The notes under the pieces are model-generated. The model was not told the origin of the DNA. It saw only the letters and a list, made by a program, of their open reading frames with translations, and did not search any database. From Bacilli bacterium (GTDB lineage Bacteria; Bacillota_I; Bacilli_A; RFN20; CAG-826): a stretch of 64,000 nucleotides of DNA. Below, piece after piece: positions 1 through 64,000 of the stretch; the stretch's first letter is position 1, and each line of letters begins with the position of its first letter. Made by a program: the position numbers and the translations under genes. Where the stretch lies: contig DAOPYW010000001.1 in the NCBI GenBank assembly GCA_035353055.1, forward strand, positions 21,687 to 85,686, read 5' to 3'.

Positions 1-2331
1 GCGAGAATGAGCCAGGATTGGAAAGTGCGTTACCCATTAATTGATTTCCAAGGCAACAACGGCTCCATCGATGGCGATTCGCCTGCTGCCTATCGATATA
101 CTGAGTCAAGACTCAGCGAACTGAGCAATGAACTAGTTAAAAGCATCGACAAAAACACTGTAGACATGCAATTAAATTTTGACGATACTGAATTCGAGCC
201 AATCGTTTTGCCCAGCCGCTTTCCCAACTTATTATGCAATGGAACTGAAGGAATTGCAGTTGCTTTAGCAACTGAAATGCCACCCCATAATCTGAGAGAA
301 GTAATTGAGGCGATTATCTACCGCATCAATCACAAGACCGCCACAAGCGAAGAATTACTGACTTTTATCAAGGGTCCAGACTTCCCTGGCGGTGGCGTCA
401 TCTATGAATCTGAAGGGCTAAAGAACATTTACACAACTGGCCGCGGAAGAGTGGAGGTTGCAGCTAAAGCTGAGATTGTAAAAACTAAGGACCTTCAGCA
501 AATTGTCATCACCGAAATTCCTTATAAAGTGGTGAAAATTCAACTAGTCTATGAAATCGATAAAATCATCCATGCCAAATCAGTCAGCGGCCTATTAGAG
601 GTTCGCGACGAGAGCGATTGGAAAGGCATCCGCATTGTCATCGACTGCAAAAAAGATGCTCGCGCAGACTTGCTTTTGAAATACTTAATGAAGAAGACTT
701 CATTATTTTCTTCCTATTCCGCCAATATGGTCGCCATCGTCGATGGAAGGCCAAGAACTCTCACTTTGTTAGAATTAGTCGATGCTTATATTGCTCATCA
801 AGTGGATGTCATCACTCGTCAGAGCCAATTTGATCTGGCGAAATTCAATGAGCGATTGCATCTAGTTGTCGGTTTAATCACTGCTTCTCTTTCGATTAAC
901 GAAGTAGTGGATATCATTCGCAAAAGTAAAGATAAGGCCGATTCAAAAATCAACTTAAGCAATCGTTTTGGCTTCTCTAACGAACAGGCCGAAGCCATCG
1001 TCACCATGCCTTTATACAAATTGAGCCACACAGATGAAGAAGTTTTGGAAAAAGAGAAAATCCAGCTCGAAAAAGATATCGCGACACTTAATGAAATTCT
1101 CCAGGATTCCAATAAATTGAACCGCGTATTGATCAAAGATCTCAAGCAGATTAGTTTAAAATATGGCGATGATAGACGAACCGCTGTCGAAGGAAAAATT
1201 GAGATTGAGCCTATTGATAAGCGCGATTTAATCGCCAAAGAGAGCGTGATTGTCGCTGTCACAAGAGATGGCTACATCAAAAGATCTTCCATCAAATCTT
1301 TTAAAGGTTCGGGCAATGATTCTTTGCCAGGCATAAAGAGTGGCGATTGCCTCGTCAGTATGGGAGAAGCTTTTACTACTGATTATTTGATATGCTTCAC
1401 CAACTTAGCTAATTACACCTGCATTCCAGTGCATAAAATCCCCGATAACAAGTGGAAAGATGAGGGCGTCCACCTCAATACTTTCGTCACATTAGGTGCC
1501 GGAGAAAAAATCATCAAAGCTATCGTTGTCAGCAAGCTAAGAAATGACGTTTATCTTTCCGCATTGAGCCGCTTTGGACAAATTAAGAGAATGGCCAGTG
1601 ATGCTTTGGACTTCTCCAAAAGACCGCGCCTTTCCCGCTATATGCGTTTGTTGAGCACCGATGAAGTAATCGGAGTTCAAGTGTTGACCGGAAATAGCGA
1701 TTTACTAGTTTTAACTAGTAATGGTTATGCCACTCGCTTTAACGAAAACGAATTAGCGATTCTCAGCTCGAAAGCTGGAGGTGTTAAATCCGTGACTGGT
1801 TTGGGTAAAAATCAGACTGTGAGTTTGCTCGCTTTTGATGTCGATGAAAAATCAAAAGTCCTCATTTTCACTGATAAGGGCCATGAGCGCGTATTAGATC
1901 CTAATAAGGTTCCGTGCACGCCGCGCTTAGGAAAGCCAATGCTTGTCATGCCTTGCTTCAAAAGCGATATTCACTCTATCGTCAGTGCATGCAAAGCGAA
2001 GAGCCAAGTCGAAGGAGACTATATTGTTAATTTAAGCTTAAATGATCAGAGTGTCTTCTCCTATAAGATCGATGATTTATATCTAACCGATATAAATAAA
2101 TACGCCAAAAAGAATATTTCTATCCCAAGCAAAACACGGGTTGAATTGCTATTTAATGAAACGATTGATTATATCTATCAGGAATCTATTTCTCATCCAA
2201 TAATCGAAAAGGAAAGCAAGGAGAAAGAAACTGAAGAAAGCCAAAACATGGAAGAAGAAATCAGCGAAGGCAAACCTGGAGACGAACCTGGCACTTTTGA
2301 GCAAATATCCATATTTGATGATGATAAATAA
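1..2331 (+). CDS. Type IIA topoisomerase A subunit (GyrA/ParC family), 5'-truncated by the window edge
   Basis: The frame is open from position 1. The motif RYPLIDFQGNNGSIDGDSPAAYRYTESRL matches the GyrA/ParC breakage-reunion region. The C-terminal beta-pinwheel region ends in an acidic tail (…EEEISEGKPGDEPG…DDDK). Confidence 0.85.
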   Translation, partial: ARMSQDWKVRYPLIDFQGNNGSIDGDSPAAYRYTESRLSELSNELVKSIDKNTVDMQLNFDDTEFEPIVLPSRFPNLLCNGTEGIAVALATEMPPHNLREVIEAIIYRINHKTATSEELLTFIKGPDFPGGGVIYESEGLKNIYTTGRGRVEVAAKAEIVKTKDLQQIVITEIPYKVVKIQLVYEIDKIIHAKSVSGLLEVRDESDWKGIRIVIDCKKDARADLLLKYLMKKTSLFSSYSANMVAIVDGRPRTLTLLELVDAYIAHQVDVITRQSQFDLAKFNERLHLVVGLITASLSINEVVDIIRKSKDKADSKINLSNRFGFSNEQAEAIVTMPLYKLSHTDEEVLEKEKIQLEKDIATLNEILQDSNKLNRVLIKDLKQISLKYGDDRRTAVEGKIEIEPIDKRDLIAKESVIVAVTRDGYIKRSSIKSFKGSGNDSLPGIKSGDCLVSMGEAFTTDYLICFTNLANYTCIPVHKIPDNKWKDEGVHLNTFVTLGAGEKIIKAIVVSKLRNDVYLSALSRFGQIKRMASDALDFSKRPRLSRYMRLLSTDEVIGVQVLTGNSDLLVLTSNGYATRFNENELAILSSKAGGVKSVTGLGKNQTVSLLAFDVDEKSKVLIFTDKGHERVLDPNKVPCTPRLGKPMLVMPCFKSDIHSIVSACKAKSQVEGDYIVNLSLNDQSVFSYKIDDLYLTDINKYAKKNISIPSKTRVELLFNETIDYIYQESISHPIIEKESKEKETEESQNMEEEISEGKPGDEPGTFEQISIFDDDK

Positions 2332-2357
2332 ACATACTTTGTATGTTAATCAAAATA

Positions 2358-2385
2358 TTAGTAGTTTTTTAGTAATATTTTAGTA
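2358..2385 (+). repeat. Three TTAGTA direct repeats at exact 11-bp spacing (ATATTAGTAGTTTTTTAGTAATATTTTAGTA)
   Basis: TTAGTA occurs at 2358, 2369 and 2380. A 20-nt block is identical to the one at 16044-16063. Confidence 0.6.
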
Positions 2386-2499
2386 TTACACATTTTGTGT
2401 GTTAACTTTTTATTCAATCGTTTTAAATCGCTTAAAAGCGATATTTTGTGGCTATTACTAGGCACTCACTGGTTTTTATTATAAAATAAAGGAGAAATT

Positions 2500-3033
2500 A
2501 TGTGTTTTAGAAAAAAAGTATTTGCATACGCAAAATCCATCTACGATATCGAGACCTCCTTTTACCTTCAGCAGGGCATTAAGTACTTGCTAATCGATTT
2601 AGACAACACTCTTGATTCTTATCGCCTTTGCTATCCGACCTTGCCTGCTATCGACTTAGTCAATAGACTGAAAGAATCTGGCATTACTCCCATCATTGTT
2701 TCAAACAATCGCGGCAAAAGGGTGAGAACATATTCCCATTTTATTCAGGTGGATTGCATTAACAGCGCAATGAAACCTTTTGCAAAAAAGATTGTTGGTT
2801 TTCTAAAAGAGAAAAATATCAAACATGACGAAGTCATGCTTATCGGCGATCAAATTATGACTGATGTGGGGGCAGCAAATGCTGCTCACATAAAAGTGAT
2901 ATTAACTGATAAAATAGTTAGAGAGGATCAATGGACGACTAGATTGAATCGCCTGATTGATAAGCCCCTTCGAAGACGACTGTTCAAAAAAGGAAAATTA
3001 AAAGACTGGAGGACTTTCTATGGGAAAAGTTAA
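2500..3033 (+). CDS. yqeG: YqeG-family HAD-superfamily (IIIA) phosphatase
   Basis: The motif LLIDLDNTL is the HAD motif I. It is followed by yqeH-yhbY-nadD as in the B. subtilis yqe operon. The RBS AAAGGAG lies 7 nt upstream of the ATG. Confidence 0.75.
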   Translation: MCFRKKVFAYAKSIYDIETSFYLQQGIKYLLIDLDNTLDSYRLCYPTLPAIDLVNRLKESGITPIIVSNNRGKRVRTYSHFIQVDCINSAMKPFAKKIVGFLKEKNIKHDEVMLIGDQIMTDVGAANAAHIKVILTDKIVREDQWTTRLNRLIDKPLRRRLFKKGKLKDWRTFYGKS

Positions 3034-4162
3034 AAGAGTGATGCGATGCTATCACTGCGGTGAAGTTTTGCAAAGCAAAAAAGAGAACGAAAAAGGCTTT
3101 ATTGCTAATCAGATTTTATCCGCTCCTAATGCCGAAAAGGAAGTTTTATACTGCGATAGTTGCTATGAAAAAATGAAAGCGATCAACACTGGAATGCTCG
3201 AAAGAGATGCTGATGAAGAAATATTGACCATCCTCGAAGATGCTGTCGCTACTGATGCAGTCATCGTCTGGGTCGTCGACCTGTTTTCATTTAACGGAAC
3301 ATTAAATCCAGATGTCATTAACAAAGTTAAGAAATTAAAAGTCATCATTGCCGGAACCAAATTTGACTTGTTCCCCAAGAATGTCGAAAAAGAGCAGCTC
3401 GTTACTTTTTTAAAGGAGCGCTTTGGCGAAGCGGGGTTAATTCCTTGTGAAATCGTCTTGTTTGGCAATACTGATGGCATAGATGTCGAAAAAATGCTCG
3501 ATAAGTTATCCGAAGTCCGCGCAGGCCATGATGTCTACATGATCGGCTCCGTAGCTTCCGGAAAAACCACATTGATTAATCGAATGCTCAAATCATATAA
3601 GAATACCACTCGCCGCCCTATAAGAACCGAGACTTATCCTGGCACATCCGTAAAATTGTTAGATATTCCATTTTCGAACTCGGCTTCATTTTATGAAGTT
3701 CCAGGCTTTTCTTTGGTGACATCTGTCCTTGGAAAAGTGGAAAAAGATATCCAAAAAATGATTATTCCTAAAAAGGAAATCAAGATGACATTGAAAACCT
3801 TATCTCCGGGCGATGCTCTGCTTATCGGATCTCTCGCTAGTTATCAATTGATTAGCGGGAAAGCGACGATATTTAAGCTTTACACTGCAGAGATGGTGGA
3901 GACGAAAAAGATTCCCACCAAAAAAATGCGCGAAGTTTTACAAGACAACTTCGACAGGAAGTTTTTAAGGCCAGTCAGCTCAAGATTTACTACTTTCACT
4001 GATTACGATTTGTTTGATTACACGATGGAGAACGACGGACGGGTGCACGATATTGGTATCGCTGGCCTCTGCTGGATTTCTTTTGTCGCTAGGGGGCAAG
4101 TCATCCGCGTTTTATTCCCGAAGGGTGCCGCATTAAAAGAATATTTAGGAAAGTTGAGATAA
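3020..4162 (+). CDS. yqeH: Ribosome-biogenesis GTPase YqeH (circularly permuted GTPase with an N-terminal Zn finger)
   Basis: The N-terminal CYHCG…CDSC zinc ribbon, the GSVASGKTTLIN P-loop, and the position after yqeG all fit YqeH. Confidence 0.8.
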   Translation: MGKVKRVMRCYHCGEVLQSKKENEKGFIANQILSAPNAEKEVLYCDSCYEKMKAINTGMLERDADEEILTILEDAVATDAVIVWVVDLFSFNGTLNPDVINKVKKLKVIIAGTKFDLFPKNVEKEQLVTFLKERFGEAGLIPCEIVLFGNTDGIDVEKMLDKLSEVRAGHDVYMIGSVASGKTTLINRMLKSYKNTTRRPIRTETYPGTSVKLLDIPFSNSASFYEVPGFSLVTSVLGKVEKDIQKMIIPKKEIKMTLKTLSPGDALLIGSLASYQLISGKATIFKLYTAEMVETKKIPTKKMREVLQDNFDRKFLRPVSSRFTTFTDYDLFDYTMENDGRVHDIGIAGLCWISFVARGQVIRVLFPKGAALKEYLGKLR

Positions 4163-4164
4163 AT

Positions 4165-4458
4165 ATGCTAACTGCTAATGAAAAAAAACAATTGCGAGCG
4201 ATGGCGGAAAAATTGACCACAAGATATCAGGTCGGCAAGAACGAGATTTGTGATTCTCTCGTCTGCATGCTCGACAAAGCCTTGATTGTCAAAGAGCTGA
4301 TCAAAATAGATGTGTTAAAAGGAGCCAGCGCTTCAGTGATGGCGATCGCTTTAGACTTGTCTTCTCAGCTCAATGCTGACATAGTACAAGTAGTGGGAAA
4401 GGTCATTGTTTTATTTCGGAGAAATAAAGAAAATCCAATAATCCAGTTCAGGAAATAG
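4165..4458 (+). CDS. yhbY: YhbY/CRS1-family RNA-binding protein (YqeI)
   Basis: It is 97 aa and carries the KQLRAMAEKL…YQVGKN motif typical of the CRS1/YhbY domain. Its position is conserved. Confidence 0.75.
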   Translation: MLTANEKKQLRAMAEKLTTRYQVGKNEICDSLVCMLDKALIVKELIKIDVLKGASASVMAIALDLSSQLNADIVQVVGKVIVLFRRNKENPIIQFRK

Positions 4459-4459
4459 C

Positions 4460-5533
4460 ATGAATAAAGTCATTTTCGGAGGAGGATTCGATCCGATTCA
4501 TCTCGGCCATATCAACATGGCACGCTTAGCTTCCAAGCATTTTGATGCGGATGTAATTTTTGTTCCATCCCCCATTTCAATTTGGAAAGAAACATCGACG
4601 CCCATCGAAGATAAGATTGAGATGATACGACTTTCCATCGAAGGGTATAAACGTTTCAGCATTGACCTGTTTGAAGCGAAAAGTGGCAAATCTCACAATT
4701 ACTCCATCGACACCGTCCGCTATTTTCATAGTAAATATCCCGAAGATCATCTTTTCTATCTCATCGGAGGAGATCAAGTCAATGAATTCCACCGCTGGAA
4801 AGAAGCTGATGAGCTATCAAAACTGGCTCATGTGATTTTTTTATCTCGCCCAGGTTTTGATTTGAGCAAAGAAAATATCGAAAAGTATCACATGCAAATG
4901 CTGCCAGGAAAAGTGGTGGATGTCAGCGCGACTGATATCCGCTCATTTCACTCTTTGAAAATCGACGACAAAGTAATTAAATATATTGAAGAAAATGAGC
5001 TTTATTACATAAAGAAGATAAAATCGTTCCTCAAAAGCAAAAGATATGATCATTCGAAAGCGGTGGCGAATCTATCTTATGACATCGCCAAAAAGCATCA
5101 TCTAAGAAATCGCGATCAATTCTATATTTCTGGATTCCTCCACGATATTGGCAAAGAACAAATCGGAAACGAAATAATGAAAGAGCATTTCTCAAAATAC
5201 GCGGACTTGCCAACTTTCGCCTATCATCAATTTGTAGGAGCCTATATTGCGAAGACAGAATTCAACATCACTAATCGCTCAGTCATTAAAGCAATTGCTT
5301 TTCACGCCACAGGAACCGCGAAGATGAACCGACTCGGAAAAGTCATCTACGCCTCTGATAAAATCGATCCCACGAGAGATTACGATTCAAATTACATGAT
5401 TGAGGCGATGATGAAAGATATCGACGAAGGTTTCAAGCTAGTTTTGAGCGAGAACAGGAAATTTTTAGAAGAGAATCGCAAAAATATCAACAATCGATTA
5501 ACAAAAGAGTGCTTTGAGAATTACCTCGGTTAA
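4460..5533 (+). CDS. nadD: Nicotinate-nucleotide adenylyltransferase NadD fused to a YqeK-type HD-domain hydrolase
   Basis: The N-terminus GGGFDPIHLGHINMA is the NadD (H/T)xGH motif. The C-terminal half has an HD motif (FLHDIGKE) like YqeK. The single ORF is 357 aa. Confidence 0.8.
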   Translation: MNKVIFGGGFDPIHLGHINMARLASKHFDADVIFVPSPISIWKETSTPIEDKIEMIRLSIEGYKRFSIDLFEAKSGKSHNYSIDTVRYFHSKYPEDHLFYLIGGDQVNEFHRWKEADELSKLAHVIFLSRPGFDLSKENIEKYHMQMLPGKVVDVSATDIRSFHSLKIDDKVIKYIEENELYYIKKIKSFLKSKRYDHSKAVANLSYDIAKKHHLRNRDQFYISGFLHDIGKEQIGNEIMKEHFSKYADLPTFAYHQFVGAYIAKTEFNITNRSVIKAIAFHATGTAKMNRLGKVIYASDKIDPTRDYDSNYMIEAMMKDIDEGFKLVLSENRKFLEENRKNINNRLTKECFENYLG

Positions 5534-5605
5534 TTATCATTTTCGGTGGTGGAACCAACCACTATTTGGGCAATAATAAATTTTACAAAAGACCATCAAA
5601 CTTAG

Positions 5606-5630
5606 AAGGAGATTACTCCTTTTTTTATTT
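5606..5630 (+). terminator. Rho-independent terminator of the nadD-yqeK transcript
   Basis: The hairpin AAGGAG-ATTA-CTCCTT is followed by a TTTTTTTATTT run. Confidence 0.7.
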
Positions 5631-5719
5631 AACCTTTGAAAATATGAACAAAAAATGATTTCTTCTATCTCATTAATCTCATATTGTTTTGTTGAATCTG
5701 CAATGAGCAATACCGGTAG

Positions 5720-5730
5720 TTGTGTATAAT
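5720..5730 (+). promoter_or_regulatory. Strong -10-type promoter element TGTGTATAAT on the plus strand inside the nadD/mazF-like intergenic tract
   Basis: There is a perfect TATAAT with an upstream TGTG and no plus-strand ORF downstream. The transcript would run antisense toward the 3' end of the MazF-like gene. Confidence 0.35.
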
Positions 5731-5890
5731 CACTCGTAAAATATAGCACTTCGCATAATTTCCGTTATGTTAACTAGAATTAAAATATTGTTAGATATAT
5801 TCAGTATTTATTTTTTGCGAAATTCAAAATGTTCGCGGTTTAGTAACAGCTAATAAGTAAGTTTTCCACAGATAAGTTGTAGAAAATATC

Positions 5891-5907
5891 TACTAATTAT
5901 CTACTAA
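5891..5907 (-). repeat. Two TTAGTAG repeats (reverse orientation) at 11-bp spacing just 3' of the MazF-like gene stop
   Basis: Plus-strand TACTAA occurs at 5891 and 5902 (ATCTACTAATTATCTACTAA). Confidence 0.5.
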
Positions 5908-5909
5908 CA

Positions 5910-6491
5910 CTAAACACCACTTTTGTAATCATATTGCAATGTCAGGAGATTTATATAGGCTTGAGTAATCAATTCGACTTTGCGTTCTTCTAACCTATAC
6001 ACTTCATTAGCATGCGTGTCATATTCATTGAATTCTCCATCATTTCCAATCGCTAATTTTGTATAGATTCTCAATTTATCAATCGCTCTTATTTGATTGA
6101 TCACTGCCAAGGTGCTATGGCCGGTTTTTAAGCACTGAATGATTCCTAAATCCACATCGCTTCTAGGATGACCACCATTCTTGTTGCTTTTTAAGGGACA
6201 AACAATAACTAAAGGGTTATATTCTCCTGAGTCGGCGAGCACCACTCCAAAATGGCGATTTGAGAACTCGGCGTTGACGTTGATTCCCCAATCGAATTCT
6301 AAGATATCGCCTTTTTTCAAGTCGTAGCGCAACTTGTACTTCTCGGCAAACATTGAATATTCCAGTTGACGCTTAATCCAATCCAGCTGTTCCTTTCTTC
6401 CAATCATCTTGCTCGGCAACGAGCGATCATCGTAATCGGTGTTGTCGATCCAGCGATACTTTCCGCTTCCATAATAATTAGGGCCACTCAT
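5910..6491 (-). CDS. Extended PemK/MazF-family endoribonuclease-like protein (solo, no adjacent antitoxin ORF)
   Basis: The core KKGDILEFDWGINVNAEFSNRHFGVVL…PLVIVCPLKS…VINQIRAIDKLRI aligns with B. subtilis EndoA/MazF ([27 protein letters not shown]…QIRTIDKQRL). It has extra segments of about 55 aa at the N-terminus and about 45 aa at the C-terminus. The likely start is the ATG at 6491, preceded by AGGAGGG 8 nt upstream. The ORF-track start at 6527 would include the RBS. Confidence 0.6.
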   Translation of the reverse strand: MSGPNYYGSGKYRWIDNTDYDDRSLPSKMIGRKEQLDWIKRQLEYSMFAEKYKLRYDLKKGDILEFDWGINVNAEFSNRHFGVVLADSGEYNPLVIVCPLKSNKNGGHPRSDVDLGIIQCLKTGHSTLAVINQIRAIDKLRIYTKLAIGNDGEFNEYDTHANEVYRLEERKVELITQAYINLLTLQYDYKSGV

Positions 6492-6549
6492 AATAAATAC
6501 CCTCCTAGTAGACTTCGTTATCTCCAAAAAGCATAAAAGTTTGAAAAAT

Positions 6550-6580
6550 AAAAAAATAAGCAGGAAATGCTCTTGCTTAT
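6550..6580 (-). terminator. Rho-independent terminator of deoB
   Basis: The minus-strand hairpin ATAAGCAAG…CCTGCTTAT is followed by TTTTTTTATTTTT. Confidence 0.6.
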
Positions 6581-6602
6581 TTATTTTATAAATAACTATT
6601 AA

Positions 6603-7802
6603 TTAGTCTTTTAGCAATTCGCTAATAGGAGCACCAATTAAGTCGTCTGGCTTGCTGAGCTTGAAGTTTTTAAGAACAGTCGCTCCGATATCAGCGAATG
6701 AACTCCTCTCTTCAAGATAGCGGCCATTCTTAAACGATTTAGAACACATGAGGAGTGGGACTTTTTCGCGAGTGTGATCAGTGCCAGTCCAAGTCGGATC
6801 GTTTCCGTGATCAGCGGTGACAATCAATAAATCATCATCTCGTAAGGCTTCAATGAGCTCTTTTAATCTGCGATCAAATCTCTCGAGCGCTTTCGCGTAT
6901 CCTGGGACATCGCGGCGGTGGCCATACTCAGAATCGAATTCGACAAGATTGACGAAGCACAAGCCGGTGAAATCAAAATTCTTAGCTTCGCTAATGGTCT
7001 TATCCATTCCATCTTCATTGCTGATGGTTTTTTGTGTTTTAACCACCCCGTATTGATCGAAGATATCGCCAATTTTTCCGACGCAGGTGGTCATGAAACC
7101 ACCATCTTGCAAAACGTTCATAACTGTCGGTTTGTTTGGCTTCAATGCTAAATCGTGACGATTAGGTGTTCGCTTAAAGTTTGAAGCGCAAGTGCCGATG
7201 AATGGGCGAGCGATAATGCGTCCAACCATCCATTCAGGCTTCATGCATAATTCACGAGCAATCTCGCAGCAGCGATATAGCTCTTTGACGCCAGTGACTT
7301 CTTCGTGAGCAGCGATTTGGAGAACGCTGTCAGCGGAGGTGTAGACGATGAGAGAATCATCTCTCATTTGCTGCTCGCCAAGCTCTTTTAAGATTTCGGT
7401 TCCTGAAGCGGAATAGTTGCCGATCACTTTGTGGCCAGTTCGCTTTTCTAATTCGGCAATCAGCTCTAGAGGGAAGCCAGTATCCGTGAAGGTCTGAAAT
7501 GGTTTGATGGTGTAAATGCCCATCATTTCCCAGTGGCCAGTCATCGTGTCTTTGCCATTGCTCTCTTCTCGAGCTCTCGCGACATAGGATTGAGGATGAG
7601 CCACCTTAGTTGTTCCCACGATTGGAGCGAGGTCTCCAATTCCTAAAGCGTTCATCGTTGGGATGTGTAATCCATTGGCTCCCTCAGAGATGTGAACGAT
7701 GGTATTGCTGCCAACATCGCCGTATTTATCAGCGTCAGGTTCAGCTCCGATGCCGACAGAGTCGGCAACGATTAAAAATATCCTTTTGAATTTATACGCC
7801 AT
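6603..7802 (-). CDS. deoB: Phosphopentomutase
   Basis: MAYKFKRIFLIVADSVGIG is the DeoB N-terminus. The start was moved to the ATG preceded by AAAGGAG; the track start at 7829 would include the RBS. Confidence 0.85.
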   Translation of the reverse strand: MAYKFKRIFLIVADSVGIGAEPDADKYGDVGSNTIVHISEGANGLHIPTMNALGIGDLAPIVGTTKVAHPQSYVARAREESNGKDTMTGHWEMMGIYTIKPFQTFTDTGFPLELIAELEKRTGHKVIGNYSASGTEILKELGEQQMRDDSLIVYTSADSVLQIAAHEEVTGVKELYRCCEIARELCMKPEWMVGRIIARPFIGTCASNFKRTPNRHDLALKPNKPTVMNVLQDGGFMTTCVGKIGDIFDQYGVVKTQKTISNEDGMDKTISEAKNFDFTGLCFVNLVEFDSEYGHRRDVPGYAKALERFDRRLKELIEALRDDDLLIVTADHGNDPTWTGTDHTREKVPLLMCSKSFKNGRYLEERSSFADIGATVLKNFKLSKPDDLIGAPISELLKD

Positions 7803-7835
7803 GAGATTTCTCCTTTTGACCGTAGTCATTATAAA

Positions 7836-8717
7836 TTACTTTTTTCTCATATACAAATCATAAGCGCTCAAAATTCGTTTCGTTGAAACGTGAGTGTATA
7901 TTTGGGTGGTCGCGATATGAGCGTGACCGAGCATTTCTTGAACCGCGACCAGCTGGGCACCATTCTCTAAAAGATGGGTGGCAAAGCAGTGGCGAAGAGT
8001 GTGGGGAGAAATCGGGACATCGATTCCCGCTAGAGCGGCGTATTTTTTCACTTGTTTAAAGAAGAATTGCCGGGACAAAGGTTTTCCATATCTATTTAGA
8101 AATAGATACTTGCTATCTCTGCCCTGATTTTTGCATCGCACTTCATCGAGATATCTAGCGATGCATTCAATTGCGTAATCCCCTAGGGGAACCTTCCGCT
8201 CTTTGGCTCCTTTGCCTAGCACGGTTACAATGCCATTTTTGAGATTGGCTTTTCCTCTTTCCAGCATCAAAAGTTCGCTGACTCTCAGCCCCGTCGCATA
8301 CATGGTTTCAAGCATGGCGCGATCGCGGATGCCTTCGGGCTTTTCAGCATCGGGCATATCGAGCAAATGGTCGACTTCTTCGACAGTCAAGCAATGAGGC
8401 AAATGCTCGGGCTTTTTTGGCGATTCAATCTCCGGAATCTCATCTTGAAGATAGCCTTCGGTCTTTAAAAAGATGAAGAAGCTCTTCGTGGATGAAAGCC
8501 GGCGCAGAGCAGTTGAGGCTGACAGACCAATTGAAAACTCGTAGCGGAGAAAATCCAATAGATCAGTGCCGAGCAAATCATCGACTTGCTTTCGCTGCTT
8601 GAAAAATGCGAAAAATCGTTTCAAATCCTCTTGATAAGATTTTACTGTCTGATTAGCGAGGCCTTTTTCTGCCAGCAAATACTGCTCATATAGCTCAACG
8701 GCGTCTTGAATATCCAT
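7836..8717 (-). CDS. xerD: Tyrosine recombinase XerD/XerC family
   Basis: The C-terminal catalytic region HTLRHCFATHLLENGA…LGHAHIATTQIYTHV carries the R-H-R-Y residues. It is adjacent to deoB, as ripX-drm are in B. subtilis. Confidence 0.8.
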   Translation of the reverse strand: MDIQDAVELYEQYLLAEKGLANQTVKSYQEDLKRFFAFFKQRKQVDDLLGTDLLDFLRYEFSIGLSASTALRRLSSTKSFFIFLKTEGYLQDEIPEIESPKKPEHLPHCLTVEEVDHLLDMPDAEKPEGIRDRAMLETMYATGLRVSELLMLERGKANLKNGIVTVLGKGAKERKVPLGDYAIECIARYLDEVRCKNQGRDSKYLFLNRYGKPLSRQFFFKQVKKYAALAGIDVPISPHTLRHCFATHLLENGAQLVAVQEMLGHAHIATTQIYTHVSTKRILSAYDLYMRKK

Positions 8718-8719
8718 AA

Positions 8720-9910
8720 TTATTTCTTCTTTTCTTTTGGCTTAGCTTCAGAAGCCCGCATTAATGAGTCTTTTTTTAGCTTGCGATTCAATTCATTGAT
8801 CAATAGTCTCGTGCGATTGTCTTCTTCGGCTTTTTCATAATCGAATAAAGATATTTGAATTGCCATGTCGCGAGGGTCAATCAAGTTTTGCAAAGTGATG
8901 CCCACCAGTCGCACATTTAAAGAGAGGAAGTTTTTTTCGTATAGTTTAACCGCGGTGCGATATATCGTCTGATAATCATTAGTTGGATTATCGAAGGTTA
9001 TCGACTTGTTGTGAACAACAAAACTAGCTTCTTTGACGACGATTTGAATGGTCGAGCCCATTTTGTTTTCCTTGATCGCTCGCGATGAAACTTCTTTCGC
9101 GAGTTGCTCAAACATATATTTAATTTCATTGAAATCATCAGTGTCGTGATAGAAGGTTGAAGAACTCCCGATAGATTTCTGCTCTTCCGGTTCAGAGATG
9201 ACGACATCTGACCCGCGGCCGTTGATCCAATCTTTAATGACGAGATAGAATTTGCCGAGGATATTCATTAAATCGCGGTCGTTGCTCTCGCAGCGAGCGG
9301 CTAAGTCTCCGATTGTGAGAATTCCGACACTCTTTAATCGCGGAGCAGTCTTTTTGCCGATGCCAAACATCTTTTCAAGCGGCAGTGGATATAAAATGTT
9401 GGGAATGTCTCTTTTGCGGATGAAAGTTAATCCCATAGGTTTTTGATAGTCGCTGCCCATCTTCGCTAAGAATTTCGTGCTCGCGACTCCGATTGAGCAT
9501 TTTAGTTGGGTCTTTTTATAGAGATCGTCCTGCATTTTTTTGAAAAAGGCGGGAACATCTTCGACTTTTTTTACCACTTCTGTGAAATCCGCAAAACACT
9601 CGTCTACAGAGGCGACTTCCACTATGGGGGTATAACTTTTCACAAATTTGATAAATAAGCGCGACAGGCCCATATAATAGCGAAAATCGACGGGTTTGAT
9701 GATTAATTGTGGGCACATCTCTTTAGCCATGAACATCGGCATGCCACTAGCGACGCCAAATTTGCGGGCTGCATAAGAGCATGTCGAAACAATGCCCGAG
9801 CGACCTTCGTGACCGATGGCGACAGGTTTTCCCTCTAGAGATGGGTCACGAATTTCTTCAGCGCGAGCAAAAAAGGCATTTAGATCAATATGAACGATAA
9901 CTTTGCCCAT
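8720..9910 (-). CDS. dinB: DNA polymerase IV (Y-family)
   Basis: The N-terminus VIVHIDLNAFFARAEE matches the Y-family polymerase palm motif, and the overall length fits. Confidence 0.85.
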   Translation of the reverse strand: MGKVIVHIDLNAFFARAEEIRDPSLEGKPVAIGHEGRSGIVSTCSYAARKFGVASGMPMFMAKEMCPQLIIKPVDFRYYMGLSRLFIKFVKSYTPIVEVASVDECFADFTEVVKKVEDVPAFFKKMQDDLYKKTQLKCSIGVASTKFLAKMGSDYQKPMGLTFIRKRDIPNILYPLPLEKMFGIGKKTAPRLKSVGILTIGDLAARCESNDRDLMNILGKFYLVIKDWINGRGSDVVISEPEEQKSIGSSSTFYHDTDDFNEIKYMFEQLAKEVSSRAIKENKMGSTIQIVVKEASFVVHNKSITFDNPTNDYQTIYRTAVKLYEKNFLSLNVRLVGITLQNLIDPRDMAIQISLFDYEKAEEDNRTRLLINELNRKLKKDSLMRASEAKPKEKKK

Positions 9911-9958
9911 TTCCGATATAAATATTGTAAATGATATATGAGATTATGTTAACCAAAA

Positions 9959-11809
9959 CTAAATAATTTTGATGACGTCTTCCGGCAGCAATGAAAACTC
10001 GGCTTTTTGCTCTTCAATGCAAGCGTGATTGACGAATACATTGGGAATAGCTTTGATCACAACTTGCCCAGCATAGCGATGCTTGAGCAATTCGGCGGCT
10101 AATGCTTGAGCGAATCCGCTTTCCGCAGCGTAAGGATCATAGATGACGATTTTCTCATAGCTTAATAAATCGATAATCGCATCTGAATCCATGGGTTTTT
10201 GATAGATAGCATTAAATAAAGTGACGGAAAGATCATTTTCCTTAATCAGCTCTTTGAGCTTTTCAATCTCGGGACCGACAGCTACGATGGCGATTTTGGA
10301 ACCAGTTAATTCTTTTATCCATTTCCCAAAGGGAATGGTGGCGATTTTCACGGGTGGCTGGTAGTGGAAAACTCTCTCGCGAGGGTAGCGAATGCAAAAA
10401 ACGCCATGATGATTAAATGATTCTTCCACCAAAGTGCGAGCTTGTTCTGGCGTGGCGGCCATGGTCACGACCGTATTGGGAATCCCCATCAAAAAAGCTT
10501 CATCAAAGATGCCTTGATGGGAATTGCCATCTTTGCCCACGAGCCCGCTGCGATCAATGAGCAGTGTGGCGTCGAGTTCAATTCTCGCTAAATCATGATT
10601 GACTTGGTCATAGGCTCTTTGTAAAAATGTTGAATAAATAGAAATGATGGGGTGGAAACCGCTAATTGAAAGACCTCCAGCCATCGTCACGGCGTGCTCT
10701 TCGGCTATGCCGACATCGATGCAGCGGTCCGGGAATTTCGCGAAGACTTCCGAAAGATGGCTTCCATAGCCAGTCGCAGGGACAATCGTCACAGCATCCT
10801 TATGCTCGCTCATTACTTCGATGAGATAATCATTAAAGATTTGCGACCATCCGACGCCATTTTCATATATTTGCTCGCCAGTTTCAGGATTGAAGACATG
10901 AACTCCATGCCACAATCCCTTATCATCATCTTCAGCGAGTTTATAGCCTTTTCCTTTTATTGTCTTTATAAAGACAACGACTGACTTATCGGTTCTCTTG
11001 GCTCTAATGAGGGCTTTTTCCATAGCTTTGATATTGTGGCCATCCACTGGGCCGATGACAGAGAAACCGAAGGAGTCAAAAATGTTTATTTTTAAAATGT
11101 GCCTTTTAAACCAGTTTTTCATCGCGACGCCGGAAGCATACATTTTGCGGCCGAGCTTAGTGCCGCACATTAATCTCTTGAAGAAGTGCTTGGATCGGCG
11201 ATAAAAAGAAGAGGTGGAAAAGCGACGAAATACTTTGGCCAAGCCGCCGACTGGTTTGGAAATTGACATATTGTTATCGTTTAAAACGATAATCATCTTG
11301 TGCTTGCTTGTCCCAGCATCATTGAGGCCTTCAAAGGCCAAGCCGTTGACAATTGAGGCGTCGCCGATAAAGGAAACAACATCATAATTCTCTTTTTTCA
11401 AGTCTCGAGCAGTCGCTAAACCCAGTCCAGCGCTGATCGAAGTTGAACTGTGCCCGGCTTCGAAGTGGTCATAGATTGATTCTTTGACATCTTGGTAGCC
11501 AGCGGTTCCATCTTTTTGTCTTAATCGTTCTAGAGAACGACCAGTCAATAATTTGTAGGTATAGCATTGATGCCCAACATCGAAAATTAATTTATCTTTG
11601 GCGAAGTTAAAGACACGGCATAGCGCAATCGTGGCATCCACGACTCCAAGATTTGATGACAAGTGACCACCGTTCTTTGCGGTGACGCGAATAATGTGCT
11701 TGGCGATGTCGTCGCTTAAGACATCTAGCTCTTGATAAGATAGGTCCTTCAAGAAATCTGGATTTCTAATGTTTGATAAATCAATGTGCTGTATATCTTT
11801 GGGTTTCAT
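9959..11809 (-). CDS. dxs: 1-deoxy-D-xylulose-5-phosphate synthase
   Basis: GGHLSSNLGVVDATIALCRVFN and DVGHQCYTYKLLTGR are the Dxs TPP-binding signatures. It is 616 aa. Confidence 0.9.
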   Translation of the reverse strand: MKPKDIQHIDLSNIRNPDFLKDLSYQELDVLSDDIAKHIIRVTAKNGGHLSSNLGVVDATIALCRVFNFAKDKLIFDVGHQCYTYKLLTGRSLERLRQKDGTAGYQDVKESIYDHFEAGHSSTSISAGLGLATARDLKKENYDVVSFIGDASIVNGLAFEGLNDAGTSKHKMIIVLNDNNMSISKPVGGLAKVFRRFSTSSFYRRSKHFFKRLMCGTKLGRKMYASGVAMKNWFKRHILKINIFDSFGFSVIGPVDGHNIKAMEKALIRAKRTDKSVVVFIKTIKGKGYKLAEDDDKGLWHGVHVFNPETGEQIYENGVGWSQIFNDYLIEVMSEHKDAVTIVPATGYGSHLSEVFAKFPDRCIDVGIAEEHAVTMAGGLSISGFHPIISIYSTFLQRAYDQVNHDLARIELDATLLIDRSGLVGKDGNSHQGIFDEAFLMGIPNTVVTMAATPEQARTLVEESFNHHGVFCIRYPRERVFHYQPPVKIATIPFGKWIKELTGSKIAIVAVGPEIEKLKELIKENDLSVTLFNAIYQKPMDSDAIIDLLSYEKIVIYDPYAAESGFAQALAAELLKHRYAGQVVIKAIPNVFVNHACIEEQKAEFSLLPEDVIKII

Positions 11810-11852
11810 TTATACTATTTTTCTACTAATTTTTAACTAGTGAAAATCATTT

Positions 11853-12047
11853 TTACTTGATATCCACTACTTTTTCTACTTTTGATTCTGCTTCTTCTAA
11901 TTCCTTATTGAGAGAAGCGATGATTTCTTGCCCTTCTTGGTATAATTTTAAGCTTTCTTCTAACGGGAGAGTCTTCGAAGATATCTTGGTGACAATAGCA
12001 TCAAGCCTTTTTAATTCATCTTCGAACTTAATTTTTGTTTCTTTCAT
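11853..12047 (-). CDS. xseB: Exodeoxyribonuclease VII small subunit
   Basis: It is 64 aa and begins MKETKIKFEDELKRLDAIV. The RBS GAGGAAG lies upstream of this ATG; the track start is a GTG further upstream. It overlaps the xseA 3' end. Confidence 0.8.
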   Translation of the reverse strand: MKETKIKFEDELKRLDAIVTKISSKTLPLEESLKLYQEGQEIIASLNKELEEAESKVEKVVDIK

Positions 12048-13188
12048 TTTCAACTTCCTCACTTTGGTTGACAGTGCTGATAATTCTTCCGTTTCGAACT
12101 ATCGTGGTTATCTTTTCATCTGGCTTGACTTTGCTGACATCATCCACCACTTGTCCATTTTGGTCCATAGTGATGGAATATCCTCTATTGAGGATGCTAG
12201 TTGGATTTAAGGCGGTTAGTTGCTCTTTCCGCCATTTGATTTCCTGCTTCAGATAAGTCAGTTTATCATTGAGAACATCTTTCAGCTCTTCGCTGGTATC
12301 AATGATATTCTCGCGCATATCGTTGAGTTTCTCAACTATTGCCATTTTCATATTTTCCAAATGGTTTTCAAATTCTTGCTCGATTTCTCGGCGATCAACA
12401 GTGGCTAATTCTGCCGCTCCTGTCGGTGTGCTCGCTCGCTTGTCAGCGACATAATCGACGAGAGTCGTGTCAATCTCATGGCCGACAGCGGAAATGACTG
12501 GCATGCGGCTATTAGCGACAGCTCTGACGATTTTTTCATCGTTGAAAGCGCTAAGGTCTTCGCTTGAACCTCCTCCGCGACCGATGATTAATGTATCCAA
12601 AGGATACTTTTGCGATTCTTCGAAGGCTTTTAAAATTTCCTTAACGGCGTTATCTCCTTGCACAGAGCAATAGAAGACATAGATGTCCGCGATGGGATAT
12701 CTGCGCTTGATATTAGTGAGTATATCCTTGATAGCAGCGCTATTTGGGGCGGTGATGACGCCAATTGAACTAGGGTAGATGTTTATCTCTCTTTTGCGAG
12801 AAGCGTCGAAGAGGCCCTCGGATTGGAGCTTCTTTTTGAGCTTCTCTAATTCGATGAGAATCGCTCCTGCCCCAACTTGTTCCATCTCGTAGCAAAGAAG
12901 CTGATAAGTCCCTTTCACGGCGTAGACATCTAGCGAAGCTAATACGATGACCTCATCGCCATTTTTTGGGACAAAATTTAACCGTTGAGCGGATGAAGAG
13001 AACATCACCGCTCCAATTAGGGATTTGTCGTCTTTTAAAGAAAAATAAAGATGCCCTGCCGCACCATTTTTGAAGTTGGAGATCTCTCCTTTAACTAGTA
13101 TGTATTTTAATCCCGCATCTTGGGATAAGACAGATTTGACATATTGATTGATATCGTTTACGGAGTAAATAGTTCTCTCGTAATTCAT
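12028..13188 (-). CDS. xseA: Exodeoxyribonuclease VII large subunit
   Basis: An OB-fold N-terminus is followed by the catalytic core. It sits between nusB and xseB as in Bacillus. Confidence 0.8.
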   Translation of the reverse strand: MNYERTIYSVNDINQYVKSVLSQDAGLKYILVKGEISNFKNGAAGHLYFSLKDDKSLIGAVMFSSSAQRLNFVPKNGDEVIVLASLDVYAVKGTYQLLCYEMEQVGAGAILIELEKLKKKLQSEGLFDASRKREINIYPSSIGVITAPNSAAIKDILTNIKRRYPIADIYVFYCSVQGDNAVKEILKAFEESQKYPLDTLIIGRGGGSSEDLSAFNDEKIVRAVANSRMPVISAVGHEIDTTLVDYVADKRASTPTGAAELATVDRREIEQEFENHLENMKMAIVEKLNDMRENIIDTSEELKDVLNDKLTYLKQEIKWRKEQLTALNPTSILNRGYSITMDQNGQVVDDVSKVKPDEKITTIVRNGRIISTVNQSEEVENERNKN

Positions 13189-13604
13189 TTTTTGAGGACT
13201 CCATCTAAGATCGCGTTGATAAATTGAGCCTGCTTCACATCGATGTATTTTTTTGCCAGAGTGACAGCGATATCGATGATGACACTCTTGTCGGTTTTAT
13301 CGACGAAATAGTAGTGAGCGTAGGACATTAATAGAATCGCTTGAGTGAGGAGGGGAAGCCTCTCCCATTTCCAGCTCTTCAAGCAGGGAGAAAAAGCTTC
13401 GCGGATGACGCCGTATTTAGTGAGCGATTCGATGACGACGCTTTTGATGAAGTCATCGACCGCATCATAGGGTTCTCCCACCATCTCGCTGATCAATTCG
13501 CGAGCGTCGCGCTCAATTTCCGTGTTGTTAGACGAAAAATCGACCAGTTCATCATAAATGATGGTCATGATAATAAAATGCTGTTGATTTCTTGATAATT
13601 CCAT
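13185..13604 (-). CDS. nusB: Transcription antitermination factor NusB
   Basis: It is 139 aa with a NusB-like helical pattern. It is flanked by asp23 and xseA as in B. subtilis (yqhY-nusB-folD-xseA), but there is no folD here. Confidence 0.7.
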   Translation of the reverse strand: MELSRNQQHFIIMTIIYDELVDFSSNNTEIERDARELISEMVGEPYDAVDDFIKSVVIESLTKYGVIREAFSPCLKSWKWERLPLLTQAILLMSYAHYYFVDKTDKSVIIDIAVTLAKKYIDVKQAQFINAILDGVLKK

Positions 13605-13607
13605 AAA

Positions 13608-13946
13608 TTAAATGATAGAAACTACGCGGACTTGCACATCAAAAGGAATCTGCTCGGTCGAGATCATAAAGACGTTGTTTATCTCATCTTGAATCAAGCG
13701 AGAGACTTCTTGAATATTAGTTCCTTTCACCACATCGACAGCGATGCTGACGTGGACGATGCCACCGCGAATTGTCGTGTTGACTGGGGTGTTTAAGCGG
13801 AACAAGGAATAACCTTTATTTTTCTTGCTGATATTGATTCCGGGAATGCGCCCGATTGCCTCAGCGGCCAATCGATTAAAGGTGCGATATGAAATCGCTA
13901 GCTTGCCTCTTTTGAGATAATCATTGATGTAAATGTAGTCAGCCAT
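13608..13946 (-). CDS. Asp23/Gls24-family envelope stress protein
   Basis: It is 112 aa and shows the alternating hydrophobic pattern of the Asp23 family. Its position matches B. subtilis yqhY. Confidence 0.65.
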   Translation of the reverse strand: MADYIYINDYLKRGKLAISYRTFNRLAAEAIGRIPGINISKKNKGYSLFRLNTPVNTTIRGGIVHVSIAVDVVKGTNIQEVSRLIQDEINNVFMISTEQIPFDVQVRVVSII

Positions 13947-14005
13947 AGTTCTTACGTATAAATATATATGAAATATATGAAACGTGCAATTATTACGAGT
14001 TGAAG

Positions 14006-14035
14006 AAACAAAAAAGGCAACATTTGCGTTGCCTT
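14006..14035 (-). terminator. Rho-independent terminator of tkt
   Basis: On the minus strand the hairpin AAGGCAACGCAAATGTTGCCTT is followed by TTTTTTG. Confidence 0.7.
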
Positions 14036-14055
14036 ATTGTAATCGTTATCGAATT

Positions 14056-16032
14056 CTATCCAATGATGTCTGAGCACATCTTCACGAGGTGATCAGCAGT
14101 GAAATCAAATTTCTTGATCACATCTCCAGCTGGGGCGCTAGCACCAAAGGTGTCGATGCCCATGTGATAATGCGCATATCGATCCCAACCAAAGGTAGAT
14201 AGCATTTCAATCGAGACTCTCTTTTCCAAAGGAAGAGGGAGAATGCCCTTTTGATATTCTTTGCCTTGCTGTTCAAATAATTCCCAAGATGGCATCGAGA
14301 CCACGCGGACATCGTGCCCGCCTTCTCTCAGCTTTTTCTGAGCTTCGATGGCGAGAGAGACTTCAGAGCCGGTAGCGATGAGGATTAGTTCCGCTTCTTT
14401 TTGCTCGCCGCTGACGACGTAGGCACCCTTGCTCAATCCTTCCGCGCTGCTCTTCTCTAACAAGGGGAGATTCTGGCGGGATAAAATCAGAGCTGTTGGG
14501 GCTTTTTTGCTCGCCAATGCCTGATACCAAGCAGCGTAAGTTTCGCGCTCATCGCAGGGGCGAATAACGCGCAAATTGGGGATGCTGCGGAGCATAGCTA
14601 ATTGCTCGACTGGTTGATGAGTCGGTCCATCTTCTCCGACAGCGATTGAGTCGTGCGAGAACAAGTAGATGGCGGGCAAATGGCTGATGGCCGCCATGCG
14701 AATCGCGGCTTTCATATAATCAGCAAAGACTAGGAAGCAGCCGACATAAGTTCTCAGACCACCATGCAGTAGCATACCGTTTTGAGCGGAAGACATCGCG
14801 AACTCGCGAATGCCCCAGTTCATGTTGTGGCCTTGTCGGGAATCGGGAGTAAAGTTGACTCCGCCTTCTAATTTGGTCATCACCGAGCTGGCGACGTCGG
14901 CTGATCCACCGATGAGATTAGGCAAAGAGAGCATATAAGCATTCAAGGCTTTGCCTGAAGCCACGCGGCTGGAGGTTGAGGAACCCGCCACAAAATCAGG
15001 CATTACCTTCGGAAGATAGTTTTCCACGCTCAAATCGATCAAATATTGAAAGCGGTCAGCATACTCAGGGTGTTTTTCCGCATACTTTTTCAGAGCAGAC
15101 TGATTTTCGCCGTAGGCTTTTTCGCCTCGAGCGACAAAGGTCTCAGCAAAATGCTGGCGAACTTCTTCGGGAATGAAGAAATCTGGATAATCAAAACCGT
15201 AGACTTCAGTTTTGGCATAATGGCCATCTTCGATGCCTAATGGGCTTCCGTGCACTGAGTGAGTGCCTTGTTTCTTGGAGCCATAGCCAATAACGGTATG
15301 GACGATGATCATAGTCGGTTTTTCTTTTGACTTTTTCGCTTCGATGATGGCTTTGTCAATAGCTTCAATGTCATTGCCATCTTTGACTTCTAGAACATTC
15401 CATTCAGAAGCGAGCAAGCGGTTTTTAACAGTTTCAGAAAAGGATAATTCAAGCGCACCATCAAGTGTAACTTGATTGGCATCGTAGAATAAAATGAGCT
15501 TATTTAACTTTTGATGACCAGCGAGAGAGATCGCTTCCTGCGATAAGCCCTCCTGCAAGCATCCGTCTCCGCATAATGCATAGACATAATGATCATGGAT
15601 GGACTTTCCATCAGGATAATTGGCTTGAACGCTCTGCTCTGCCATTGCCATACCCACTGCTTGAGCAATGCCCTGACCTAAAGGTCCACTAGTAGCATCG
15701 ACACCAGCAGTCCAGCGATATTCTGGATGTCCAGGAGTCAAGGAGTCAATCTGGCGGAACTTCTGTAATTCCTCCATTGGCAAGTCGTAACCCGAGAGAT
15801 GCAAAAGAGCATACAGCAAAGCTGAGGCGTGGCCAGCGCTCAATACAAAGCGATCGCGATTAAACCAAGATGGCTCATGAGGATTGGCTACCAAGTGTCT
15901 CGTCCACAAAGTGTAGAGAATGGGAGCGCTTCCAAGCGCCATGCCAGGGTGGCCTGATTTGGCTTTATTAATCTCGTCGATGCATAGAGATCTAATCGTT
16001 GCCACTGCTAATTCATCAATTTTTTTATTCAT
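14056..16032 (-). CDS. tkt: Transketolase
   Basis: KSGHPGMALGSAPILYTLW is the transketolase N-terminal TPP motif. It is 658 aa. Confidence 0.9.
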   Translation of the reverse strand: MNKKIDELAVATIRSLCIDEINKAKSGHPGMALGSAPILYTLWTRHLVANPHEPSWFNRDRFVLSAGHASALLYALLHLSGYDLPMEELQKFRQIDSLTPGHPEYRWTAGVDATSGPLGQGIAQAVGMAMAEQSVQANYPDGKSIHDHYVYALCGDGCLQEGLSQEAISLAGHQKLNKLILFYDANQVTLDGALELSFSETVKNRLLASEWNVLEVKDGNDIEAIDKAIIEAKKSKEKPTMIIVHTVIGYGSKKQGTHSVHGSPLGIEDGHYAKTEVYGFDYPDFFIPEEVRQHFAETFVARGEKAYGENQSALKKYAEKHPEYADRFQYLIDLSVENYLPKVMPDFVAGSSTSSRVASGKALNAYMLSLPNLIGGSADVASSVMTKLEGGVNFTPDSRQGHNMNWGIREFAMSSAQNGMLLHGGLRTYVGCFLVFADYMKAAIRMAAISHLPAIYLFSHDSIAVGEDGPTHQPVEQLAMLRSIPNLRVIRPCDERETYAAWYQALASKKAPTALILSRQNLPLLEKSSAEGLSKGAYVVSGEQKEAELILIATGSEVSLAIEAQKKLREGGHDVRVVSMPSWELFEQQGKEYQKGILPLPLEKRVSIEMLSTFGWDRYAHYHMGIDTFGASAPAGDVIKKFDFTADHLVKMCSDIIG

Positions 16033-16047
16033 TTTATTTCCTCCATA

Positions 16048-16075
16048 TTAGTAGTTTTTTAGTATTTTTATAGTT
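16048..16075 (+). repeat. TTAGTA/TAGT direct repeats at 11-bp spacing immediately upstream of the tkt RBS
   Basis: TTAGTA occurs at 16048 and 16059, with TAGT at 16071. The block is ATATTAGTAGTTTTTTAGTA. Confidence 0.6.
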
Positions 16076-16101
16076 TTTATTATAAACAAAGTTTATAAAT
16101 G

Positions 16102-17838
16102 CTATTTTTCCTCTTTGACAAGAGAGATGCCTAATTCCCTGAGCTGGTCGTCAGAGACTTCCGTTGGAGCACCAGTCATAGGGCAGACTGCCGATAAGTT
16201 CTTTGGGAAAGCAATGACATCGCGAATATTGTCGGTGTCACCGAGAATCATCGCTAGTCGGTCGAGGCCGAAAGCCATGCCTCCGTGCGGGGGTGTGCCA
16301 TATTGCAATGCCTCGATAAAGTAGCCAAACTTCGCTTTGACTTCTTCATCGCTTAAGCCGAGAATATTGAAGATTTTCTTTTGGACATTTTGATCAAAGA
16401 TACGAAGGGTGCCACCACCAGCTTCATAGCCGTTGATAACGATATCGTAAGCATAGCTTAAAAGCTTGGTAGGATCAGTATCTAAATAATGTAAGTCTTC
16501 ATCTTTGGGGCGAGTGAATGGGTGATGGCTGGCCACCATCTTGTTGGATTCAATATCCCTTTCGAACATCGGGAAGTCCACGACCCATAGCAAATCAAAG
16601 GTATGAGGTTTGACGAGCTTCAATTGGCGGCCGTAGCTCAAGCGAATAGCTCCTAACAAGGGGCTGACGCGGTTTGTTGGACCCGAGGCGAGAATAAAGA
16701 TATCGCCTGATTGAGCATTAAACTCACTGACGAGCAATTTCTTTTCTTCTTCAGAGACGAACTTAGCAAAAGAACCGAGCAATTCACCATTTTCGTATTT
16801 TAAAACGCTGACTCCACCCAATCCGAATTTTTTAGCTTCAAGGTTAAGCGTATCAATGACTTTTCTTGTCGTCACTTCGCTCACTTGATTGACGCAGATG
16901 CCTTTCACGCATTCCGCCTTTTGAAATGGCTCAAATGATGAGTTTTTAAAAACTTTAGTTTTTAAATCATGGAGTTCAATCCCGAAGCGGGTATCGGGTT
17001 TATCACTGCCAAAGCGATCCATGGCCTCGCGATAGGTCATCTGTCTGAGAGGCAGCTGAACATCATAGCCAATGCAGTTATGGAAAATCTCTTTGATGAG
17101 CCCTTCCATCATATGCAAGAATTCATCTTGGTCTAAGAAACTGGTCTCAATATCGATTTGAGTAAAATCTGGCTGGCGATCAGCGCGCAAATCTTCGTCT
17201 CTGAAGCAGCGAGCGATTTGATAGTATCTTTCAAAGCCTCCCACCATCAGCATTTGCTTGAACATTTGCGGTGATTGAGGAAGAGCGTAAAAATTTCCGT
17301 GATGAATGCGCGAAGGAACTAGATATTCTTTGGCACCTTCGGGAGAAGAAGCGCAGAGCATAGGCGTTTCAATTTCAATGAAGCGATTCTTATGCAAGTA
17401 ACTATGAGCAGTGATTTTAATCTGATCGCGAATATCGAAATACTTTTGCATGCAAGGGCGACGCAAGTCGAGATAGCGATATTTCAAACGAGTGTCCTCT
17501 AAAGCATCGGTTTCATCTGCGATGATCATCGGAGTGATTTTAGCAGTATTGATGACTTTGATTTCATCGGCTAAAATTTCAATTTCTCCTGTCTTCATCT
17601 TGGGATTTGGTGTCTCTCTTTTAGCCACCACGCCTTTGACTTGTATAACGTACTCGTTGCGCACATCAGGAATTTTGTCAGCGTCTTTGACCATGATTTG
17701 GATCAAGCCGGACCGATCGCGAAGATCGATAAAAAGAATTGAGCCTAAATTTCTTCTTTTGCTGACCCACCCTACAAGGGTGACTGATTGATTAAGGTTT
17801 GAGATTGATAAATCTGTATTCCAACATGTTCTCTCCAT
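16102..17838 (-). CDS. aspS: Aspartate--tRNA ligase
   Basis: The N-terminal anticodon-binding OB fold (VTLVGWV…RDRSGLIQI) and class II motifs are present. It is translationally coupled to hisS (ATGA overlap). Confidence 0.9.
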   Translation of the reverse strand: MERTCWNTDLSISNLNQSVTLVGWVSKRRNLGSILFIDLRDRSGLIQIMVKDADKIPDVRNEYVIQVKGVVAKRETPNPKMKTGEIEILADEIKVINTAKITPMIIADETDALEDTRLKYRYLDLRRPCMQKYFDIRDQIKITAHSYLHKNRFIEIETPMLCASSPEGAKEYLVPSRIHHGNFYALPQSPQMFKQMLMVGGFERYYQIARCFRDEDLRADRQPDFTQIDIETSFLDQDEFLHMMEGLIKEIFHNCIGYDVQLPLRQMTYREAMDRFGSDKPDTRFGIELHDLKTKVFKNSSFEPFQKAECVKGICVNQVSEVTTRKVIDTLNLEAKKFGLGGVSVLKYENGELLGSFAKFVSEEEKKLLVSEFNAQSGDIFILASGPTNRVSPLLGAIRLSYGRQLKLVKPHTFDLLWVVDFPMFERDIESNKMVASHHPFTRPKDEDLHYLDTDPTKLLSYAYDIVINGYEAGGGTLRIFDQNVQKKIFNILGLSDEEVKAKFGYFIEALQYGTPPHGGMAFGLDRLAMILGDTDNIRDVIAFPKNLSAVCPMTGAPTEVSDDQLRELGISLVKEEK

Positions 17839-19253
17839 TATTTGTTCTCCTTATGGCATTCGCAGTCTTCGTCGTGGCATTGACAACTTCCATCATGACA
17901 GTCGCAGTCGCAGTCTTCATCATGGCAATCGCAATCATCGCCGTCATGACATCCGCAGGAACAATGGTGAGAATCATCTTCCATTATCTCCACGATTTTA
18001 TCTTCAAAGTCTTCTTGAACAACGACAATTTGCTCTTTGCTAACTAGGTTTTTAATAATCACTTTGTGTTTATTAATTTCATCTTCTCCGATGATGATGG
18101 CGTATTTAGCGCCTTTCTTCTCCGCTCGCTTGAACATCGCTGCGAGCTTAATGTCATCAAAACATATATCGGCGCTATAGCCGAGCAAGCGGATGTTTGT
18201 AGCGAGGGTGTGCGCCATGAGCTGAGCTTTTCCGCCGACAGGAATGACATAGAATGATAATTCGAAGGCGGGAATATCATCTGGAATCAAATTATTATCT
18301 CTTAAAATTGAGACAATTCTTTCGATTCCAAAGGAAAAACCAATACCAGGCATATCTGGTCCGCCTAATTCTTTCACTAATTTATCGTAGTGACCACCGC
18401 CTCCAATGGCGCCGTAGTCATTGCCTTTTTCGCTGACATAATGGAATTCGAAAACGGTCTCGCTATAGTAATCTAAGCCGCGAACAAGCGTATTATCAAA
18501 TTCATAGGGGATGGCAAAAGAATCGAGATATTCCGTGATGATTTTGAAGCGTTCTTTTGAAGCTTCTGAGAGGTATTGATCGATTTTGGGAGCGCCTTTA
18601 ACAATAGCTTGATCTTCAGGCACCTTGCAGTCGAGAATCCTTAAAGGATTCATTTCATAGCGAGATTGGCAATCTGGGCACATCTTGGCTACTGAATCTT
18701 TAAAGTATTCTTTTAGAGCTTGGCGATAGGCATCGCGGCTAGCCTCATCTCCTAAAGTGTTGATTTTTATCGTGACATTTTCTAATCCAAGGCTGGTGAG
18801 GATGGTATAGGCTAACACCATCACTTCTAAGTCGCATAATGGCGAATTGCTTCCCACTGACTCCACGCCGAATTGATTGAATTGGCGGTAGCGGCCAAGC
18901 TGCGGTCTCTCATAGCGGAAAACTGGCCCATTATAGTAGACTTTTAAAGGCAGTTCACTCGTGAATAATAATTTATTTTGGACCATCATTCGGATGATTC
19001 CGGCAGTGAATTCAGGTCTCAAGGTGAGGCTTCGTTTTCCTTTGTCGAGGAAAGTGTACATCTCTTTTCTGACCACATCGCTGCTCTCTCCCACTCCGCG
19101 AACGAAGACCTCGCTGTGCTCGATGACCGGAGGTCTGACCTCCATAAAAGCGAACAATTCCGCGATGTTTTTCATGAGAGCTTCCACTTGTGAATAAGCG
19201 GCGGCTTCCCCAGCGAAAACATCGTGAGTTCCCTTAACGTTGTTAATTTCCAT
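17838..19253 (-). CDS. hisS: Histidine--tRNA ligase with an unusual Cys/His/Asp-rich C-terminal extension of about 45 aa
   Basis: The HisRS core is present (GTHDVF…, class II motifs). The tail reads DDSHHCSCGCHDGDDCDCHDEDCDCDCHDGSCQCHDEDCECHKENK. Confidence 0.9.
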   Translation of the reverse strand: MEINNVKGTHDVFAGEAAAYSQVEALMKNIAELFAFMEVRPPVIEHSEVFVRGVGESSDVVRKEMYTFLDKGKRSLTLRPEFTAGIIRMMVQNKLLFTSELPLKVYYNGPVFRYERPQLGRYRQFNQFGVESVGSNSPLCDLEVMVLAYTILTSLGLENVTIKINTLGDEASRDAYRQALKEYFKDSVAKMCPDCQSRYEMNPLRILDCKVPEDQAIVKGAPKIDQYLSEASKERFKIITEYLDSFAIPYEFDNTLVRGLDYYSETVFEFHYVSEKGNDYGAIGGGGHYDKLVKELGGPDMPGIGFSFGIERIVSILRDNNLIPDDIPAFELSFYVIPVGGKAQLMAHTLATNIRLLGYSADICFDDIKLAAMFKRAEKKGAKYAIIIGEDEINKHKVIIKNLVSKEQIVVVQEDFEDKIVEIMEDDSHHCSCGCHDGDDCDCHDEDCDCDCHDGSCQCHDEDCECHKENK

Positions 19254-19268
19254 AATAATCCCTTTCTT

Positions 19269-21488
19269 TTAGTGAATCATCCTGGTCACGCGATAGACGC
19301 CAGGAATATTTTGAACGATATTAAAAATATCGTTTAATCTCTTTGCATCGCTCACCATTAATGTGGCAGTAATGGTCGCCGAAAAATTGGAGGCATTAGT
19401 CGAAGCATGAACAGAAGAGGCGCTCACTTTCGCAATAGATAAAGTCGAGAGAACATCAACGAGCAAGTTGGGCCGATCGTTAGCTTCGATAAAGACGTCG
19501 ACGGGATAAGTTGATGCTTCGATGTCGCTCCGCCAATAGACGTTGATTAAACGCTCTTCTTCTTTAGCAATATTAGGGCAAGATTTGCGGTGGACGCTAA
19601 TTCCTTTACCTTTGGTAATATATCCGACAATCTCATCTCCAGGAATCGGTGTGCAGCAATTGGCTAATGAGATAGCTAATCGGCTTCCACCACCACGGCA
19701 ATATACTGGGGCGCTGGAAGAAATAATCTTTGGCCGTCCTCCTCCGACGCTTAATGAGACTTGTTTCTTAATCTTTAAGAATTCTAGGATGGCGCTCGGA
19801 ATGGGCTTTCTTCCCGCCACTCCAGCGAAGAGATCATCGACATTATTGAAATGGAAATTGTTCAGCACCTTGGCGCTATCGAGATATTCCATCATCTCTG
19901 GTTCATCAATACTGCGATCGCGGAAAGCGTCGAGGCAGGATTGGCGACCTTTAGTGATTTTTTCGCTGCGCATGACATCAGCGTTTTTCTTCACGATGAA
20001 CTTGCGAATGCAGCTCTTAGCTTGAGCAGAGCGCACGAAGTTGAGCCAGCCTTCGCTTGGCCCTGGGGAGTTTTTAGAGGTCTTGATTTCCACCATGTCA
20101 CCAGTCTTTAAGATAGTGTTTAAAGGAACCATTACTCCATTGACTAATGATCCGGTGGTACTATCGCCAATTTTGGTGTGAATGCGATAAGCGAAATCTA
20201 CTGGAGTGCTGCCACTTGGCAATTCAATGACCTTACCTTTAGGGGTAAAAACATAGACATTTGCTTCGAAAATATCGCGGCTTAGACTGTTTAGATAGTC
20301 GCCGTCGTTTGATTCAGTGCTCTCGTTGGTGGCAGAGACAAAGTCTCGGAACCAGTGGAGCTTATCTTCGATTTCTTGCTGCTCTCTGTGAGAGCTGTAG
20401 CCGCTGTTCTCTTTATAAGCCCAGTGGGCGGCAACGCCGGTCTCGGCGATCTCATCCATCTCCTTGGTGCGGATTTGAATTTCATAGAAGTTGCCATTGC
20501 CAGAGACAATCGTCGTATGTAGCGATTGATACATGTTGGGTTTCGGCATTGCGATGTAATCTTTAAAGCGGCCAGGAACTGGCTTGTAGGTCTTGTGAAT
20601 CAATCCGAGAATTTCATAGCACTTCATTTCCGTATCAGTGATGATTCGGAGAGCGAGGATGTCATAAATTTCATCGAAAGGGTGACCTTTCACATACATT
20701 TTGGTGTAGATAGAATAAATTGATTTGACGCGAGCGGAGATATCAAAAGTGATGTTATTCTCAAAGAGAATATCGGCGATGCGCTTGCGAATGGCGTCCA
20801 GAGATTTGCCCATGGTCTTAGCTTTATTGGACAAGAGCTTTTTGATCTCATAATATTTTTCTGGCTCCAAATATTTTAAGCAGAGGTCTTCCATCTCCGA
20901 CTTCACAATATCGAGACCAAGGCGGTGAGCGATAGGCACGAAGACTTCGATGGTCTCTTGAGCGATGGCGATTTGCCGCTCGCTCGATAGAGCCGCTAGG
21001 GTTCTTAAGTTATGGAGGCGATCAGCGAGCTTAATAATGATGACTCGGATATCTTTAGCCATGCCAATTAAAATTTTGCGATGGTCTTCCGATTCGAATT
21101 CTTCGCTGCTGATTTTAGATAATTTTAAGCGTTGGATTTTGGTGAGAGAGTCGACAATCTTGGCGACTTCGCTTCCCCACAGCCTCTCAATATCCACGAC
21201 TGTTACATCAGTGTCTTCGACAACATCGTGCAAAAATGCGGAGATGATCGTCGCTGGTCCGCCTTGCAAAGAGGCGATGATATAAGCGACTTCGACAAGG
21301 TGATGATAGTAGGGCTCACCGCTCTTGCGGAACTGATTTTGGTGCTTTTCCACGATGAAATCATAGGCAGCACGTATTTGTTTGCGGTCTTCGGGTGATG
21401 AGATATAGTTCTGATAAATAGCCTCTACATCTTCGAATGTATGAAGAGGATATCCACCATTGACAAGGGGCTTTTTGTTTTCTTCCAT
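19269..21488 (-). CDS. relA: Bifunctional (p)ppGpp synthetase/hydrolase (RelA/SpoT family)
   Basis: An HD hydrolase domain (HHLVEVAYII…HDVVED), a synthetase domain, and TGS/ACT domains are present. It is 739 aa. Confidence 0.9.
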   Translation of the reverse strand: MEENKKPLVNGGYPLHTFEDVEAIYQNYISSPEDRKQIRAAYDFIVEKHQNQFRKSGEPYYHHLVEVAYIIASLQGGPATIISAFLHDVVEDTDVTVVDIERLWGSEVAKIVDSLTKIQRLKLSKISSEEFESEDHRKILIGMAKDIRVIIIKLADRLHNLRTLAALSSERQIAIAQETIEVFVPIAHRLGLDIVKSEMEDLCLKYLEPEKYYEIKKLLSNKAKTMGKSLDAIRKRIADILFENNITFDISARVKSIYSIYTKMYVKGHPFDEIYDILALRIITDTEMKCYEILGLIHKTYKPVPGRFKDYIAMPKPNMYQSLHTTIVSGNGNFYEIQIRTKEMDEIAETGVAAHWAYKENSGYSSHREQQEIEDKLHWFRDFVSATNESTESNDGDYLNSLSRDIFEANVYVFTPKGKVIELPSGSTPVDFAYRIHTKIGDSTTGSLVNGVMVPLNTILKTGDMVEIKTSKNSPGPSEGWLNFVRSAQAKSCIRKFIVKKNADVMRSEKITKGRQSCLDAFRDRSIDEPEMMEYLDSAKVLNNFHFNNVDDLFAGVAGRKPIPSAILEFLKIKKQVSLSVGGGRPKIISSSAPVYCRGGGSRLAISLANCCTPIPGDEIVGYITKGKGISVHRKSCPNIAKEEERLINVYWRSDIEASTYPVDVFIEANDRPNLLVDVLSTLSIAKVSASSVHASTNASNFSATITATLMVSDAKRLNDIFNIVQNIPGVYRVTRMIH

Positions 21489-21551
21489 AAGCTTATAGAA
21501 ATATGATAAAGGTTTTTCTTTATTATTTAAAGAAATAAGATGTTTAAAATA

Positions 21552-21577
21552 ATTAAAAAAAGACGGAAATCGTCTTT
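21552..21577 (-). terminator. Rho-independent terminator after the ABC exporter pair
   Basis: A hairpin with AAGACG/CGTCTT arms and a 5-nt GAAAT loop is followed by a U-run on the minus strand. Confidence 0.65.
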
Positions 21578-23353
21578 TTAGTTTTCAGCGAACTGCAGTT
21601 TGTAGAGCTTGTAATAATGCCCTTTTTGTTTCAGCAGCGATTGGTGATTGCCCTTCTCGATAATCTCACCATGCTGCAAAACGATGATTTGATCAGCCTT
21701 CTGAATGGTAGAGAGGCGGTGCGCTACAATAAGCATTGTTCCGATATTTTTCATCTTTTCCAGGGATGCTTGAATCAAGACTTCGGTTTCAGTATCAATA
21801 TTGGCGGTCGCTTCATCCAAGACGAGAATTTGTGGCTGGCTTAAAACCGTGCGAGCAAAGGAGATGAGCTGCCTCTGACCTTGGGAGTAGTTTTCTCCTC
21901 GTTCAATGACCATTTCATCCAAGCCTTTTTCGCTCTTGTTAATGAAGGAATCCGCATTGACATATTGGCAGGCTTGCATGATTTGCTCGTCTGTGTATTC
22001 ACTATCGTGTAGGGTAATGTTATCGCGCATAGTGCCCGAGAATAAGAAGACATCTTGAAGCATCTGGCCAATCTTCTTGCGCAGAGATTTTATTTTGATA
22101 TGTTTGATATCGATGTCATCAATGAGAATCTGACCTTTTTGAATCTCGAAATTGCGAACGATCAAGCCGAGAATAGTTGTCTTCCCTGCTCCGGTAGCAC
22201 CGACGAAAGCCACTGTCTGTCTGGGTTCGATGACAAAAGAGACGTCTTTGAGAATCCAGTTCTCTTTTTCATAGGCAAACCAAACATTGCGGAATTCGAT
22301 TTTTCCTTTGAAGTCTTCCACATCAATAGAATCAGATTCATCAAGCACTTCTGGCTGAATATCCAACAGATTAAATAGTCTTTCAGAAGCGGTGTTAGCC
22401 TTTTGAATGGCATTGAGTTGATCAGCGATATTTTGAACAGGGTTAAAGAAGCGGCTGACGTATAGATAGAATTCGACAGCTACGGCGGCAGTCATGGCGG
22501 AATTCATGCCAACGATAAAGGTGGTAATGATTGCAGCATAATACAAAACGGTGAGGGTTGGTCGATATAATCCAAACGCAAGGACTACTTGATAACGAGT
22601 TTTGCGGAGGTTTTCATTCTTGACTAAGAATTCCTGCTCTTTTCGCTTTTGCTGATTGAAAATTTGCGTGATTTTCATCCCGGATAAGTTCTCGTTAACA
22701 AAGGTGTTCATCTCAGAAAGATATTGCCGTTCTTTTTTGAAGACGCGATAGACGATCATGCGGAATAAATATGAGATTAAAAACACGACTAACAAGAATC
22801 CCAATTGTATTAATGCTAAGTACCAAGAAACAAGCAGCATCATGATGAAAACTACCACGACCATCAAGATGTTCTTCACGAGGTTGACCAGGACATTAGT
22901 GAACAAGTCGGACATCGAAGATGTGTAATTGGTCACGCGAGTGACGAGAGATCCAACTGGCATTTCGTTGAATTGATTTTGCGACATGCTCTCGATGTGC
23001 TCAAAGACTTCCATGCGGAGATTGTAAATGATCCTTTGACCAGATTTTTGGAGGGCAATTCCTTGGAAATAATAGAATATATAGGAGGTGACACTCAGGA
23101 TAAAATACCCGAGGGCAACCCAAATTATGTAGGATAGAGACGGCACGCCAGTGCCCACATCTAGTTCATCGACAATCATTCCAATAAACTGCGGCATGAC
23201 CGCTTCAATGGAGACGTTGACAATAATGAGCAAAAAAGCAAAAACAAACCACCAGATTTCTGGTTTGATATAATGCCAAAGCCGCTTCAAAAGAATCGAG
23301 AGCGGAATCTTTTTGTCGCCTTTTAAGCGTTCATTTTTGTCAAAATCGGACAT
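21578..23353 (-). CDS. ABC transporter ATP-binding/permease (type I exporter half-transporter)
   Basis: Six predicted TM helices are followed by an NBD with Walker A GATGAGKTT, the signature LSQGQRQ, and Walker B ILVLDEAT. Confidence 0.85.
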   Translation of the reverse strand: MSDFDKNERLKGDKKIPLSILLKRLWHYIKPEIWWFVFAFLLIIVNVSIEAVMPQFIGMIVDELDVGTGVPSLSYIIWVALGYFILSVTSYIFYYFQGIALQKSGQRIIYNLRMEVFEHIESMSQNQFNEMPVGSLVTRVTNYTSSMSDLFTNVLVNLVKNILMVVVVFIMMLLVSWYLALIQLGFLLVVFLISYLFRMIVYRVFKKERQYLSEMNTFVNENLSGMKITQIFNQQKRKEQEFLVKNENLRKTRYQVVLAFGLYRPTLTVLYYAAIITTFIVGMNSAMTAAVAVEFYLYVSRFFNPVQNIADQLNAIQKANTASERLFNLLDIQPEVLDESDSIDVEDFKGKIEFRNVWFAYEKENWILKDVSFVIEPRQTVAFVGATGAGKTTILGLIVRNFEIQKGQILIDDIDIKHIKIKSLRKKIGQMLQDVFLFSGTMRDNITLHDSEYTDEQIMQACQYVNADSFINKSEKGLDEMVIERGENYSQGQRQLISFARTVLSQPQILVLDEATANIDTETEVLIQASLEKMKNIGTMLIVAHRLSTIQKADQIIVLQHGEIIEKGNHQSLLKQKGHYYKLYKLQFAEN

Positions 23354-23354
23354 C

Positions 23355-25166
23355 TTATTGGCCTCCTTCCGCTTCTTTTTCTAATTCTTGTAGACGAACC
23401 ATTCTCTGATAGAAAGGTGATATTTTCATGAGGTTAGCATGAGTATCGAAGGCCTGCAGTTTGCCTTCTTCTAAGACGATGATACGGTCGAGGTGAGAGA
23501 CGGTAGAGACGCGAGAAGCAATGACAATTGTAGTCATGTCTTTTCTCTGCTCAGTAATATTGCGGAGAATCTTCTCTTCCGTCTTAACATCGACTGCGGA
23601 AACTGAGTCATCCAAAATCATGATGGGTGCGTTTTTCGCAAAAGCGCGAGCGATTGAAATGCGCTGTTTCTGTCCACCAGATAAAGTCACGCCTCTCTCG
23701 CCGCTGACGGTTTGATAGCCTTCTGGGAATTCTTTAATATCATCGTCGACATCAGAAAATCTCGCAGCTTCTTCAACTTTCTCTTGAGGCATATTTATAT
23801 CGCTAAAAGCGATATTGTTGGTGACAGTGTCGCTGAATAAAAAGTTATCTTGTGGGACGTAAGCAATCGCGCGGCGAATCGAGTCGATGTCGCACTCCAT
23901 CAAATCATAGCCATCGATAAAGACGGTGCCTTTGTCGACGTTATACAAGCGAAGCAAAATATTCATTAATGTTGATTTTCCGCAGCCAATCTTTCCCACT
24001 ACTCCGATTTTTTCTCCCGGCTTGATGACTAAGTTAATGTCGCTTAATACAGGAGCGTTATCTTCGGGATAGTTAAAGGAGAAGTTCTTGAAGGAGATCT
24101 CGCCTTTGACTTCCTCTAATAAATGAGCAGCTGAAGGATTTTGAATCTCTTCTAGCTGGTCTAAATATTTCGCTACACGCTCCATTGAAGTTTTTGCTCG
24201 CGAGCGCATGCTCACCACTTGGCCAAGAGCGATCAAAGGCCAAATCAAGATGTCGAAATATCCGATGAATTTAAAGAAATCACCTGGTGTTTGCAGAGCG
24301 ATGATCTGTCCAAACAATGACATTGGTTGTCCAACGACAGCTTCGTATACAAACCAGCCGCCGAGGCAGAGGATGAGAGTCAAGATAGAGATGATGATAA
24401 TCTCCAAGATAACATCGAACATAATATAGAGTTTTCCAAAGGAAATATTGATATCGCGGTTCTTTTTGGCAATCTTGGAAAATGCCAATAATTGCTGATT
24501 CTCTTTGACGAAAGCTTTGATGACGCGAATGCCGGTAAAACTCTCTTGAGAGTAATCGTACATCTCATCGTAAGCTTTTTGGCGCTGCATCCATTTGGCG
24601 CTGACTAACTTCTCCACCATCGCACCCCAGAAAATAATTAATATCATTGGGGCGAGGGATATCAGAGCGAGTTGCCAACAGGTAAAGAACATAAATATGA
24701 GAGCGAAGACCGATAGGAACATCGCATCGATGAGCATGATGGTTCCCCATCCGAGAAATTCTTCGATGGTCTCGAGATCAGTGGTAAACCATGACATGAC
24801 GGTTCCGACTGAGTTCTCGTGATAATAAGATAAGGAGAGCCTCTCACCCTTTAAAAACATGTCGTGGCGAATTCCGGCTTCAATCTTTTGGCTGGCCATA
24901 AATAAGGTGAATCGCCAGATGATGCGGCCGAAGAACATTCCTCCGCCTATCGCTGCAATCCAGTAGCAGCAAGTGAGAATATTTTTTTTGCTTTCAGCAT
25001 CTAGAAATCCGTTTTGCGATACTATTCTTAAGGTGTCGACGATATCGCCGATATAAGAGGGGATGAATACCTGAATTAAATCCACGCCAATAAGCGCGAG
25101 AATACCAATAATGTATAACCACGCGTATCGAAGATAGTACTTTTTTAAATGTTTGTTGAAGAGCAT
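23355..25166 (-). CDS. ABC transporter ATP-binding/permease (partner half of a heterodimeric exporter)
   Basis: A TMD is followed by an NBD with GKIGCGKST, LSGGQKQRISIARA and IMILDD. A 1-nt gap separates it from the downstream ABC gene. Confidence 0.85.
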   Translation of the reverse strand: MLFNKHLKKYYLRYAWLYIIGILALIGVDLIQVFIPSYIGDIVDTLRIVSQNGFLDAESKKNILTCCYWIAAIGGGMFFGRIIWRFTLFMASQKIEAGIRHDMFLKGERLSLSYYHENSVGTVMSWFTTDLETIEEFLGWGTIMLIDAMFLSVFALIFMFFTCWQLALISLAPMILIIFWGAMVEKLVSAKWMQRQKAYDEMYDYSQESFTGIRVIKAFVKENQQLLAFSKIAKKNRDINISFGKLYIMFDVILEIIIISILTLILCLGGWFVYEAVVGQPMSLFGQIIALQTPGDFFKFIGYFDILIWPLIALGQVVSMRSRAKTSMERVAKYLDQLEEIQNPSAAHLLEEVKGEISFKNFSFNYPEDNAPVLSDINLVIKPGEKIGVVGKIGCGKSTLMNILLRLYNVDKGTVFIDGYDLMECDIDSIRRAIAYVPQDNFLFSDTVTNNIAFSDINMPQEKVEEAARFSDVDDDIKEFPEGYQTVSGERGVTLSGGQKQRISIARAFAKNAPIMILDDSVSAVDVKTEEKILRNITEQRKDMTTIVIASRVSTVSHLDRIIVLEEGKLQAFDTHANLMKISPFYQRMVRLQELEKEAEGGQ

Positions 25167-25172
25167 ATCATC

Positions 25173-25191
25173 ATGTTAATTTAATTAACAT
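25173..25191. promoter_or_regulatory. 19-bp perfect palindrome ATGTTAATTTAATTAACAT just upstream of the ABC exporter start; candidate repressor operator
   Basis: The sequence is exactly self-complementary around a central T. It lies 7-25 nt upstream of the start codon at 25166. Confidence 0.4.
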
Positions 25192-25227
25192 CTCTTGTAT
25201 TCTAGCACTTATTTGATATTTCACAAC

Positions 25228-25258
25228 AAAATAAAAACCGCACCAAGCGGTTTTTTGT
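25228..25258 (-). terminator. Rho-independent terminator of the lipoprotein gene (bidirectional hairpin)
   Basis: The hairpin AAAACCGC-ACCAA-GCGGTTTT is flanked by A/T runs on both sides. Confidence 0.65.
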
Positions 25259-25272
25259 TCTATTTTAAATAT

Positions 25273-25938
25273 TTAGTTAATGGCGGAATAAATTACGATG
25301 CGCGTGAGAATTGCTCGTTGCCCATACACCTCAATTTGAAGGTGATTGGTCGCTTCTTTTAACTCATAGGAACATTTCGTTTCAGCAATCGAGGCAATCG
25401 CATCAAAATCAGTATCAAGCCTGACATAATGCGAATCGTTGAGTGAGATTGCCACTGGTGAATCGATTGAATCGCGGCTTCCAGTTTCAGTAAATACTGA
25501 GGCACTGCGTGGTTTAGCATAGATTTCGACAAATGCCGGAGTAATCGAGCTCGCTAGGCCAATATCTAAAAGCCCATTTACGGAATTATTCAAATGCCCA
25601 ACTTTTAAGCCCCCGACTCCAACAGCGACATAGTCAGCAGTCACCACTGTGGCTAATAGAGAATCTGGGTCATTAAATAAAGTGAGAATTTCATTCTGAT
25701 TTTCAGCGGTGAAATCCGCGCCTTGCTCTTCCGCGGTAGAAGAGATGGTCAAGCTGTGAGCGGTATAGCCTTCAGTGTCGAAGACATCGCCATAGCCATC
25801 GTAATACTCGATGACCTCTTCGTCAGGGATCTCTCCCCCAGTTCCTTCGTCATGTTCATCCGGCGACCATTCAAAAGTACAGCCTGCGAGAAGGAAAGCG
25901 AGAGGAACTAAAGATAATAGGCGAATCTTTTTTGACAT
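25273..25938 (-). CDS. Putative lipoprotein of unknown function
   Basis: The signal peptide MSKKIRLLSLVPLAFLLAGC has an LAGC lipobox. A TATAAT hexamer lies 6 nt upstream of the ATG, so the mRNA may be leaderless. I recognise no domain. Confidence 0.55.
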   Translation of the reverse strand: MSKKIRLLSLVPLAFLLAGCTFEWSPDEHDEGTGGEIPDEEVIEYYDGYGDVFDTEGYTAHSLTISSTAEEQGADFTAENQNEILTLFNDPDSLLATVVTADYVAVGVGGLKVGHLNNSVNGLLDIGLASSITPAFVEIYAKPRSASVFTETGSRDSIDSPVAISLNDSHYVRLDTDFDAIASIAETKCSYELKEATNHLQIEVYGQRAILTRIVIYSAIN

Positions 25939-25956
25939 ACACACATTATAGCAAAT

Positions 25957-27525
25957 CTACGATTTATCGCTCTCAGAAAAATGCGAAATTAGAAATTCGA
26001 TGTTTTGAAATCCGCGATAGACATTGATTCTCAGGTGTCCCAACAAGTCGATATAGCGGTACTTTTGAATCTCTTGGCGAGAGAAGTTGAAGCCAGTCAA
26101 ACGCGTGTTAGAACCAATCTGAGTTAAGATGTGCTTCTCATCGCGAGAGAAGAACAAAGAGGAAGTGCTGATTCTCTTGAGGCTCAGTAGAGGAGATGGC
26201 CAACCTTCACCAAATGGTGAAAAGGATTGGATTAAGCGATAGGAATCCTCATTAATTTCAGTGATTCCCATCGTGATTTCTTCTTTTTTCGCCACGGTTA
26301 AAGGTCTGGCTTTAACCAGCTCCATAAACTCTTTTCTAAACGAATCGAAATGATCCGCCATCAAAGAGCAACCGCCAGCGGAAGCGTGGCCGCCAAAATT
26401 GACTAAGTGATGTTGCAAAGTTTTGAAAGCTTCGACGACGTTGAAGCCTTCAGGAGCGCGGCAGCTGCCTTTTAGCAAGTCTCCAGTTTTGTCTTTAGCG
26501 AAAACAATACAGGGCACTTGGTATTTATTGACTAGCTGATTGGCAATGAGACCTAGCAGGCCTTCTTTGGCGTCAGAGATGAAAGCAATAGCGGGTTCTT
26601 CGAGAGCGAAGCCATCGAGAGAATCGCTGGCGTTTTTCGAGGCGATTTTGCGATCGTCATTGACGCTATTGATCCAAGCGATGTCGCTTAAAAGATTGCT
26701 CTTGTCATCGCTGGTGAAAAACTCGACAAGTCGGTTAATATCATCGCCGTCGATAAGGCGTCCAATCGCGTTGATTTTTGGGGCGATTTTCAAGCCGATT
26801 GTCGCCTCATTAAAAGGCTCGCTTTCTTTGAGTGCATCAATCTGAAAAAACTCTCCTTCACGGTAATTGGCGAAGACTAAGCGGAGCAGATTTCGGTTAT
26901 AGCTTACTAGGGGCATGATATCGGAAATGATCGATATCGAGGCCAAGGTAGAAAGGTATTTATCGAAGCGATTGAGAAAAGCGATGGAAAACATAAAAGC
27001 CGTGAAAGCGCCACTTGAGGGAACCTCGCCAAAATGCGAGAGAATCGGATGAATAATAAAGTCAGCCTCGGGCAAAATTTCTTGGCTTTGATGATGGTCG
27101 ATGACCAGCACTTTCACCCCGCGCTCTTTTAAGAGCTTTATCGGCTCAAAAGCGGTCACGCCATTATCGACAGTGATGACCAATTTAACTTGGCTATCGA
27201 TGGCTTCCTGAGCTTTTTTCATCGTCAAGCCATACCCATCTTCATAGCGATTAGGGAGGTAATAATCGGCTAGATAGTCAGCATATTTAAACATCTTGAT
27301 TAAGATGGAAGTGCCCATCACTCCATCGGCGTCGTAATCGCCATAGACGAGAATCCTTCCCTTTTCTGCTATCACTTGCTTGACTAGGTCGACTGCTTCC
27401 GTTAGATTATCGAAATGATGGCCGAGAGCAAAATCATTTTCGCTGACAGGTAAAATCAGCGATTGATAGGTTTCGTTATCAATGTGATAGTAGTTTAATA
27501 ATTTTTGAAATAATTTCTCGTTCAT
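25957..27525 (-). CDS. recJ: DHH-family single-stranded-DNA exonuclease RecJ-like
   Basis: VYGDYDADGV and the DHH motif (VIDHHQ) are present with a DHHA1 region. It lies between secDF and relA as in Bacillus. It is short for RecJ at 522 aa. Confidence 0.7.
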   Translation of the reverse strand: MNEKLFQKLLNYYHIDNETYQSLILPVSENDFALGHHFDNLTEAVDLVKQVIAEKGRILVYGDYDADGVMGTSILIKMFKYADYLADYYLPNRYEDGYGLTMKKAQEAIDSQVKLVITVDNGVTAFEPIKLLKERGVKVLVIDHHQSQEILPEADFIIHPILSHFGEVPSSGAFTAFMFSIAFLNRFDKYLSTLASISIISDIMPLVSYNRNLLRLVFANYREGEFFQIDALKESEPFNEATIGLKIAPKINAIGRLIDGDDINRLVEFFTSDDKSNLLSDIAWINSVNDDRKIASKNASDSLDGFALEEPAIAFISDAKEGLLGLIANQLVNKYQVPCIVFAKDKTGDLLKGSCRAPEGFNVVEAFKTLQHHLVNFGGHASAGGCSLMADHFDSFRKEFMELVKARPLTVAKKEEITMGITEINEDSYRLIQSFSPFGEGWPSPLLSLKRISTSSLFFSRDEKHILTQIGSNTRLTGFNFSRQEIQKYRYIDLLGHLRINVYRGFQNIEFLISHFSESDKS

Positions 27526-27561
27526 ATAAATAAAAGGCTACCGGTTGGTAGCCATTAAGAG

Positions 27562-30243
27562 TTAGTCGTTAATGCCGATAAAAACGGCTTCTTCTGGCTC
27601 GGCGGATTTGTTCGGGTGGCGAGCAGATACTTTCTTGCTCTTGCGGGGCTTGCGCTTGATATTCACGTTCTTAAATAGCTTAAAGAAGAACGAGCTGATC
27701 GGAGCGAATAAAACCGTCACGATCCAAGTAGCAAAGACCACTCCGAGGAATAAGAGACCATAGATCCAAGCTGATGCATCTGGACCAAAGCCAAAGAAGC
27801 CTAAGGCAATCCATCCGACGAAGATGGCAACTGCGCTCACGCAAGTGAAGGCATAGGAAGTCGCTTTAACCGCTAACTGATGGCGATTTTCCACCGAGTT
27901 GTCGTGATTCTTATCTTCGAGGACCATCTCTCTCTCGCGGTTCATAATGATGACAGAAATCATCATGGCAAACATCGCGACGGCTGGAACAGCCGCTAAG
28001 ACTAAAGAGGAGACAGGCAGACGAGCGAGAGATAAGACTCCGAGGATGACACCGCTAACCGCTGTGGTCACCACGATGGAGGCTAATCCGCGAGATAAGC
28101 GATATCTCAAGACGAAGTACAAGCCAAGCACGGCGATGGAAACGCCAATTGCCAGGCCAACTGAACTAAATTTAACCGAGGATGTCTCGGAAGATTTGAG
28201 CGATTTTAAAGAGATGCTGGTCTTGGTGGTATCGTATTCCAAATCGGAAACTGCATCAGCCAAGTGATCGTTAATGTTTCTATCATCAGTAGTTTGAACG
28301 ATGGTTCCATCATTGTATAAGCCCAAAGTTTTATCGGATAAAACGATATCGAGAGCGACTACATAATAATGGTGAGTGATAGTCTCTTCTTCTAACACTT
28401 CAGCGTAAGGATCGGAGATGAGAAGGTCGATAACGTGGTTATCTTTCGTGGCTTTACCTTCGCCATCGGCGTCGTATAGAGGAGTGGCAGAAATGTCGTA
28501 GCCACTATCAGTTTTTTCATAAAGGTAGACATTAGAGAGGAAATCATAGATTGTCTTCTCATCAAAAGGAGAAGTCTCGGTATCGCTAGTCGTCTTCGCT
28601 TCAAAGTAGATTTGGGAAGAGTAGGCAGCATTTCTGTTCACGAAAGCGTTGTCGCCATTTAATGCCGCAAAGGTGATTGAACCGCCGAGGCAGGCGACGA
28701 ATAAAACAGCCGAGATGATACTGACGAGCTTGTGTCTCTTAGTGAAGTCTTTTTCCGCGTAAGCACCAAAATAGCTCTGCTTTTCTTCGTTGATGATGTT
28801 GGGAACTCTCTCGCTGTTGATGCCAAACATCTCATATTTGCCATTCAAAGCGGTGGCGTTAGTGGCTAGCCACATCATTCCCTTTAAGCCTAAAGTGTTG
28901 AGAAGGAGAGAGCATAATCCGCCGATGACAGTGATGGCACCGAAGGCGCGGAAGATGGCTCCGCCAAATAGATAAGCGAATACGCCAAAGACAATGACGA
29001 TGATATTGATATCGATAATTGGGAGCAAAGATTTCTTGGAAGCTTCGGTGTTAGCTTTTTTCAAGCTTCTCCCGCGATAAGCTTCGCTTTTGAGTTTGGA
29101 CATATAGATGGCACCGCTGGCAATGGAAGCCACCGCTACAGCGATGACGCCCAGAACACCAAAGATGCTAAATTCGGCTGAGAACCAAATCGTCGATAAT
29201 AAGCCGAGATAAGCAGAGCTGATGCTGAGAGTGCCGATGGCTAAGGCACCCATCCGGTAATAGATGACCAAGATGAGAGCTAGCACGACGAGGACAAATA
29301 AGGTCGCTGACATGGTGCGATTCCAAGCTAAGCGATCGTAGTTGATCAATGTTTCGATGGAAGAGGTGATTCTCTCTTCGTACATGAATTGAACTTTGTA
29401 GTCGATGGCGCCGGCGTTGATTAAATTGATAAAGAAGCGGGCGTTATTATAAGCGAAGGTCTTCTCATCGACCGAGGCTTTGCCATCGCTGTTGGTATCG
29501 AGATTGATAAGGCTGAAGAGGCGATTGTTGTCATCGTCTTTATAGTATTGAATCTTGGGATCAGATGAGACTTCGAATTTCATCAATAGGCGGCTGTTGT
29601 ATTTATTGTTGGAATCGGTGGCTGCTTCGAAGTTGCACTTGCCTTCTTCGTAGTCATACCAAAGGTATAAGAAATATTTATAGGTCTTCTCTTCGCTTTG
29701 ACCGCTGGAGGATTCTTCAGCGTATGTGTGGTCTTCTTCGGAGAGATCATCGCGAGCAACTTGCAATAGCTCGTCGACAGGAGTGGTGTTAACAGGGAGC
29801 AAAATGGCCGGATAACCTTGATAAGTGCTGATCGTCGCTTTTTTACCTTCGAGGAGGAATTCATCGGCGGTTAAAGCGTCGTCGCCATAAGTTAATCCGA
29901 GATTGCCATTAAAGGTCAAATAGGTGGAGATATTTTGGTAGTCAGAGCTGGTCTTCTCCGTCAATCTCACTTTGACAGTATCGTAGCCAACTGTCAAAAT
30001 CTCATAGGAAGTCACCTTCGCGGTGTTGAGCCGCTTTTTCATCATCTTGGTGATGTTGTCAACCGCGGTGGTATCCTGAAATTCGACGTCTTCTTCGTCT
30101 TTGTCAGAGATGCGAAAAGTAATCTCTCTTCCATTTTCAAATTGATTGTTAGAATTCACTTTCGTGATCTCTCCAATAAAGGTCGTTCCCACTACAACTA
30201 AAGCGGTGAAGGCCAAGACAATATAAGCCCAAAGTCTACGCAT
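27562..30243 (-). CDS. secDF: Protein translocase subunit SecDF (fused)
   Basis: Two 6-TM bundles are separated by a large periplasmic domain. Several G/A/I-rich transmembrane segments carry the kind of small-residue patterns seen in SecD/SecF. The start was moved to the ATG preceded by AGGAGGAAG; the track start at 30348 is upstream. Confidence 0.75.
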   Translation of the reverse strand: MRRLWAYIVLAFTALVVVGTTFIGEITKVNSNNQFENGREITFRISDKDEEDVEFQDTTAVDNITKMMKKRLNTAKVTSYEILTVGYDTVKVRLTEKTSSDYQNISTYLTFNGNLGLTYGDDALTADEFLLEGKKATISTYQGYPAILLPVNTTPVDELLQVARDDLSEEDHTYAEESSSGQSEEKTYKYFLYLWYDYEEGKCNFEAATDSNNKYNSRLLMKFEVSSDPKIQYYKDDDNNRLFSLINLDTNSDGKASVDEKTFAYNNARFFINLINAGAIDYKVQFMYEERITSSIETLINYDRLAWNRTMSATLFVLVVLALILVIYYRMGALAIGTLSISSAYLGLLSTIWFSAEFSIFGVLGVIAVAVASIASGAIYMSKLKSEAYRGRSLKKANTEASKKSLLPIIDINIIVIVFGVFAYLFGGAIFRAFGAITVIGGLCSLLLNTLGLKGMMWLATNATALNGKYEMFGINSERVPNIINEEKQSYFGAYAEKDFTKRHKLVSIISAVLFVACLGGSITFAALNGDNAFVNRNAAYSSQIYFEAKTTSDTETSPFDEKTIYDFLSNVYLYEKTDSGYDISATPLYDADGEGKATKDNHVIDLLISDPYAEVLEEETITHHYYVVALDIVLSDKTLGLYNDGTIVQTTDDRNINDHLADAVSDLEYDTTKTSISLKSLKSSETSSVKFSSVGLAIGVSIAVLGLYFVLRYRLSRGLASIVVTTAVSGVILGVLSLARLPVSSLVLAAVPAVAMFAMMISVIIMNREREMVLEDKNHDNSVENRHQLAVKATSYAFTCVSAVAIFVGWIALGFFGFGPDASAWIYGLLFLGVVFATWIVTVLFAPISSFFFKLFKNVNIKRKPRKSKKVSARHPNKSAEPEEAVFIGIND

Positions 30244-30380
30244 AATTCTTCCTCCTGAGTGATAATGCAGCGCTGGCGCGCCTATGTTATAACATACAAC
30301 AGATGCGCGTCGTATGCAATAGTATTTTGCGCGCATGAGCGGACACATTGCGCGATACTCTTCGATTCATCGAAGAAAGG

Positions 30381-31385
30381 CTAAAATAATTTATTCTGAT
30401 GCAAAATTTTTAAGTGCTCGTAAGCTTTTTGATTGGCAATTCGTCCGCGAGGGGTCCTCTCAATCATCCCGATTTGCAAAAGATATGGCTCGTAAACATC
30501 TTCCAAGTTAGGTATTTCTTCGCCGATAGCGTTGGCTAAAGTCTCGAGCCCGACGGGACCACCATGGAAGCGATTGATCAGGGTCTCTAGATACCGGACA
30601 TCGACATCATCGAGTCCGATCTCGTCGACTTTTAAAGCCTTCAATGCTTTCTCAGCATCTTCTAAAGAGATGGAATCCTTGCCTTCAAAGTTGGCGAAAT
30701 CTCTCACTCTTTTGAAGAGTCGGTTCGCGATTCGAGGAGTGCCTCGGCTTCGCTGGCTGATCATCGTCGCAGCTTCAGGAGATATCTCCGTTTTAAAGAC
30801 TTTTGAAGTTCTCAAGACAATCTGGCGAATCTCATCTTCGTCGTAGTAATTGATCTTTTCAGTGATGCCAAAGCGAGCTCTTAATGGCGAGCTTAGATTG
30901 CCTGCGCGAGTGGTCGCACCAATGAGCGTAAAAGGCGGCAGATCCATCGTCAGAGAACGGGAGCCATTTTCGCGGTTGATGACCACCGAAAAGCGGAAGT
31001 CTTCCATCGCGGTAAAAAGCGATTCTTCGATGATGCGAGGCAGGCGATGTATCTCATCGATAAAAAGGATATCACCAGGCTTTAAATCCGATAAAATGGC
31101 GGCGAGATCACCAGTCTTTTCGATGCTCGGGCCAGTGGCGACGTGGATGTTGGCTTTCATCTCGTTAGCGATGACGTAAGCTAAAGTCGTTTTTCCTAAG
31201 CCGGGAGGGCCATAAAATAAGAGGTGATCGAGGGGTTCATCGCGATGGAGAGCCGCGCCAATAAAAATCTTTAGATTTTTCTTTAAGTCCTTTTGCCCGA
31301 CATATTCAGCCAGGGTGCGAGGGCGCAAAGAAATCTCTTCTTGGCGATCGATTTCATGGGGTAAAGCATCTACAAGTCTCGGCAT
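30381..31385 (-). CDS. ruvB: Holliday junction ATP-dependent DNA helicase RuvB
   Basis: LRPRTLAEYVGQ and the Walker A GPPGLGKTTLA are present. It is 334 aa. Confidence 0.9.
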   Translation of the reverse strand: MPRLVDALPHEIDRQEEISLRPRTLAEYVGQKDLKKNLKIFIGAALHRDEPLDHLLFYGPPGLGKTTLAYVIANEMKANIHVATGPSIEKTGDLAAILSDLKPGDILFIDEIHRLPRIIEESLFTAMEDFRFSVVINRENGSRSLTMDLPPFTLIGATTRAGNLSSPLRARFGITEKINYYDEDEIRQIVLRTSKVFKTEISPEAATMISQRSRGTPRIANRLFKRVRDFANFEGKDSISLEDAEKALKALKVDEIGLDDVDVRYLETLINRFHGGPVGLETLANAIGEEIPNLEDVYEPYLLQIGMIERTPRGRIANQKAYEHLKILHQNKLF

Positions 31386-31393
31386 ATGTTCTC

Positions 31394-31960
31394 CTATTTT
31401 TTCTTTAGTTCATTGAGCTTAACGAGGGCTAAACGCAAGATATCTTCTGGCTTGGCATCGGGCTCATTGATGGTCGCTAAAATGCGGTCGATGGCGGCGC
31501 CTTTAAAGCCCATTTCTTTGAGGGCGTCATAGACGTCTTCGTAGACTTCGGGATCGCCTTTGCTACCACCGGTTAAAACACCCTTTAAATCGAGGATGAT
31601 CTGAGCGGCAGCTTTCGCGCCGATTCCGGGAAGTTTTTTTAGGTACGCCACGTTGTTGCTTGCAATCGCAGTGATCACTTGTTGCGGGGTAGTCGCTTTC
31701 AGGGCATTGATCGCTGTGCGAGGTCCGAGACCCTTTACTTTAATCAAGGATAAAAAGACCGATTTTTCTTCTAAAGACTTAAAGCCAATGAGGTATTGCT
31801 CATCTTCCCTGATCACATTATGAGTGTAGAGGAAAATGTCTTGCCCCACTTCGTAATCGTCGATGTGGGACACGAGGACTTGATAGCCGACATCATGTAC
31901 ATCGATGATGACCGTGTCTTTCTCCAGCTGTGCGATTCGACCTTTAAGGAAATAAATCAT
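31394..31960 (-). CDS. ruvA: Holliday junction DNA helicase RuvA
   Basis: The N-terminus MIYFLKGRI…DTVIIDVHDVGYQVLVS matches RuvA domain I, and HhH motifs are present. The RBS is AAGAGGAGAAG. Confidence 0.85.
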   Translation of the reverse strand: MIYFLKGRIAQLEKDTVIIDVHDVGYQVLVSHIDDYEVGQDIFLYTHNVIREDEQYLIGFKSLEEKSVFLSLIKVKGLGPRTAINALKATTPQQVITAIASNNVAYLKKLPGIGAKAAAQIILDLKGVLTGGSKGDPEVYEDVYDALKEMGFKGAAIDRILATINEPDAKPEDILRLALVKLNELKKK

Positions 31961-31974
31961 AAGTCTTCTCCTCT

Positions 31975-32073
31975 TTATTGAAACAAAATAATAAACAAGA
32001 CGATAAGTCCGAGAGACAAGAGAGCCGTGATCAGGCTAGCTAATATCGCGATGACTGTCCGTTTATTTTCCAT
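31975..32073 (-). CDS. Candidate 32-aa hydrophobic small protein (MENKRTVIAILASLITALLSLGLIVLFIILFQ)
   Basis: It has an ATG start and a TAA stop that overlaps the ruvA RBS. It forms a single predicted TM helix. Its start overlaps the last 11 nt of nadE in another frame, and it has only a weak SD (GAGAAA). It is below the ORF-track cutoff. Confidence 0.25.
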   Translation of the reverse strand: MENKRTVIAILASLITALLSLGLIVLFIILFQ

Positions 32074-32812
32074 CTTTTTCTCGAATGTAATCTATCGGAG
32101 TGGGGATGGGATCGCGTTTGTGGCGGCTGATTTCGTGGAGGTGATCAATGCGCTTTTTCGCGGTTTCATCGATCTCTTTTCCTAATAGGAAGCGGTCTAA
32201 GTCGCGGTAGGTCACACCCATCTCTTTTTCATCGGTCTGGCCAGGGAATAAGCCGGCTGAAGGAACGCGATTAACCAAGTAATCAGGCACTCCTAAAAGC
32301 TTCGCGGCTTCTAAAACTTCCGATTTAACTAAGTGAACAATGGGCATTAAATCAACTGCACCATCGCCATATTTAGTGAAGTATCCAGTGTATCTTTCAT
32401 CTTTATTATCAGTGCCGAGGACTAAGCCATTCGCGGTCTGAGCATAAGCGTATAAAATCGTCATTCTAATTCGCACTTTGAGATTAGCGAGAGCCACAGA
32501 GCTGAGTTCAATGCCTTGGGCTTTGAACTGCTTCACGGTTTCATGGAAGCTATTTGAACCATCGATAATCAAGTGCCGAAGGTCAAACTGCTTAGCGAGG
32601 TAAATTGCATCCTTTAAGTCATCAGGATGAGAGTCGATAGGAATCATGATGCACATCAGCTTTTCTCTTCCGACCGCTTGAGTAGCTAAAACCGCCGTCA
32701 GGGAGGAATCAATGCCGCCCGAAAGGCCGAGCACATAAGTGGACATGTTGGTTTTGGTCAGCGTGTCTTTCAAAAACTTTTTGATTTCCTGAAGATAGTC
32801 CTGCAAAATCAT
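32063..32812 (-). CDS. nadE: NH3-dependent NAD+ synthetase
   Basis: The PP-loop motif LGLSGGIDSS is present. It is 249 aa. Confidence 0.85.
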   Translation of the reverse strand: MILQDYLQEIKKFLKDTLTKTNMSTYVLGLSGGIDSSLTAVLATQAVGREKLMCIMIPIDSHPDDLKDAIYLAKQFDLRHLIIDGSNSFHETVKQFKAQGIELSSVALANLKVRIRMTILYAYAQTANGLVLGTDNKDERYTGYFTKYGDGAVDLMPIVHLVKSEVLEAAKLLGVPDYLVNRVPSAGLFPGQTDEKEMGVTYRDLDRFLLGKEIDETAKKRIDHLHEISRHKRDPIPTPIDYIREKDGK

Positions 32813-32815
32813 GTT

Positions 32816-34093
32816 TTACCTCCAATATTCAAAGGAAAAGTCATCGAGGAAGACGGTGTCTCCGTCTGAGGCCCCGAGTTTTTCCAGAGCATCGTCAATT
32901 TGCAACTTGCGGATTTTCATCATCAAAACCATCATGCCTTCGTCGGTGGAGATGTTGGTCATGCGGTAGAACTTGATAATTTTATCTCCTTCAATTCTCC
33001 ATCTATGAGCATCCATGCGGCGAATAGTAAATGTTTTTTCCTCTTCGGGTAGCTCATAAATCTTATGTTCGAGTTCCTCTTCGTTTTCTCCGTAGAGAGG
33101 GAAAGCGGGAGTTTTATCGAGTAAATCAGCGCATTGATATAGGAGTTTATCAAGGCCTTCTTCAGTGATGGCAGAGATGGGAATAATCGGCAAATTAACT
33201 TGCTTTTGGAATTTCACCAATCGCTCCTTAGCTCCTTCTTCATCCATCTTGCTAGCGACGAGGATCACCGGTCGCTTGTCGAGGCCAAATCCATAGCTCT
33301 TTAGCTCATTGTTAATAATCAAATAATCGCTGTAGGGATCGCGGTCTGATAGCCCCATGTTCACGATGTGAACAATCACTCGGCATCTCTCGATGTGACG
33401 GAGAAAGCGGAGGCCTAAGCCTTTGCCTTGATGAGCGCCTTCAATTAACCCTGGAAGGTCCGCCATCACAAAGCTTCTTCCATCCTTGGATGTCACAACT
33501 CCCAAGTTGGGAACGATGGTCGTGAAAGGATAGTCCGCGATTTCGGGACGAGCGCTTGATACGAGAGATAAAAGAGTGGATTTACCCACGCTGGGATATC
33601 CCACTAAGCCGACATCGGCTAATAATTTTAATTCTAAGATGAGCCTCTTGGTTTCACCTGGCTCACCATTTTCCGCAACTTTAGGAGTGCGATTGGTCGA
33701 GCTCTTAAAGCAGGTATTGCCTCGCCCACCACGGCCACCTTTGGCCACGACGATGGTCTTGCCATCTTCGTTTAAGTCGCCGAGAACGCGATTGTCATTC
33801 TCTTCGAAGATGACAGTTCCGACTGGCACATCGATGATTAAATCGTCGCGCGATTTGCCGTACTGATTCTTGATTCCACCTTTTTCGCCATCTGGGCCGA
33901 TAAAGGTTCTGCTATGGCGGAAGTTGTAGAGGGTATTGATGTGGCTGTTAGCTTTGAAGATAATGCTCGCTCCACGCCCTCCGTTACCACCGGCTGGTCC
34001 GCCATTAGGCATATATTTTTCACGGAGAAAAGCGATGGCACCGTCGCCACCTTTGCCGCTTCGAACTTCTACTACTGCGCGATCGATAAACAT
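32816..34093 (-). CDS. obg: GTPase Obg
   Basis: The N-terminus MFIDRAVVEVRSGKGGDG and the Gly-rich Obg fold are present, with a GTPase domain GYPSVGKSTLL. The start was placed at the ATG with RBS AAGAGGAG 7 nt upstream. Confidence 0.9.
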   Translation of the reverse strand: MFIDRAVVEVRSGKGGDGAIAFLREKYMPNGGPAGGNGGRGASIIFKANSHINTLYNFRHSRTFIGPDGEKGGIKNQYGKSRDDLIIDVPVGTVIFEENDNRVLGDLNEDGKTIVVAKGGRGGRGNTCFKSSTNRTPKVAENGEPGETKRLILELKLLADVGLVGYPSVGKSTLLSLVSSARPEIADYPFTTIVPNLGVVTSKDGRSFVMADLPGLIEGAHQGKGLGLRFLRHIERCRVIVHIVNMGLSDRDPYSDYLIINNELKSYGFGLDKRPVILVASKMDEEGAKERLVKFQKQVNLPIIPISAITEEGLDKLLYQCADLLDKTPAFPLYGENEEELEHKIYELPEEEKTFTIRRMDAHRWRIEGDKIIKFYRMTNISTDEGMMVLMMKIRKLQIDDALEKLGASDGDTVFLDDFSFEYWR

Positions 34094-34171
34094 ATAATAT
34101 GCTCCTCTTGTATTATACAAGTAGATAAAGAAAAAGACCACATTTTAGTGGTCTTAATCGCAATTTTTTAA

Positions 34172-34456
34172 TTATTCACTGACGACGATTTTTACGGCAG
34201 TGCGATCTTTTCCAACTCGATAATACTTGGCTACACCACTGGCGGTAGCAAAAATTGTATCATCTTTCCCAATTTGGGTATTTTCTCCTGGATAGATTTT
34301 CGTGCCCCTTTGACGATAGATAATGGAACCAGCATGGCACCATTGACCGTCAGCGACTTTGGCGCCTAATCGGCGACCAGCAGAATCGCGGCCGTTCTTT
34401 GTCGACCCAACACCTTTTTTAGAAGCGAAGAGTTGAAGATTTAATTTAAACATCAT
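34172..34456 (-). CDS. rpmA: 50S ribosomal protein L27 (with an N-terminal propeptide cleaved by Prp)
   Basis: [25 protein letters not shown] has the Firmicutes pro-L27 cleavage motif (F/A-S) ahead of the mature L27. Confidence 0.9.
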
Positions 34457-34473
34457 AATCTATGACACCCTTT

Positions 34474-34779
34474 CTAAAGTTTTTTTACTTGGACAAAGTC
34501 TTGATGGCTATCAGCGATGGTTTCTAAACCAGAGATGATGGTCTCAACCACGACTTCATCATGTGGGGAAAGAGACTGTTTGACTTCTAGAGAAGCATAA
34601 CCTTCTTTGAGGATTAGTTCGAGACTTGTGACATCTTGGATGGCATTGAATCCGCCGGTGAGGACAGCAGACACTGCCGCACAGACAAGATCCTTGCCAT
34701 AAGGTGCGCTGTCAGCGTGACCTTTGACCTCGAGGAGCTTAACTTTCTTTCCTTCTTGTTTGATTAAAATTTTAATCAT
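34474..34779 (-). CDS. prp: Ribosomal-processing cysteine protease Prp
   Basis: KGHADSAPYGKDLVCAAVSAV carries the Prp catalytic His/Cys dyad. It lies between rplU and rpmA. Confidence 0.85.
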   Translation of the reverse strand: MIKILIKQEGKKVKLLEVKGHADSAPYGKDLVCAAVSAVLTGGFNAIQDVTSLELILKEGYASLEVKQSLSPHDEVVVETIISGLETIADSHQDFVQVKKL

Positions 34780-34780
34780 G

Positions 34781-35089
34781 TTAATTGTTGATGGCTTCAA
34801 TCACTAAGCATGTGTATGGTTGGCGATGACCAATGGTTTTATGGTAATTTGCCTTTGCTTTGTACTTGAAGACACGAATCTTTTTGGATAAGCCTTGTTT
34901 TTCCACTTTCGCGGTGACGGTTGCACCAGCGACATATGGAGTTCCGACTTTCATCGACTTGTTGCTGACGAGCAGAACTTTGTCGAAGGTAACGGTCGAG
35001 TTGACTTCAGCTTCTAACTTCTCAACGAAGATTTTAGAACCGACTTCAACGCGAATTTGCTTACCACCAGTTTCGATAATTGCGTACAT
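34781..35089 (-). CDS. rplU: 50S ribosomal protein L21
   Basis: [17 protein letters not shown] is the L21 N-terminus. The RBS is AAGGAGGG. Confidence 0.9.
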
Positions 35090-35235
35090 AATGTCCCTCC
35101 TTATCAATTCACTAATGACTCGCTATTAAGGTATCTTAATAGATTTTAAAACCTTTTCTATGCGGTTGTAGCTTGTGAGGCGACAACGTTTGTAATATAA
35201 CATATGTTATAAAGGGGTGTCAATTTACTTTTCAC
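35090..35235 (-). promoter_or_regulatory. rplU promoter plus a structured 5' leader of about 100 nt (possible L21-leader-type autoregulatory element)
   Basis: On the minus strand TTGACA-17nt-TTATAT is followed by an imperfect hairpin (GTTGT/ACAAC arms with offset pairing) ahead of the RBS. Firmicutes rplU operons commonly carry an r-protein leader. Confidence 0.35.
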
Positions 35236-35946
35236 TTATTTTTTGGGGATAAAAGCGTTGGTTTGGAAAGAATAAGCTCCTTCATCGCTGATAATCAGAT
35301 GATCGATGAGGGAAAAGCCGATTCTCTTTGCTTCAGTAATAATCGCAGAAGTAAAGGCAATGTCTTGATTAGAGGGTTCGATGTGATTGCCGGGGTGATT
35401 ATGAATCAAATAGAAATATGTTCCTTTGTTTAGGATCAGGGTTCGCAAGATATCTCGAATTGAACAGGAGACATTGTTCTCGCTCCCGATGGATAAGAGG
35501 TGCTCGTGAATGATCTTCTTTTGGCGATTTAAGGTGATGATGATTATTTTCTCTTGGAGCTGTCCAGAGAGCATGGGAGCGTATTTTTGATAAATCATCT
35601 GAAAATCGGCAGCTGAGTTTTCGGGCTCAGCGCTTCCAATCTGATAGCGCTTGCCTAATTCTAAGGTCGCTGATAGTTTGATGGCCGAGGTTTTGTTCAA
35701 GCCTGAGTAGGCGAGAAAATCTTGATATGGGCAATGAAATACATTGAAAAGGCCTCGCTTGTCGCGGATGATTTCATGGGCGATATCAAGAGCGGAGTGA
35801 TTCTTAGTTCCTGAGCCGATAATAATCGCTAACAATTCGACATTTGAAAGCGATTCAATGCCGTAGCGCATTGCCTTTTCTCTTGGCCTTTCGAGGGGCG
35901 GCAAATTCTTGATCTGCGTCAAAATCAGCTCCAGGTGAATTTCCAT
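35236..35946 (-). CDS. radC: RadC-like JAB/MPN-domain protein
   Basis: An HhH N-terminus (SNVELLAIIIGSG) and the JAMM motif HNHPGNHIEPSNQD are present. Confidence 0.85.
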   Translation of the reverse strand: MEIHLELILTQIKNLPPLERPREKAMRYGIESLSNVELLAIIIGSGTKNHSALDIAHEIIRDKRGLFNVFHCPYQDFLAYSGLNKTSAIKLSATLELGKRYQIGSAEPENSAADFQMIYQKYAPMLSGQLQEKIIIITLNRQKKIIHEHLLSIGSENNVSCSIRDILRTLILNKGTYFYLIHNHPGNHIEPSNQDIAFTSAIITEAKRIGFSLIDHLIISDEGAYSFQTNAFIPKK

Positions 35947-36107
35947 CCGCCAGGAATCGCTGCGCTTCCTTTATTGGACAGGAAAAGCCGATAGATGACG
36001 ACCGCCATTACCGCGATGGCGAGAAGTGCCATCACCGTGGTTAAAGTAATAGCTTCGCCGACAAAGTGACTAGTCATCTCCTGATTGGTTAGTTGGATAT
36101 AGTTCAT
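35925..36107 (-). CDS. Candidate 60-aa single-TM membrane protein
   Basis: A strong SD (AGGAGG, 6-nt spacer) precedes the ATG. It has a TM helix AITLTTVMALLAIAVMAVVIY and overlaps the radC start by 22 nt, which suggests coupling. The SD is itself the 3' arm of the valS terminator hairpin. Confidence 0.3.
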   Translation of the reverse strand: MNYIQLTNQEMTSHFVGEAITLTTVMALLAIAVMAVVIYRLFLSNKGSAAIPGGWKFTWS

Positions 36108-36133
36108 AAAAAACCTCCTATTTTATTAGGAGG
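36108..36133 (-). terminator. Rho-independent terminator of valS
   Basis: The perfect 7-bp inverted repeat CCTCCTA-TTTTAT-TAGGAGG is followed on the minus strand by TTTTTT. Confidence 0.7.
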
Positions 36134-36159
36134 CTTAGAATCAGGAAAAGTTTTAAAAG

Positions 36160-38754
36160 TTAGGAAAGTTTTTCTTTCTTGTCTAAGAGAGACTGGAGAT
36201 TTTCTCGGTGCTTATTTAACTTACTTTTTTCTAATTCAATTTTCTCTTGCGGAGCTTTGCTGAGGAAGTTGGCGTTGGTGAGCATTTTCTCAGCGCGAGC
36301 GATTTCGCTTACAGCTTCGAGAATTTCCTTGTTGATGCGAGCGATGATTTCATCGCGCCCTGCTTCATTATTGATCAGCATGTCACCATGGTCGTAAATC
36401 TTTAACTCGCCACGCCTTGAGATGATATCTTCGCCGATGACTTTGACATCGCTAAAGGTGAATCGCTTTAGATAGGTAAAGAAGTTATCAAATACCGCGA
36501 TTTTTAAGTTGATGAATAAAGTGAGATTGGCGTTTGGTGCGAGCTTATTTTCAATCTTGTAATTGCGAGCATCTCTGATCATCGAGAACAGCATATTCAC
36601 TTCATCATTGACGCTGCTATCAATCAAATTTTCTTCGACTAATGGATAGCTTTCTTCCATCACTGATGGGAGATGTCCGGGTAAAGAAAGATATAATTCT
36701 TCGGCGATAAATGGAGTGTATGGGTAGATTAAAAGGATGATTGATTTCAAACACTTAAAGAGGATTTGATGAGTGGTTTTAACGCTCGCTTCATCATTCG
36801 ATGATAAGGAGACTTTGCTCATTTCAAGATACTGAGAGCAGAAATCATCGTAGACAAAGTTATAGAGGTGGCTACTCGCCGCATTGAAATCGTATTTTTC
36901 CATGTTGGTCGTCACCTTTTCAATCGTGTCTTCTAAGCGGTTGATGATCCATTGATCAAGCGGTGAAAGCGCTAAATGTTTGATATTAATCGCAGAGAAA
37001 TCTTCTGGCAACACGCTCAAGACATAGCGAGCGGAATTCCAAATTTTGTTGAGATAGTTGGCGGCAGAAGCAACCTTTTCTTCGATATATCTCATATCTT
37101 GTCCGGGGGTGCTGTTGGTCGTCAAGAAATAACGGAGAGCATCAGCGCCATATTTCTCGGCTTCCTGAATTGGGTCGACACCATTGCCTAGTGTCTTGCT
37201 CATCTTTCTTCCTAAATTGTCGCGGACTAATCCGTGGATCACTGCCTCCTTAAAAGGAGCGCGATGAGTGAGTTCCAATGATTGGAAAATCATGCGGCTG
37301 ACCCAGAAGAAAATAATATCGTAGCCTGTCACGAGAACATTCGTGGGGAAATAGCGTTTAAAATCAGGAGTCATATCCGGCCATCCAAAAGTCGAGAAAG
37401 GCCATAAGGCGCTGGAGAACCAGGTATCGAGAACATCGGAGTCTTGAATCCAATTTTCCATATCTTTAGGAGCATCAACGCTGACTAATAGCTCTCCGGT
37501 TTGTTTGTTGGTGTAAGCGGGAATGCGATGCCCCCACCATAGCTGGCGGGAAATGCACCAGTCTTCGACTTTCTCCATCCACTGGATGAAGATCTTCTCA
37601 AATCTATCAGGGATAAAATTGACTTTTTGATCGGAGTTTTGATTCGCAAGAGCTTGCTCAGCGAGAGGCTTCATTCTCACAAACCACTGCTTAGAGAGCA
37701 TCGGTTCCACGACCGCGTTGCTTCTCTCACTGTGGCCGACTGGATGAATCATGTCTTCAATCTTGACAAAATTGCCATCCTTTTTAATTTGTTTAAGCAA
37801 GCTCTCGCGGCAGACAAATCGATCTTGCCCTTCATAGGGACCACAGAGATGATTCATCGTCGCATTCTTATTAAAGATAATAGGTTTTTCTAAATGATAT
37901 TTTTCGCCGATTACGAAATCGTTGGGGTCGTGAGCAGGAGTGCATTTCATCGCTCCCGTGCCAAAGCTGGTATCGACATACTCATCAGCGATGATAGGAA
38001 TGGCTTGATTGTTGGCGGGATTAATAACCTTCAGGCCGATATATTTTTGATAGCGTTTATCGGCTGGATTGACCACGACGCACACATCGCCAAACATCGT
38101 CTCTGGACGAGTGGTAGCGATGATCAAAGATTCTTTGGTGCCAATGATAGGATATTTGAAGTAGTACATTTTGCCTGGATCATCTTGGTGAATGACTTCG
38201 ATATTGCTCAAGGCCGTCATCTGGACTGGATCCCAGTTAATGATGCGCTCACCCTGATAGATGAGGCCGCGATTATAGAGATCGACAAATACTTTTCTTA
38301 CCGCGGCGTTCAGCCTTTCATCAAGGGTGAATCTCTCGCGGGAATAGTCGAGTGATAATCCGAGAATCTTCCATTGTTCATGAATGGAATTCGCGTATTC
38401 ATCTTTCCACTTCCACGCCCACTTTAAAAACTCTTCGCGAGTGATTTTTGTCACGTCAATGCCCGATTTTACGAGCTTTTCCATCACTTTGGCTTGGGTG
38501 GCGATGCCGGCGTGGTCCATGCCTGGCAAATAGCACACATCAAAACCTTTCATTCTCTTGTAGCGAGCGATGATATCTTGAATGGTCGTATCCCATGCGT
38601 GGCCAATATGTAATTTGCCTGTGACGTTTGGAGGCGGAATAACAATTGAGAACGGAACCTTTTTAGGGTCTCCAGCATGAAAATAGCCACCGTCTTTCCA
38701 GCGGTCGTATTTCCCTTCTTCTACAGCGCGATGATCATAGCGTTTGTCTAGCAT
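36160..38754 (-). CDS. valS: Valine--tRNA ligase
   Basis: The HIGH motif (KLHIGHAWD), the KMSKS motif (RKMSKTLGN) and a C-terminal coiled coil are present. It is 864 aa. Confidence 0.95.
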   Translation of the reverse strand: MLDKRYDHRAVEEGKYDRWKDGGYFHAGDPKKVPFSIVIPPPNVTGKLHIGHAWDTTIQDIIARYKRMKGFDVCYLPGMDHAGIATQAKVMEKLVKSGIDVTKITREEFLKWAWKWKDEYANSIHEQWKILGLSLDYSRERFTLDERLNAAVRKVFVDLYNRGLIYQGERIINWDPVQMTALSNIEVIHQDDPGKMYYFKYPIIGTKESLIIATTRPETMFGDVCVVVNPADKRYQKYIGLKVINPANNQAIPIIADEYVDTSFGTGAMKCTPAHDPNDFVIGEKYHLEKPIIFNKNATMNHLCGPYEGQDRFVCRESLLKQIKKDGNFVKIEDMIHPVGHSERSNAVVEPMLSKQWFVRMKPLAEQALANQNSDQKVNFIPDRFEKIFIQWMEKVEDWCISRQLWWGHRIPAYTNKQTGELLVSVDAPKDMENWIQDSDVLDTWFSSALWPFSTFGWPDMTPDFKRYFPTNVLVTGYDIIFFWVSRMIFQSLELTHRAPFKEAVIHGLVRDNLGRKMSKTLGNGVDPIQEAEKYGADALRYFLTTNSTPGQDMRYIEEKVASAANYLNKIWNSARYVLSVLPEDFSAINIKHLALSPLDQWIINRLEDTIEKVTTNMEKYDFNAASSHLYNFVYDDFCSQYLEMSKVSLSSNDEASVKTTHQILFKCLKSIILLIYPYTPFIAEELYLSLPGHLPSVMEESYPLVEENLIDSSVNDEVNMLFSMIRDARNYKIENKLAPNANLTLFINLKIAVFDNFFTYLKRFTFSDVKVIGEDIISRRGELKIYDHGDMLINNEAGRDEIIARINKEILEAVSEIARAEKMLTNANFLSKAPQEKIELEKSKLNKHRENLQSLLDKKEKLS

Positions 38755-38985
38755 ATGCTACCTCCGGGACGTAAAATAAAACGCCCTTATCTAAGGACGC
38801 TCATGGCGCGGTACCACCTTAGTTCATCTTTCGATGCACTTCATTAACCTATTTTCGCTAGGCAGCTATCTCTCAGAAGCGACCTTCTCTCATTCTCCTT
38901 ATCGAGCTTCCACCGTCCTCGATTCTCTATATAGGAAGAATAAGGTACTCCTCTTCTTCAACGAGCTATGTATTAAGTCTAGTAT
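38755..38985 (-). promoter_or_regulatory. T-box riboswitch leader of valS
   Basis: On the minus strand the conserved T-box sequence AACTAAGGTGGTACCGCG sits at 38806-38823. A terminator hairpin (CGTCCTTA…TAAGGGCG) plus TTTTATTTT lies immediately before the valS RBS. Confidence 0.8.
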
Positions 38986-38987
38986 AA

Positions 38988-39566
38988 CTAAATAACCTTT
39001 TCAATAGCGGCTTTCAAACTTTCGAAGAGCCTCGGATGTAAGGAACTGGTATAGAAAAGCCGTTCCTCTTCGATATTCATATCCCTTAAATGCTTGACCA
39101 GCGCGTATTTTTCTTTTTGATTAACCTTATCGACTTTCGTGATGACGATGAAATATGGCAGATGGTTATTGATCAGATAAGAGATGATCTCCAAGTCGTT
39201 AACATTCATCTCGCGGCGAGAGTCTAAGAGGACTAAGACTAATTTCAGCCTTTGACAATGGACGAAATAATCTTCCATCATCTTGCCGAAGAGAGCATCT
39301 AAGTCGATGCCACCACGGGCATAGCCATAGCCTGGAGCATCCACCAGATAGAATTTATCATCAATTAGATAATAGTTGAGCAATCGAGTGTGCCCAGGTT
39401 TAGAGGAAGTATAAGCTAGCCTTCTCTTTTGGCAAATCGAGTTAATCAGCGTCGATTTTCCCACGTTACTTTTGCCGACAATCAAAACTTCGGGAAATGA
39501 TCCTTCCGGCGCCTCGGAATAATTCGGGGCGGATTTGACAAAAGCAACGTTGAGAAAATTAATCAT
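38988..39566 (-). CDS. engB: Ribosome-biogenesis GTPase YsxC/EngB
   Basis: The P-loop GKSNVGKSTLIN is present. It is 192 aa and lies downstream of lon as in B. subtilis. Confidence 0.85.
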   Translation of the reverse strand: MINFLNVAFVKSAPNYSEAPEGSFPEVLIVGKSNVGKSTLINSICQKRRLAYTSSKPGHTRLLNYYLIDDKFYLVDAPGYGYARGGIDLDALFGKMMEDYFVHCQRLKLVLVLLDSRREMNVNDLEIISYLINNHLPYFIVITKVDKVNQKEKYALVKHLRDMNIEEERLFYTSSLHPRLFESLKAAIEKVI

Positions 39567-41894
39567 TTACTTTAATAATGCCACCTTAACGGCGTCTTCG
39601 ACCGTGGACATATAGAGAATGTGCAGGGACTGTTTCACTTCTTTAGGGAGTTCGTCGACATCCTTTTTATTGTTCTTTGGAACAATGATGGTCTGAATAC
39701 CCGAGCGCAAAGCAGCGAGAGACTTCTCTCTTAAGCCACCGATTGGCAGAGCGTTGCCGCGAAGGGTCACTTCGCCAGTCATCGCTAAGTTCGGATCGAC
39801 TGGGCGCTTGGATAAGCAAGAGATGATCGCGGTAGTAATGGCAATGCCAGCGCTAGGGCCATCTTTTGGAACCGCTCCCTCCGGAACGTGAATGTGGATG
39901 TCTAAATCGTTGAAAATATCGTATTTAATGCCGTAAGTTTCAGCATTGGCTTTGACATAGTCTAAAGCGATGGAGGCGCTCTCCTTCATCACATCGCCGA
40001 GATGGCCAGTGAGAATTAAAGCTCCTTTGCCTTTGAAATTATTGACTTCAATCGGAAGGATGTCACCACCATATTCGGTATAAGCCAAGCCAGTGACGAC
40101 ACCGACTTGGGGTTCTTTTTCCTTCTTGCTGTCTTCAAAAATCGGTGTGCCCAAGTATTTGCGAGCTTGTTCAACATCAATTTTCACAGAACCGATGGCG
40201 GAATCTTTGACGATAGCGACCGCCACTTTTCGGAGGCAAGAAGCAATCTTTCTCTCGAGTTCGCGGACGCCCGCTTCGCGAGTGTAGCTGCGGATGATGT
40301 CCTGAATGGCTTCCTCAGTGAAAGAGGCTTGCTCAGGTTTGAGACCATTGATAGCAATCTGCTTTTTGATCAGATGGCGCTGAGCGATCTGAACTTTTTC
40401 TAATTCGGTATAGGAAGAGAGCTGAATGAGCTCCAGACGATCTCTTAAAGGACCAGGAATTTGATCGAGGTAGTTAGCGGTGCAGATAAATAAGACATCG
40501 CTCAAATCGTATGGCTCTTCCAAATAGTTGTCGTTGAAGACGTTGTTTTGTTCGGGATCTAGCACCTCTAATAGAGCGCTGGCTGGGTCGCCTTTATAGG
40601 AGCTCGCGACCTTATCGACTTCGTCGAGCAGGAAAACGGGGTTAGTGACACCGGCTTTGCGCATGCCTTGAATAATGCGTCCAGGCATCGAGCCGACATA
40701 GGTGCGGCGGTGACCGCGGATTTCCGCTTCATCGCTGATCCCACCGAGGGAGGCTTTGAAGAATTTGCGGCCTAAAGCTCTGGCAATAGACTTGCCAAGA
40801 GAGGTCTTGCCGGTTCCGGGAGGCCCATAGAAGCAGAGGATTGGCGATTTTAAGTTGCCAGTTAATCGCTTAACCGCTAAGTATTCGACAATGCGCTTTT
40901 TGGGCTCTTCGAGACCATAGTGATCTTCATCGAGAATGCGCTCGACATTCTTTAAATCGTTGTTATCTTCGGTTTTTTGCCACCAAGGAACATTCATGAG
41001 AATGTCGAGGTAGCTCTGAATCAAGGCGCCTTCCAATGAGCCCGAAGGCATCATATCAAAGCGCTTTAATTCGCTTTTTACTTTAGCTTTGACAAATTCA
41101 GGATAAGGATTGCTCTCGAGGCGCTCTAAAATAGTGTCGGGATCATTAGCCTTGTCCGAATCTTCGCCAAGCTCTTTTTTAATGGCTTTTAATTTTTCGC
41201 GCAGGAAGTATTCTTTCTGCGATTTTTCCGCTGATTCTCTCACCTGCTCAGAGATCTCTCTTTCGATTTCTGATCTCTGATTCTCACCATTTAATAAAAC
41301 GGTGATTAAAGTCATGAGAATCTCGGCGTTGTTTGCCTCAAGAATCTCTTGCTTTTTTGCGACTGGAGCTTCTAAAAAGCCTGCCAATGCATAGCATAAA
41401 GATGCCGCATCTTCAGCTTTGGAGATGAGGTTGGCCACGTTGCGAGGCATCTGCGAGACGATGTTAGGCATCGAATCGAGAATCTTGCTGATGGCGACAA
41501 TAATAGCTTTGTTCTTCTCTTCGCTCACAGGTTTCAATTCTAAAATTGATCCTTGCGAGACGTAGTAGTTCCCTTGGCTCTCAAGGGCGATGTTGTCCAG
41601 CTGGACTCTTTCCACCACTTCGACGCGCACTCTCTGATGGCCTTCTCTTTCCGAATTGGAAATGATGTGGCAAAGAGTGCCGATGCGATAGACATCGTTC
41701 TCCGTGGGGTTTTCAACGTCGATGTCGCTTTGGCTGGTGACGAAAACTAACGAGTTAGTTTCGTTTCTGGCCGCGTTGATCGCGTTGATTGAAAATTCTC
41801 TCCCTGCCTCAATCAATTGTTGATTGCCTGGAAAAATGACGAGGGAACGAGTAATCAGTAAAGGGAGAGTTAGTGTTTGGTTTTTATCCACCAT
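39567..41894 (-). CDS. lon: ATP-dependent protease Lon (LonA)
   Basis: An N-terminal LON domain, the AAA+ Walker A GPPGTGKTSLG and a C-terminal protease with the Ser-Lys dyad (DGPSAGIAI) are present. Confidence 0.9.
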   Translation of the reverse strand: MVDKNQTLTLPLLITRSLVIFPGNQQLIEAGREFSINAINAARNETNSLVFVTSQSDIDVENPTENDVYRIGTLCHIISNSEREGHQRVRVEVVERVQLDNIALESQGNYYVSQGSILELKPVSEEKNKAIIVAISKILDSMPNIVSQMPRNVANLISKAEDAASLCYALAGFLEAPVAKKQEILEANNAEILMTLITVLLNGENQRSEIEREISEQVRESAEKSQKEYFLREKLKAIKKELGEDSDKANDPDTILERLESNPYPEFVKAKVKSELKRFDMMPSGSLEGALIQSYLDILMNVPWWQKTEDNNDLKNVERILDEDHYGLEEPKKRIVEYLAVKRLTGNLKSPILCFYGPPGTGKTSLGKSIARALGRKFFKASLGGISDEAEIRGHRRTYVGSMPGRIIQGMRKAGVTNPVFLLDEVDKVASSYKGDPASALLEVLDPEQNNVFNDNYLEEPYDLSDVLFICTANYLDQIPGPLRDRLELIQLSSYTELEKVQIAQRHLIKKQIAINGLKPEQASFTEEAIQDIIRSYTREAGVRELERKIASCLRKVAVAIVKDSAIGSVKIDVEQARKYLGTPIFEDSKKEKEPQVGVVTGLAYTEYGGDILPIEVNNFKGKGALILTGHLGDVMKESASIALDYVKANAETYGIKYDIFNDLDIHIHVPEGAVPKDGPSAGIAITTAIISCLSKRPVDPNLAMTGEVTLRGNALPIGGLREKSLAALRSGIQTIIVPKNNKKDVDELPKEVKQSLHILYMSTVEDAVKVALLK

Positions 41895-41928
41895 AACGGT
41901 ATCCTCCTTTCAAGAATTTGGTTATGTG

Positions 41929-43203
41929 TTAGTCGTTTTTAGATAGTAAGAAGTCTTCGACTCTTTGCATTTTCAAGTTGTTGCGGAATTCGCTCTCTTG
42001 TTTTTCGAGAGCTTTCTTGACATCTTCAATCTTCATCTTGTATTGGTCGGCGATTTTCGCGTATTCGAAATCGATTTCTTCTTGAGTGACTTCGACTTTT
42101 TCGACTTTGGCGATCTCTTCCATCACCATGTAGTTAGCGACATCGTGGAGGGACTCTTCTTTTAGTTTAGCAGAAAATTCCTCTTCTTTTTGGCCGACAA
42201 ATTGTAAATATTGCTCTAAAGATAAACCGGATTGTTTGATCTTATTCTCTAAATCTTCTCTGCGAGAGGCGATTTGAGAATCGACGATTTCATCAGGAAT
42301 ATCAATCTTGGAACCCTTGGCAATCGCATCGATCAATTTGCTGAGATAGGTGCGTCTTTCTTCGGCTTCCTTGCTGGCTTTTAATTCGTTCTTTTTGTAG
42401 TCTTTGAACTGAGCGACGGTAGAGACACCACCGATCTTTAATTCGGCGACTAATTCATCGGTGAGCTCGGGAACTTTCTTTTCCTTCACTTCGTGAATAT
42501 CGCAAGCGAAGATCGCTTCTTTGCCTTTTAATTCTTCCATGTAGTTCTCTGGGAAGGTGACTTTGACATCGACGTGCTCACCAGCTTTGTGGCCGACTAA
42601 TTGCTCTTCGAAGCCAGGGATGAAGGAATGGGAGCCTAACTCTAATTCATGGTTAGTGGCTGAGCCGCCTTCGAATGGCTTGCCTTCGATGGTGCCGGCG
42701 AAATCGAGAATGACGGTGTCACCCATCGCGGCTGCACCCTCTTTTAAAGCGAGGCTAGCATTTTGATTTTTGACTGATTCGATGGCGTCTTGTAAGTCTT
42801 TGTCGGTGACTTTGACTTCTTCGTGGCCGATCTTTAAGCCAGTGTAAGCTCCTAATTTGACTTCAGGAGCGGTGACGATGAGGAACTTGAGTTCGAGTTC
42901 GACATCGCTGATTTTGGTGACATCAACCTTTGGTTGGGCGAATGGTTTAACATTGTCGACAGTGATGATATCTTTGTAGATGCCAGGGAGAAGGGCGTTG
43001 ATGGCTTCATCCATGACTTTCATCTGATCAACTTTAGCTTTGATTAAGTGCTCTGGAGCTTTGCCTTTGCGGAATCCATCGACCGTGACGTTGGCGGCGA
43101 TTTTATCAAAAGATTTCTTTTGGGCAGCTTTCCAAGCTTCTTTATCGACGATTACTGAGACTTCGACGTGTGAATGTTCTAATTTTGTTACTTTTCTTTC
43201 CAT
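41929..43203 (-). CDS. tig: Trigger factor
   Basis: The N-terminus MERKVTKLEHSHVEVSV, an FKBP-type PPIase middle domain, and an acidic C-terminus are present. The start is at the ATG with RBS GGAGGAAA. Confidence 0.9.
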   Translation of the reverse strand: MERKVTKLEHSHVEVSVIVDKEAWKAAQKKSFDKIAANVTVDGFRKGKAPEHLIKAKVDQMKVMDEAINALLPGIYKDIITVDNVKPFAQPKVDVTKISDVELELKFLIVTAPEVKLGAYTGLKIGHEEVKVTDKDLQDAIESVKNQNASLALKEGAAAMGDTVILDFAGTIEGKPFEGGSATNHELELGSHSFIPGFEEQLVGHKAGEHVDVKVTFPENYMEELKGKEAIFACDIHEVKEKKVPELTDELVAELKIGGVSTVAQFKDYKKNELKASKEAEERRTYLSKLIDAIAKGSKIDIPDEIVDSQIASRREDLENKIKQSGLSLEQYLQFVGQKEEEFSAKLKEESLHDVANYMVMEEIAKVEKVEVTQEEIDFEYAKIADQYKMKIEDVKKALEKQESEFRNNLKMQRVEDFLLSKND

Positions 43204-43308
43204 GTATATTTCCTCCGAACATGTGCGATATTGATTATAAAGAAATAATTCTTTAATCACAAGAAAAACGCACATAACGTGCTGTTTTGCTTTTTCTGGG
43301 GCTTATAA

Positions 43309-44223
43309 TTAAAAATTATCGAGCGAATTTTTGATCTCGCTGATGAGCGATTTTACTTCGTCGGGGTCGAGATTTTTTTCTTTGCATCTCTCGAGGAGAT
43401 GACCTTTTTCATCGCTGTTTAAATACTCGCTGGCAATTTGGAATAAAGCTTCGACGAGAATAGCGGTTTCAATATTTATTGACTGGGGATAAATGTAGAG
43501 GAGATGAGTGGAGAGAATCGAGACGGCGTTTTCGCTCAACACTGGGTTGCGATAAGCGGAGTCAAGAGCTTTCACTAACTGATTGAAAGAGTCTCCCACG
43601 AAGGGGGGCTCAAGTTCACTAGGATTCACCTTGATCATCTCTCCGATGTGATTGAATGAAAATGAGCGGTCGACTTTCTTTTGGACGAGGAGTAATAACG
43701 CGAGTGACCTAATTGACTGCTTAGGGAATTTGACCATGATGTTTTGGATATAATCCAAGAATTTGTTGATGTCTCTCTCGCGGACGATATCGATGGCCAT
43801 GAGAATAACGTCTGGGTCATCGCTCTCTAGCTTTTTGATTAGCTCCTCATCTTTTATGAAACGCATCGAGGAGTGCTTTCGCTCTTCTAATCTGATCATT
43901 TGTGGCATATCTCTTAAGAGCTCTTCCACTTCTTGGGAGACGTAAGGGCGATTTTTGTAGTATTCGAGAATCGCGTAGGCTTCATCAAAGCGCGTTAGCA
44001 GGCAGAGAATTTCGACATGGGTTTTGATCAATAGGCTCATATGAGATTCGAGAATCTTTTGGTTGCTGGTAATGGAGTTTAAAGCATCCTCTGTTTTTCC
44101 TACAGCGAGCAAAGCCGAAATACGATAGAACAAAGCGTTTGGTTCATCCGCGATTTCCGTGAGTTTGATGACCAAGTCATATTGTCTTTTGTCCATTAAT
44201 GTCTTTAAATTATCCATAGCCAT
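43309..44223 (-). CDS. Alpha-helical TPR-like hypothetical protein (positional equivalent of B. subtilis ysoA, upstream of tig)
   Basis: It is 304 aa and all-helical with repeat-like helix pairs. Its position upstream of tig is conserved. Confidence 0.45.
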   Translation of the reverse strand: MAMDNLKTLMDKRQYDLVIKLTEIADEPNALFYRISALLAVGKTEDALNSITSNQKILESHMSLLIKTHVEILCLLTRFDEAYAILEYYKNRPYVSQEVEELLRDMPQMIRLEERKHSSMRFIKDEELIKKLESDDPDVILMAIDIVRERDINKFLDYIQNIMVKFPKQSIRSLALLLLVQKKVDRSFSFNHIGEMIKVNPSELEPPFVGDSFNQLVKALDSAYRNPVLSENAVSILSTHLLYIYPQSINIETAILVEALFQIASEYLNSDEKGHLLERCKEKNLDPDEVKSLISEIKNSLDNF

Positions 44224-44224
44224 A

Positions 44225-44241
44225 TTAGTAGTTTATTAGTA
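44225..44241 (+). repeat. Two TTAGTAG repeats at 11-bp spacing abutting the start of the ysoA-like gene
   Basis: ATATTAGTAGTTTATTAGTAGTTTTTTG; TTAGTA occurs at 44225 and 44236. Confidence 0.6.
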
Positions 44242-44447
44242 GTTTTTTGTGTTTCCTTAACTTTGTTAATGTCATGTAGGTTATAGATTTTTCGATTCTC
44301 TTTTAAACAGCCAAATTTTATCTGACCAGGAAGAAGAATAACCAATCTGTTTTTCCTAACGCTTATTATACTGCATCTCCAACTTCTCACCAACAATTTG
44401 CGATATTTTTTGTTCTCTATTTCCAAGATTTGACTATAATAGTTACG

Positions 44448-45086
44448 ATGATTAGAAAAGACATTCAAACCTTTATCCAAACAATCCCGTCAGAGATCAC
44501 TATCGTCGCGGCAACAAAGTATGTTGAAGCGGATGATATGCTGGCTCTTTTCAATAGCGGCATTACTAACTTTGGCGAAAACCGCGTCGATGACTTCCTG
44601 AGAAAATATGAATCATTAAAACAATATCCCATCTCCTGGCACTTCATCGGCCATCTTCAAAGGAACAAAGCTCATAAGGTAATCAATAAAATTGATTATT
44701 TGCATTCGCTTGATTCGCTATTGCTCGCCGAAGATATCGAGAAAAGCCGTGGCACTCCTCTATCTTGTTTCGTTGAGGTTTCAGTCAATCATGAAGAAAA
44801 TAAAAACGGCGTCCCTTATGAAGAGGTGACCGAATTCATCAAAAGCCTATTGAAGTTTTCCAAAGTCAAAGTGGTCGGCCTGATGATGATGGCCATCCAA
44901 GCGAGCGATGAGAACTCTCTAGCCCATCAATTTGGAAAATTGAGGGCTCTACGCGATGATTTAGAAAAAGAGCTCAATATTTCTCTTCCCTACCTATCGA
45001 TGGGTATGAGCGAGGATTATCTCGAAGCTATCAAGCAAGGGGCGACTCACATTCGCCTCGGTCGCATATTATTCGAAAAGCTGTAA
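44448..45086 (+). CDS. yggS: YggS-family pyridoxal-phosphate homeostasis protein
   Basis: The PLP-binding TIVAATKYV and the C-terminal HIRLGRILF are present. A TATAAT lies 7 nt upstream of the ATG and there is no SD, so the mRNA is probably leaderless. The track start at 44430 is a TTG inside the promoter. Confidence 0.8.
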   Translation: MIRKDIQTFIQTIPSEITIVAATKYVEADDMLALFNSGITNFGENRVDDFLRKYESLKQYPISWHFIGHLQRNKAHKVINKIDYLHSLDSLLLAEDIEKSRGTPLSCFVEVSVNHEENKNGVPYEEVTEFIKSLLKFSKVKVVGLMMMAIQASDENSLAHQFGKLRALRDDLEKELNISLPYLSMGMSEDYLEAIKQGATHIRLGRILFEKL

Positions 45087-45118
45087 AAAAGTAAGATGGT
45101 CGCCCATCTTACTTTTTA
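45085..45118. terminator. Bidirectional rho-independent terminator between convergent yggS and aguB
   Basis: The perfect hairpin AGTAAGATGG-TCGC-CCATCTTACT is flanked by an A-run and a T-run. Confidence 0.7.
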
Positions 45119-45983
45119 TGATTGTCAGTTACTGACAATTTTAATATGTCTTTGTAGAGGTCTACGCGGCGATCGCGGAAGACTCCCCAGCCTTCTCTTT
45201 CTTCGCTGATCTTCTTTAAATCAAACTCCACGACGCGGAAGCCGGTGGATTCGCGGTCCATCTCTTCGACGACGTTGCCATATTCATCGGAGATGAAGGA
45301 AGAGCCAAAGAAGGTCATGCTTGAGCCATCTTGCTCTTCAATTCCGACGCGGTTAGAAGCGATGACGGGAATGATATTCGCTGCCGCATGTCCACACATG
45401 ACGTTTTGCCAATGCGCTTTGCTGTCTTTAGGAAGGACAGGCTCACTGCCGATGGCAGTGGGATATAGCAAAATCTCCGCTCCTTTGAGAGCCATGATAC
45501 GCGCGGCTTCGGGGAACCATTGATCCCAGCAGATGCCGACACCTAAAATGCCATACTTTGTTTTAAAGGTTTTAAAGCCAGTATCACCGGGAGTGAAATA
45601 GAATTTTTCTTCGTAGCACTGGCCGGTGGGAATGTGCGATTTGCGATATAAGTCTACGACTTTGCCATCAGCATCGATGACTGCGAGGGAATTGAAGTAA
45701 CAATTGCCCGCTTTTTCAAAGAATGAAATGGGCAGGACGACATCGTATTTTTTAGCCATCTCTTGATAATGCTTGATCAAAGGAGAATCTTCGGCGGATT
45801 GCGCTAAAGCAAAATGATTGTAGTTTTCGGTCTGGCAGAAATAAGGGGCTTGAAATAGCTCGGGGAGAAGGATGATATTGGCACCTTTTTGACTGGCTAA
45901 GGCAATCAGAGCATCAGCTTGCTGAATGTTTTGCTCTAGTTGCCAAGACATCGACATCTGAGTGCAGCACACTTTAACTTTCA
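45109..45983 (-). CDS. aguB: N-carbamoylputrescine amidase (carbon-nitrogen hydrolase family)
   Basis: The nitrilase-superfamily triad context (…LLPELF…, …GICWDQWFPE…) is present. The start ATG has RBS AAAGGAG. Its first 10 nt overlap the speA-aguA 3' end. Confidence 0.75.
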
Positions 45984-48592
45984 TGTTTTGCTCCTTTGGG
46001 TATCTGCATAGTAACGCAGTGGATATTTCCACCACCAATCAATATTTCTTTGGAATAAATCTGGATGACTTCTTTATCGGGGAAGATGGCTTTGAATTGC
46101 TCTAGAGCAATCTGATCTTCCTTGACTCCGAAGCCAGGAATGATAACAAAGCGGTCGCTCTGATAGAAGTTGATGTAGGTCGCTAAGAGATTGTCGCCCG
46201 CTTGGCGAGGCTTAGCGTTGTAGCGGCTGGCGGAGATGCCTTTAGCTTCTTTAGTTGATAAATATATCGGAGCGGGCATCTTGACTTTAGTCACTTTGAG
46301 AGTTCGTCCATGAGCGTCTTTCGTGGTCTCGAGAATTTTTAGGGCTCTAGTGGCAGCGCTATATTGAACTTTGTCGGCGGTTGATGGCCAAGCCAGCAAG
46401 ACTTCGCCGGGGCGAGCAAACGCCACCATGTTATCGACGTGCTCATCAGTCTCATCGCCGATGATGCCATGGGGAATCCAGATGATGTCGTTGACGCCGA
46501 GGTATACTTTGAGGGTTTCCTCGATTTCAGCTTTGCTGAGATGAGGGTTGCGCCCTTTGGAGAGGAAGCAAGCTTCGGTGACGATGAGGGTGCCATCGCC
46601 ATCCGTGGCAATCGCACCGCCCTCCATGACGAAGGAAGGCAAGCGGTAACTTGAGAGCTTGAATTTCTTGACGATGTTATTGCCTAAGGCATCATCATCT
46701 TGATAGTTGGTGTATAAGCCATCGTACTCGCCGCCCCAAGCATTGAAGCGGAAGTCGACGCTGCGGATATCGTTCTGCTTGTTGCGCAGGAAAATAAGCG
46801 TGTTATCGCGTGCCCAAGCGTCGTTGTAGCGAACTTTGATGGGAATGACGTTGGGAATATTTTCGAGCCACGCAAGGCTCTTTTTATATATTGTCGGGTG
46901 AACTCCGACATAGACCTTTTCGAATTTTGCGATTGTCGCGATTAATTCGCGGTATTCTTCAGTAGCGTCTTTGGCGTGGTTGCGCCAGACATCGCTGCGG
47001 AAGGGCAGGAGGATGATCGTTCCATCATGCTTATCGCCTTCAAAAGGCAAGTAATAGCCATCTCTTCGGGGAGTAGTCTGCTCATTTTTGACGTAATCAT
47101 GCAATCTTTTCTTATAGAAAGAGAAGTTTTTCCATCTCTCTTCATCGACGATTTCCACTAGCTCGCAATTGGGATGATTGGATAAAATCGTGCACTGCTT
47201 GTTCAAGCCATCTTCGATTTGGAAGATGATGTCTTTGGAAAAGACTTCGCCCGCTTGGATGAGCGGGATTCCCGGAGGGTAGATGACAATGGATTCTTTG
47301 CTGATGTGATTCAAGGCTTGGCGGAGCGGAACTGCAAGGCTCGGAGCGAAGAAAGCCGTTCTCGGTCTGGCGAGCATAAAGCCATATTTAAAGGCAAAGG
47401 AATGCATCGGATAAGTCTGATTCTTGTGGAAGTGCTCTTTAGAGATGCTCTTCAGAGCTTTGACTAAGGCGTTGAGGTGAGCATCGGTCGTTCCGAGGGC
47501 TAAGATGCAGAGGATGACGTAGGTTTCCGCTAGCTCGACTTGCACATGGTAGCGAGTTTTTAAAAGGCGGTAGACTTCGTAGCCGTTGATATCGAGGCGA
47601 TCGAGTTCAATCAAGAGCTTGGTTTTATCGTAGTTAAAAGCCCCGGAGGATTTGAAGTAATCTTTCCCGCGGACGATGAAGCCGGGAATCTTGTTGATTT
47701 CATCAAAAGCTCTCTCGCTGATAGCGATTACTCGCTTGGAGACCTCTTCACCATGCTCAGCGATGTAAGCGCGAGCGGCATCCAAAGAGCCGATCAATAT
47801 TGAGCTCGGTGAGGTGGTATTCATAAGGTTGAGAGTCTCTTGAATCTTGATATTGGAGACGCGGTCACCTTTTAATAATAAAACCGAGGACTGAGTGAGC
47901 GAACCGGCGGTCTTATGGAAGGAGACGGAGCTGAGATCCGCTCCAGCATCCATCGCGGTGACAGGATCGTTGTTGGTCAAGTAGTAATGCGCGCCATGCG
48001 CCTCATCGACGATGACGGCCATGTTTCTCTCGTGGGCGAATTCCACGATTGAGCGCAGGTCAGCGATGACGCCAAAATAAGTCGGGTTGATCACGACAAC
48101 GGCTTTTGCGGAAGGATAGCGCTGGATCATTTTTTTATATTCCTCTAAAGAGGGTTGATTAGCAATTTCAATGTTCGCATCGATGTGGGGTTCCACATAG
48201 ATGGGGACGGCGCCAGAGAGAACTAAGGCGTTTGTTAAAGATTTATGGACATTGCGGGGAATGATGATCTTATCGGTCGGCTTGCAGACCGTCATCACCG
48301 CGGCGATGAGACCCGAAGAAGTGCCGTTAATTAAAAAATAAGCGTAGTCTGCGTGACAGACTTCCGCCATTAATTTCTCACTTTGCAAAATAACCCCGCT
48401 AGGGTGGGCTAAATTATCTAATCCATAAGGGGCATTGACATCGCATTGGTAGACCTTTTTGCCGACGAGATCAGTCATCTCATTTTTGATGTTGCCCATG
48501 TGGTGTCCAGGTACATCAAAAGGGGATATCCCTTCATTAACATAGCTCTTTAGAGCATCTACAAAAGGCGTCTGAATGTCTTTCTTGTCCAT
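45974..48592 (-). CDS. Fusion of Orn/Lys/Arg-decarboxylase-family arginine decarboxylase (N-terminal) and agmatine deiminase (C-terminal)
   Basis: The N-terminal half matches the SpeA-type PLP decarboxylase (FDVPGHHMG, SFHKTAGSL). The C-terminal half matches AguA (YNDAWARD, FNAWGG, KGRNPHLSK, GGGNIHCVTMQ). It is a single 872-aa ORF. Confidence 0.8.
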   Translation of the reverse strand: MDKKDIQTPFVDALKSYVNEGISPFDVPGHHMGNIKNEMTDLVGKKVYQCDVNAPYGLDNLAHPSGVILQSEKLMAEVCHADYAYFLINGTSSGLIAAVMTVCKPTDKIIIPRNVHKSLTNALVLSGAVPIYVEPHIDANIEIANQPSLEEYKKMIQRYPSAKAVVVINPTYFGVIADLRSIVEFAHERNMAVIVDEAHGAHYYLTNNDPVTAMDAGADLSSVSFHKTAGSLTQSSVLLLKGDRVSNIKIQETLNLMNTTSPSSILIGSLDAARAYIAEHGEEVSKRVIAISERAFDEINKIPGFIVRGKDYFKSSGAFNYDKTKLLIELDRLDINGYEVYRLLKTRYHVQVELAETYVILCILALGTTDAHLNALVKALKSISKEHFHKNQTYPMHSFAFKYGFMLARPRTAFFAPSLAVPLRQALNHISKESIVIYPPGIPLIQAGEVFSKDIIFQIEDGLNKQCTILSNHPNCELVEIVDEERWKNFSFYKKRLHDYVKNEQTTPRRDGYYLPFEGDKHDGTIILLPFRSDVWRNHAKDATEEYRELIATIAKFEKVYVGVHPTIYKKSLAWLENIPNVIPIKVRYNDAWARDNTLIFLRNKQNDIRSVDFRFNAWGGEYDGLYTNYQDDDALGNNIVKKFKLSSYRLPSFVMEGGAIATDGDGTLIVTEACFLSKGRNPHLSKAEIEETLKVYLGVNDIIWIPHGIIGDETDEHVDNMVAFARPGEVLLAWPSTADKVQYSAATRALKILETTKDAHGRTLKVTKVKMPAPIYLSTKEAKGISASRYNAKPRQAGDNLLATYINFYQSDRFVIIPGFGVKEDQIALEQFKAIFPDKEVIQIYSKEILIGGGNIHCVTMQIPKGAKHES

Positions 48593-48689
48593 TTCTACAT
48601 TATGTTAATCTTACTATCTACGATATACAATAGTTTTTTTCAAAAATAAAAGAGGAAAATTTCTCCCTTATATTCGCGAAGGATAATTT

Positions 48690-49388
48690 CTATTTTTTAT
48701 TCTTTGGCGTGAGAATTAGCTCTGGTTCTGGAAGAGTGACACGGTAGTTATCGGGGATGGATTTCAAGAGGAAAACGTTCGAGCCAATGACGACATTTTC
48801 ACCGATCACTACTTCGCCGCCGAGAATAGAAGCACCAGCGTAAATAGTGACGTGATCTTTGATGGTTGGGTGGCGTTTAACGCCTTTTAAAAGGCGACCC
48901 TTGGATAACGACAGGGCCCCTAAAGTCACGCCCTGATACATTTTGACATAGCTGCCGATATCGGTAGTTTCGCCGATGACGATGCCCGTTCCGTGATCAA
49001 TAAAGAAAGGCGAGGCAATATTGGCGCCCGGATGAATATCAATGCCAGTCAATAAGTGAGCTTGCTCGCTGATGATGCGCGCTTGAAGCTTATAACCAAG
49101 GTTATATAAGATGTGGGCTAACCGATGATAAGTGATCGCAAAGTAGCCAGGATAGGCGAGGATAATCTCTTCTTTGCTATCCACTGCGGGATCGCTCTCA
49201 TAGAAGAACTCTAAATCCTTTTCCAATTGTTTATTTACCGCTGGCAGATCTTCTAAAAAGATTTGGAGCTTCTTATCGTCAGTATCATCGATGCTGGACA
49301 AAAACTCCGCTTTGACATCGATGTCTTGCTTGCAGATCAAATACTTTTTTAAGGCATTAGCAAAGCTGATTACTTTTTCTTTTACCAT
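48690..49388 (-). CDS. cysE: Serine O-acetyltransferase
   Basis: Hexapeptide-repeat left-handed beta-helix (GANIASPFFIDHGTGIVIGETTDIG…). Confidence 0.8.
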   Translation of the reverse strand: MVKEKVISFANALKKYLICKQDIDVKAEFLSSIDDTDDKKLQIFLEDLPAVNKQLEKDLEFFYESDPAVDSKEEIILAYPGYFAITYHRLAHILYNLGYKLQARIISEQAHLLTGIDIHPGANIASPFFIDHGTGIVIGETTDIGSYVKMYQGVTLGALSLSKGRLLKGVKRHPTIKDHVTIYAGASILGGEVVIGENVVIGSNVFLLKSIPDNYRVTLPEPELILTPKNKK

Positions 49389-50302
49389 GTGTAGCGGTCT
49401 CCTTTATCAGGGAATATCACGAGGATATTTTTATCTTGGAGGTGATGCTTTTTCGCGTACTCAATCGCTCCGAGGAGCGCAGCTCCGCTGGAATAGCCAA
49501 TGTCGAGGTCTTCGAGGTCTCTGACGATTTTGGCCATCTCGATGCTTTTAGCATCATCGACATCGACGACTTCATCGAGGCAATCTCTATTTAGAGTATG
49601 AGGAACAAAATTCGCGCTGATGCCTTCGATGCGATGTGAATGAGCTTCTCCTTTAGTTAATAAGGGAGATTGCAAGGCTTCGACACCCACTACTACGACA
49701 TCTTTTTGCGCCTTTTTAAAATAGGCAGCACATCCGCTGACGGTACCTCCCGTGCCGATGCCGGAGACAAAGACATCGAGATCAGGGACTTGCTTCAATA
49801 TTTCCGGGCCAGTTCCCATAAAATGGGACATGGGGTTATTTTCATCTTCAAATTGACCGAAGATGAAAGAGTTTTCAATCTCTTGGTGGAGCTCTTCGGC
49901 TTTTTTCTTGCAGTCCGCCATCCCGCCTTTGACGAGGACTAAGACACCGCCATAGCTGGCGATCATCTTTCTTCGCTCTAATGACATGCTCTCAGGCATC
50001 ACGATAATGGCCCGATAATGGAAGACTGAGGAATAGAAGCTCAGAGCGATGCCGGTGTTTCCCGATGTCGCTTCGATGATGGTTGTTCCTTGTCGGAGGA
50101 GACCTTTCTTTTGATCTTCTAACAGCATGTAGTAAACGGGGCGATCTTTTATCGACCCCGTGGGGTTGGTGTTCTCGACTTTAGCGAAAAGATGATTTTT
50201 TACATCGTACTTCTCTTCGATTTTCTTTAATGGCACTACTTTAGTGTTGCCGGGTATATATTTCATATTCTTGTATAAAAAGGCGGGCTTACGCTCCGCC
50301 AT
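49382..50302 (-). CDS. cysK: Cysteine synthase A (O-acetylserine sulfhydrylase)
   Basis: The PLP-lysine motif NPTGSIKDR and GTGGT are present. The start MAERKP has RBS AAGGAAA; the track's longer N-terminus overlaps the upstream small ORF. Confidence 0.85.
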   Translation of the reverse strand: MAERKPAFLYKNMKYIPGNTKVVPLKKIEEKYDVKNHLFAKVENTNPTGSIKDRPVYYMLLEDQKKGLLRQGTTIIEATSGNTGIALSFYSSVFHYRAIIVMPESMSLERRKMIASYGGVLVLVKGGMADCKKKAEELHQEIENSFIFGQFEDENNPMSHFMGTGPEILKQVPDLDVFVSGIGTGGTVSGCAAYFKKAQKDVVVVGVEALQSPLLTKGEAHSHRIEGISANFVPHTLNRDCLDEVVDVDDAKSIEMAKIVRDLEDLDIGYSSGAALLGAIEYAKKHHLQDKNILVIFPDKGDRYTW

Positions 50303-50307
50303 TTTCC

Positions 50308-50466
50308 TTATTTTTCTTTTGCCAATCGATGCGATACTTGCTGCTTGCACATTGGGCAGATGGTAAAACCTTCGGGTTTCAAGGGAGTCTTTTGAATTTC
50401 ATCCTCAGTATAGGTATAAACAAATCCGCAATGAGGACACTTCACTTCGTAAACTTTTTTTGACAT
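50308..50466 (-). CDS. Small Zn-ribbon protein (52 aa, CPHC…CPMC) heading the cysK-cysE operon
   Basis: The ORF reads MSKKVYEVKCPHCGFVYTYTEDEIQKTPLKPEGFTICPMCKQQVSHRLAKEK. An AAGGAG lies 11 nt upstream. Its stop is 5 nt before the cysK ATG. It is below the ORF-track length cutoff. Confidence 0.45.
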   Translation of the reverse strand: MSKKVYEVKCPHCGFVYTYTEDEIQKTPLKPEGFTICPMCKQQVSHRLAKEK

Positions 50467-50596
50467 ATGCTTAATATCTCCTTAGTATCTTCGTTAGTGA
50501 TTATAACATTAATCGCTTTTTTGTGGTAGCACCACGCATATCAAAAATATATACTTAAAATAATCAAATAAGGTAGAGAGGTTTAGGCATTATAAA

Positions 50597-51295
50597 ATGG
50601 CTATCACCACTTTTAGGCGAGTTGAGAAAAAGTATGTCGTCACGGAAGAAGATAAGCAAAAGCTTCTCCCTATTTTAAGAGAGCACATGGCTCTTGACCC
50701 CTACTGTCTCAATGAGGAAACCTATCATATTCAGAATTTATATTTTGATACCGCCCATAATAGCCTGATTGTCAAATCCATCGCTAAGCCGCTCTTTAAA
50801 GAGAAGGTGCGCTTAAGAAAATACGATGGCGAGGATTTCATCTATCTCGAGATCAAGAAAAAAGTGGTTGGCGTGGTCGGAAAGCGTAGAATAAGGCTAA
50901 GCCAGCAAGAAGGCGACGACTTCATCTTCAGAGGCATAAAGCCGATTCGAGAAGCACCCTTAGATATTCAGCTCGTCGAAGAGATGAGCTACTTCCTCTC
51001 CCTCTACAGGATTGAGCCAAAGGTATATATCTGCTACGACCGCTTAGGGTTCTTCGATAAAGATGATCCAGAATTCCGCCTCACCTTCGATAGCAATATC
51101 CACTCCAGAAGAAATCACTTTGAGTGGGATAAGGATGACTACGAAAACAATCTATTGCCCAAAGGGTACTATGTCATGGAAATCAAGAGCGTCAAGAACT
51201 TGCCCTTGTGGCTAGTTCAAGCTCTCAGCCATTTAAAAATCTACCCGCAGTCATATAGCAAATATGGCACGGAATACCAAATCAATCACCGATAA
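50597..51295 (+). CDS. VTC-domain (polyphosphate-polymerase-like/CYTH-like) protein
   Basis: The pattern (RRVEKKYVV…, EIKKKVVGVVGKRRIRL) is VTC-like. Its pairing with a DUF4956-type membrane protein is the canonical bacterial arrangement. Confidence 0.55.
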   Translation: MAITTFRRVEKKYVVTEEDKQKLLPILREHMALDPYCLNEETYHIQNLYFDTAHNSLIVKSIAKPLFKEKVRLRKYDGEDFIYLEIKKKVVGVVGKRRIRLSQQEGDDFIFRGIKPIREAPLDIQLVEEMSYFLSLYRIEPKVYICYDRLGFFDKDDPEFRLTFDSNIHSRRNHFEWDKDDYENNLLPKGYYVMEIKSVKNLPLWLVQALSHLKIYPQSYSKYGTEYQINHR

Positions 51296-51309
51296 AGGAG
51301 AAAAAATTA

Positions 51310-52028
51310 TGTTCGATTCAATCATTTCCGAAACCGCACCCCAATGGTGGGCGATGCTCATCTCGATCGCTGTCGCTTTATTAATGGGAATAGTCTTTGC
51401 TATCTTGTACGCAAAACTCAAAGAGCATGATAGCTACTATAAAGATATGCCCATCAGCTTCGCTTTATTTCCTTTTATCGTCGCAGTGCTAGTAATCGGC
51501 ATCACCTTATTGACCATCTCATTTAGCGGCTCTGGCGATCTCACCACTTCCCGCTTGCTTCGCGCAGGTGGCGCTTTGCTAGGCTGCTTCCTCGTCTTGA
51601 GATTCCGCAGCTTTCCTCGAAGCTTCGAAGATCTCACCTATCTTTTCTCCCTTGTTGGCTGCGGCTTATTAGTGGGCCTCGGATATCTAGCTTTCTCCGG
51701 AATTCTCTACGCGGTCTTAATCGCGATGTTCATCATTTTCCGATTAGTTGGATTCCCGCAGATCTCTGCCCGTCGCTTGAATCTCAAAATCACCATTCCC
51801 GAAGATCTCAATTATGAAGGCGTCTTTGAAGAGACGATGAAAAAATACACTGTTCACTACGATTTAACGAAGATTAAATCAAGCGATATGGGAACTCTGT
51901 TTATTCTCAATTACGAAGTAACCCTCGCGAAGAATGCCTCCTTAAAAGATTTCATTGATGAGATCCGACAAAAAAACAGCAACCTTGACATTGCTGTCAG
52001 CAAGAAGAAATTTATCAGCGAAGAATAG
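51310..52028 (+). CDS. DUF4956-like integral membrane protein (partner of the VTC-domain protein)
   Basis: The start MFDSII follows an AAAGGAG RBS. It has three predicted TM helices and a soluble C-terminal domain. Confidence 0.5.
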
Positions 52029-52031
52029 CCC

Positions 52032-52589
52032 CTACTTTTTGGGATTATTTAAGATGTATTCCCGCGTATCTCTTTTGGTGCCCATGCGAGTGGTAAAGAC
52101 ATGAGCATAAGCATAGGTAAAGCCGCTTTTCTCAATCACTCGCTTAGAGCGAATATTATCGATGAAGTGTCCGACCGTCAGGTGGGACATTTTTAATGTA
52201 TTGAAGCAATAGTCAATCACCGCTTTGACCGCTTCGCTCATCAAGCCTTGACCCCAGTAGTCTTTCGATAGGACGTAGCCGATATCGCGGACAGTCTCTC
52301 CTGGATAGTAGGTGCGAGGGAAATGGGATTTTTCAAGCCCGAGAGAGCCGATGACCTTATTGTTCGCTTTATAGACGATAGAAAAGGTCTTCTTGGTCTG
52401 AATGAAGCTCTCGAGGATTTTGTGAGAGACGTTTTTGTCGGAGTGATGAACCCAGCCCGCCATCTCGCCGACACCATCGACAGAAGCGTATTCAAAGAAA
52501 TCATCGAGATCCTCGTAGCGGAAGGCACGGAGTATCAATCTCGGTGTTTCGAGAACCACATGCGTGAGGTTAATCGGTCGGTTAATCAT
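52032..52589 (-). CDS. GNAT-family N-acetyltransferase (RimJ/RimL-like)
   Basis: The acetyl-CoA-binding motifs IGSLGLE… and …YWGQGLMSEAVKAVIDY are present. Confidence 0.7.
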   Translation of the reverse strand: MINRPINLTHVVLETPRLILRAFRYEDLDDFFEYASVDGVGEMAGWVHHSDKNVSHKILESFIQTKKTFSIVYKANNKVIGSLGLEKSHFPRTYYPGETVRDIGYVLSKDYWGQGLMSEAVKAVIDYCFNTLKMSHLTVGHFIDNIRSKRVIEKSGFTYAYAHVFTTRMGTKRDTREYILNNPKK

Positions 52590-52699
52590 CGGTGTTTAAT
52601 CCTTTAATGTTATAAGCATTTTAGCACATCCCATCGAATTTCTTGGCAAAAATTGTGCGATTGAAATTGTTTGACAGGTTATATAAGCTTGCGATAGAG

Positions 52700-52966
52700 T
52701 AATAGCCAAAGACAGTGCGAAAGAGAAAGATATCACGAATCTGATAGAGAGTTTGCGGTTGGTGGAAGCAAATAGAGAACGATATGCAATATACACTTTC
52801 AAGTCGAATCGCTGAACTGACAGTAGGCGACTCCGGAAATCCTCCGTGACAGGGATAAGAGTTATATGACTCGATGAGTGATGGCAAACGCCATAAGATG
52901 GGTGGTACCGCGGAAATCATACGATCTTCGTCCCATAACTAGGGGGAGAAGATCGCTTTTTATTTT
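52700..52966 (+). promoter_or_regulatory. T-box riboswitch leader upstream of a tryptophanase/tyrosine phenol-lyase-family gene
   Basis: The T-box motif AAGATGGGTGGTACCGCGG sits at 52894-52912. The terminator ACGATCTTC…GAAGATCG plus CTTTTTATTTT is at 52921-52966. TTGACA at 52671 serves as a -35. Confidence 0.75.
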
Positions 52967-52993
52967 CTCGCTCCTGAGAAAGGAACATATTTT

Positions 52994-54445
52994 ATGTCTC
53001 ACATCGCCCGCTTCAAAGCTGAGCCTTTCCCATTAGAGATGCACAAGGCTCGCATCGTCCAGAAAATCACTCTGTTACCAATCAAAGAAAGATTAAAAGC
53101 CATCCAAGGGGCGGGAAACAACACCTTCTTATTAAGAAATCGCGACGTCTTCCTCGATATGCTGACCGACAGCGGCACGAATGCGATGAGCAATGAGCAG
53201 ATCGCTGCGATGAATATCGCTGATGACGCTTATGCGGGAAGCGAGACCTTCTATCGCTTAGAGAAAGCCGTCAATCGCTTTTTCGGCACGAAGTACTTCT
53301 TGCCTGCCCATCAAGGCCGAGCTTGCGAGCACATCTTGGCCAAGCAATATGTCAAGCCCGGGGATGTCGTCCCGATGAACTATCACTTCACCACCACAAA
53401 GGCTCATATCATGGAATGCGGTGGCACGGTCGAAGAATGCTTCATCGATGAGGCAGTAAAAACCACTAGCAATTGCCCATTCAAGGGTGATATGGACATG
53501 GATAAATTAAGAGCCATCGTCAATAAAGTCGGGAGCAACCATGTTCCCTTTATCAGAATCGAGCTAGGCACCAACCTCATCGGTGGTCAGCCCATCTCTT
53601 TAAGAAGCATTAAAGAAGTCAGCAGCTTTGCTCGCAAAGAAGGGATCATGATGGTCATCGACGCGAGCTTATTAGCGGATAATCTCTACTTCATCAAGCA
53701 GAGAGAAACAGCCTATAAAAATGCTGATACTCAAACCATCGTTCACGAGATCGCCAAATGCGCGGATATCATCTATTTCTCCGCTCGCAAGTTGGCCTGT
53801 GCGAGAGGCGGTGGATTAGCGATGCTCAGCCAGAAATACTTCGATGATATGAAATCTCTGGTACCACTATATGAAGGGTTCCTCACCTATGGTGGTATGT
53901 CCGTCCGAGAGATGGAAGCCATGGCAGTAGGCTTAGAAGAGACCCTCGACATGGATATGATCTCTCAGGGTCCTGAATTCATCAGTGAGTTCGCCTCACA
54001 ACTGCAAAAAGAAGGTATCCCCATTGTCACCCCCGCGGGAGGATTGGGACTACATATTAACGCGAGAGAATTCTTGCCTCATATCCGCGGCGAGCAATAT
54101 CCCGCGGGAGTGCTGGCCACCGCCATCTACCTCATCACTGGATCAAGAGGCATGGAAAGGGGCACCATTTCTGAAGCGCGCAACCCCGATGGTAGCGAGC
54201 ACATCGCTTCTGTGGAACTCGTCAGATTAGCGATGCCAAGAAGAGTATTCACTCTATCTCATATCACCTTTATGGTTGATCGTTTAGCGTGGCTATATAA
54301 AAATCGCGACCTAATCGGTGGCTTAAAGTTCATCGAAGAGCCACAAGTGCTCCGCTTCTTTATCGGACGCCTAGGAGAGATCGGCGATTGGCAGGAACGA
54401 TTAGTAGATAAATTCATCGAAGACTTTGGCAAAGACGCCTTATAG
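52994..54445 (+). CDS. Beta-eliminating lyase (tryptophanase/tyrosine phenol-lyase family, PLP-dependent)
   Basis: It is 483 aa with …FLLRNRDVFLDMLTDSGTNAMS…AGSE…FYRLE…, a PLP-lysine region …FSARKLA…, and the C-terminal …LKFIEEPQVLRFF. It is colinear with TnaA/TPL. Confidence 0.8.
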   Translation: MSHIARFKAEPFPLEMHKARIVQKITLLPIKERLKAIQGAGNNTFLLRNRDVFLDMLTDSGTNAMSNEQIAAMNIADDAYAGSETFYRLEKAVNRFFGTKYFLPAHQGRACEHILAKQYVKPGDVVPMNYHFTTTKAHIMECGGTVEECFIDEAVKTTSNCPFKGDMDMDKLRAIVNKVGSNHVPFIRIELGTNLIGGQPISLRSIKEVSSFARKEGIMMVIDASLLADNLYFIKQRETAYKNADTQTIVHEIAKCADIIYFSARKLACARGGGLAMLSQKYFDDMKSLVPLYEGFLTYGGMSVREMEAMAVGLEETLDMDMISQGPEFISEFASQLQKEGIPIVTPAGGLGLHINAREFLPHIRGEQYPAGVLATAIYLITGSRGMERGTISEARNPDGSEHIASVELVRLAMPRRVFTLSHITFMVDRLAWLYKNRDLIGGLKFIEEPQVLRFFIGRLGEIGDWQERLVDKFIEDFGKDAL

Positions 54446-54475
54446 ACACTCGCAGAATAAATCAACGAATCATTA

Positions 54476-54515
54476 AAAATACCCAGCATTATTGTCATTG
54501 GGTATTTTCTTTTGA
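54476..54515. terminator. Bidirectional rho-independent terminator between convergent tnaA-like and corA genes
   Basis: AAAAATACCCA-GCATTATTGTCA-TTGGGTATTTTCTTTTG. Confidence 0.7.
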
Positions 54516-54590
54516 TTTGATTTTTTTATTTTTTTGATCGAGGGATAAGCAGTTTTTTGCGATTAAAACATTCTTTTAAAATGCGGATAT

Positions 54591-55553
54591 CTATTTGATG
54601 CGATTGGTCATTTTAATCAAAACAATTGCACCCACGATGGAGAGAAGCAAACTGGCCCCGACGACGATGAAGAATCCAGCGGGAGAATCCCCGAGGGGAA
54701 TGTTCTTAAAATTCATTCCATAGAACGAAGCCACTAAGGTTGGGATGGAGAGAACGATGGTTATCACCGCTAAAACCTTCATCACGATATTGAGGTTATT
54801 AGAGATGATCGACGCGAAGGCATCCATGGTGCCAGCGAGAATGTCGCGGTAAACCGAGCACATGTCCACGGCCTGATTGAATTCGATCTCGGTATCTTCA
54901 AGCAAATCCAAGTCGCTCTCAAATTGGTTAAATTCAGGGCTGCGGGTCAGCTTATGGACAACTACTTTATTTGAATTTAGGGAGTTGGAGAAGTAAACAA
55001 GCGATTTATTTAATTCCATCAGATCAAATAGCTCCTTGTTTCGCAGAGAAGTATGCAGCTCTTTTTCCACCTCTTTTGACTGCGCATCAATTCGCTTCAG
55101 GAAAGTGATGTAAGACACGGCGAGGCGATAGAGGAATAGCAAGGTCAAACGAATGGTTTTGTGCGGTTCGATTTTTTTGTTTTTTGCGATTAGATCTTTT
55201 ACAAGATAGGTCTCTTGAGCGCTGATGGTAATCAGATGGTTATCGCAAAGAATAAGGGCGAACGGAATCGTTGTGTAAGCATATTTATTGTTTTTGCTCG
55301 TATCGAAGATCGGCAAATCTAAAATAATCAATTTGGCATTGTCATCGGTATCGATGTGAGAGCTTTCTTCTTCGTCGGTGGCGCTTTTTAAGAATTCAGG
55401 GGGGACATTAAACGTGATGCGCAACCATTCAATTTCTTGAGCGGTTGGGGCGATGACGTCGAGCCATGAATTGGCGATAATCTCGACATTTTCGGTGATT
55501 ATCACCTCTGATTTTTCTAGTTTGCTGTTTTTTTCAAAGTATTGGTTAATCAT
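54591..55553 (-). CDS. corA: CorA-family Mg2+/Co2+ transporter
   Basis: Two C-terminal TM helices carry the signature YGMNF. It is 320 aa. Confidence 0.85.
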   Translation of the reverse strand: MINQYFEKNSKLEKSEVIITENVEIIANSWLDVIAPTAQEIEWLRITFNVPPEFLKSATDEEESSHIDTDDNAKLIILDLPIFDTSKNNKYAYTTIPFALILCDNHLITISAQETYLVKDLIAKNKKIEPHKTIRLTLLFLYRLAVSYITFLKRIDAQSKEVEKELHTSLRNKELFDLMELNKSLVYFSNSLNSNKVVVHKLTRSPEFNQFESDLDLLEDTEIEFNQAVDMCSVYRDILAGTMDAFASIISNNLNIVMKVLAVITIVLSIPTLVASFYGMNFKNIPLGDSPAGFFIVVGASLLLSIVGAIVLIKMTNRIK

Positions 55554-55780
55554 GAGACACCTCCGCTTCTAGTGTGAGCACTTCGCACATTTTGTTCATC
55601 TTTTCTTTCATAATACATGTCCTTGTCAATAAAAGGCTTGCCAAGGTGATTAAAGCTTATCAAACACGGTATTTGCTTTAGCAACACCAAGCTTTGCTCA
55701 ATAGCCACATCGCCTTCGCACACCATTGATTTTGACAGTTTAGTCCCCTTTCTAAGGGAATTATAACCCAATCAAGCAGC
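55554..55780 (-). promoter_or_regulatory. Long structured 5' leader of corA (about 200 nt) with a TATAAT promoter
   Basis: On the minus strand a TATAAT at about 55765 is followed by the hairpin CCCTT-AGAA-AGGGG. An AAAGCTT…AAGCTTT-enclosed stem-loop with an inner GGTGTT/AATACC helix follows. No M-box consensus was recognised. Confidence 0.35.
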
Positions 55781-55850
55781 AAACCGAAACAGCAAAAAGC
55801 AAGACCGTAACAATTCGGACAATTTCGTCTCAAGTCTCAAGAAGAGACTA

Positions 55851-56381
55851 TCACCACTTCTCGCGGTGAATTTTGTTTTCTTCTAGCTCTGGTTTATTCT
55901 CTTTGATTTTAAAGAAATTTGTCTCGTCTAGAGGATAGCCAAAAGAGATGATGGAATGCGGCATGATATGGCTTGGCATGCCGAATAATTCTTTTTGAGC
56001 ATTCATTCTATCTTCGTTAGGGAAAGTTCCAATCCAAACAGAACCGATACCTAGCTCATGAGCGGCGAGAATCATGTTCTGCGAAGCAATCGCGCAGTCG
56101 ACTTGCCAGTAATTTCCGGAAGATAAAGTGGTATCGCCTAGGACGATGATCGCCATCTTAGCTCCCAATAAAGGAGTGGAGACATCGAGTCCCGCTTTCT
56201 CCGCCATCTTCTTTAAGGTGACGCGATTCTTAATCACTAGGAAATGCCAGTCTCTTCTATTTCTAGCAGATGGACCAGCTTGGCCAGCTTTTAAGATGGT
56301 TTGAAGCGCTTCTTCACTGATATCTTTCTCGCTATATTTTCTGACGCTTTTGCGGCTCAAAATGGCATCGATGGTTTTCAT
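55851..56381 (-). CDS. Nitroreductase-family protein
   Basis: The nitroreductase N-terminal motif AILSRKSVRKY is present. It is 176 aa. Confidence 0.75.
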   Translation of the reverse strand: MKTIDAILSRKSVRKYSEKDISEEALQTILKAGQAGPSARNRRDWHFLVIKNRVTLKKMAEKAGLDVSTPLLGAKMAIIVLGDTTLSSGNYWQVDCAIASQNMILAAHELGIGSVWIGTFPNEDRMNAQKELFGMPSHIMPHSIISFGYPLDETNFFKIKENKPELEENKIHREKW

Positions 56382-56516
56382 AATGCATACCTCTATTTTT
56401 ATTATATATCACTAAGCGAGAGCAAAATCATCCGGTTAGAGATTTTGTTTTTCTTGAAATAAATATTTCCTTTTTCTATTCCTTATAATATTGTGTTTTA
56501 GTGAGAAGGAAGCATT

Positions 56517-57176
56517 ATGAATATCAAAGAAGTTAAGAATCAATCGATAGTATTTTGGGATGAGTATTTTAAAAATTACCCAGCATTCAAAATTCAAAAA
56601 AGCGATGTCACCATCGACACAAGTCTCGATGAGTGCTTGAAGTTTTTAGGCGACAACTGCCAGGAAGTCCTCGACGTCGGATGCGGCGATGGGGTGTGCT
56701 TGATGGAAATCGCGTTAATCGGCGAGAAGATCAAATCTTGCTTAGGAGTAGACTCCTCTCTTAATGCCGTTAATAAAGCGACAGAAATCGTCAATCTATC
56801 TAATATTGAAAAAATCAAATTTGTGCAGGGAGATGAGAACTATCTAAAGACTATTCCTTCTCAAAGCTACGAAGGCATCTACTGCTCAAACTTCCTCGAT
56901 GTCATCCCCGTAGAAATCAGCGATGTAGTCATCCAAGAGATGATAAGAATCATCAAGCCTAAAGGTTACCTTCTACTTAAGTTCAATTTCGTGCTAACCA
57001 ATGATTTGATAGAAAAATTAAAGATGGTCGAGATCGCAAAAAATACCTACGCGATGAATCGCTCCACGGAAGGTTGGATTAGATTATTCCCGGATTTCAA
57101 AGTTCTCCGAATTGATGAATTCGAAAGAGCGCCTGGATTACCAAAAGATCGCATTATCCTCCTGCAAAAGGATTAA
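56517..57176 (+). CDS. Class I SAM-dependent methyltransferase
   Basis: SAM-binding motif I VLDVGCGDG is present. It is 219 aa. Confidence 0.7.
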   Translation: MNIKEVKNQSIVFWDEYFKNYPAFKIQKSDVTIDTSLDECLKFLGDNCQEVLDVGCGDGVCLMEIALIGEKIKSCLGVDSSLNAVNKATEIVNLSNIEKIKFVQGDENYLKTIPSQSYEGIYCSNFLDVIPVEISDVVIQEMIRIIKPKGYLLLKFNFVLTNDLIEKLKMVEIAKNTYAMNRSTEGWIRLFPDFKVLRIDEFERAPGLPKDRIILLQKD

Positions 57177-57179
57177 TTG

Positions 57180-58118
57180 TTAATTCTTAGCGACCGCGAC
57201 TTCCGTCTTTTTGACTTTGGCTCGGTCTCTGATCAAGACGATAGCAATGAACGCTGCTAGTAAAACTAGCGCGGTCACACCGACAATTAAGAAACAAGTG
57301 CCATTAGATAATTTATTGCCGAAGAATTCAATCTCGGTATCAAAGTTTACGCGAATGCTGTCAATGGCCTCCGCTGGCAAGTCTTTTCCTAATGCTTCTG
57401 TCGCTCCTCTTACGAAGTAATAGCGGAACAAAATGGTCCCATAAGTGCCAGGAAGGAATTTAATAAAGTTTTGAATGCTATCCGAGAATTGCGAGATGGG
57501 CATATAAGCTCCGCATAGGAATCCATACATGGATGACACTAATGTCGATAAAGCGGTTCCCACTCCCATCGATTTGATGAATGATTCAATAATCGTTGCG
57601 AGTAATGAACCGAATAAAGTCAATAATAGAGTATTTAAAATAATCATGATCACATCATTGAAAGACAGATACCATCCGACGATGGCCATGTAGCCAAAGC
57701 CGAGTCCTAGACAGGCCAGACACACAATAGTTGTAGTTATGTAGTTAGATATCAGATAGCTGAGTGAGAGAACAGTCTTTTTAACTGGCGTGACTAAGAT
57801 GTCATCGACGATACCATTGGCTCGATCAGCGATGATGATAGTATTGCTGCAGAACGCGATGGTAATGCAGGATGAGGCGAGAATCGATGAGACCAGCCAT
57901 CCAGCGGTGAAGCCGTTGAGGACGCGAGAAGAGATGATTACTCCCTCAGGGATGTAATGTTCCAAAGAGCTAGTGTACAAGCTTCTTAAGAAGGTAATGA
58001 ATAAAATCAACAAGATGGCAGGAGTGATTAAAGAGATTAAAAAGGTCCCTTTATCCTTGAAGTACATCTTGATATTGCGCTTGATGAGATAGAGCAAATC
58101 GTATAGGTTCTTATTCAT
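57180..58118 (-). CDS. ABC-2-type transporter permease
   Basis: Six TM helices are predicted. The start MNKNLYDLLYLIKRN has a GGAGG RBS and overlaps the ATPase gene's 3' end by 8 nt. Confidence 0.7.
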   Translation of the reverse strand: MNKNLYDLLYLIKRNIKMYFKDKGTFLISLITPAILLILFITFLRSLYTSSLEHYIPEGVIISSRVLNGFTAGWLVSSILASSCITIAFCSNTIIIADRANGIVDDILVTPVKKTVLSLSYLISNYITTTIVCLACLGLGFGYMAIVGWYLSFNDVIMIILNTLLLTLFGSLLATIIESFIKSMGVGTALSTLVSSMYGFLCGAYMPISQFSDSIQNFIKFLPGTYGTILFRYYFVRGATEALGKDLPAEAIDSIRVNFDTEIEFFGNKLSNGTCFLIVGVTALVLLAAFIAIVLIRDRAKVKKTEVAVAKN

Positions 58119-59049
58119 TGGCGGATCCTCCAGTGAGCACTTTCCCAGTGACATTAAGGAAGACTTCGTCCATCGTCCCTTTTAGCAGCTCGACATCTTT
58201 AAATAAGTCGGCGTGAGCAATGATGAATTCTTTGCCCTGTTCGACATTTTTGACTTCGATGCGGATGAAGTCATCTTTTTCTTCGAATTTCATCTTTTCT
58301 TCTTTTAAGACGCGGATGAGCTCATCGCTCTTGTCGTAGATTTTGATGAAGTCATGGGCGTATTTATTCTTTAAGTGATTAGGCAGATCATCAGCGACGA
58401 TATGACCGGAGTCCAAGATGACCACGAAATCCGCGTTCGCCGCTTCTTCCATATAATGGGTGGTCAAGAAAATCGTCACTTCCTTGTGATCTTTTAAGGT
58501 GTTCAAACACGACCAAACCATGATTCTCGTCTGAGGATCTAAGCCAGTGGTCGGCTCATCTAATATTAATATCTTAGGCTTATGAATTAAGGCTCTGGCG
58601 ATATCGATTCTTCGCCTCTGCCCACCGGACATCTTTTCCAAGCTCTTTTTGAGGAGCGGCTTTAATTCTAGCAAGTCGGCTAACTCCTCGAGTCTATCCT
58701 CAAAGGCTTTGCCTTTAATCCCGTATAGAGCGGCTTTTAAGCGCAAATTATCGTAAGCGGTTAGTTTCTTATCGAGGCAGGAGTTCTGAAAGACAATGCC
58801 TACCTTAGTTTTTGTCTCATCGGTGTGGTTGTCGATGTCGATGCCATCGATGGAGATGGTTCCACTATCTTTGGTGGAGATGCCAGCTATCACATTGATG
58901 GTTGTCGACTTTCCCGCTCCATTGAGACCTAAAAAAGCGAACAGTTCGCCTTCTTTAACGCAAAAGGAAATATCATCGACAGCTTTGACCTGCCCAAAAT
59001 ACTTCTTTAGATGTTTGACTTCGATAATATTTCTTTCGATTTTATCCAT
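58111..59049 (-). CDS. ABC transporter ATP-binding protein (ABC-2 subfamily)
   Basis: Walker A GLNGAGKST, the signature MSGGQRRR and Walker B ILILDEPT are present. The RBS is GAGGGG. Confidence 0.85.
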   Translation of the reverse strand: MDKIERNIIEVKHLKKYFGQVKAVDDISFCVKEGELFAFLGLNGAGKSTTINVIAGISTKDSGTISIDGIDIDNHTDETKTKVGIVFQNSCLDKKLTAYDNLRLKAALYGIKGKAFEDRLEELADLLELKPLLKKSLEKMSGGQRRRIDIARALIHKPKILILDEPTTGLDPQTRIMVWSCLNTLKDHKEVTIFLTTHYMEEAANADFVVILDSGHIVADDLPNHLKNKYAHDFIKIYDKSDELIRVLKEEKMKFEEKDDFIRIEVKNVEQGKEFIIAHADLFKDVELLKGTMDEVFLNVTGKVLTGGSANE

Positions 59050-59063
59050 GGCATTTACCCCTC

Positions 59064-59083
59064 ATCAATACCTAGATATTGAT
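59064..59083. promoter_or_regulatory. Inverted repeat ATCAATA-CCTAGA-TATTGAT 15-34 nt upstream of the ABC ATPase start; candidate operator
   Basis: The 7-bp arms are perfectly complementary and sit next to the RBS. Confidence 0.35.
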
Positions 59084-59201
59084 AACGTGGGTATTCTAAA
59101 AGAATAGGCTGAATGATTCAACCTTTATTTAGTTACGTGAAGGTGGTTGTGTAACAAAGGGAAAGAAATTAACTTAAGACTTTGGCTATCTGCCCAATAT
59201 C

Positions 59202-59549
59202 CTAGATGGCAAAAAACAGTATTATTTTAATGGCTGAAACAAGGAAGCAAATCGCAAAGGTGCCCGTCATAACATAATTAGTGACTTTTATTTTCTTAGT
59301 GCTAGATTTCGCAAATTTAAAAGTGAAAAGAAACCCGATAATCGAAACATGCAACGAAATGCCTATTGCACACAGCAATGAAATACGAAGAAAAGCATCT
59401 CCGAAAACATCACCAATATTATTATCTGGAGTGTTGTTTTTGAGGTCAATAACGCTGATGGATAATAGAAAGATTGCAAAAGCAAAGGTAATCGCGAGCA
59501 GGACACCCATGACAATTGTCCCGACTAATCGCGATTTTTTTTGAACCAT
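59202..59549 (-). CDS. Small polytopic membrane protein of unknown function
   Basis: Three to four predicted TM helices are present. It lies upstream of the ABC-2 transporter genes. The start is uncertain (ATG at 59549 or TTG at 59582). Confidence 0.45.
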   Translation of the reverse strand: MVQKKSRLVGTIVMGVLLAITFAFAIFLLSISVIDLKNNTPDNNIGDVFGDAFLRISLLCAIGISLHVSIIGFLFTFKFAKSSTKKIKVTNYVMTGTFAICFLVSAIKIILFFAI

Positions 59550-59580
59550 ATAAAATCTCTTTTCAACTTTAAGTCTGCTC

Positions 59581-59605
59581 AAAAAGCGGCTGCTTTCAAC
59601 CGCTT
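59581..59605 (-). terminator. Rho-independent terminator of the HTH-M18 gene
   Basis: The minus-strand hairpin AAGCGG-TTGAAAGCAG-CCGCTT is followed by TTTTTG. Confidence 0.6.
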
Positions 59606-59627
59606 AATTTGAAGGTGTCTGTGCTAA

Positions 59628-61076
59628 TTACTTGATTACCGTTTGAAAATCGTCATTGCTGATGTTGGTTTCATAGAAGCATTTGACCAACTTAATCATT
59701 TTTTCGATGTCGTATTTGCCGACGGTTTCGATGGCTGAGTGCATTGCCAACTGAGCGAGGCCGATGTCGCAAGTGTTAATTCCCAATTGGGCGCTTGTCA
59801 CTAGTCCAATTGTTGACCCACATCGGATATCGCTGTTGTTGTAGTATTCTTGAATAACAATATCGTTCTTTTTAGCGATGGACTTCACAACGGCACTGCT
59901 ATAGCCATCTGTGGCGTAGTTAGGGTGATGTTTGATGATTACTCCCTCGTTGAGCTTAACCATCTCAGAGGGGTCACTTTTCTCGGGATGAGCAGGATGA
60001 ACTGCATGACCATTATCAATCGATAGGGCGAATCCATTAGCGATGGCCTGATAATAATCATCTTTAGTTTTATTTAAAGCAGTATTGATTTTCTCTAGAA
60101 CATTAGCGAGGAAGATTGATTCCGCTCCCTGCTTGGATAAGCTGCCGATCTCTTCATTGTCAGTCGCGTAAAGCATGGATATTCCTTGCTCTCGGCAAGA
60201 AATAATCGCTTCGATAATCGCGTATAAACTAGTGAGATTGTCGATGCGAGGTGAGACAAGTAGTTCAGAGTCTAAGCCAGAATATGTTGGCTTGACAAAA
60301 GGAACGCAGTATAGATCACCATCCACGATTTTCTCATTAGGTAGCAAGGATAAATATAAGTTGTCGCATTTTCCGTATATTGGCAACATATCGCTTTGAT
60401 TCTTAAGTTCCATGCCCTCATTAACGGTTGGATTATGATGAATACATAAGCTAGGAATGTTCACATTGAAATCGCTGGATATCAGCCTTTGTTCGATACC
60501 ACTTTCGGTTTCGATAAAGACTCTCCCACCTATCTTTAGTGGGATATCTAGAAATGAATAATTAATTAAACTACCATAGCGTTCGACATTGATTCTTTTT
60601 CCTTCGGGAGAATCAATGACACTATTGCCCTTAATCTTTAAGGATGGGGAATCAGTGTGGCAAGAGGCAATATGAAAAGCATAGCGAGATAAATCACCGA
60701 CTTTAAAAGCGATGAGAGCGCTGCTGTTCTTTGTGACAAAATACTTGCCCCCTTCTTTGAGCTTCCACTCCTCGTGTTCTTTCAGTTCCACAAATCCTTC
60801 TTTGGCTAAAAGCACACATGCATTATGAGTTGCATGATAGGAAGTTAATGACTTATGTAAGAACTCAGTAATGGAATCATTTTCTAGTTCTGATTTAAAA
60901 AGAAATTGATCAGGGTCAATCATCAAGATCTTCGCTAACTTATCAATGATTTTGCTGGGAATCGAAGAATCATCTCTTTCATAATTTCCATAGGCTTGTT
61001 GAGAAATACCAAGTTTATTTGCTATTTCGGCTTGTGTTAATCCGCATTTCTTTCTAAAAAATTGTAATTTTGACAT
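59628..61076 (-). CDS. XRE-family HTH domain fused to an M18-family aminopeptidase
   Basis: The N-terminus LTQAEIANKLGISQQAYGNYERD is a Cro/C1-type HTH. The remainder carries the M18 signature ASCHTDSPSLKIKG and DNGHAVHP…CGSTIG. Confidence 0.75.
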   Translation of the reverse strand: MSKLQFFRKKCGLTQAEIANKLGISQQAYGNYERDDSSIPSKIIDKLAKILMIDPDQFLFKSELENDSITEFLHKSLTSYHATHNACVLLAKEGFVELKEHEEWKLKEGGKYFVTKNSSALIAFKVGDLSRYAFHIASCHTDSPSLKIKGNSVIDSPEGKRINVERYGSLINYSFLDIPLKIGGRVFIETESGIEQRLISSDFNVNIPSLCIHHNPTVNEGMELKNQSDMLPIYGKCDNLYLSLLPNEKIVDGDLYCVPFVKPTYSGLDSELLVSPRIDNLTSLYAIIEAIISCREQGISMLYATDNEEIGSLSKQGAESIFLANVLEKINTALNKTKDDYYQAIANGFALSIDNGHAVHPAHPEKSDPSEMVKLNEGVIIKHHPNYATDGYSSAVVKSIAKKNDIVIQEYYNNSDIRCGSTIGLVTSAQLGINTCDIGLAQLAMHSAIETVGKYDIEKMIKLVKCFYETNISNDDFQTVIK

Positions 61077-61091
61077 ATAAACACTCTTTTC

Positions 61092-61146
61092 TACAATTAT
61101 TGTAATATAAAAGCAAAAACAATAATAGCAAACAATTATAATTGCT
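61092..61146. promoter_or_regulatory. Two AT-rich palindromes (TACAATTATTGTA at 61092-61104; CAATTATAATTG at 61133-61144) upstream of the HTH-M18 gene; candidate auto-operators
   Basis: Both are perfectly self-complementary, and XRE regulators typically bind such dyads. They lie within about 70 nt of the start codon. Confidence 0.35.
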
Positions 61147-61210
61147 ATGTATTTAAGAATAATAGATATAAATTTGGGTAATTTTTAAATGCTAATTTAG
61201 TGAGTGGATA

Positions 61211-62494
61211 TTATGGTTTATTAACAATTGCTTTGGGTTTCTTTTTTTCAATAATGATTTCGCCAGCTTTAGTTAAAGCAATCTTGGTGATGATTGGACC
61301 AACTAGTTCATAGACGAGCGTTGCTGCTAAAGCAACGGCCAAAATCATCGCTCCATATTCAGGATTTGTTGGGAACCCTTGAGATGCTAGAGTGGCCATG
61401 CCAATGGCAACACCCGCTTGCGGAAATAATGCCCAACCAAGGTATTTTTGAACCTTTGGTTCAGCTTTGGTGATTTTGCCGCCAAGGAATGAACCAAAAA
61501 ACTTTCCTACCATTCGGAAAACGATGTAGACACCAGCGACAATTAATATTAATCCGCCTTTGAAAAAGACACTTAAATCAAGGGATGCACCACTAATGAC
61601 AAAGAACAGCATAAATAATGGCGGTGTCCATCGCTCCACTCCTTCGAGTATCTGCTCGCCATCAGCGCGAGCATTGACGAGTATCGTGCCAATCATCATG
61701 CAGGCTAGTAAAGATGATATAGTAGCTTCATAGCTGCCAACTTTAATGCGAGCAAGCATCACAACTAGCAATACAGAAACAATCATCAGTGAAAGGCGGT
61801 TCGCTCGAGAATGGAACCAGCGCATAGCTAGAGTCAAAAGAAAACCAACGGCAGTCCCTATGCCTAATGAGATGACAATCTCAGCTAATGGGATGAGCAA
61901 AACTTCGATGATTGTAATCGCTCTTCCGCTCGCCAAAGCTTCGGCGACGGGAAAGCAAATGGCAAAACTCATTAAAGCAACAGCGTCATCTAAAGCAACA
62001 ACTGGCAATAGCGTATTAGTCACTGGACCTTTGGCTCGATATTGACGGACGACCATCAAAGTGGCCGCCGGAGCTGTGGCTGTAGCGATTGCGCCTAGAG
62101 TGATCACTACTGGCAATGGAATACCTGGGACAAAAAAGTAAACTAATAAAAGCGCAATTAAGGTAATGAAAAGTGCTCCTAATCCTTCAAATATGGTGAT
62201 AATAATAATGCTTTTGCCAGCTGACTTTAGCGTTTCTTTTTTAAAGCTGGTGCCAATTGAGAAGGCAATGAACCCAAGAGCAATTTCAGTAATAATACCA
62301 AACGATTTAACATCATCTGCATCCAAGAAGAAATCGGGCAGCCATTTTCCTAATAGAAATGGTCCGATTAAGACACCAGCTATTAGAAAGCCAGTGACAT
62401 TAGGCAGACCTAATGGCTTCATCAAACGAGTAGCCAGTAGGCCAAAAAACATAGCCAAAATAAGCGGTAATAAGATGCCAAGTTGTTGGAGCAT
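61211..62494 (-). CDS. Cation:proton antiporter (CPA-family, KefB/NhaP-like)
   Basis: It has 12-13 TM helices and the motif GLPNVTGFLIAGVLIGP. It is 427 aa. Confidence 0.75.
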   Translation of the reverse strand: MLQQLGILLPLILAMFFGLLATRLMKPLGLPNVTGFLIAGVLIGPFLLGKWLPDFFLDADDVKSFGIITEIALGFIAFSIGTSFKKETLKSAGKSIIIITIFEGLGALFITLIALLLVYFFVPGIPLPVVITLGAIATATAPAATLMVVRQYRAKGPVTNTLLPVVALDDAVALMSFAICFPVAEALASGRAITIIEVLLIPLAEIVISLGIGTAVGFLLTLAMRWFHSRANRLSLMIVSVLLVVMLARIKVGSYEATISSLLACMMIGTILVNARADGEQILEGVERWTPPLFMLFFVISGASLDLSVFFKGGLILIVAGVYIVFRMVGKFFGSFLGGKITKAEPKVQKYLGWALFPQAGVAIGMATLASQGFPTNPEYGAMILAVALAATLVYELVGPIITKIALTKAGEIIIEKKKPKAIVNKP

Positions 62495-62496
62495 AT

Positions 62497-62829
62497 TTAG
62501 AAACTTCCTTCAAATGAAACCAAGGGGATGATGGCCATCCCACCACGCGTGGTCGCAAAGGAATGAGTAGCTTCTCGAATCAATTGTTTTACTTCTTCGA
62601 CATGGCTCTCATCAAGAATGATATACAAGGCAACGTTTTTTTGAAAACCGGCTGATACCACTTGTCGAAGATTGCCAAACATTGGCTGAAAATCAGGATC
62701 GTCAAGAAGCGTTGAAGATATTGATCCGGTTTCTGTGGTTGTTCCGTTATAACCCCGCTCATGAAGCTCTTTAAAAAGCCGATGAGATTCTTCGGTATTT
62801 TGTAATATTGCAAATAAAAGTTGTTTCAT
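62497..62829 (-). CDS. PII-like small signalling protein (DarA/DUF970-like) coupled to the antiporter
   Basis: It is 110 aa. The N-terminal MKQLLFAILQNTEE…GYNGTTTETGSI pattern resembles B. subtilis DarA (MKLIVAIVQDQD…FRATKLATTGGFL). A 2-nt gap separates it from the antiporter gene. Confidence 0.45.
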   Translation of the reverse strand: MKQLLFAILQNTEESHRLFKELHERGYNGTTTETGSISSTLLDDPDFQPMFGNLRQVVSAGFQKNVALYIILDESHVEEVKQLIREATHSFATTRGGMAIIPLVSFEGSF

Positions 62830-62967
62830 AGAAAAAGCCTTCCTTTAATATTGATACTAGTATAAAACATTTATTGATTACTTCAATAAGAGACTGCAGA
62901 AATCAAGAAAAGGCCGACCTCATAATTTTCCGGAGTCTCAAAATAAAGAAATCTGTTTAGTTCGTCA

Positions 62968-63348
62968 CTAAAATTGAAGGAGAGGTTTTGCTTTTTCAAT
63001 CAACTTCTTTTGGTCTATTTCAATAAAATAGTTATGCTCTTCTATTTTCTGTTTTTGGTTTAATTTAAAAGCAACGTAAATAATCCCAGGAATAATAAAG
63101 AGCAAGAAGCAAAGCAATGCAAGCAAGAAATCGATGTCCTCATAATACTTTCTTTTATGTTCCAAAGCATCGTATTGTTCCATAAAAGCTTTTAATTCAT
63201 CGGCATGAGGATTGCTTCTGTCCAAAATCATCACCGATTTAAGAAGGTGAAGAGGACCGGAACGAACTGTCTTGTCTTCGACCCAACGAAAGCCAAAGGC
63301 TTCATAGATCCATCTTTTATCTGGAAATATTACTACTTCGTCTTCCAT
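62968..63348 (-). CDS. Hypothetical protein with a C-terminal TM anchor
   Basis: It is 126 aa with a cytoplasmic N-domain followed by the TM helix FLLALLCFLLFIIPGIIYVAF. Confidence 0.4.
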   Translation of the reverse strand: MEDEVVIFPDKRWIYEAFGFRWVEDKTVRSGPLHLLKSVMILDRSNPHADELKAFMEQYDALEHKRKYYEDIDFLLALLCFLLFIIPGIIYVAFKLNQKQKIEEHNYFIEIDQKKLIEKAKPLLQF

Positions 63349-63358
63349 ATTCTTTTAC

Positions 63359-64000
63359 CTACCCTATCTTTGTGGGTGTTCCACCAGTTAACGGAACACT
63401 ATAGAAACGAGAGTCGCTTTGAAGACCGGCTAAATTCACGTTTATAAAATAAACAATGTTATCCACTACCGCAAAACACTCAGAATAATATGTTGAGTTA
63501 TTCGCTAGAACAAGAGTTCCGTTTGTTTCAGTAGCGGTTTTGCTGACTCTATATAAGCCATTAGTCCCCGTCAGTGTATCAGTGTAGTAGAAAACCTCAC
63601 TGCCTATCACTTTAATTGAAGTCGGATCTGTAGAACTCGTCACTACTCCAACCTTATTGCTTCCATCGAGATTCATTCTCGATAGCTGCTTTGTTGTATA
63701 TCCAAAGCCAGACATATCGCGGTAATAGATGAATGTCCCATCGGTATCAAATGCCGTCGTGTGAACAGACTTTGTTCCAGCTTTAATTTCAGTGACGACC
63801 TTGGTAGACGGATCTAAATTAAAAATCTGATAGCCATCAATGAATAGCAGCTTTCCTCCAGCTACACGAAGATTTGAAACGCCTTTGGCGTGCATTTCTT
63901 CATCGGTATATGTTTCGATATTGAATCTATGAATCGCGGTGGCAGCGCCAGCAGCATTATCCATTGAATAATAGATGTAATCCCCAAGCTGGACAAAGTC
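63359..64000 (-). CDS. Hypothetical protein, C-terminal part only (beta-rich, possibly propeller-like); the 5' end lies beyond the window
   Basis: The ORF is open to the window end. It is rich in Thr/Gly/Tyr/Asn repeats (…YYRD…YYTD…YFINVN…). Confidence 0.4.
   Translation of the reverse strand, partial: DFVQLGDYIYYSMDNAAGAATAIHRFNIETYTDEEMHAKGVSNLRVAGGKLLFIDGYQIFNLDPSTKVVTEIKAGTKSVHTTAFDTDGTFIYYRDMSGFGYTTKQLSRMNLDGSNKVGVVTSSTDPTSIKVIGSEVFYYTDTLTGTNGLYRVSKTATETNGTLVLANNSTYYSECFAVVDNIVYFINVNLAGLQSDSRFYSVPLTGGTPTKIG

What the first reader, a model, noticed from the sequence alone, without database searches (positions are those of the whole stretch)
52671..54445. T-box riboswitch controlling a tryptophanase/tyrosine phenol-lyase-family gene
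A canonical T-box (AAGATGGGTGGTACCGCGG at 52894-52912, with an antiterminator/terminator pair at 52921-52966 plus a U-run) lies in front of a 483-aa beta-eliminating lyase. T-boxes turn genes on when a specific tRNA is uncharged, and they normally control synthetases, biosynthetic enzymes or importers. A degradative tryptophanase/TPL under T-box control would only make sense if the enzyme is used in reverse to make the amino acid. That would mean Trp from indole plus Ser/Cys, or Tyr from phenol plus pyruvate plus NH3. Such a route would be a salvage pathway in an organism lacking the trp/tyr pathways. No aro/trp genes appear in the window, and aroD is missing from the yqe operon. Candidate specifier triplets are visible: UGG in GGUGGAAG at about 52764 and UAC in AAUAUACAC at about 52790. 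I could not fold Stem I reliably by eye.
Basis: partly seen in the sequence, partly recalled or inferred. Interest (0 to 1): 0.55.

Follow-up and report, generated by a model that had tools for sequence, protein, structure and literature searches.

The report
Tyrosine T-box controlling a TPL-like lyase
A genuine tRNA-Tyr-sensing T-box riboswitch switches on a tyrosine-phenol-lyase-like enzyme when tyrosine runs short, the opposite of how the known degradative enzyme is controlled, which suggests this widespread uncharacterised enzyme subfamily makes tyrosine rather than breaking it down.

Summary
Rfam's T-box model hits window 52706-52938 (+) at 101.5 bits (cutoff 93). A -19 kcal/mol terminator overlaps the antiterminator just before the 483-aa ORF.

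The specifier is UAC (Tyr) at 52792-52794, not UGG.

The enzyme is neither canonical TPL nor tryptophanase, scoring below both equivalog cutoffs. It belongs to a distinct, widespread third subfamily (41% identical to TPL, 37% to TnaA). The subfamily keeps TPL's phenol pocket (T124, M379, R381, F448/F449). It invariantly replaces residues near-universal in the rest of the family: R217L, K256R, H343L, V283P.

The link is conserved. 33 related loci carry a T-box, and all 32 with a readable Stem I have UAC. In lineages without T-boxes, including cultured Fusobacterium, the same gene follows short leader ORFs with tyrosine runs (YYYYYY, YYYSY, YYYTY).

Canonical tpl is induced by tyrosine through TyrR, so this logic is inverted. 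A tyrosine-supplying role (phenol plus pyruvate/NH4+, or plus Ser/Cys) is the best reading, but the catalytic direction is inferred. I found no prior report. Whether the genome lacks tyrosine biosynthesis could not be tested.

The parts
52671..52700 (+). Promoter-like site: TTGACA (52671-52676), 18-nt spacer, TAGAGT (52695-52700)
   Evidence: Consensus scan gives 10 of 12 matches. This is a pattern match only; the count of such sites in the region is no higher than in shuffles.
52706..52938 (+). T-box leader RNA (Stem I through the antiterminator)
   Evidence: Rfam RF00230: 101.5 bits against GA 93, E 3e-21, full-length match. My own covariance models R1 and R2 also hit it.
52706..52811 (+). 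Stem I, containing the GA/K-turn base, the specifier loop and the distal GGUUGGUGGAAGC motif
   Evidence: R1 scores 110.9 bits. On 31 distinct leaders, 89% of cells are paired, 15 of 16 pairs change on both sides, and the covariation score is 0.75 against at most 0.19 for slid controls.
52792..52794 (+). Specifier codon UAC (tyrosine), followed by A (52795) and the closing helix CUUU (52796-52799)
   Evidence: Read from the cmscan alignment. The context AUAUACACU is invariant in the 8 closest leaders. UAC sits at this column in all 30 on-target rows of A4 and in L008 and L024.
52895..52938 (+). T-box sequence and antiterminator; the bulge UGGU (52903-52906) would pair with the tRNA 3' NCCA end
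   Evidence: Sequence. R2 scores 48.3 bits, E 1.5e-10. GGUGGUA is invariant in 24 aligned leaders.
52922..52966 (+). Intrinsic terminator: hairpin 52922-52955 plus U-tract 52957-52966. Its 5' arm is shared with the antiterminator.
   Evidence: RNA fold -19.0 kcal/mol, z -3.69, 0 of 200 shuffles as stable.
52994..54445 (+). 483-aa PLP-dependent beta-eliminating lyase of a distinct TPL-like subfamily. AAGGA at 52980-52984 is the likely ribosome-binding site.
   Evidence: Pfam PF01212. NCBIfam NF009709 scores 577 bits (cutoff 285), but TIGR02618 (TPL) scores 447 against 721 and TIGR02617 (TnaA) 351 against 826. Best solved structures are TPL, E 2e-117. Residue analysis.
54476..54508 (+). Hairpin followed by CUUUUG after the stop codon; a likely terminator that makes the gene monocistronic
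   Evidence: RNA fold -12.8 kcal/mol, z -2.68. The next gene (CorA, 54591-55553) is on the opposite strand.

Best explanation
A transcription-attenuating T-box riboswitch specific for tRNA-Tyr controls a single gene for a TPL-like PLP enzyme.

How the switch works. When tRNA-Tyr is charged, the terminator at 52922-52966 forms and transcription stops. When tRNA-Tyr is uncharged, its anticodon GUA pairs with the UAC specifier and its free NCCA end pairs with the UGGU bulge. That stabilises the antiterminator and the lyase is made. The anatomy is shown here. The tRNA-dependent switching follows from the established T-box mechanism.

What the enzyme is. It belongs to a separate, widespread third branch of the tryptophanase/TPL family. 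This branch keeps TPL's tyrosine/phenol pocket but has its own invariant second-shell changes (shown).

What it most likely does. Expression is tied to tyrosine shortage, so the enzyme most likely supplies tyrosine by running TPL chemistry towards synthesis. The substrates would be phenol plus pyruvate and ammonium, or, more favourably, phenol plus serine, cysteine or O-acetylserine by beta-replacement. This would be a salvage route in anaerobes that meet phenol in their habitat. The direction and the substrates are inferred, not shown.
For: T-box anatomy:
- Rfam hit above the gathering score.
- Terminator z -3.7.
- Stem I covariation 0.75 against at most 0.19 in slid controls.

Specifier: UAC in all 32 leaders with a readable Stem I, from loci of 24-62% GC. 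The bulge reads UGGU in all of them.

Conservation of the link:
- All 9 genome loci with the full gene carry a T-box; they come from Acholeplasmataceae, Erysipelotrichaceae, Bacilli, Oscillospiraceae and Bacillota MAGs.
- 23 of 74 metagenome loci with enough upstream DNA carry one.
- 16 of 20 of those tested pass Rfam's own threshold.

Independent second signal: Tyr-run leader ORFs precede the same gene in T-box-less loci L068/L081 (Fusobacterium), L022/L062/L080 and L077.
- Of 15 such ORFs in 1.2 Mb, 6 end in the 3.3% of sequence just upstream of the gene. For six other amino acids combined the figure is 3 of 128.
- L068 and L077 have strong terminators right after the peptide.

Enzyme:
- K257, Y71, R100, N185, D214, R404 and the TPL-type T124, M379, R381, F448 and F449 are invariant in 125 members and in 88 further loci.
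- The clade is 41% identical to TPL and 37% to TnaA.

Contrast with the known enzyme: canonical tpl is induced about 32-fold by L-Tyr through TyrR and is catabolite-repressed (PMC10170061; PMC1173090).

Chemistry: TPL is reversible and does beta-replacement with Ser, Cys and O-acetylserine (PMC12943590).

Precedent: a Tyr T-box already controls an alternative tyrosine-forming enzyme, phenylalanine-4-hydroxylase, in the B. cereus group (PMC2494555).
Against: - No enzymology exists for any member of the clade, and no solved structure is closer than TPL.
- The thermodynamics of the pyruvate + NH4+ + phenol route favour breakdown, and synthesis is normally run at 1-10 mM phenol (PMC13174591). The source of phenol is unknown.
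- No conserved partner gene, such as a phenol-producing decarboxylase or a transporter, accompanies the lyase. DUF554 is adjacent in only about 3-4 loci.
- R217 and H343, near-universal in TPL and TnaA, are replaced by Leu, so the reaction itself may differ from TPL's.
- About 45 of the 74 metagenome loci with enough upstream DNA show neither a T-box nor a Tyr-run leader.
- For the leader-peptide loci, masking the Tyr codons did not reveal an antiterminator in equilibrium folds.
- AT-rich DNA produces some Tyr runs by chance.
- Absence of the shikimate/tyrA pathway in the host was not tested beyond the 64-kb window.
Confidence: 0.55

Rival explanations
1. The enzyme has changed reaction type. 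The Leu substitutions at R217 and H343 could have turned a TPL scaffold into a different tyrosine-forming or tyrosine-handling PLP enzyme that needs no phenol. One example would be an aminotransferase making Tyr from scavenged 4-hydroxyphenylpyruvate.
For: R217, K256 and H343 are near-universal across representatives of the TnaA/TPL family but are invariantly L, R and L in this clade. The Tyr-sensing regulation only requires that the product relieves tyrosine shortage.
Against: The residues specific to C-C cleavage and formation at the phenol ring are invariant: Y71, T124, R381, F448 and F449. That would be unexpected if phenol chemistry had been abandoned. No aminotransferase signature was found; the only Pfam hit is Beta_elim_lyase.
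Confidence: 0.12
2. The enzyme is a detoxifying lyase for a tyrosine analogue, such as m-tyrosine, DOPA or a halotyrosine. Such a compound would compete at TyrRS and raise uncharged tRNA-Tyr, so the T-box would act as a sensor of antimetabolite stress.
For: T-boxes respond to any cause of uncharged tRNA (established mechanism). TPL-family enzymes accept many ring-substituted tyrosines (PMC13174591, PMC12943590). The pocket differs from TPL at M288F and V283P.
Against: The same gene is found under Tyr-sensing control in very different habitats and phyla, which fits a general nutritional role better than defence against one compound. No resistance-type neighbours recur.
Confidence: 0.1
3. It is an ordinary catabolic tyrosine phenol-lyase, and the T-box association has no anabolic meaning. 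For example, the leader could be constitutively read through, or the lyase could be needed to recycle carbon and nitrogen during general starvation.
For: The best solved-structure matches are TPLs, E 2e-117. Some sources annotate clade members as tyrosine phenol-lyase. The thermodynamics favour cleavage (PMC13174591).
Against: Destroying tyrosine exactly when tRNA-Tyr is uncharged would be self-defeating. The terminator is strong and the leader is conserved with covariation across 30 or more loci, so it is under selection. Fusobacteria keep a separate canonical TPL alongside this paralog (PMC6424909, PMC9848294). Canonical tpl is induced by tyrosine (PMC10170061).
Confidence: 0.1
4. It is a tryptophanase, as NCBI and several MAG annotations name it.
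For: It matches the NCBIfam subfamily model NF009709, named 'tryptophanase', at 577 bits, and sources name it accordingly.
Against: The specifier is Tyr, not Trp. The TnaA-type residues D137, V394, I396 and H463 are T, M, R and F here. It falls below both TnaA equivalog cutoffs. In Fusobacterium the indole-producing TnaA is a different, 545-aa protein (PMC7857600, S1 Table), and deleting the gene named tnaA abolishes indole production (bioRxiv 10.1101/2023.01.20.524997).
Confidence: 0.03

Closest known systems
Bacillus subtilis tyrS T-box leader (the founding T-box; Tyr, UAC specifier)
   Same: Same RNA family (RF00230), same UAC specifier, a terminator/antiterminator switch, and a UGGN bulge that pairs with the tRNA acceptor end.
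   Different: It controls a lyase of the TnaA/TPL family instead of the tyrosyl-tRNA synthetase. No such target is listed in the T-box surveys I could read (PMC2494555; supplements of PMC3766115).
Tyr T-box upstream of phenylalanine-4-hydroxylase in the Bacillus cereus group (PMC2494555)
   Same: A tyrosine-specific T-box is placed on a non-canonical, single-step route to tyrosine.
   Different: A different enzyme and chemistry: hydroxylation of Phe there, and presumed C-C bond formation on phenol here. It is restricted to one group of Bacillus, whereas this link spans Bacilli and Clostridia MAGs.
Tyrosine phenol-lyase of Citrobacter freundii / Erwinia herbicola (EC 4.1.99.2)
   Same: Same fold and family. 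PLP Lys257, Tyr71, Arg100, Asn185, Asp214, Arg404 and the phenol pocket Thr124, Met379, Arg381, Phe448 and Phe449 are all conserved.
   Different: Only 41% identical and below the TPL equivalog cutoff. R217L, K256R, H343L, V283P, M288F and Y441E are fixed in the clade. The regulation is inverted: canonical tpl is activated by TyrR plus L-Tyr and is catabolite-repressed (PMC10170061).
Engineered 'tyrosine synthase' derived from TrpB (described in PMC13174591)
   Same: The proposed physiological reaction, phenol plus a three-carbon amino acid unit giving L-tyrosine, is the one this engineered enzyme performs.
   Different: An unrelated fold (fold-type II TrpB) that is man-made. The present enzyme is natural and its activity is untested.
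Leader-peptide attenuators of amino acid operons (pheL, hisL, trpL type) and the tnaC leader of E. coli tnaCAB
   Same: In T-box-less relatives the gene follows a short ORF with a run of codons for the cognate amino acid and then an intrinsic terminator (L068, L077), as in the pheL/hisL type. Like tnaC, it is a leader peptide in front of a TnaA-family lyase.
   Different: No antiterminator pairing could be shown. tnaC senses excess free Trp through a single Trp residue and Rho, which is the opposite logic to a Tyr-codon run.

Membership tests
T-box leader (Rfam RF00230) | Covariance-model score at or above the curated gathering score | tested here: met
   101.5 bits against 93, E 3e-21, model positions 1-219 of 219.
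T-box leader (Rfam RF00230) | Stem I with a specifier loop whose codon is followed by a purine and lies directly 5' of the closing helix | tested here: met
   UAC-A then CUUU pairing with AAAG. The helix covaries (AAAG/CUUU, GAAG/CUUC, GGAG/CUCC).
T-box leader (Rfam RF00230) | Conserved T-box sequence with a UGGN bulge in the antiterminator | tested here: met
   AAGAUGGGUGGUACCGCGG at 52895-52913. GGUGGUA is invariant in 24 aligned leaders.
T-box leader (Rfam RF00230) | Mutually exclusive antiterminator and terminator | tested here: met
   The terminator at 52922-52955 (-19 kcal/mol, z -3.7) shares CGAUCUUCGUCCC with the antiterminator 3' side. The antiterminator alone is weak (-10.5 kcal/mol, z -0.3), as expected for a helix that needs tRNA to be stabilised.
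T-box leader (Rfam RF00230) | Antitermination dependent on uncharged cognate tRNA | not testable with these tools
   Needs in vitro transcription with tRNA-Tyr. No tRNA gene lies in the window.
Tyrosine phenol-lyase (EC 4.1.99.2; NCBIfam TIGR02618 equivalog) | Equivalog model score at or above the cutoff | tested here: not met
   446.7 bits against a cutoff of 720.7.
Tyrosine phenol-lyase (EC 4.1.99.2; NCBIfam TIGR02618 equivalog) | Catalytic and phenol-binding residues K257, Y71, R100, N185, D214, R404, T124, R381, F448 | tested here: met
   All are invariant in 125 clade sequences aligned with C. freundii TPL and in 88 loci.
Tyrosine phenol-lyase (EC 4.1.99.2; NCBIfam TIGR02618 equivalog) | R217, K256 and H343, near-universal in both TPL and TnaA | tested here: not met
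   L, R and L, invariant in the clade. Nearly all other 50%-identity representatives of the family keep R, K and H.
Tyrosine phenol-lyase (EC 4.1.99.2; NCBIfam TIGR02618 equivalog) | Substrate induction (TyrR plus L-Tyr) as a catabolic gene | tested here: not met
   It sits under a Tyr T-box, a starvation-ON switch. Canonical regulation is described in PMC10170061.
Tyrosine phenol-lyase (EC 4.1.99.2; NCBIfam TIGR02618 equivalog) | Reversible Tyr <-> phenol + pyruvate + NH4+ activity | not testable with these tools
   I found no biochemical data for any clade member.
Tryptophanase (EC 4.1.99.1; TIGR02617 / NF053783 equivalogs) | Equivalog score at or above the cutoff, and the indole-pocket residues D137, V394, I396, H463 (E. 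coli numbering) | tested here: not met
   351.5 against 825.8 and 388.2 against 750. The residues are T, M, R and F.
NCBIfam NF009709 (PRK13238, TnaA/TPL-like subfamily) | Subfamily model score at or above the cutoff | tested here: met
   576.7 bits against 285. This explains the 'tryptophanase' name in public annotations.
Leader-peptide transcription attenuator (in relatives L068/L081, L077, L022/L062/L080) | Short ORF with a ribosome-binding site and a run of codons for the regulating amino acid | tested here: met
   MLNNIFTNISYYYYYYTECSIS, MNKVTFTFAANYYYTYTRYRV and ...Y[YS]YSY[FL]CPS.... Positional enrichment.
Leader-peptide transcription attenuator (in relatives L068/L081, L077, L022/L062/L080) | Terminator with an alternative antiterminator pairing exposed by a stalled ribosome | tested here: inconclusive
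   Terminators are clear in L068 and L077 (z -5.3 and -3.6). Folds with the Tyr codons masked still keep the terminator.

The most novel reading that the evidence does not exclude
This clade is a natural tyrosine synthase: a TPL-derived PLP enzyme whose physiological job is to build L-tyrosine from environmental phenol and a three-carbon donor. It would be a fifth route to tyrosine. It would be used by many anaerobes, including Acholeplasma-like Bacilli, Clostridia and Fusobacterium, and evolution would have wired it to tRNA-Tyr charging at least twice independently, through the T-box and through Tyr-run leader peptides. The clade-specific R217L, K256R and H343L changes would be the adaptation that biases the enzyme towards synthesis.
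Probability: 0.4. Interest if true: 0.8.

Novelty: new variant of a known kind. Interest (0 to 1): 0.62.

Why it matters
Tyrosine is thought to be made in nature only from prephenate or arogenate, or by hydroxylating phenylalanine. TPL is treated as a degradative enzyme that chemists run backwards at high substrate concentration, and a tyrosine synthase exists only as an engineered TrpB.

A widespread natural TPL-like enzyme switched on by tyrosine starvation would add a salvage route that turns phenol, a toxic fermentation and uremic metabolite, into an amino acid. It would change how tyrosine auxotrophy is predicted from genomes of gut, oral and digester anaerobes. It would correct a large number of 'tryptophanase' annotations. 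It would also offer a ready-made biocatalyst scaffold for tyrosine analogues.

The hypothesis is directly testable, because cultured and genetically tractable Fusobacterium strains carry the gene.

Tried and rejected
- **Trp reading:** rejected. UGG at 52761 lies in the distal part of Stem I, and the specifier column is UAC in every leader.
- **Conserved operon partners:** all-against-all clustering of 362 neighbouring ORFs found no family in more than 5 of 88 loci. Pfam on 20 tightly linked neighbours gave unrelated functions, apart from DUF554 in 3 loci.
- **Hidden T-boxes in the loci without one:** a model of the T-box 3' domain (R2) found none, only a weak hit at E 3.2 in L063.
- **Antiterminator in the Tyr-run leaders:** constrained folds with a masked ribosome footprint kept the terminator, so that mechanism stays open.
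- **Nearest outgroups:** P0125 (47% identical, M217) sits inside an operon with a 90-nt gap. P0136, which has the canonical TPL signature, has a 66-nt gap. Neither has room for a T-box.
- **Is the Fusobacterium member the known TnaA or Fn-TPL?** No. TnaA there is 545 aa (PMC7857600, S1 Table), and fusobacterial TPLs are 76-82% identical to the C. freundii enzyme (PMC6424909). I could not obtain the primer or locus sequences from the tnaA-deletion papers, nor the Sasaki-Imamura 2010 paper.
- **Literature:** I found no paper that links T-boxes with TPL or tryptophanase. The one paper holding both 'T-box' and 'tyrosine phenol-lyase' (PMC7461572) was listed but not read. Vitreschak 2008 and Gutierrez-Preciado 2009 are not held, so their gene lists were not checked.
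- **Genome-wide presence of tyrA or the shikimate pathway:** not possible.
- **Structure prediction:** not run. The tool returns no coordinates, so it could not place L226, R265 and L351 relative to PLP.
Full report
**1. Observation**

Rfam's T-box model (RF00230) matches window 52706-52938 on the + strand over its whole length. The score is 101.5 bits against a gathering score of 93, E 3e-21.

A hairpin at 52922-52955 folds at -19.0 kcal/mol (z -3.7; none of 200 shuffles is as stable). It is followed by C-UUUUUAUUUU. Its 5' arm (CGAUCUUCGUCCC) is also the 3' side of the antiterminator, so the two structures exclude each other. The antiterminator alone is weak (z -0.3), as expected for a helix that needs tRNA.

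A promoter-like TTGACA-18-TAGAGT lies at 52671-52700 (a pattern match only). The ORF at 52994-54445 encodes 483 aa. A hairpin with a short U-run follows at 54476-54508, and the next gene is convergent, so the unit is monocistronic.

**2. Which amino acid**

In the cmscan alignment the specifier position reads UAC (52792-52794). It is followed by A and by the helix CUUU.

Eight leaders upstream of orthologs share an invariant AUAUACACU. The helix below the loop covaries: AAAG/CUUU, GAAG/CUUC, GGAG/CUCC.

I built a covariance model of Stem I (R1) and searched all fetched loci with it.
- All 30 on-target matches carry UAC in the specifier column, 29 followed by A and one by C.
- L008 and L024, read by eye, also have GAA-UAC-purine.
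- On this alignment 89% of cells pair and 15 of 16 pairs change on both sides. The covariation score is 0.75 against at most 0.19 when partners are slid.

The T-box bulge is UGGU in every leader. From established knowledge, the fourth base pairs with the tRNA discriminator, which is A73 in bacterial tRNA-Tyr. The switch is therefore tyrosine-specific.

**3. The enzyme**

Family scores:

| Model | Score (bits) | Cutoff (bits) |
|---|---|---|
| Pfam Beta_elim_lyase | 168.2 | 27 |
| NCBIfam NF009709 subfamily ("tryptophanase") | 577 | 285 |
| TIGR02618 TPL equivalog | 447 | 721 |
| TIGR02617 TnaA equivalog | 351 | 826 |
| NF053783 TnaA equivalog | 388 | 750 |

The best solved structures are TPLs (E 2e-117), ahead of tryptophanases (E 1e-85 to 1e-93).

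I aligned 125 clade members with C. freundii TPL and E. coli TnaA.
- The catalytic set is invariant: K257, Y71, R100, N185, D214, R404.
- The residues that tell TPL from TnaA are all of the TPL type: T124 (TnaA D137), M379 (V394), R381 (I396), F448 (H463).
- The clade fixes changes at positions where TPL and TnaA agree: R217L, K256R, H343L, V283P, E69D, T406A, Y441E.

Among 50%-identity representatives of the whole family, R217, K256 and H343 are nearly universal. Only this clade has L/R/L. One sister representative, P0125, has M217. The window protein is 41% identical to TPL and 37% to TnaA, while TPL and TnaA are 43% identical to each other. This is a third subfamily with a tyrosine-shaped pocket and altered second-shell catalytic residues.

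**4. How widespread, and is the link conserved**

Close relatives (66-87% identity, 482-483 aa) are numerous in public data and are mostly named "tryptophanase".

- **Genome loci.** Nine loci hold the full gene. They come from Acholeplasmataceae, Erysipelotrichaceae, Bacilli, Oscillospiraceae and Bacillota MAGs. Seven pass Rfam's T-box threshold. L008 has a sub-threshold T-box. L005 has the T-box 3' domain at its contig edge.
- **Metagenome loci.** A metagenome scan gave 80 more loci at 58-72% identity. All carry the clade signature, and their GC content ranges from 26 to 68%. Of the 74 with at least 250 nt upstream, 23 have a T-box. Sixteen of 20 tested pass Rfam's own threshold.
- **Loci without a T-box.** A second model, of the 3' domain (R2), found no further T-boxes. 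The nearest outgroup representatives have no room for one.

**5. An independent second signal**

In loci without a T-box, short upstream ORFs contain tyrosine runs:

| Loci | Leader peptide | Distance upstream |
|---|---|---|
| L068 / L081 | MLNNIFTNISYYYYYYTECSIS | starts 299 nt upstream |
| L077 | MNKVTFTFAANYYYTYTRYRV | starts 367 nt upstream |
| L022 / L062 / L080 | related leaders with Y[YS]YSY[FL]CPS, a shared CTTGACAA promoter and a GCCCCUC...GAGGGGC hairpin | start 114-200 nt upstream |

Statistics:
- Loci with at least 3 Tyr in 6 residues number 12 of 52. Shuffles give a mean of 3.9 and a maximum of 8.
- Over all 608,564 bp on both strands, only 15 small ORFs have at least 4 Tyr in 6 residues.
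- Six of those end within 450 nt upstream of the lyase start on its strand, a zone holding 3.3% of the sequence. For F, K, N, H, C and Q combined the figure is 3 of 128.
- One of the six (L083) is a T-box locus in 26%-GC DNA and is probably chance. L068 and L081 are near-identical.

L068 and L077 have strong terminators right after the peptide (z -5.3 and -3.6). However, folds with the Tyr codons masked still keep the terminator. The switching mechanism is therefore inferred by analogy with pheL/hisL-type attenuators, not shown.

**6. A cultured host**

The L068 protein falls in a 1,348-member cluster that includes "tryptophanase" of Fusobacterium polymorphum and F. animalis (WP_220302656.1). 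The same leader is present in the complete genome CP071094.1.

It is not the fusobacterial indole-forming TnaA. That protein is 545 aa (EGQ80312.1; PMC7857600, S1 Table), and deleting the gene named tnaA abolishes indole production (bioRxiv 10.1101/2023.01.20.524997). It is also not the canonical TPL, which in fusobacteria is 76-82% identical to the C. freundii enzyme (PMC6424909) and is annotated separately (PMC9848294). Fusobacteria therefore keep three paralogs, and the hypothesis can be tested genetically.

**7. Mechanism and function**

Shown here:
- the T-box anatomy;
- the Tyr specifier;
- the conserved linkage between leader and gene;
- the TPL-type pocket;
- the separate subfamily.

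Following from the established T-box mechanism: the gene is transcribed when tRNA-Tyr is uncharged.

Inferred: the enzyme relieves tyrosine shortage by forming tyrosine. TPL is reversible and also catalyses beta-replacement with Ser, Cys and O-acetylserine (PMC12943590). The pyruvate/NH4+ route is thermodynamically unfavourable and is usually run at 1-10 mM phenol (PMC13174591). A Ser- or Cys-dependent replacement, or a habitat rich in ammonium and phenol, would therefore make more sense.

Canonical tpl shows the opposite regulation: about 32-fold induction by L-Tyr through TyrR, plus catabolite repression (PMC10170061, PMC1173090). A precedent for a Tyr T-box on an alternative tyrosine-forming enzyme is phenylalanine-4-hydroxylase in the B. 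cereus group (PMC2494555).

**8. Weak points**

- There is no enzymology or structure for the clade.
- No partner gene recurs. DUF554 is adjacent in L079, L043 and L023 only.
- About 45 of the 74 metagenome loci with enough upstream DNA show neither regulatory signal.
- The R217L and H343L changes could mean a different reaction.
- The host's tyrosine pathway is unknown. At Pfam level the 64-kb window has only housekeeping genes, and the yqeG-yqeH-yhbY-nadD/yqeK cluster lacks aroD, but this says little about the whole genome.

**9. Novelty**

I found no paper that connects T-boxes with TPL or tryptophanase. The T-box target lists I could read do not include them (PMC2494555; supplements of PMC3766115). 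Two key T-box surveys are not held and could not be checked.

The RNA is an ordinary member of a known family. What is new is its target and what that implies for a large, mis-annotated enzyme subfamily. I therefore rate it a new variant of a known kind, with moderately high interest.

Noticed in passing
window 38790-38970 (-), upstream of ORF 36160-38754 (-): A second T-box that Rfam's gathering threshold missed. My Stem I and 3'-domain models hit it (E 0.049 and 8e-7). The specifier reads GUC (Val), and it precedes a valyl-tRNA synthetase (Pfam tRNA-synt_1 plus Val_tRNA-synt_C).
   Followed up: partly
window 35105-35177 (-): Ribosomal protein L21 leader (RF00559, 44.5 bits against 36) upstream of the rplU-Prp-rpmA genes.
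   Followed up: no
window about 45974-48592 (-) and 45109-45984 (-); L105 3289-5640: An 872-aa fusion of an Orn/Lys/Arg decarboxylase domain with an agmatine-deiminase (PAD_porph) domain, followed by a CN_hydrolase; this looks like a fused polyamine pathway. In Fusobacterium a 783-aa decarboxylase-arginase fusion lies directly upstream of the lyase leader. This may be coincidence.
   Followed up: no
window about 2.3-5.5 kb (+): A yqeG-yqeH-yhbY-nadD/yqeK cluster without the aroD gene that sits between yqeH and yqeI in B. subtilis. No aro, trp or tyr biosynthesis domains were seen anywhere in the window.
   Followed up: partly
proteins P0121-P0127, P0131-P0133, P0139, P0142: Proteins of about 850-930 aa with two matched stretches to the query, that is, tandem double TnaA/TPL-like domains. 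They are the next-best representatives after the clade itself.
   Followed up: no
L095 3778-3850 (+): [quoted passage not shown] ARAGORN does not call it, so it may be a tRNA-like element or a degenerate tRNA. This is also the only leader with C rather than a purine after UAC.
   Followed up: partly
L019 about 2440-2500 and L021 about 3360-3420: Two high-GC loci without T-boxes share a conserved motif (GTTTGAAGTGGT ... CCAAATGRCAGGA) about 88 nt upstream of the lyase start. It may be another regulatory element for the same gene.
   Followed up: no
L063 3922-3974 and L076 (same relative position): A shared GGAAAAAGGCAAAAT..GGGTGGTTGC segment that resembles a degenerate T-box bulge. It scores only E 3.2 with the 3'-domain model.
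   Followed up: partly
L079 1917-2741, L043 3379-4107, L023 696-1391: A DUF554 membrane protein lies on the same strand directly next to the lyase. In L079 and L043 it is downstream of the Tyr T-box (6 and 109 nt gaps), so it is probably co-regulated and is a candidate transporter.
   Followed up: partly
L031 3209-3308 (+): Pyrrolysine insertion sequence PYLIS_2 (RF02509, 64.6 bits against 36) just upstream of the T-box, implying a Pyl-containing methylamine methyltransferase gene in that bacterium.
   Followed up: no
L002 6597-6718 (-): c-di-AMP riboswitch (ydaO type, 77.5 bits) about 2.7 kb downstream of the lyase in a related MAG.
   Followed up: no
L068 3903-3986 and L077 1613-1657: In both terminator-bearing Tyr-run leaders a second small ORF (MKLLNFIAYKLFLLKEISKNNLIKIKI; MNKIRLNIYAPRGE) lies between the terminator and the lyase start. 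Its role is unknown.
   Followed up: no

Follow-up and report, generated by a model that had tools for sequence, protein, structure and literature searches.

A conserved fusion of a repressor-type HTH domain to a predicted M18 aminopeptidase, and a candidate operator in the promoter of the fused gene

Introduction

Can a self-compartmentalised protease act as a transcription factor and, if so, how, and how would a 12-mer scaffold present HTH domains to DNA? These questions are raised by a gene in a 64-kb window (the whole stretch of DNA analysed here) that joins an XRE-type HTH domain to an M18 aminopeptidase and that, together with the candidate operator at its promoter, would offer a simple and testable system in which to pose them. 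Enzyme-regulator fusions, known as trigger enzymes, give a direct view of metabolic feedback on gene expression. BirA, PutA and NadR each join an N-terminal DNA-binding domain to an active enzyme, and control their own expression or that of a pathway through operators overlapping promoters. Among aminopeptidases, PepA is to our knowledge the only well-studied DNA-binding example; it binds DNA on the surface of its hexamer and lacks a domain dedicated to this task, and the logic of its regulation has proved hard to dissect.

Results

The protein encoded by this gene (Table 1) contains two domains that both exceed the curated Pfam cutoffs, namely HTH_3 (PF01381; residues 7-57, 45.1 bits against a cutoff of 23) and Peptidase_M18 (PF02127; residues 72-468, 332.8 bits against a cutoff of 24), the latter match running through the entire profile (positions 1-432/432). 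The NCBIfam model NF002759, 'M18 family aminopeptidase', also scores above its cutoff (423 bits versus 356). An XRE-type HTH fused to an M18 peptidase, as proposed in a sequence-only reading of the window, is thereby confirmed, and a survey of homologues found the fusion to be conserved across a family of some 50 metagenome- and MAG-derived protein clusters, which share this architecture at 52-100% identity. Judged from these alignments, the fusion, in which an M18 cage peptidase carries a classical repressor HTH, is genuine, natural, conserved and under selection.

Table 1. Features of the HTH-M18 locus in window coordinates.
Feature	Coordinates	Strand	Basis
HTH-M18 fusion CDS, 482 aa	59628..61076	-	ORF; Pfam HTH_3 + Peptidase_M18; NCBIfam NF002759 above cutoff; ~50 clusters alike
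XRE/Cro-C1 HTH domain, residues 1-60, recognition helix GISQQAYGNYE	60897..61076	-	HTH_3 E 1e-11; AF2 model; PDB matches; invariant residues
HTH-peptidase linker, residues 61-68, length and sequence variable across the family	60873..60896	-	N-terminal alignment of fused homologues
M18 aminopeptidase domain, residues 72-468	59673..60863	-	alignment to 3wt4/2ijz; Foldseek; conservation
Ribosome-binding site GAAAAGAG, 7 nt before ATG	61084..61091	-	read from sequence
Proximal palindrome TACAAT-A-ATTGTA (TACAATAATTGTA / TACAATTATTGTA), proposed autoregulatory operator	61092..61104	-	perfect palindrome; comparative support
Best sigma-70-like promoter match: -35 TTGCTA (61131-61126), 16-nt spacer, -10 TATATT (61109-61104)	61104..61131	-	consensus scan, 9/12 matches
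Distal palindrome CAATTATAATTG, directly upstream of -35	61133..61144	.	perfect palindrome; absent from orthologues
Intrinsic terminator of HTH-M18 gene	59581..59605	-	dG -16.3 kcal/mol, z -3.5

The fused clusters form two clades in an NJ tree, and the fusion is kept within a small group of uncultured Firmicutes. A Ruminococcus MAG encodes an HTH_3-M18 fusion with a different recognition helix, which is probably independent of the window-type fusion. Among the 80 loci listed in a scan of genome contigs were at least one full-length family member (L001) and at least one distant fusion (L051). When representatives were searched with residues 1-125, the matches were mostly multi-HTH repeat proteins, with about 10 spanning the HTH and the M18 N-terminus, so that the size of the family is not countable in this way. 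The closest unfused orthologues, those of Christensenella (L002 and L003; 55-57% identity), differ in lacking an adjacent HTH gene, and no split pair of HTH and M18 genes was seen beside them. Literature searches on HTH-M18 fusions found nothing relevant among the papers covered.

An assembly or gene-calling error could in principle have joined separate XRE and M18 genes, with the palindromes upstream arising by chance in AT-rich DNA. Perfect palindromes of 12-13 nt are indeed no rarity in the window, and one of the two near this gene is unconserved (see below). For the fusion, however, this explanation is effectively refuted by sequence comparison: independent JGI contigs (L091 and L092) encode the very same protein, and the clusters, which come from various sources, keep a single continuous frame in which residues to either side of the junction are conserved. 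The retention of the proximal palindrome in loci with unrelated flanks also speaks against an artefact, to which we give next to no credence.

With respect to the peptidase, the M18 signature H.D.E.D.H supplies the ligands of a binuclear metal site, accompanied by a catalytic Glu and by a His on the swapped loop of the neighbouring subunit (PMC3472314). The metal and catalytic motifs of the fusion protein hold H140 (in HTDSP, residues 140-144), D279 (RIDNL), E308/E309 (DNEEIGS), D354 (SIDNGH) and H446 (AMHS), with H213/H214 of an IHHN loop as the swapped-loop His. Alignment to the Pseudomonas aeruginosa M18 enzyme PA3247/PaAP (E 8e-64 for 3wt4/2ijz) pairs these motifs with HTDSP, RLDNL, DHEEVGS, SADNAH and AMHS, respectively, and the likeness to this enzyme (2ijz, 3wt4, 4njq/4njr) covers the full M18 length at ~31% identity and includes all metal ligands, the catalytic Glu and the swapped-loop His. 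Among 39 fused homologues, the metal ligands, catalytic Glu and swapped-loop His are invariant or at least 90% conserved. The AF2 monomer model of the whole fusion protein (pLDDT 84.9, pTM 0.86) was compared with solved structures using Foldseek, and its peptidase part matched 4njr_A with a TM of 0.86, an rmsd of 2.7 Å and an E of 2e-38, which places it within the M18 fold of proteolytic and dimerisation domains. These alignments and the model indicate an intact M18 active site in a peptidase that is apparently catalytically competent. The N-terminus is what sets the protein apart, as characterised M18 enzymes start at the equivalent of its residues 64-69, and no solved or named M18 homologue has a DNA-binding domain. 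Searches of the fusion protein with Pfam and NCBIfam found neither an M17 nor a Peptidase_M78 domain, the peptidase matches being M18 and a weak M42.

In the AF2 model, the N-terminus folds as a five-helix XRE domain (helices at residues 2-10, 15-22, 26-32, 41-51 and 56-59; block pLDDT 74-90), in agreement with its earlier assignment as an HTH. Its sequence matches in the PDB, which include ImmR (7t8i, E 1e-4), the 434 repressor (1per, E 5e-3) and P22 C2, are all DNA-binding repressors, and the recognition helix begins with the same Q-Q pair as in these proteins. Alignment with the 434 repressor (33% identical) sets R8, Q15, Q26, Q27 and E33 against R10, Q17, Q28, Q29 and E35 of 434, and all five, together with Y29 and Y32, are invariant in the 39 fused homologues. 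The fusion protein thus keeps the residues that correspond to the DNA contacts of 434, and we infer that the domain binds DNA. Alternatively, the HTH may have lost DNA binding and become an appendage with a part in structure or assembly, for example as a tag on the surface or as a module for oligomerisation, gating or partner binding, the TTGTA motif described below being a feature of the core promoter or transcription start. Non-catalytic N-terminal extensions are known in M18 enzymes, the propeptide of yeast Ape1 being an example; however, the aligned contact residues are invariant in some 40 diverged homologues whose HTHs vary elsewhere, which argues against an appendage of this type.

The two perfect palindromes reported upstream of the gene are both present (Table 1). 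The window contains 60 perfect palindromes (arm at least 6, gap at most 1), so that about 0.13 would be expected in the 134-nt intergenic region, and the occurrence of two is unusual (Poisson ~0.007) though not decisive in AT-rich DNA. The proposal that both are operators did not hold for the distal one, which is missing from the 75%-identical L094, from L095 and from other orthologues, and appears to be a lineage-specific sequence of doubtful function. The proximal palindrome stands above chance because of the comparative data only. Its block is identical in L094 and L103 (75% amino acid identity) despite the unrelated flanks of these loci, and it overlaps the core promoter, with the TTGTA half-site (61092-61096) starting 20 nt 5' of the ATG and with the alternative -10 hexamers TACAAT and AATAAT lying inside it. 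An RNA-level role for this palindrome was considered and rejected, as the 5' region folds no better than shuffled sequence (z -0.8).

Across the family, 14 of 20 non-redundant fused loci have TTGTA directly against the -10 box, compared to 3.6 expected (0 of 2000 shuffles reached 14), and in eight it lies at exactly -20. Between -24 and -12, the motif preceded none of ~90 other Shine-Dalgarno-preceded ORFs of at least 120 codons in the same loci (96 scored). It was found in 4 of 31 low-GC unfused M18 promoters (Fisher 5e-5 against the fused loci), although such P-values are optimistic, since the motif was picked once the sequences had been inspected and the loci are not phylogenetically independent. 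Sites of the form TACAA-N1-9-TTGTA number six in 207 kb of fused loci, and four of these are at fused-gene promoters. Without exception, TTGTA in the orthologues is preceded at a distance of 0-2 nt by a -10-like hexamer, and in the Clostridia-clade loci the motif stays beside the -10 box though the ATG is 45-60 nt away, which links the element to the promoter. The closest standalone HTH genes share the motif, which occurs upstream of 13 of 25 (4.4 expected), and the standalone relatives in L111, L115 and L121 carry TTGTACAAT-ttata-ATTGTA. On this comparative evidence, TTGTA is a gene-specific, conserved cis-element beside the -10 box.

In terms of function, several features of this element would suit an HTH that has lost DNA binding. 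TTGTA directly abuts the -10 hexamer, which is the expected place of a discriminator or start-site element, and TACAAT is itself -10-like, so part of the palindrome may be mere promoter sequence. Moreover, half-site spacing differs among loci: the partner TACAA is found at N1, N2, N5, N15 or N19, or is absent, leaving TTGTA as the only consistently placed half-site, and the N1 spacing in the window sets the ACAA/TTGT cores ~7 bp apart, unlike the same-face geometry of a 434-type dimer. A simple promoter feature is nonetheless at odds with the enrichment of TTGTA at promoters of standalone HTH genes, where no M18 is involved, and with its absence from the other scored ORFs of the contigs and from most unfused M18 promoters. 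We therefore consider it unlikely that the HTH is an appendage. The presence of the TTGTA motif at the gene's own promoter suggests that the enzyme may repress its own gene.

The gene had also been described as monocistronic with its own terminator. RNA folding confirms the terminator (9-bp stem at 59584-59605, 4-nt loop, then UUUUU), which together with the promoter-like site brackets the gene; however, some read-through is likely, since the small membrane-protein gene that follows (probable ATG at 59549) begins ~30 nt past the terminator with no room for a promoter of its own. The ribosome-binding context of this second gene, GAAAAGAG-N7-ATG, is the same as that of the HTH-M18 gene.

An ABC-2 operon is found downstream in the window and in its two closest relatives (L081/L082 and L083), and would be compatible with a transcription factor that senses peptides or amino acids and acts mainly on other genes (the small membrane protein, the ABC-2 exporter or a wider peptide-utilisation regulon), its DNA binding being controlled by peptidase occupancy as in a true trigger enzyme. 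Substrate binding is plausible given the intact active site, and PepA, BirA and PutA provide precedents for enzyme-regulators. In six more distant fused loci, however, the neighbours all differ and no ABC transporter lies near the fused gene, which rules out the ABC-2 exporter as a conserved partner. The dyad ATCAATA-N6-TATTGAT noted in front of the ABC gene is present (59064-59083), but its sequence is unlike the promoter motif, lacks TTGTA and is conserved along with the ABC gene itself; it folds as a 5'-UTR hairpin in which ACCC pairs with the GAGGGG Shine-Dalgarno of that gene (dG -15.4 kcal/mol, z -3.0). The suggested link to the adjacent exporter is one of local synteny only. A search of the window with TACAATWATTGTA (up to 2 mismatches) returned three matches versus 1.4 expected, with none beyond the gene's own promoter above chance, so that no regulon is demonstrable there. 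Main targets away from the gene itself accordingly seem quite improbable to us.

A Na+/H+ exchanger lies beside the gene in both the window and L083, but the two are 35% identical and occupy opposite sides of the gene, which marks them as paralogues and not as conserved synteny. No mobile-element context was found in the window.

In L115, an ImmA-like ORF and an integrase come after the HTH gene, which is one of the closest standalone relatives, and TTGTACAAT-type sites occur in the promoters of these relatives; a weak M78 match, below cutoff, was found only beside the standalone HTH relative in this locus. At least this one of the closest standalone HTH genes is in an ICE/prophage immunity-type module. 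The allusion to ImmA/IrrE-type regulators in the sequence-only reading is therefore apt insofar as the closest standalone relatives resemble ImmR-type ICE and phage repressors, but in that respect only. Whereas cI-type repressors join the HTH to an S24 autopeptidase and ImmR has a separate M78 ImmA, the fusion protein carries an M18 exopeptidase.

Discussion

Computation shows which domains are present, that the active site is intact, that the N-terminus is predicted to fold as an HTH, that the fusion is conserved and recurrent, and that a gene-specific cis-element lies beside the -10 box. These features are best read as those of a bifunctional enzyme-regulator, a trigger enzyme of the BirA/PutA type that acts as repressor at its own promoter, and we assign this reading a probability of roughly 0.55. 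As predicted from sequence and model, enzyme and DNA-binding domain reside within one polypeptide, as in trigger enzymes. Specifically, the C-terminal 410 residues would constitute a competent M18 aminopeptidase of the TET-type, self-compartmentalising kind, and the N-terminal 60 residues an XRE/Cro-C1 HTH of the ImmR/434-repressor kind, held on a linker that is short and variable. If the peptidase assembles as in the solved M18 structures, its dimers would build a dodecamer with the N-termini outside, and it would in this way supply the oligomerisation that standalone XRE repressors obtain from their own C-terminal domain. The HTHs would bind TTGTA/TACAA half-sites overlapping the -10/+1 region of the gene's own promoter, represented in the window by the proximal palindrome, and this binding would result in negative autoregulation of enzyme synthesis. 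Peptides or amino acids may modulate the DNA binding.

With respect to known systems, PepA of E. coli and V. cholerae is likewise an oligomeric metallo-aminopeptidase that doubles as a DNA-acting transcriptional regulator and has been called a trigger enzyme. It is, however, a hexamer of the M17 family without an HTH, whereas the fusion protein is an M18 peptidase with a dedicated XRE domain; the earlier comparison to PepA-like moonlighting thus survives as an analogy of outcome and not as homology. BirA, PutA and NadR differ in that their enzymes are a ligase, a dehydrogenase and a transferase, compared to an exopeptidase with an XRE-type domain in what is expected, by analogy, to be a 12-mer cage.

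A more ambitious proposal is that a TET-type cage aminopeptidase displays twelve phage-repressor-type HTHs on its surface and thereby ties transcription to the status of peptides or acidic amino acids in the cell, or to the state of its own assembly. We put this forward tentatively and judge it rather unlikely in its full form. If true, such an HTH-displaying cage would define a new class among trigger enzymes, the transcription factor being the self-compartmentalising protease itself, and the probably independent origin of HTH-M18 fusions on at least two occasions would speak for selection of the combination.

In public records, the fused proteins are labelled just 'M18 family aminopeptidase' or 'aspartyl aminopeptidase'; since these names mention the peptidase alone, the regulatory domain has gone unremarked.

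Architecture and Active Site of the HTH-M18 Protein

The HTH-M18 protein carries an HTH_3 domain at residues 7-57 (45.1 bits, Pfam cutoff 23) followed by a full Peptidase_M18 domain spanning residues 72-468 (332.8 bits), and it also surpasses the NCBIfam M18-aminopeptidase equivalog NF002759 (423 bits vs a cutoff of 356). Membership in the M18 and XRE HTH families was tested and found in each case, and the same Pfam/NCBIfam profiles place the protein outside both the ImmA/IrrE and the cI/LexA types. The closest solved structure is the P. aeruginosa M18 enzyme (PaAP; 3wt4/2ijz, E ~1e-63), whose alignment starts only at residue 64, so that residues 1-60 constitute an additional N-terminal module. 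The HTDSP (H140), RIDNL (D279), DNEEIGS (E308/E309), SIDNGH (D354) and AMHS (H446) motifs all align with those of the Pseudomonas enzyme; the profiles and this alignment thus agree with the fusion of an HTH to an HTDSP-bearing M18 peptidase that the sequence-only reading had described. These residues match the H.D.E.D.H metal signature and catalytic Glu that define the family, and an IHHN loop is the counterpart of the His swapped in from a neighboring subunit (PMC3472314). With all of these features matched, the peptidase looks catalytically competent.

The HTH proposed for the N-terminus is borne out by an AlphaFold2 model (39 fused homologues as input; mean pLDDT 84.9, pTM 0.86), with five predicted helices (2-10, 15-22, 26-32, 41-51 and 56-59) forming an XRE fold, and the rest superposes on PaAP (TM 0.86, rmsd 2.7 Å). 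The nearest sequence relatives of the HTH are DNA-binding repressors, namely ICEBs1 ImmR (7t8i), the 434 repressor (1per), P22 C2, SinR and HipB. Aligned with the N-terminal domain of the 434 repressor, the HTH is 33% identical, and R8/Q15/Q26/Q27/E33 align with R10/Q17/Q28/Q29/E35 of that repressor. Established structural work has Q28 and Q29 of the 434 repressor reading an ACAA half-site, and the alignment of Q26/Q27 with this pair is a lead toward a candidate ACAA-type half-site.

Feature coordinates (window unless a comparison locus is named)
Feature	Coordinates	Strand	Details
HTH-M18 ORF	59628..61076	minus	482 aa
Proximal palindrome	61092-61104		TACAAT-A-ATTGTA; between or over -10 region and RBS
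Best promoter match, HTH-M18 gene	61131-61104		TTGCTA-16-TATATT
ABC-2 leader with dyad	59050-59125	minus	
ABC-2 leader with dyad, L081	5640-5683		
ABC-2 leader with dyad, L083	~9500-9540		
Small membrane-protein gene	ATG 59549 (probable start, not TTG 59582)		RBS GAAAAGAG

Conservation and Origin of the Fusion

A search of 5.8 billion proteins returned ~50 clusters that combine HTH and M18 in this way, with identities of 52-100%, drawn from JGI, ENA, Logan and NCBI, and two independent JGI contigs encode a protein identical to HTH-M18. This survey supports a fusion that is, on the sequence evidence, genuine and conserved; that the observation is an artefact is very improbable. R8, Q15, Q26, Q27, Y29, Y32 and E33 of the HTH are invariant among fused homologues, and the linker to the peptidase varies in both length and sequence. 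Named homologues come from Bacilli and Clostridia MAGs and are labelled only 'M18 family aminopeptidase' or 'aspartyl aminopeptidase'. We found no description of the fusion in the literature searched; databases already contain the architecture, though without remark, and the family is small and uncultured.

A neighbor-joining tree built from the peptidase domain places the fused proteins in two clades, which nest within unfused M18 enzymes. The closest unfused orthologues among the matches listed, from Christensenella (55-57% identity), begin exactly at the M18 N-terminus, and no HTH gene adjoins them in the neighborhoods inspected. A further HTH_3-M18 fusion in a Ruminococcus MAG (L051, 7983-8945) has a longer linker, and it probably arose independently, as its peptidase is only 35% identical and its recognition helix (GNKSLSRYE) is unlike that of the window protein. 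Its ORF ends after 320 aa while the tblastn match runs on, a sign of a possible frameshift or misassembly. In P0022, a 706-aa homologue 73% identical across the peptidase, a DDE transposase domain (PF01609) replaces the HTH; the DNA-binding domain was probably lost to an inserted IS, or to a gene call that reads through one.

The nearest standalone relatives of the HTH were found in metagenomes via the shared helix [IV][ST]QQ[AT]YxxYE. In L115, the relative inspected in detail, a weak ImmA-like M78 ORF lies downstream of the HTH gene together with a phage-type integrase, a setting we assign to an ICE/prophage immunity module. Palindromes of the form TTGTACAAT occur at the promoters of the closest standalone genes (L111, L115, L121, L122 and L159), a subfamily that may be the source of the fused HTH. 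In L111, L115 and L121, TTGTACAAT-ttata-ATTGTA, including a second ATTGTA, lies directly at the promoter.

A TTGTA Element at the Promoter

Both upstream palindromes noted in the sequence-only reading are perfect and correctly placed, and by themselves they are only marginally unusual, with 60 comparable ones within the 64 kb window. Comparison upholds the proximal one; the distal palindrome, CAATTATAATTG, is conserved in no orthologue compared. L094 and L103, whose proteins are 75% identical to HTH-M18, nearly match the window over the 30 nt ahead of the ATG, and the sequence further upstream is unrelated. Across the -60..-6 region of 20 non-redundant fused loci, which are related to one another, TTGTA, a motif chosen after inspection of the sequences, occurs in 14 (3.6 expected; 0 of 2000 shuffles reach 14) and TACAA in 10 (1.4 expected). 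In 8/20 the first base of TTGTA lies precisely at -20, and loci without an exact copy near there mostly show, by eye on aligned upstream regions, a one-mismatch variant (TTATAG, ATGTAA). In a same-contig control of 96 ORFs (≥120 codons, SD-like sequence upstream), TTGTA at -24..-12 was found in six, each of them the HTH-M18 gene. Across all loci retrieved, TTGTA comes within 3 nt after 27 of 1773 TATAAT hexamers; eight of these 27 belong to promoters of fused genes, and three or more others to promoters of standalone HTH homologues. The fused loci, 207 kb in all, contain six TACAA-N1-9-TTGTA inverted repeats, and four of these lie at fused-gene promoters.

In Clostridia-clade fused loci, TTGTA still adjoins the -10 box though the ATG lies 45-60 nt downstream. 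Since the motif tracks the -10 box and not the ATG, a DNA element tied to the promoter is a better fit than one acting in the mRNA; the HTH-M18 promoter region shows no unusual RNA folding. A conserved hairpin, GCCGATTTTAC...(A)ATCGGC, sits between the element and the RBS in this clade (L001 ~5870-5900, L104 ~2960-2990), with no U-run after it.

One alternative is that the HTH is an appendage that does not bind DNA and TTGTA a promoter-intrinsic motif. The TACAAT of the proximal palindrome is also a -10-like hexamer, and only TTGTA is consistently placed; its partner TACAA is variable, spaced by N1 (window, L094), N2 (L087), N5 (L085; imperfect in L086), N15 or N19, or absent. We nonetheless consider this alternative unlikely: TTGTA occurs in only 4/31 low-GC promoters of unfused M18 genes (Fisher 5e-5), and it is also enriched upstream of standalone HTH homologues (13/25 vs 4.4 expected).

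Proposed Autoregulation

The intact M18 domain, the XRE fold predicted for the N-terminus, whose conserved residues are repressor-like, the recurrent conserved fusion and the gene-specific promoter element form the basis of a model, to which we give a probability of roughly 55%, in which HTH-M18 is a DNA-binding protein regulating its own gene. M18 enzymes are tetrahedral dodecamers made of six dimers (PMC3472314), and by analogy the peptidase oligomer would supply multimerization of the HTHs. N-terminal extensions such as the Ape1 propeptide lie on the outer dodecamer surface (PMC4931565), where the HTHs may likewise be displayed. By occupying TTGTA/TACAA sites across the -10/+1 region, they would then repress their own gene (negative autoregulation), and peptides, Asp/Glu or the assembly state might modulate this binding. 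With its DNA binding inferred, HTH-M18 is proposed to work like the BirA/PutA/NadR-type trigger enzymes. The likeness to PepA suggested earlier holds for the outcome and not for the peptidase family, as HTH-M18 is not an M17 enzyme. DNA binding and autoregulation are the key claim, and one that is directly testable.

Downstream Genes and the ABC-2 Leader

The gene-specific terminator reported from sequence is a good intrinsic one (dG -16.3 kcal/mol, z -3.5). The small membrane-protein gene starts ~30 nt past it (59549-59605), which leaves no room for a promoter, so transcripts that read through the terminator, or that start at a promoter inside the peptidase gene's 3' end, probably account for its expression.

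HTH-M18 could instead be a sensor-regulator whose main targets lie elsewhere and include the adjacent exporter, to which the sequence-only reading had tied it. Of the fused loci compared, L081/L082 and L083, the two closest relatives, alone keep the downstream ABC-2 transporter; in six more distant fused loci the neighbors are entirely different and ABC-2 is not retained. The ATCAATA-N6-TATTGAT dyad is conserved with the ABC gene (in L081 as ATCAATATATTGAT), as is the leader in related contigs. It lies downstream of that gene's own promoter-like site (TTGAAT-17-TAGAAT) and forms the upper stem of a leader hairpin (dG -15.4 kcal/mol, z -3.0), at the base of which the Shine-Dalgarno sequence GAGGGG is paired with ACCC. 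The dyad is therefore assigned to the ABC leader, and we found no connection to the HTH-M18 protein; the tie to the exporter is not sustained, and a sensor-regulator of this kind is quite improbable. This leader may control exporter translation or serve some other factor as its operator.

In L083, a Na+/H+ exchanger gene situated between HTH-M18 and the ABC-2 operon is preceded by a c-di-AMP riboswitch (7545-7666; RF00379, 72.9 bits). The window Na_H exchanger (61211-62494), 35% identical to it, has no upstream Rfam match at the gathering threshold. Elsewhere in the window, a T-box leader (52706-52938, plus strand; RF00230, 101.5 bits) and a ribosomal protein L21 leader (35105-35177, minus strand; RF00559, 44.5 bits) fit a Bacilli/Firmicutes origin.
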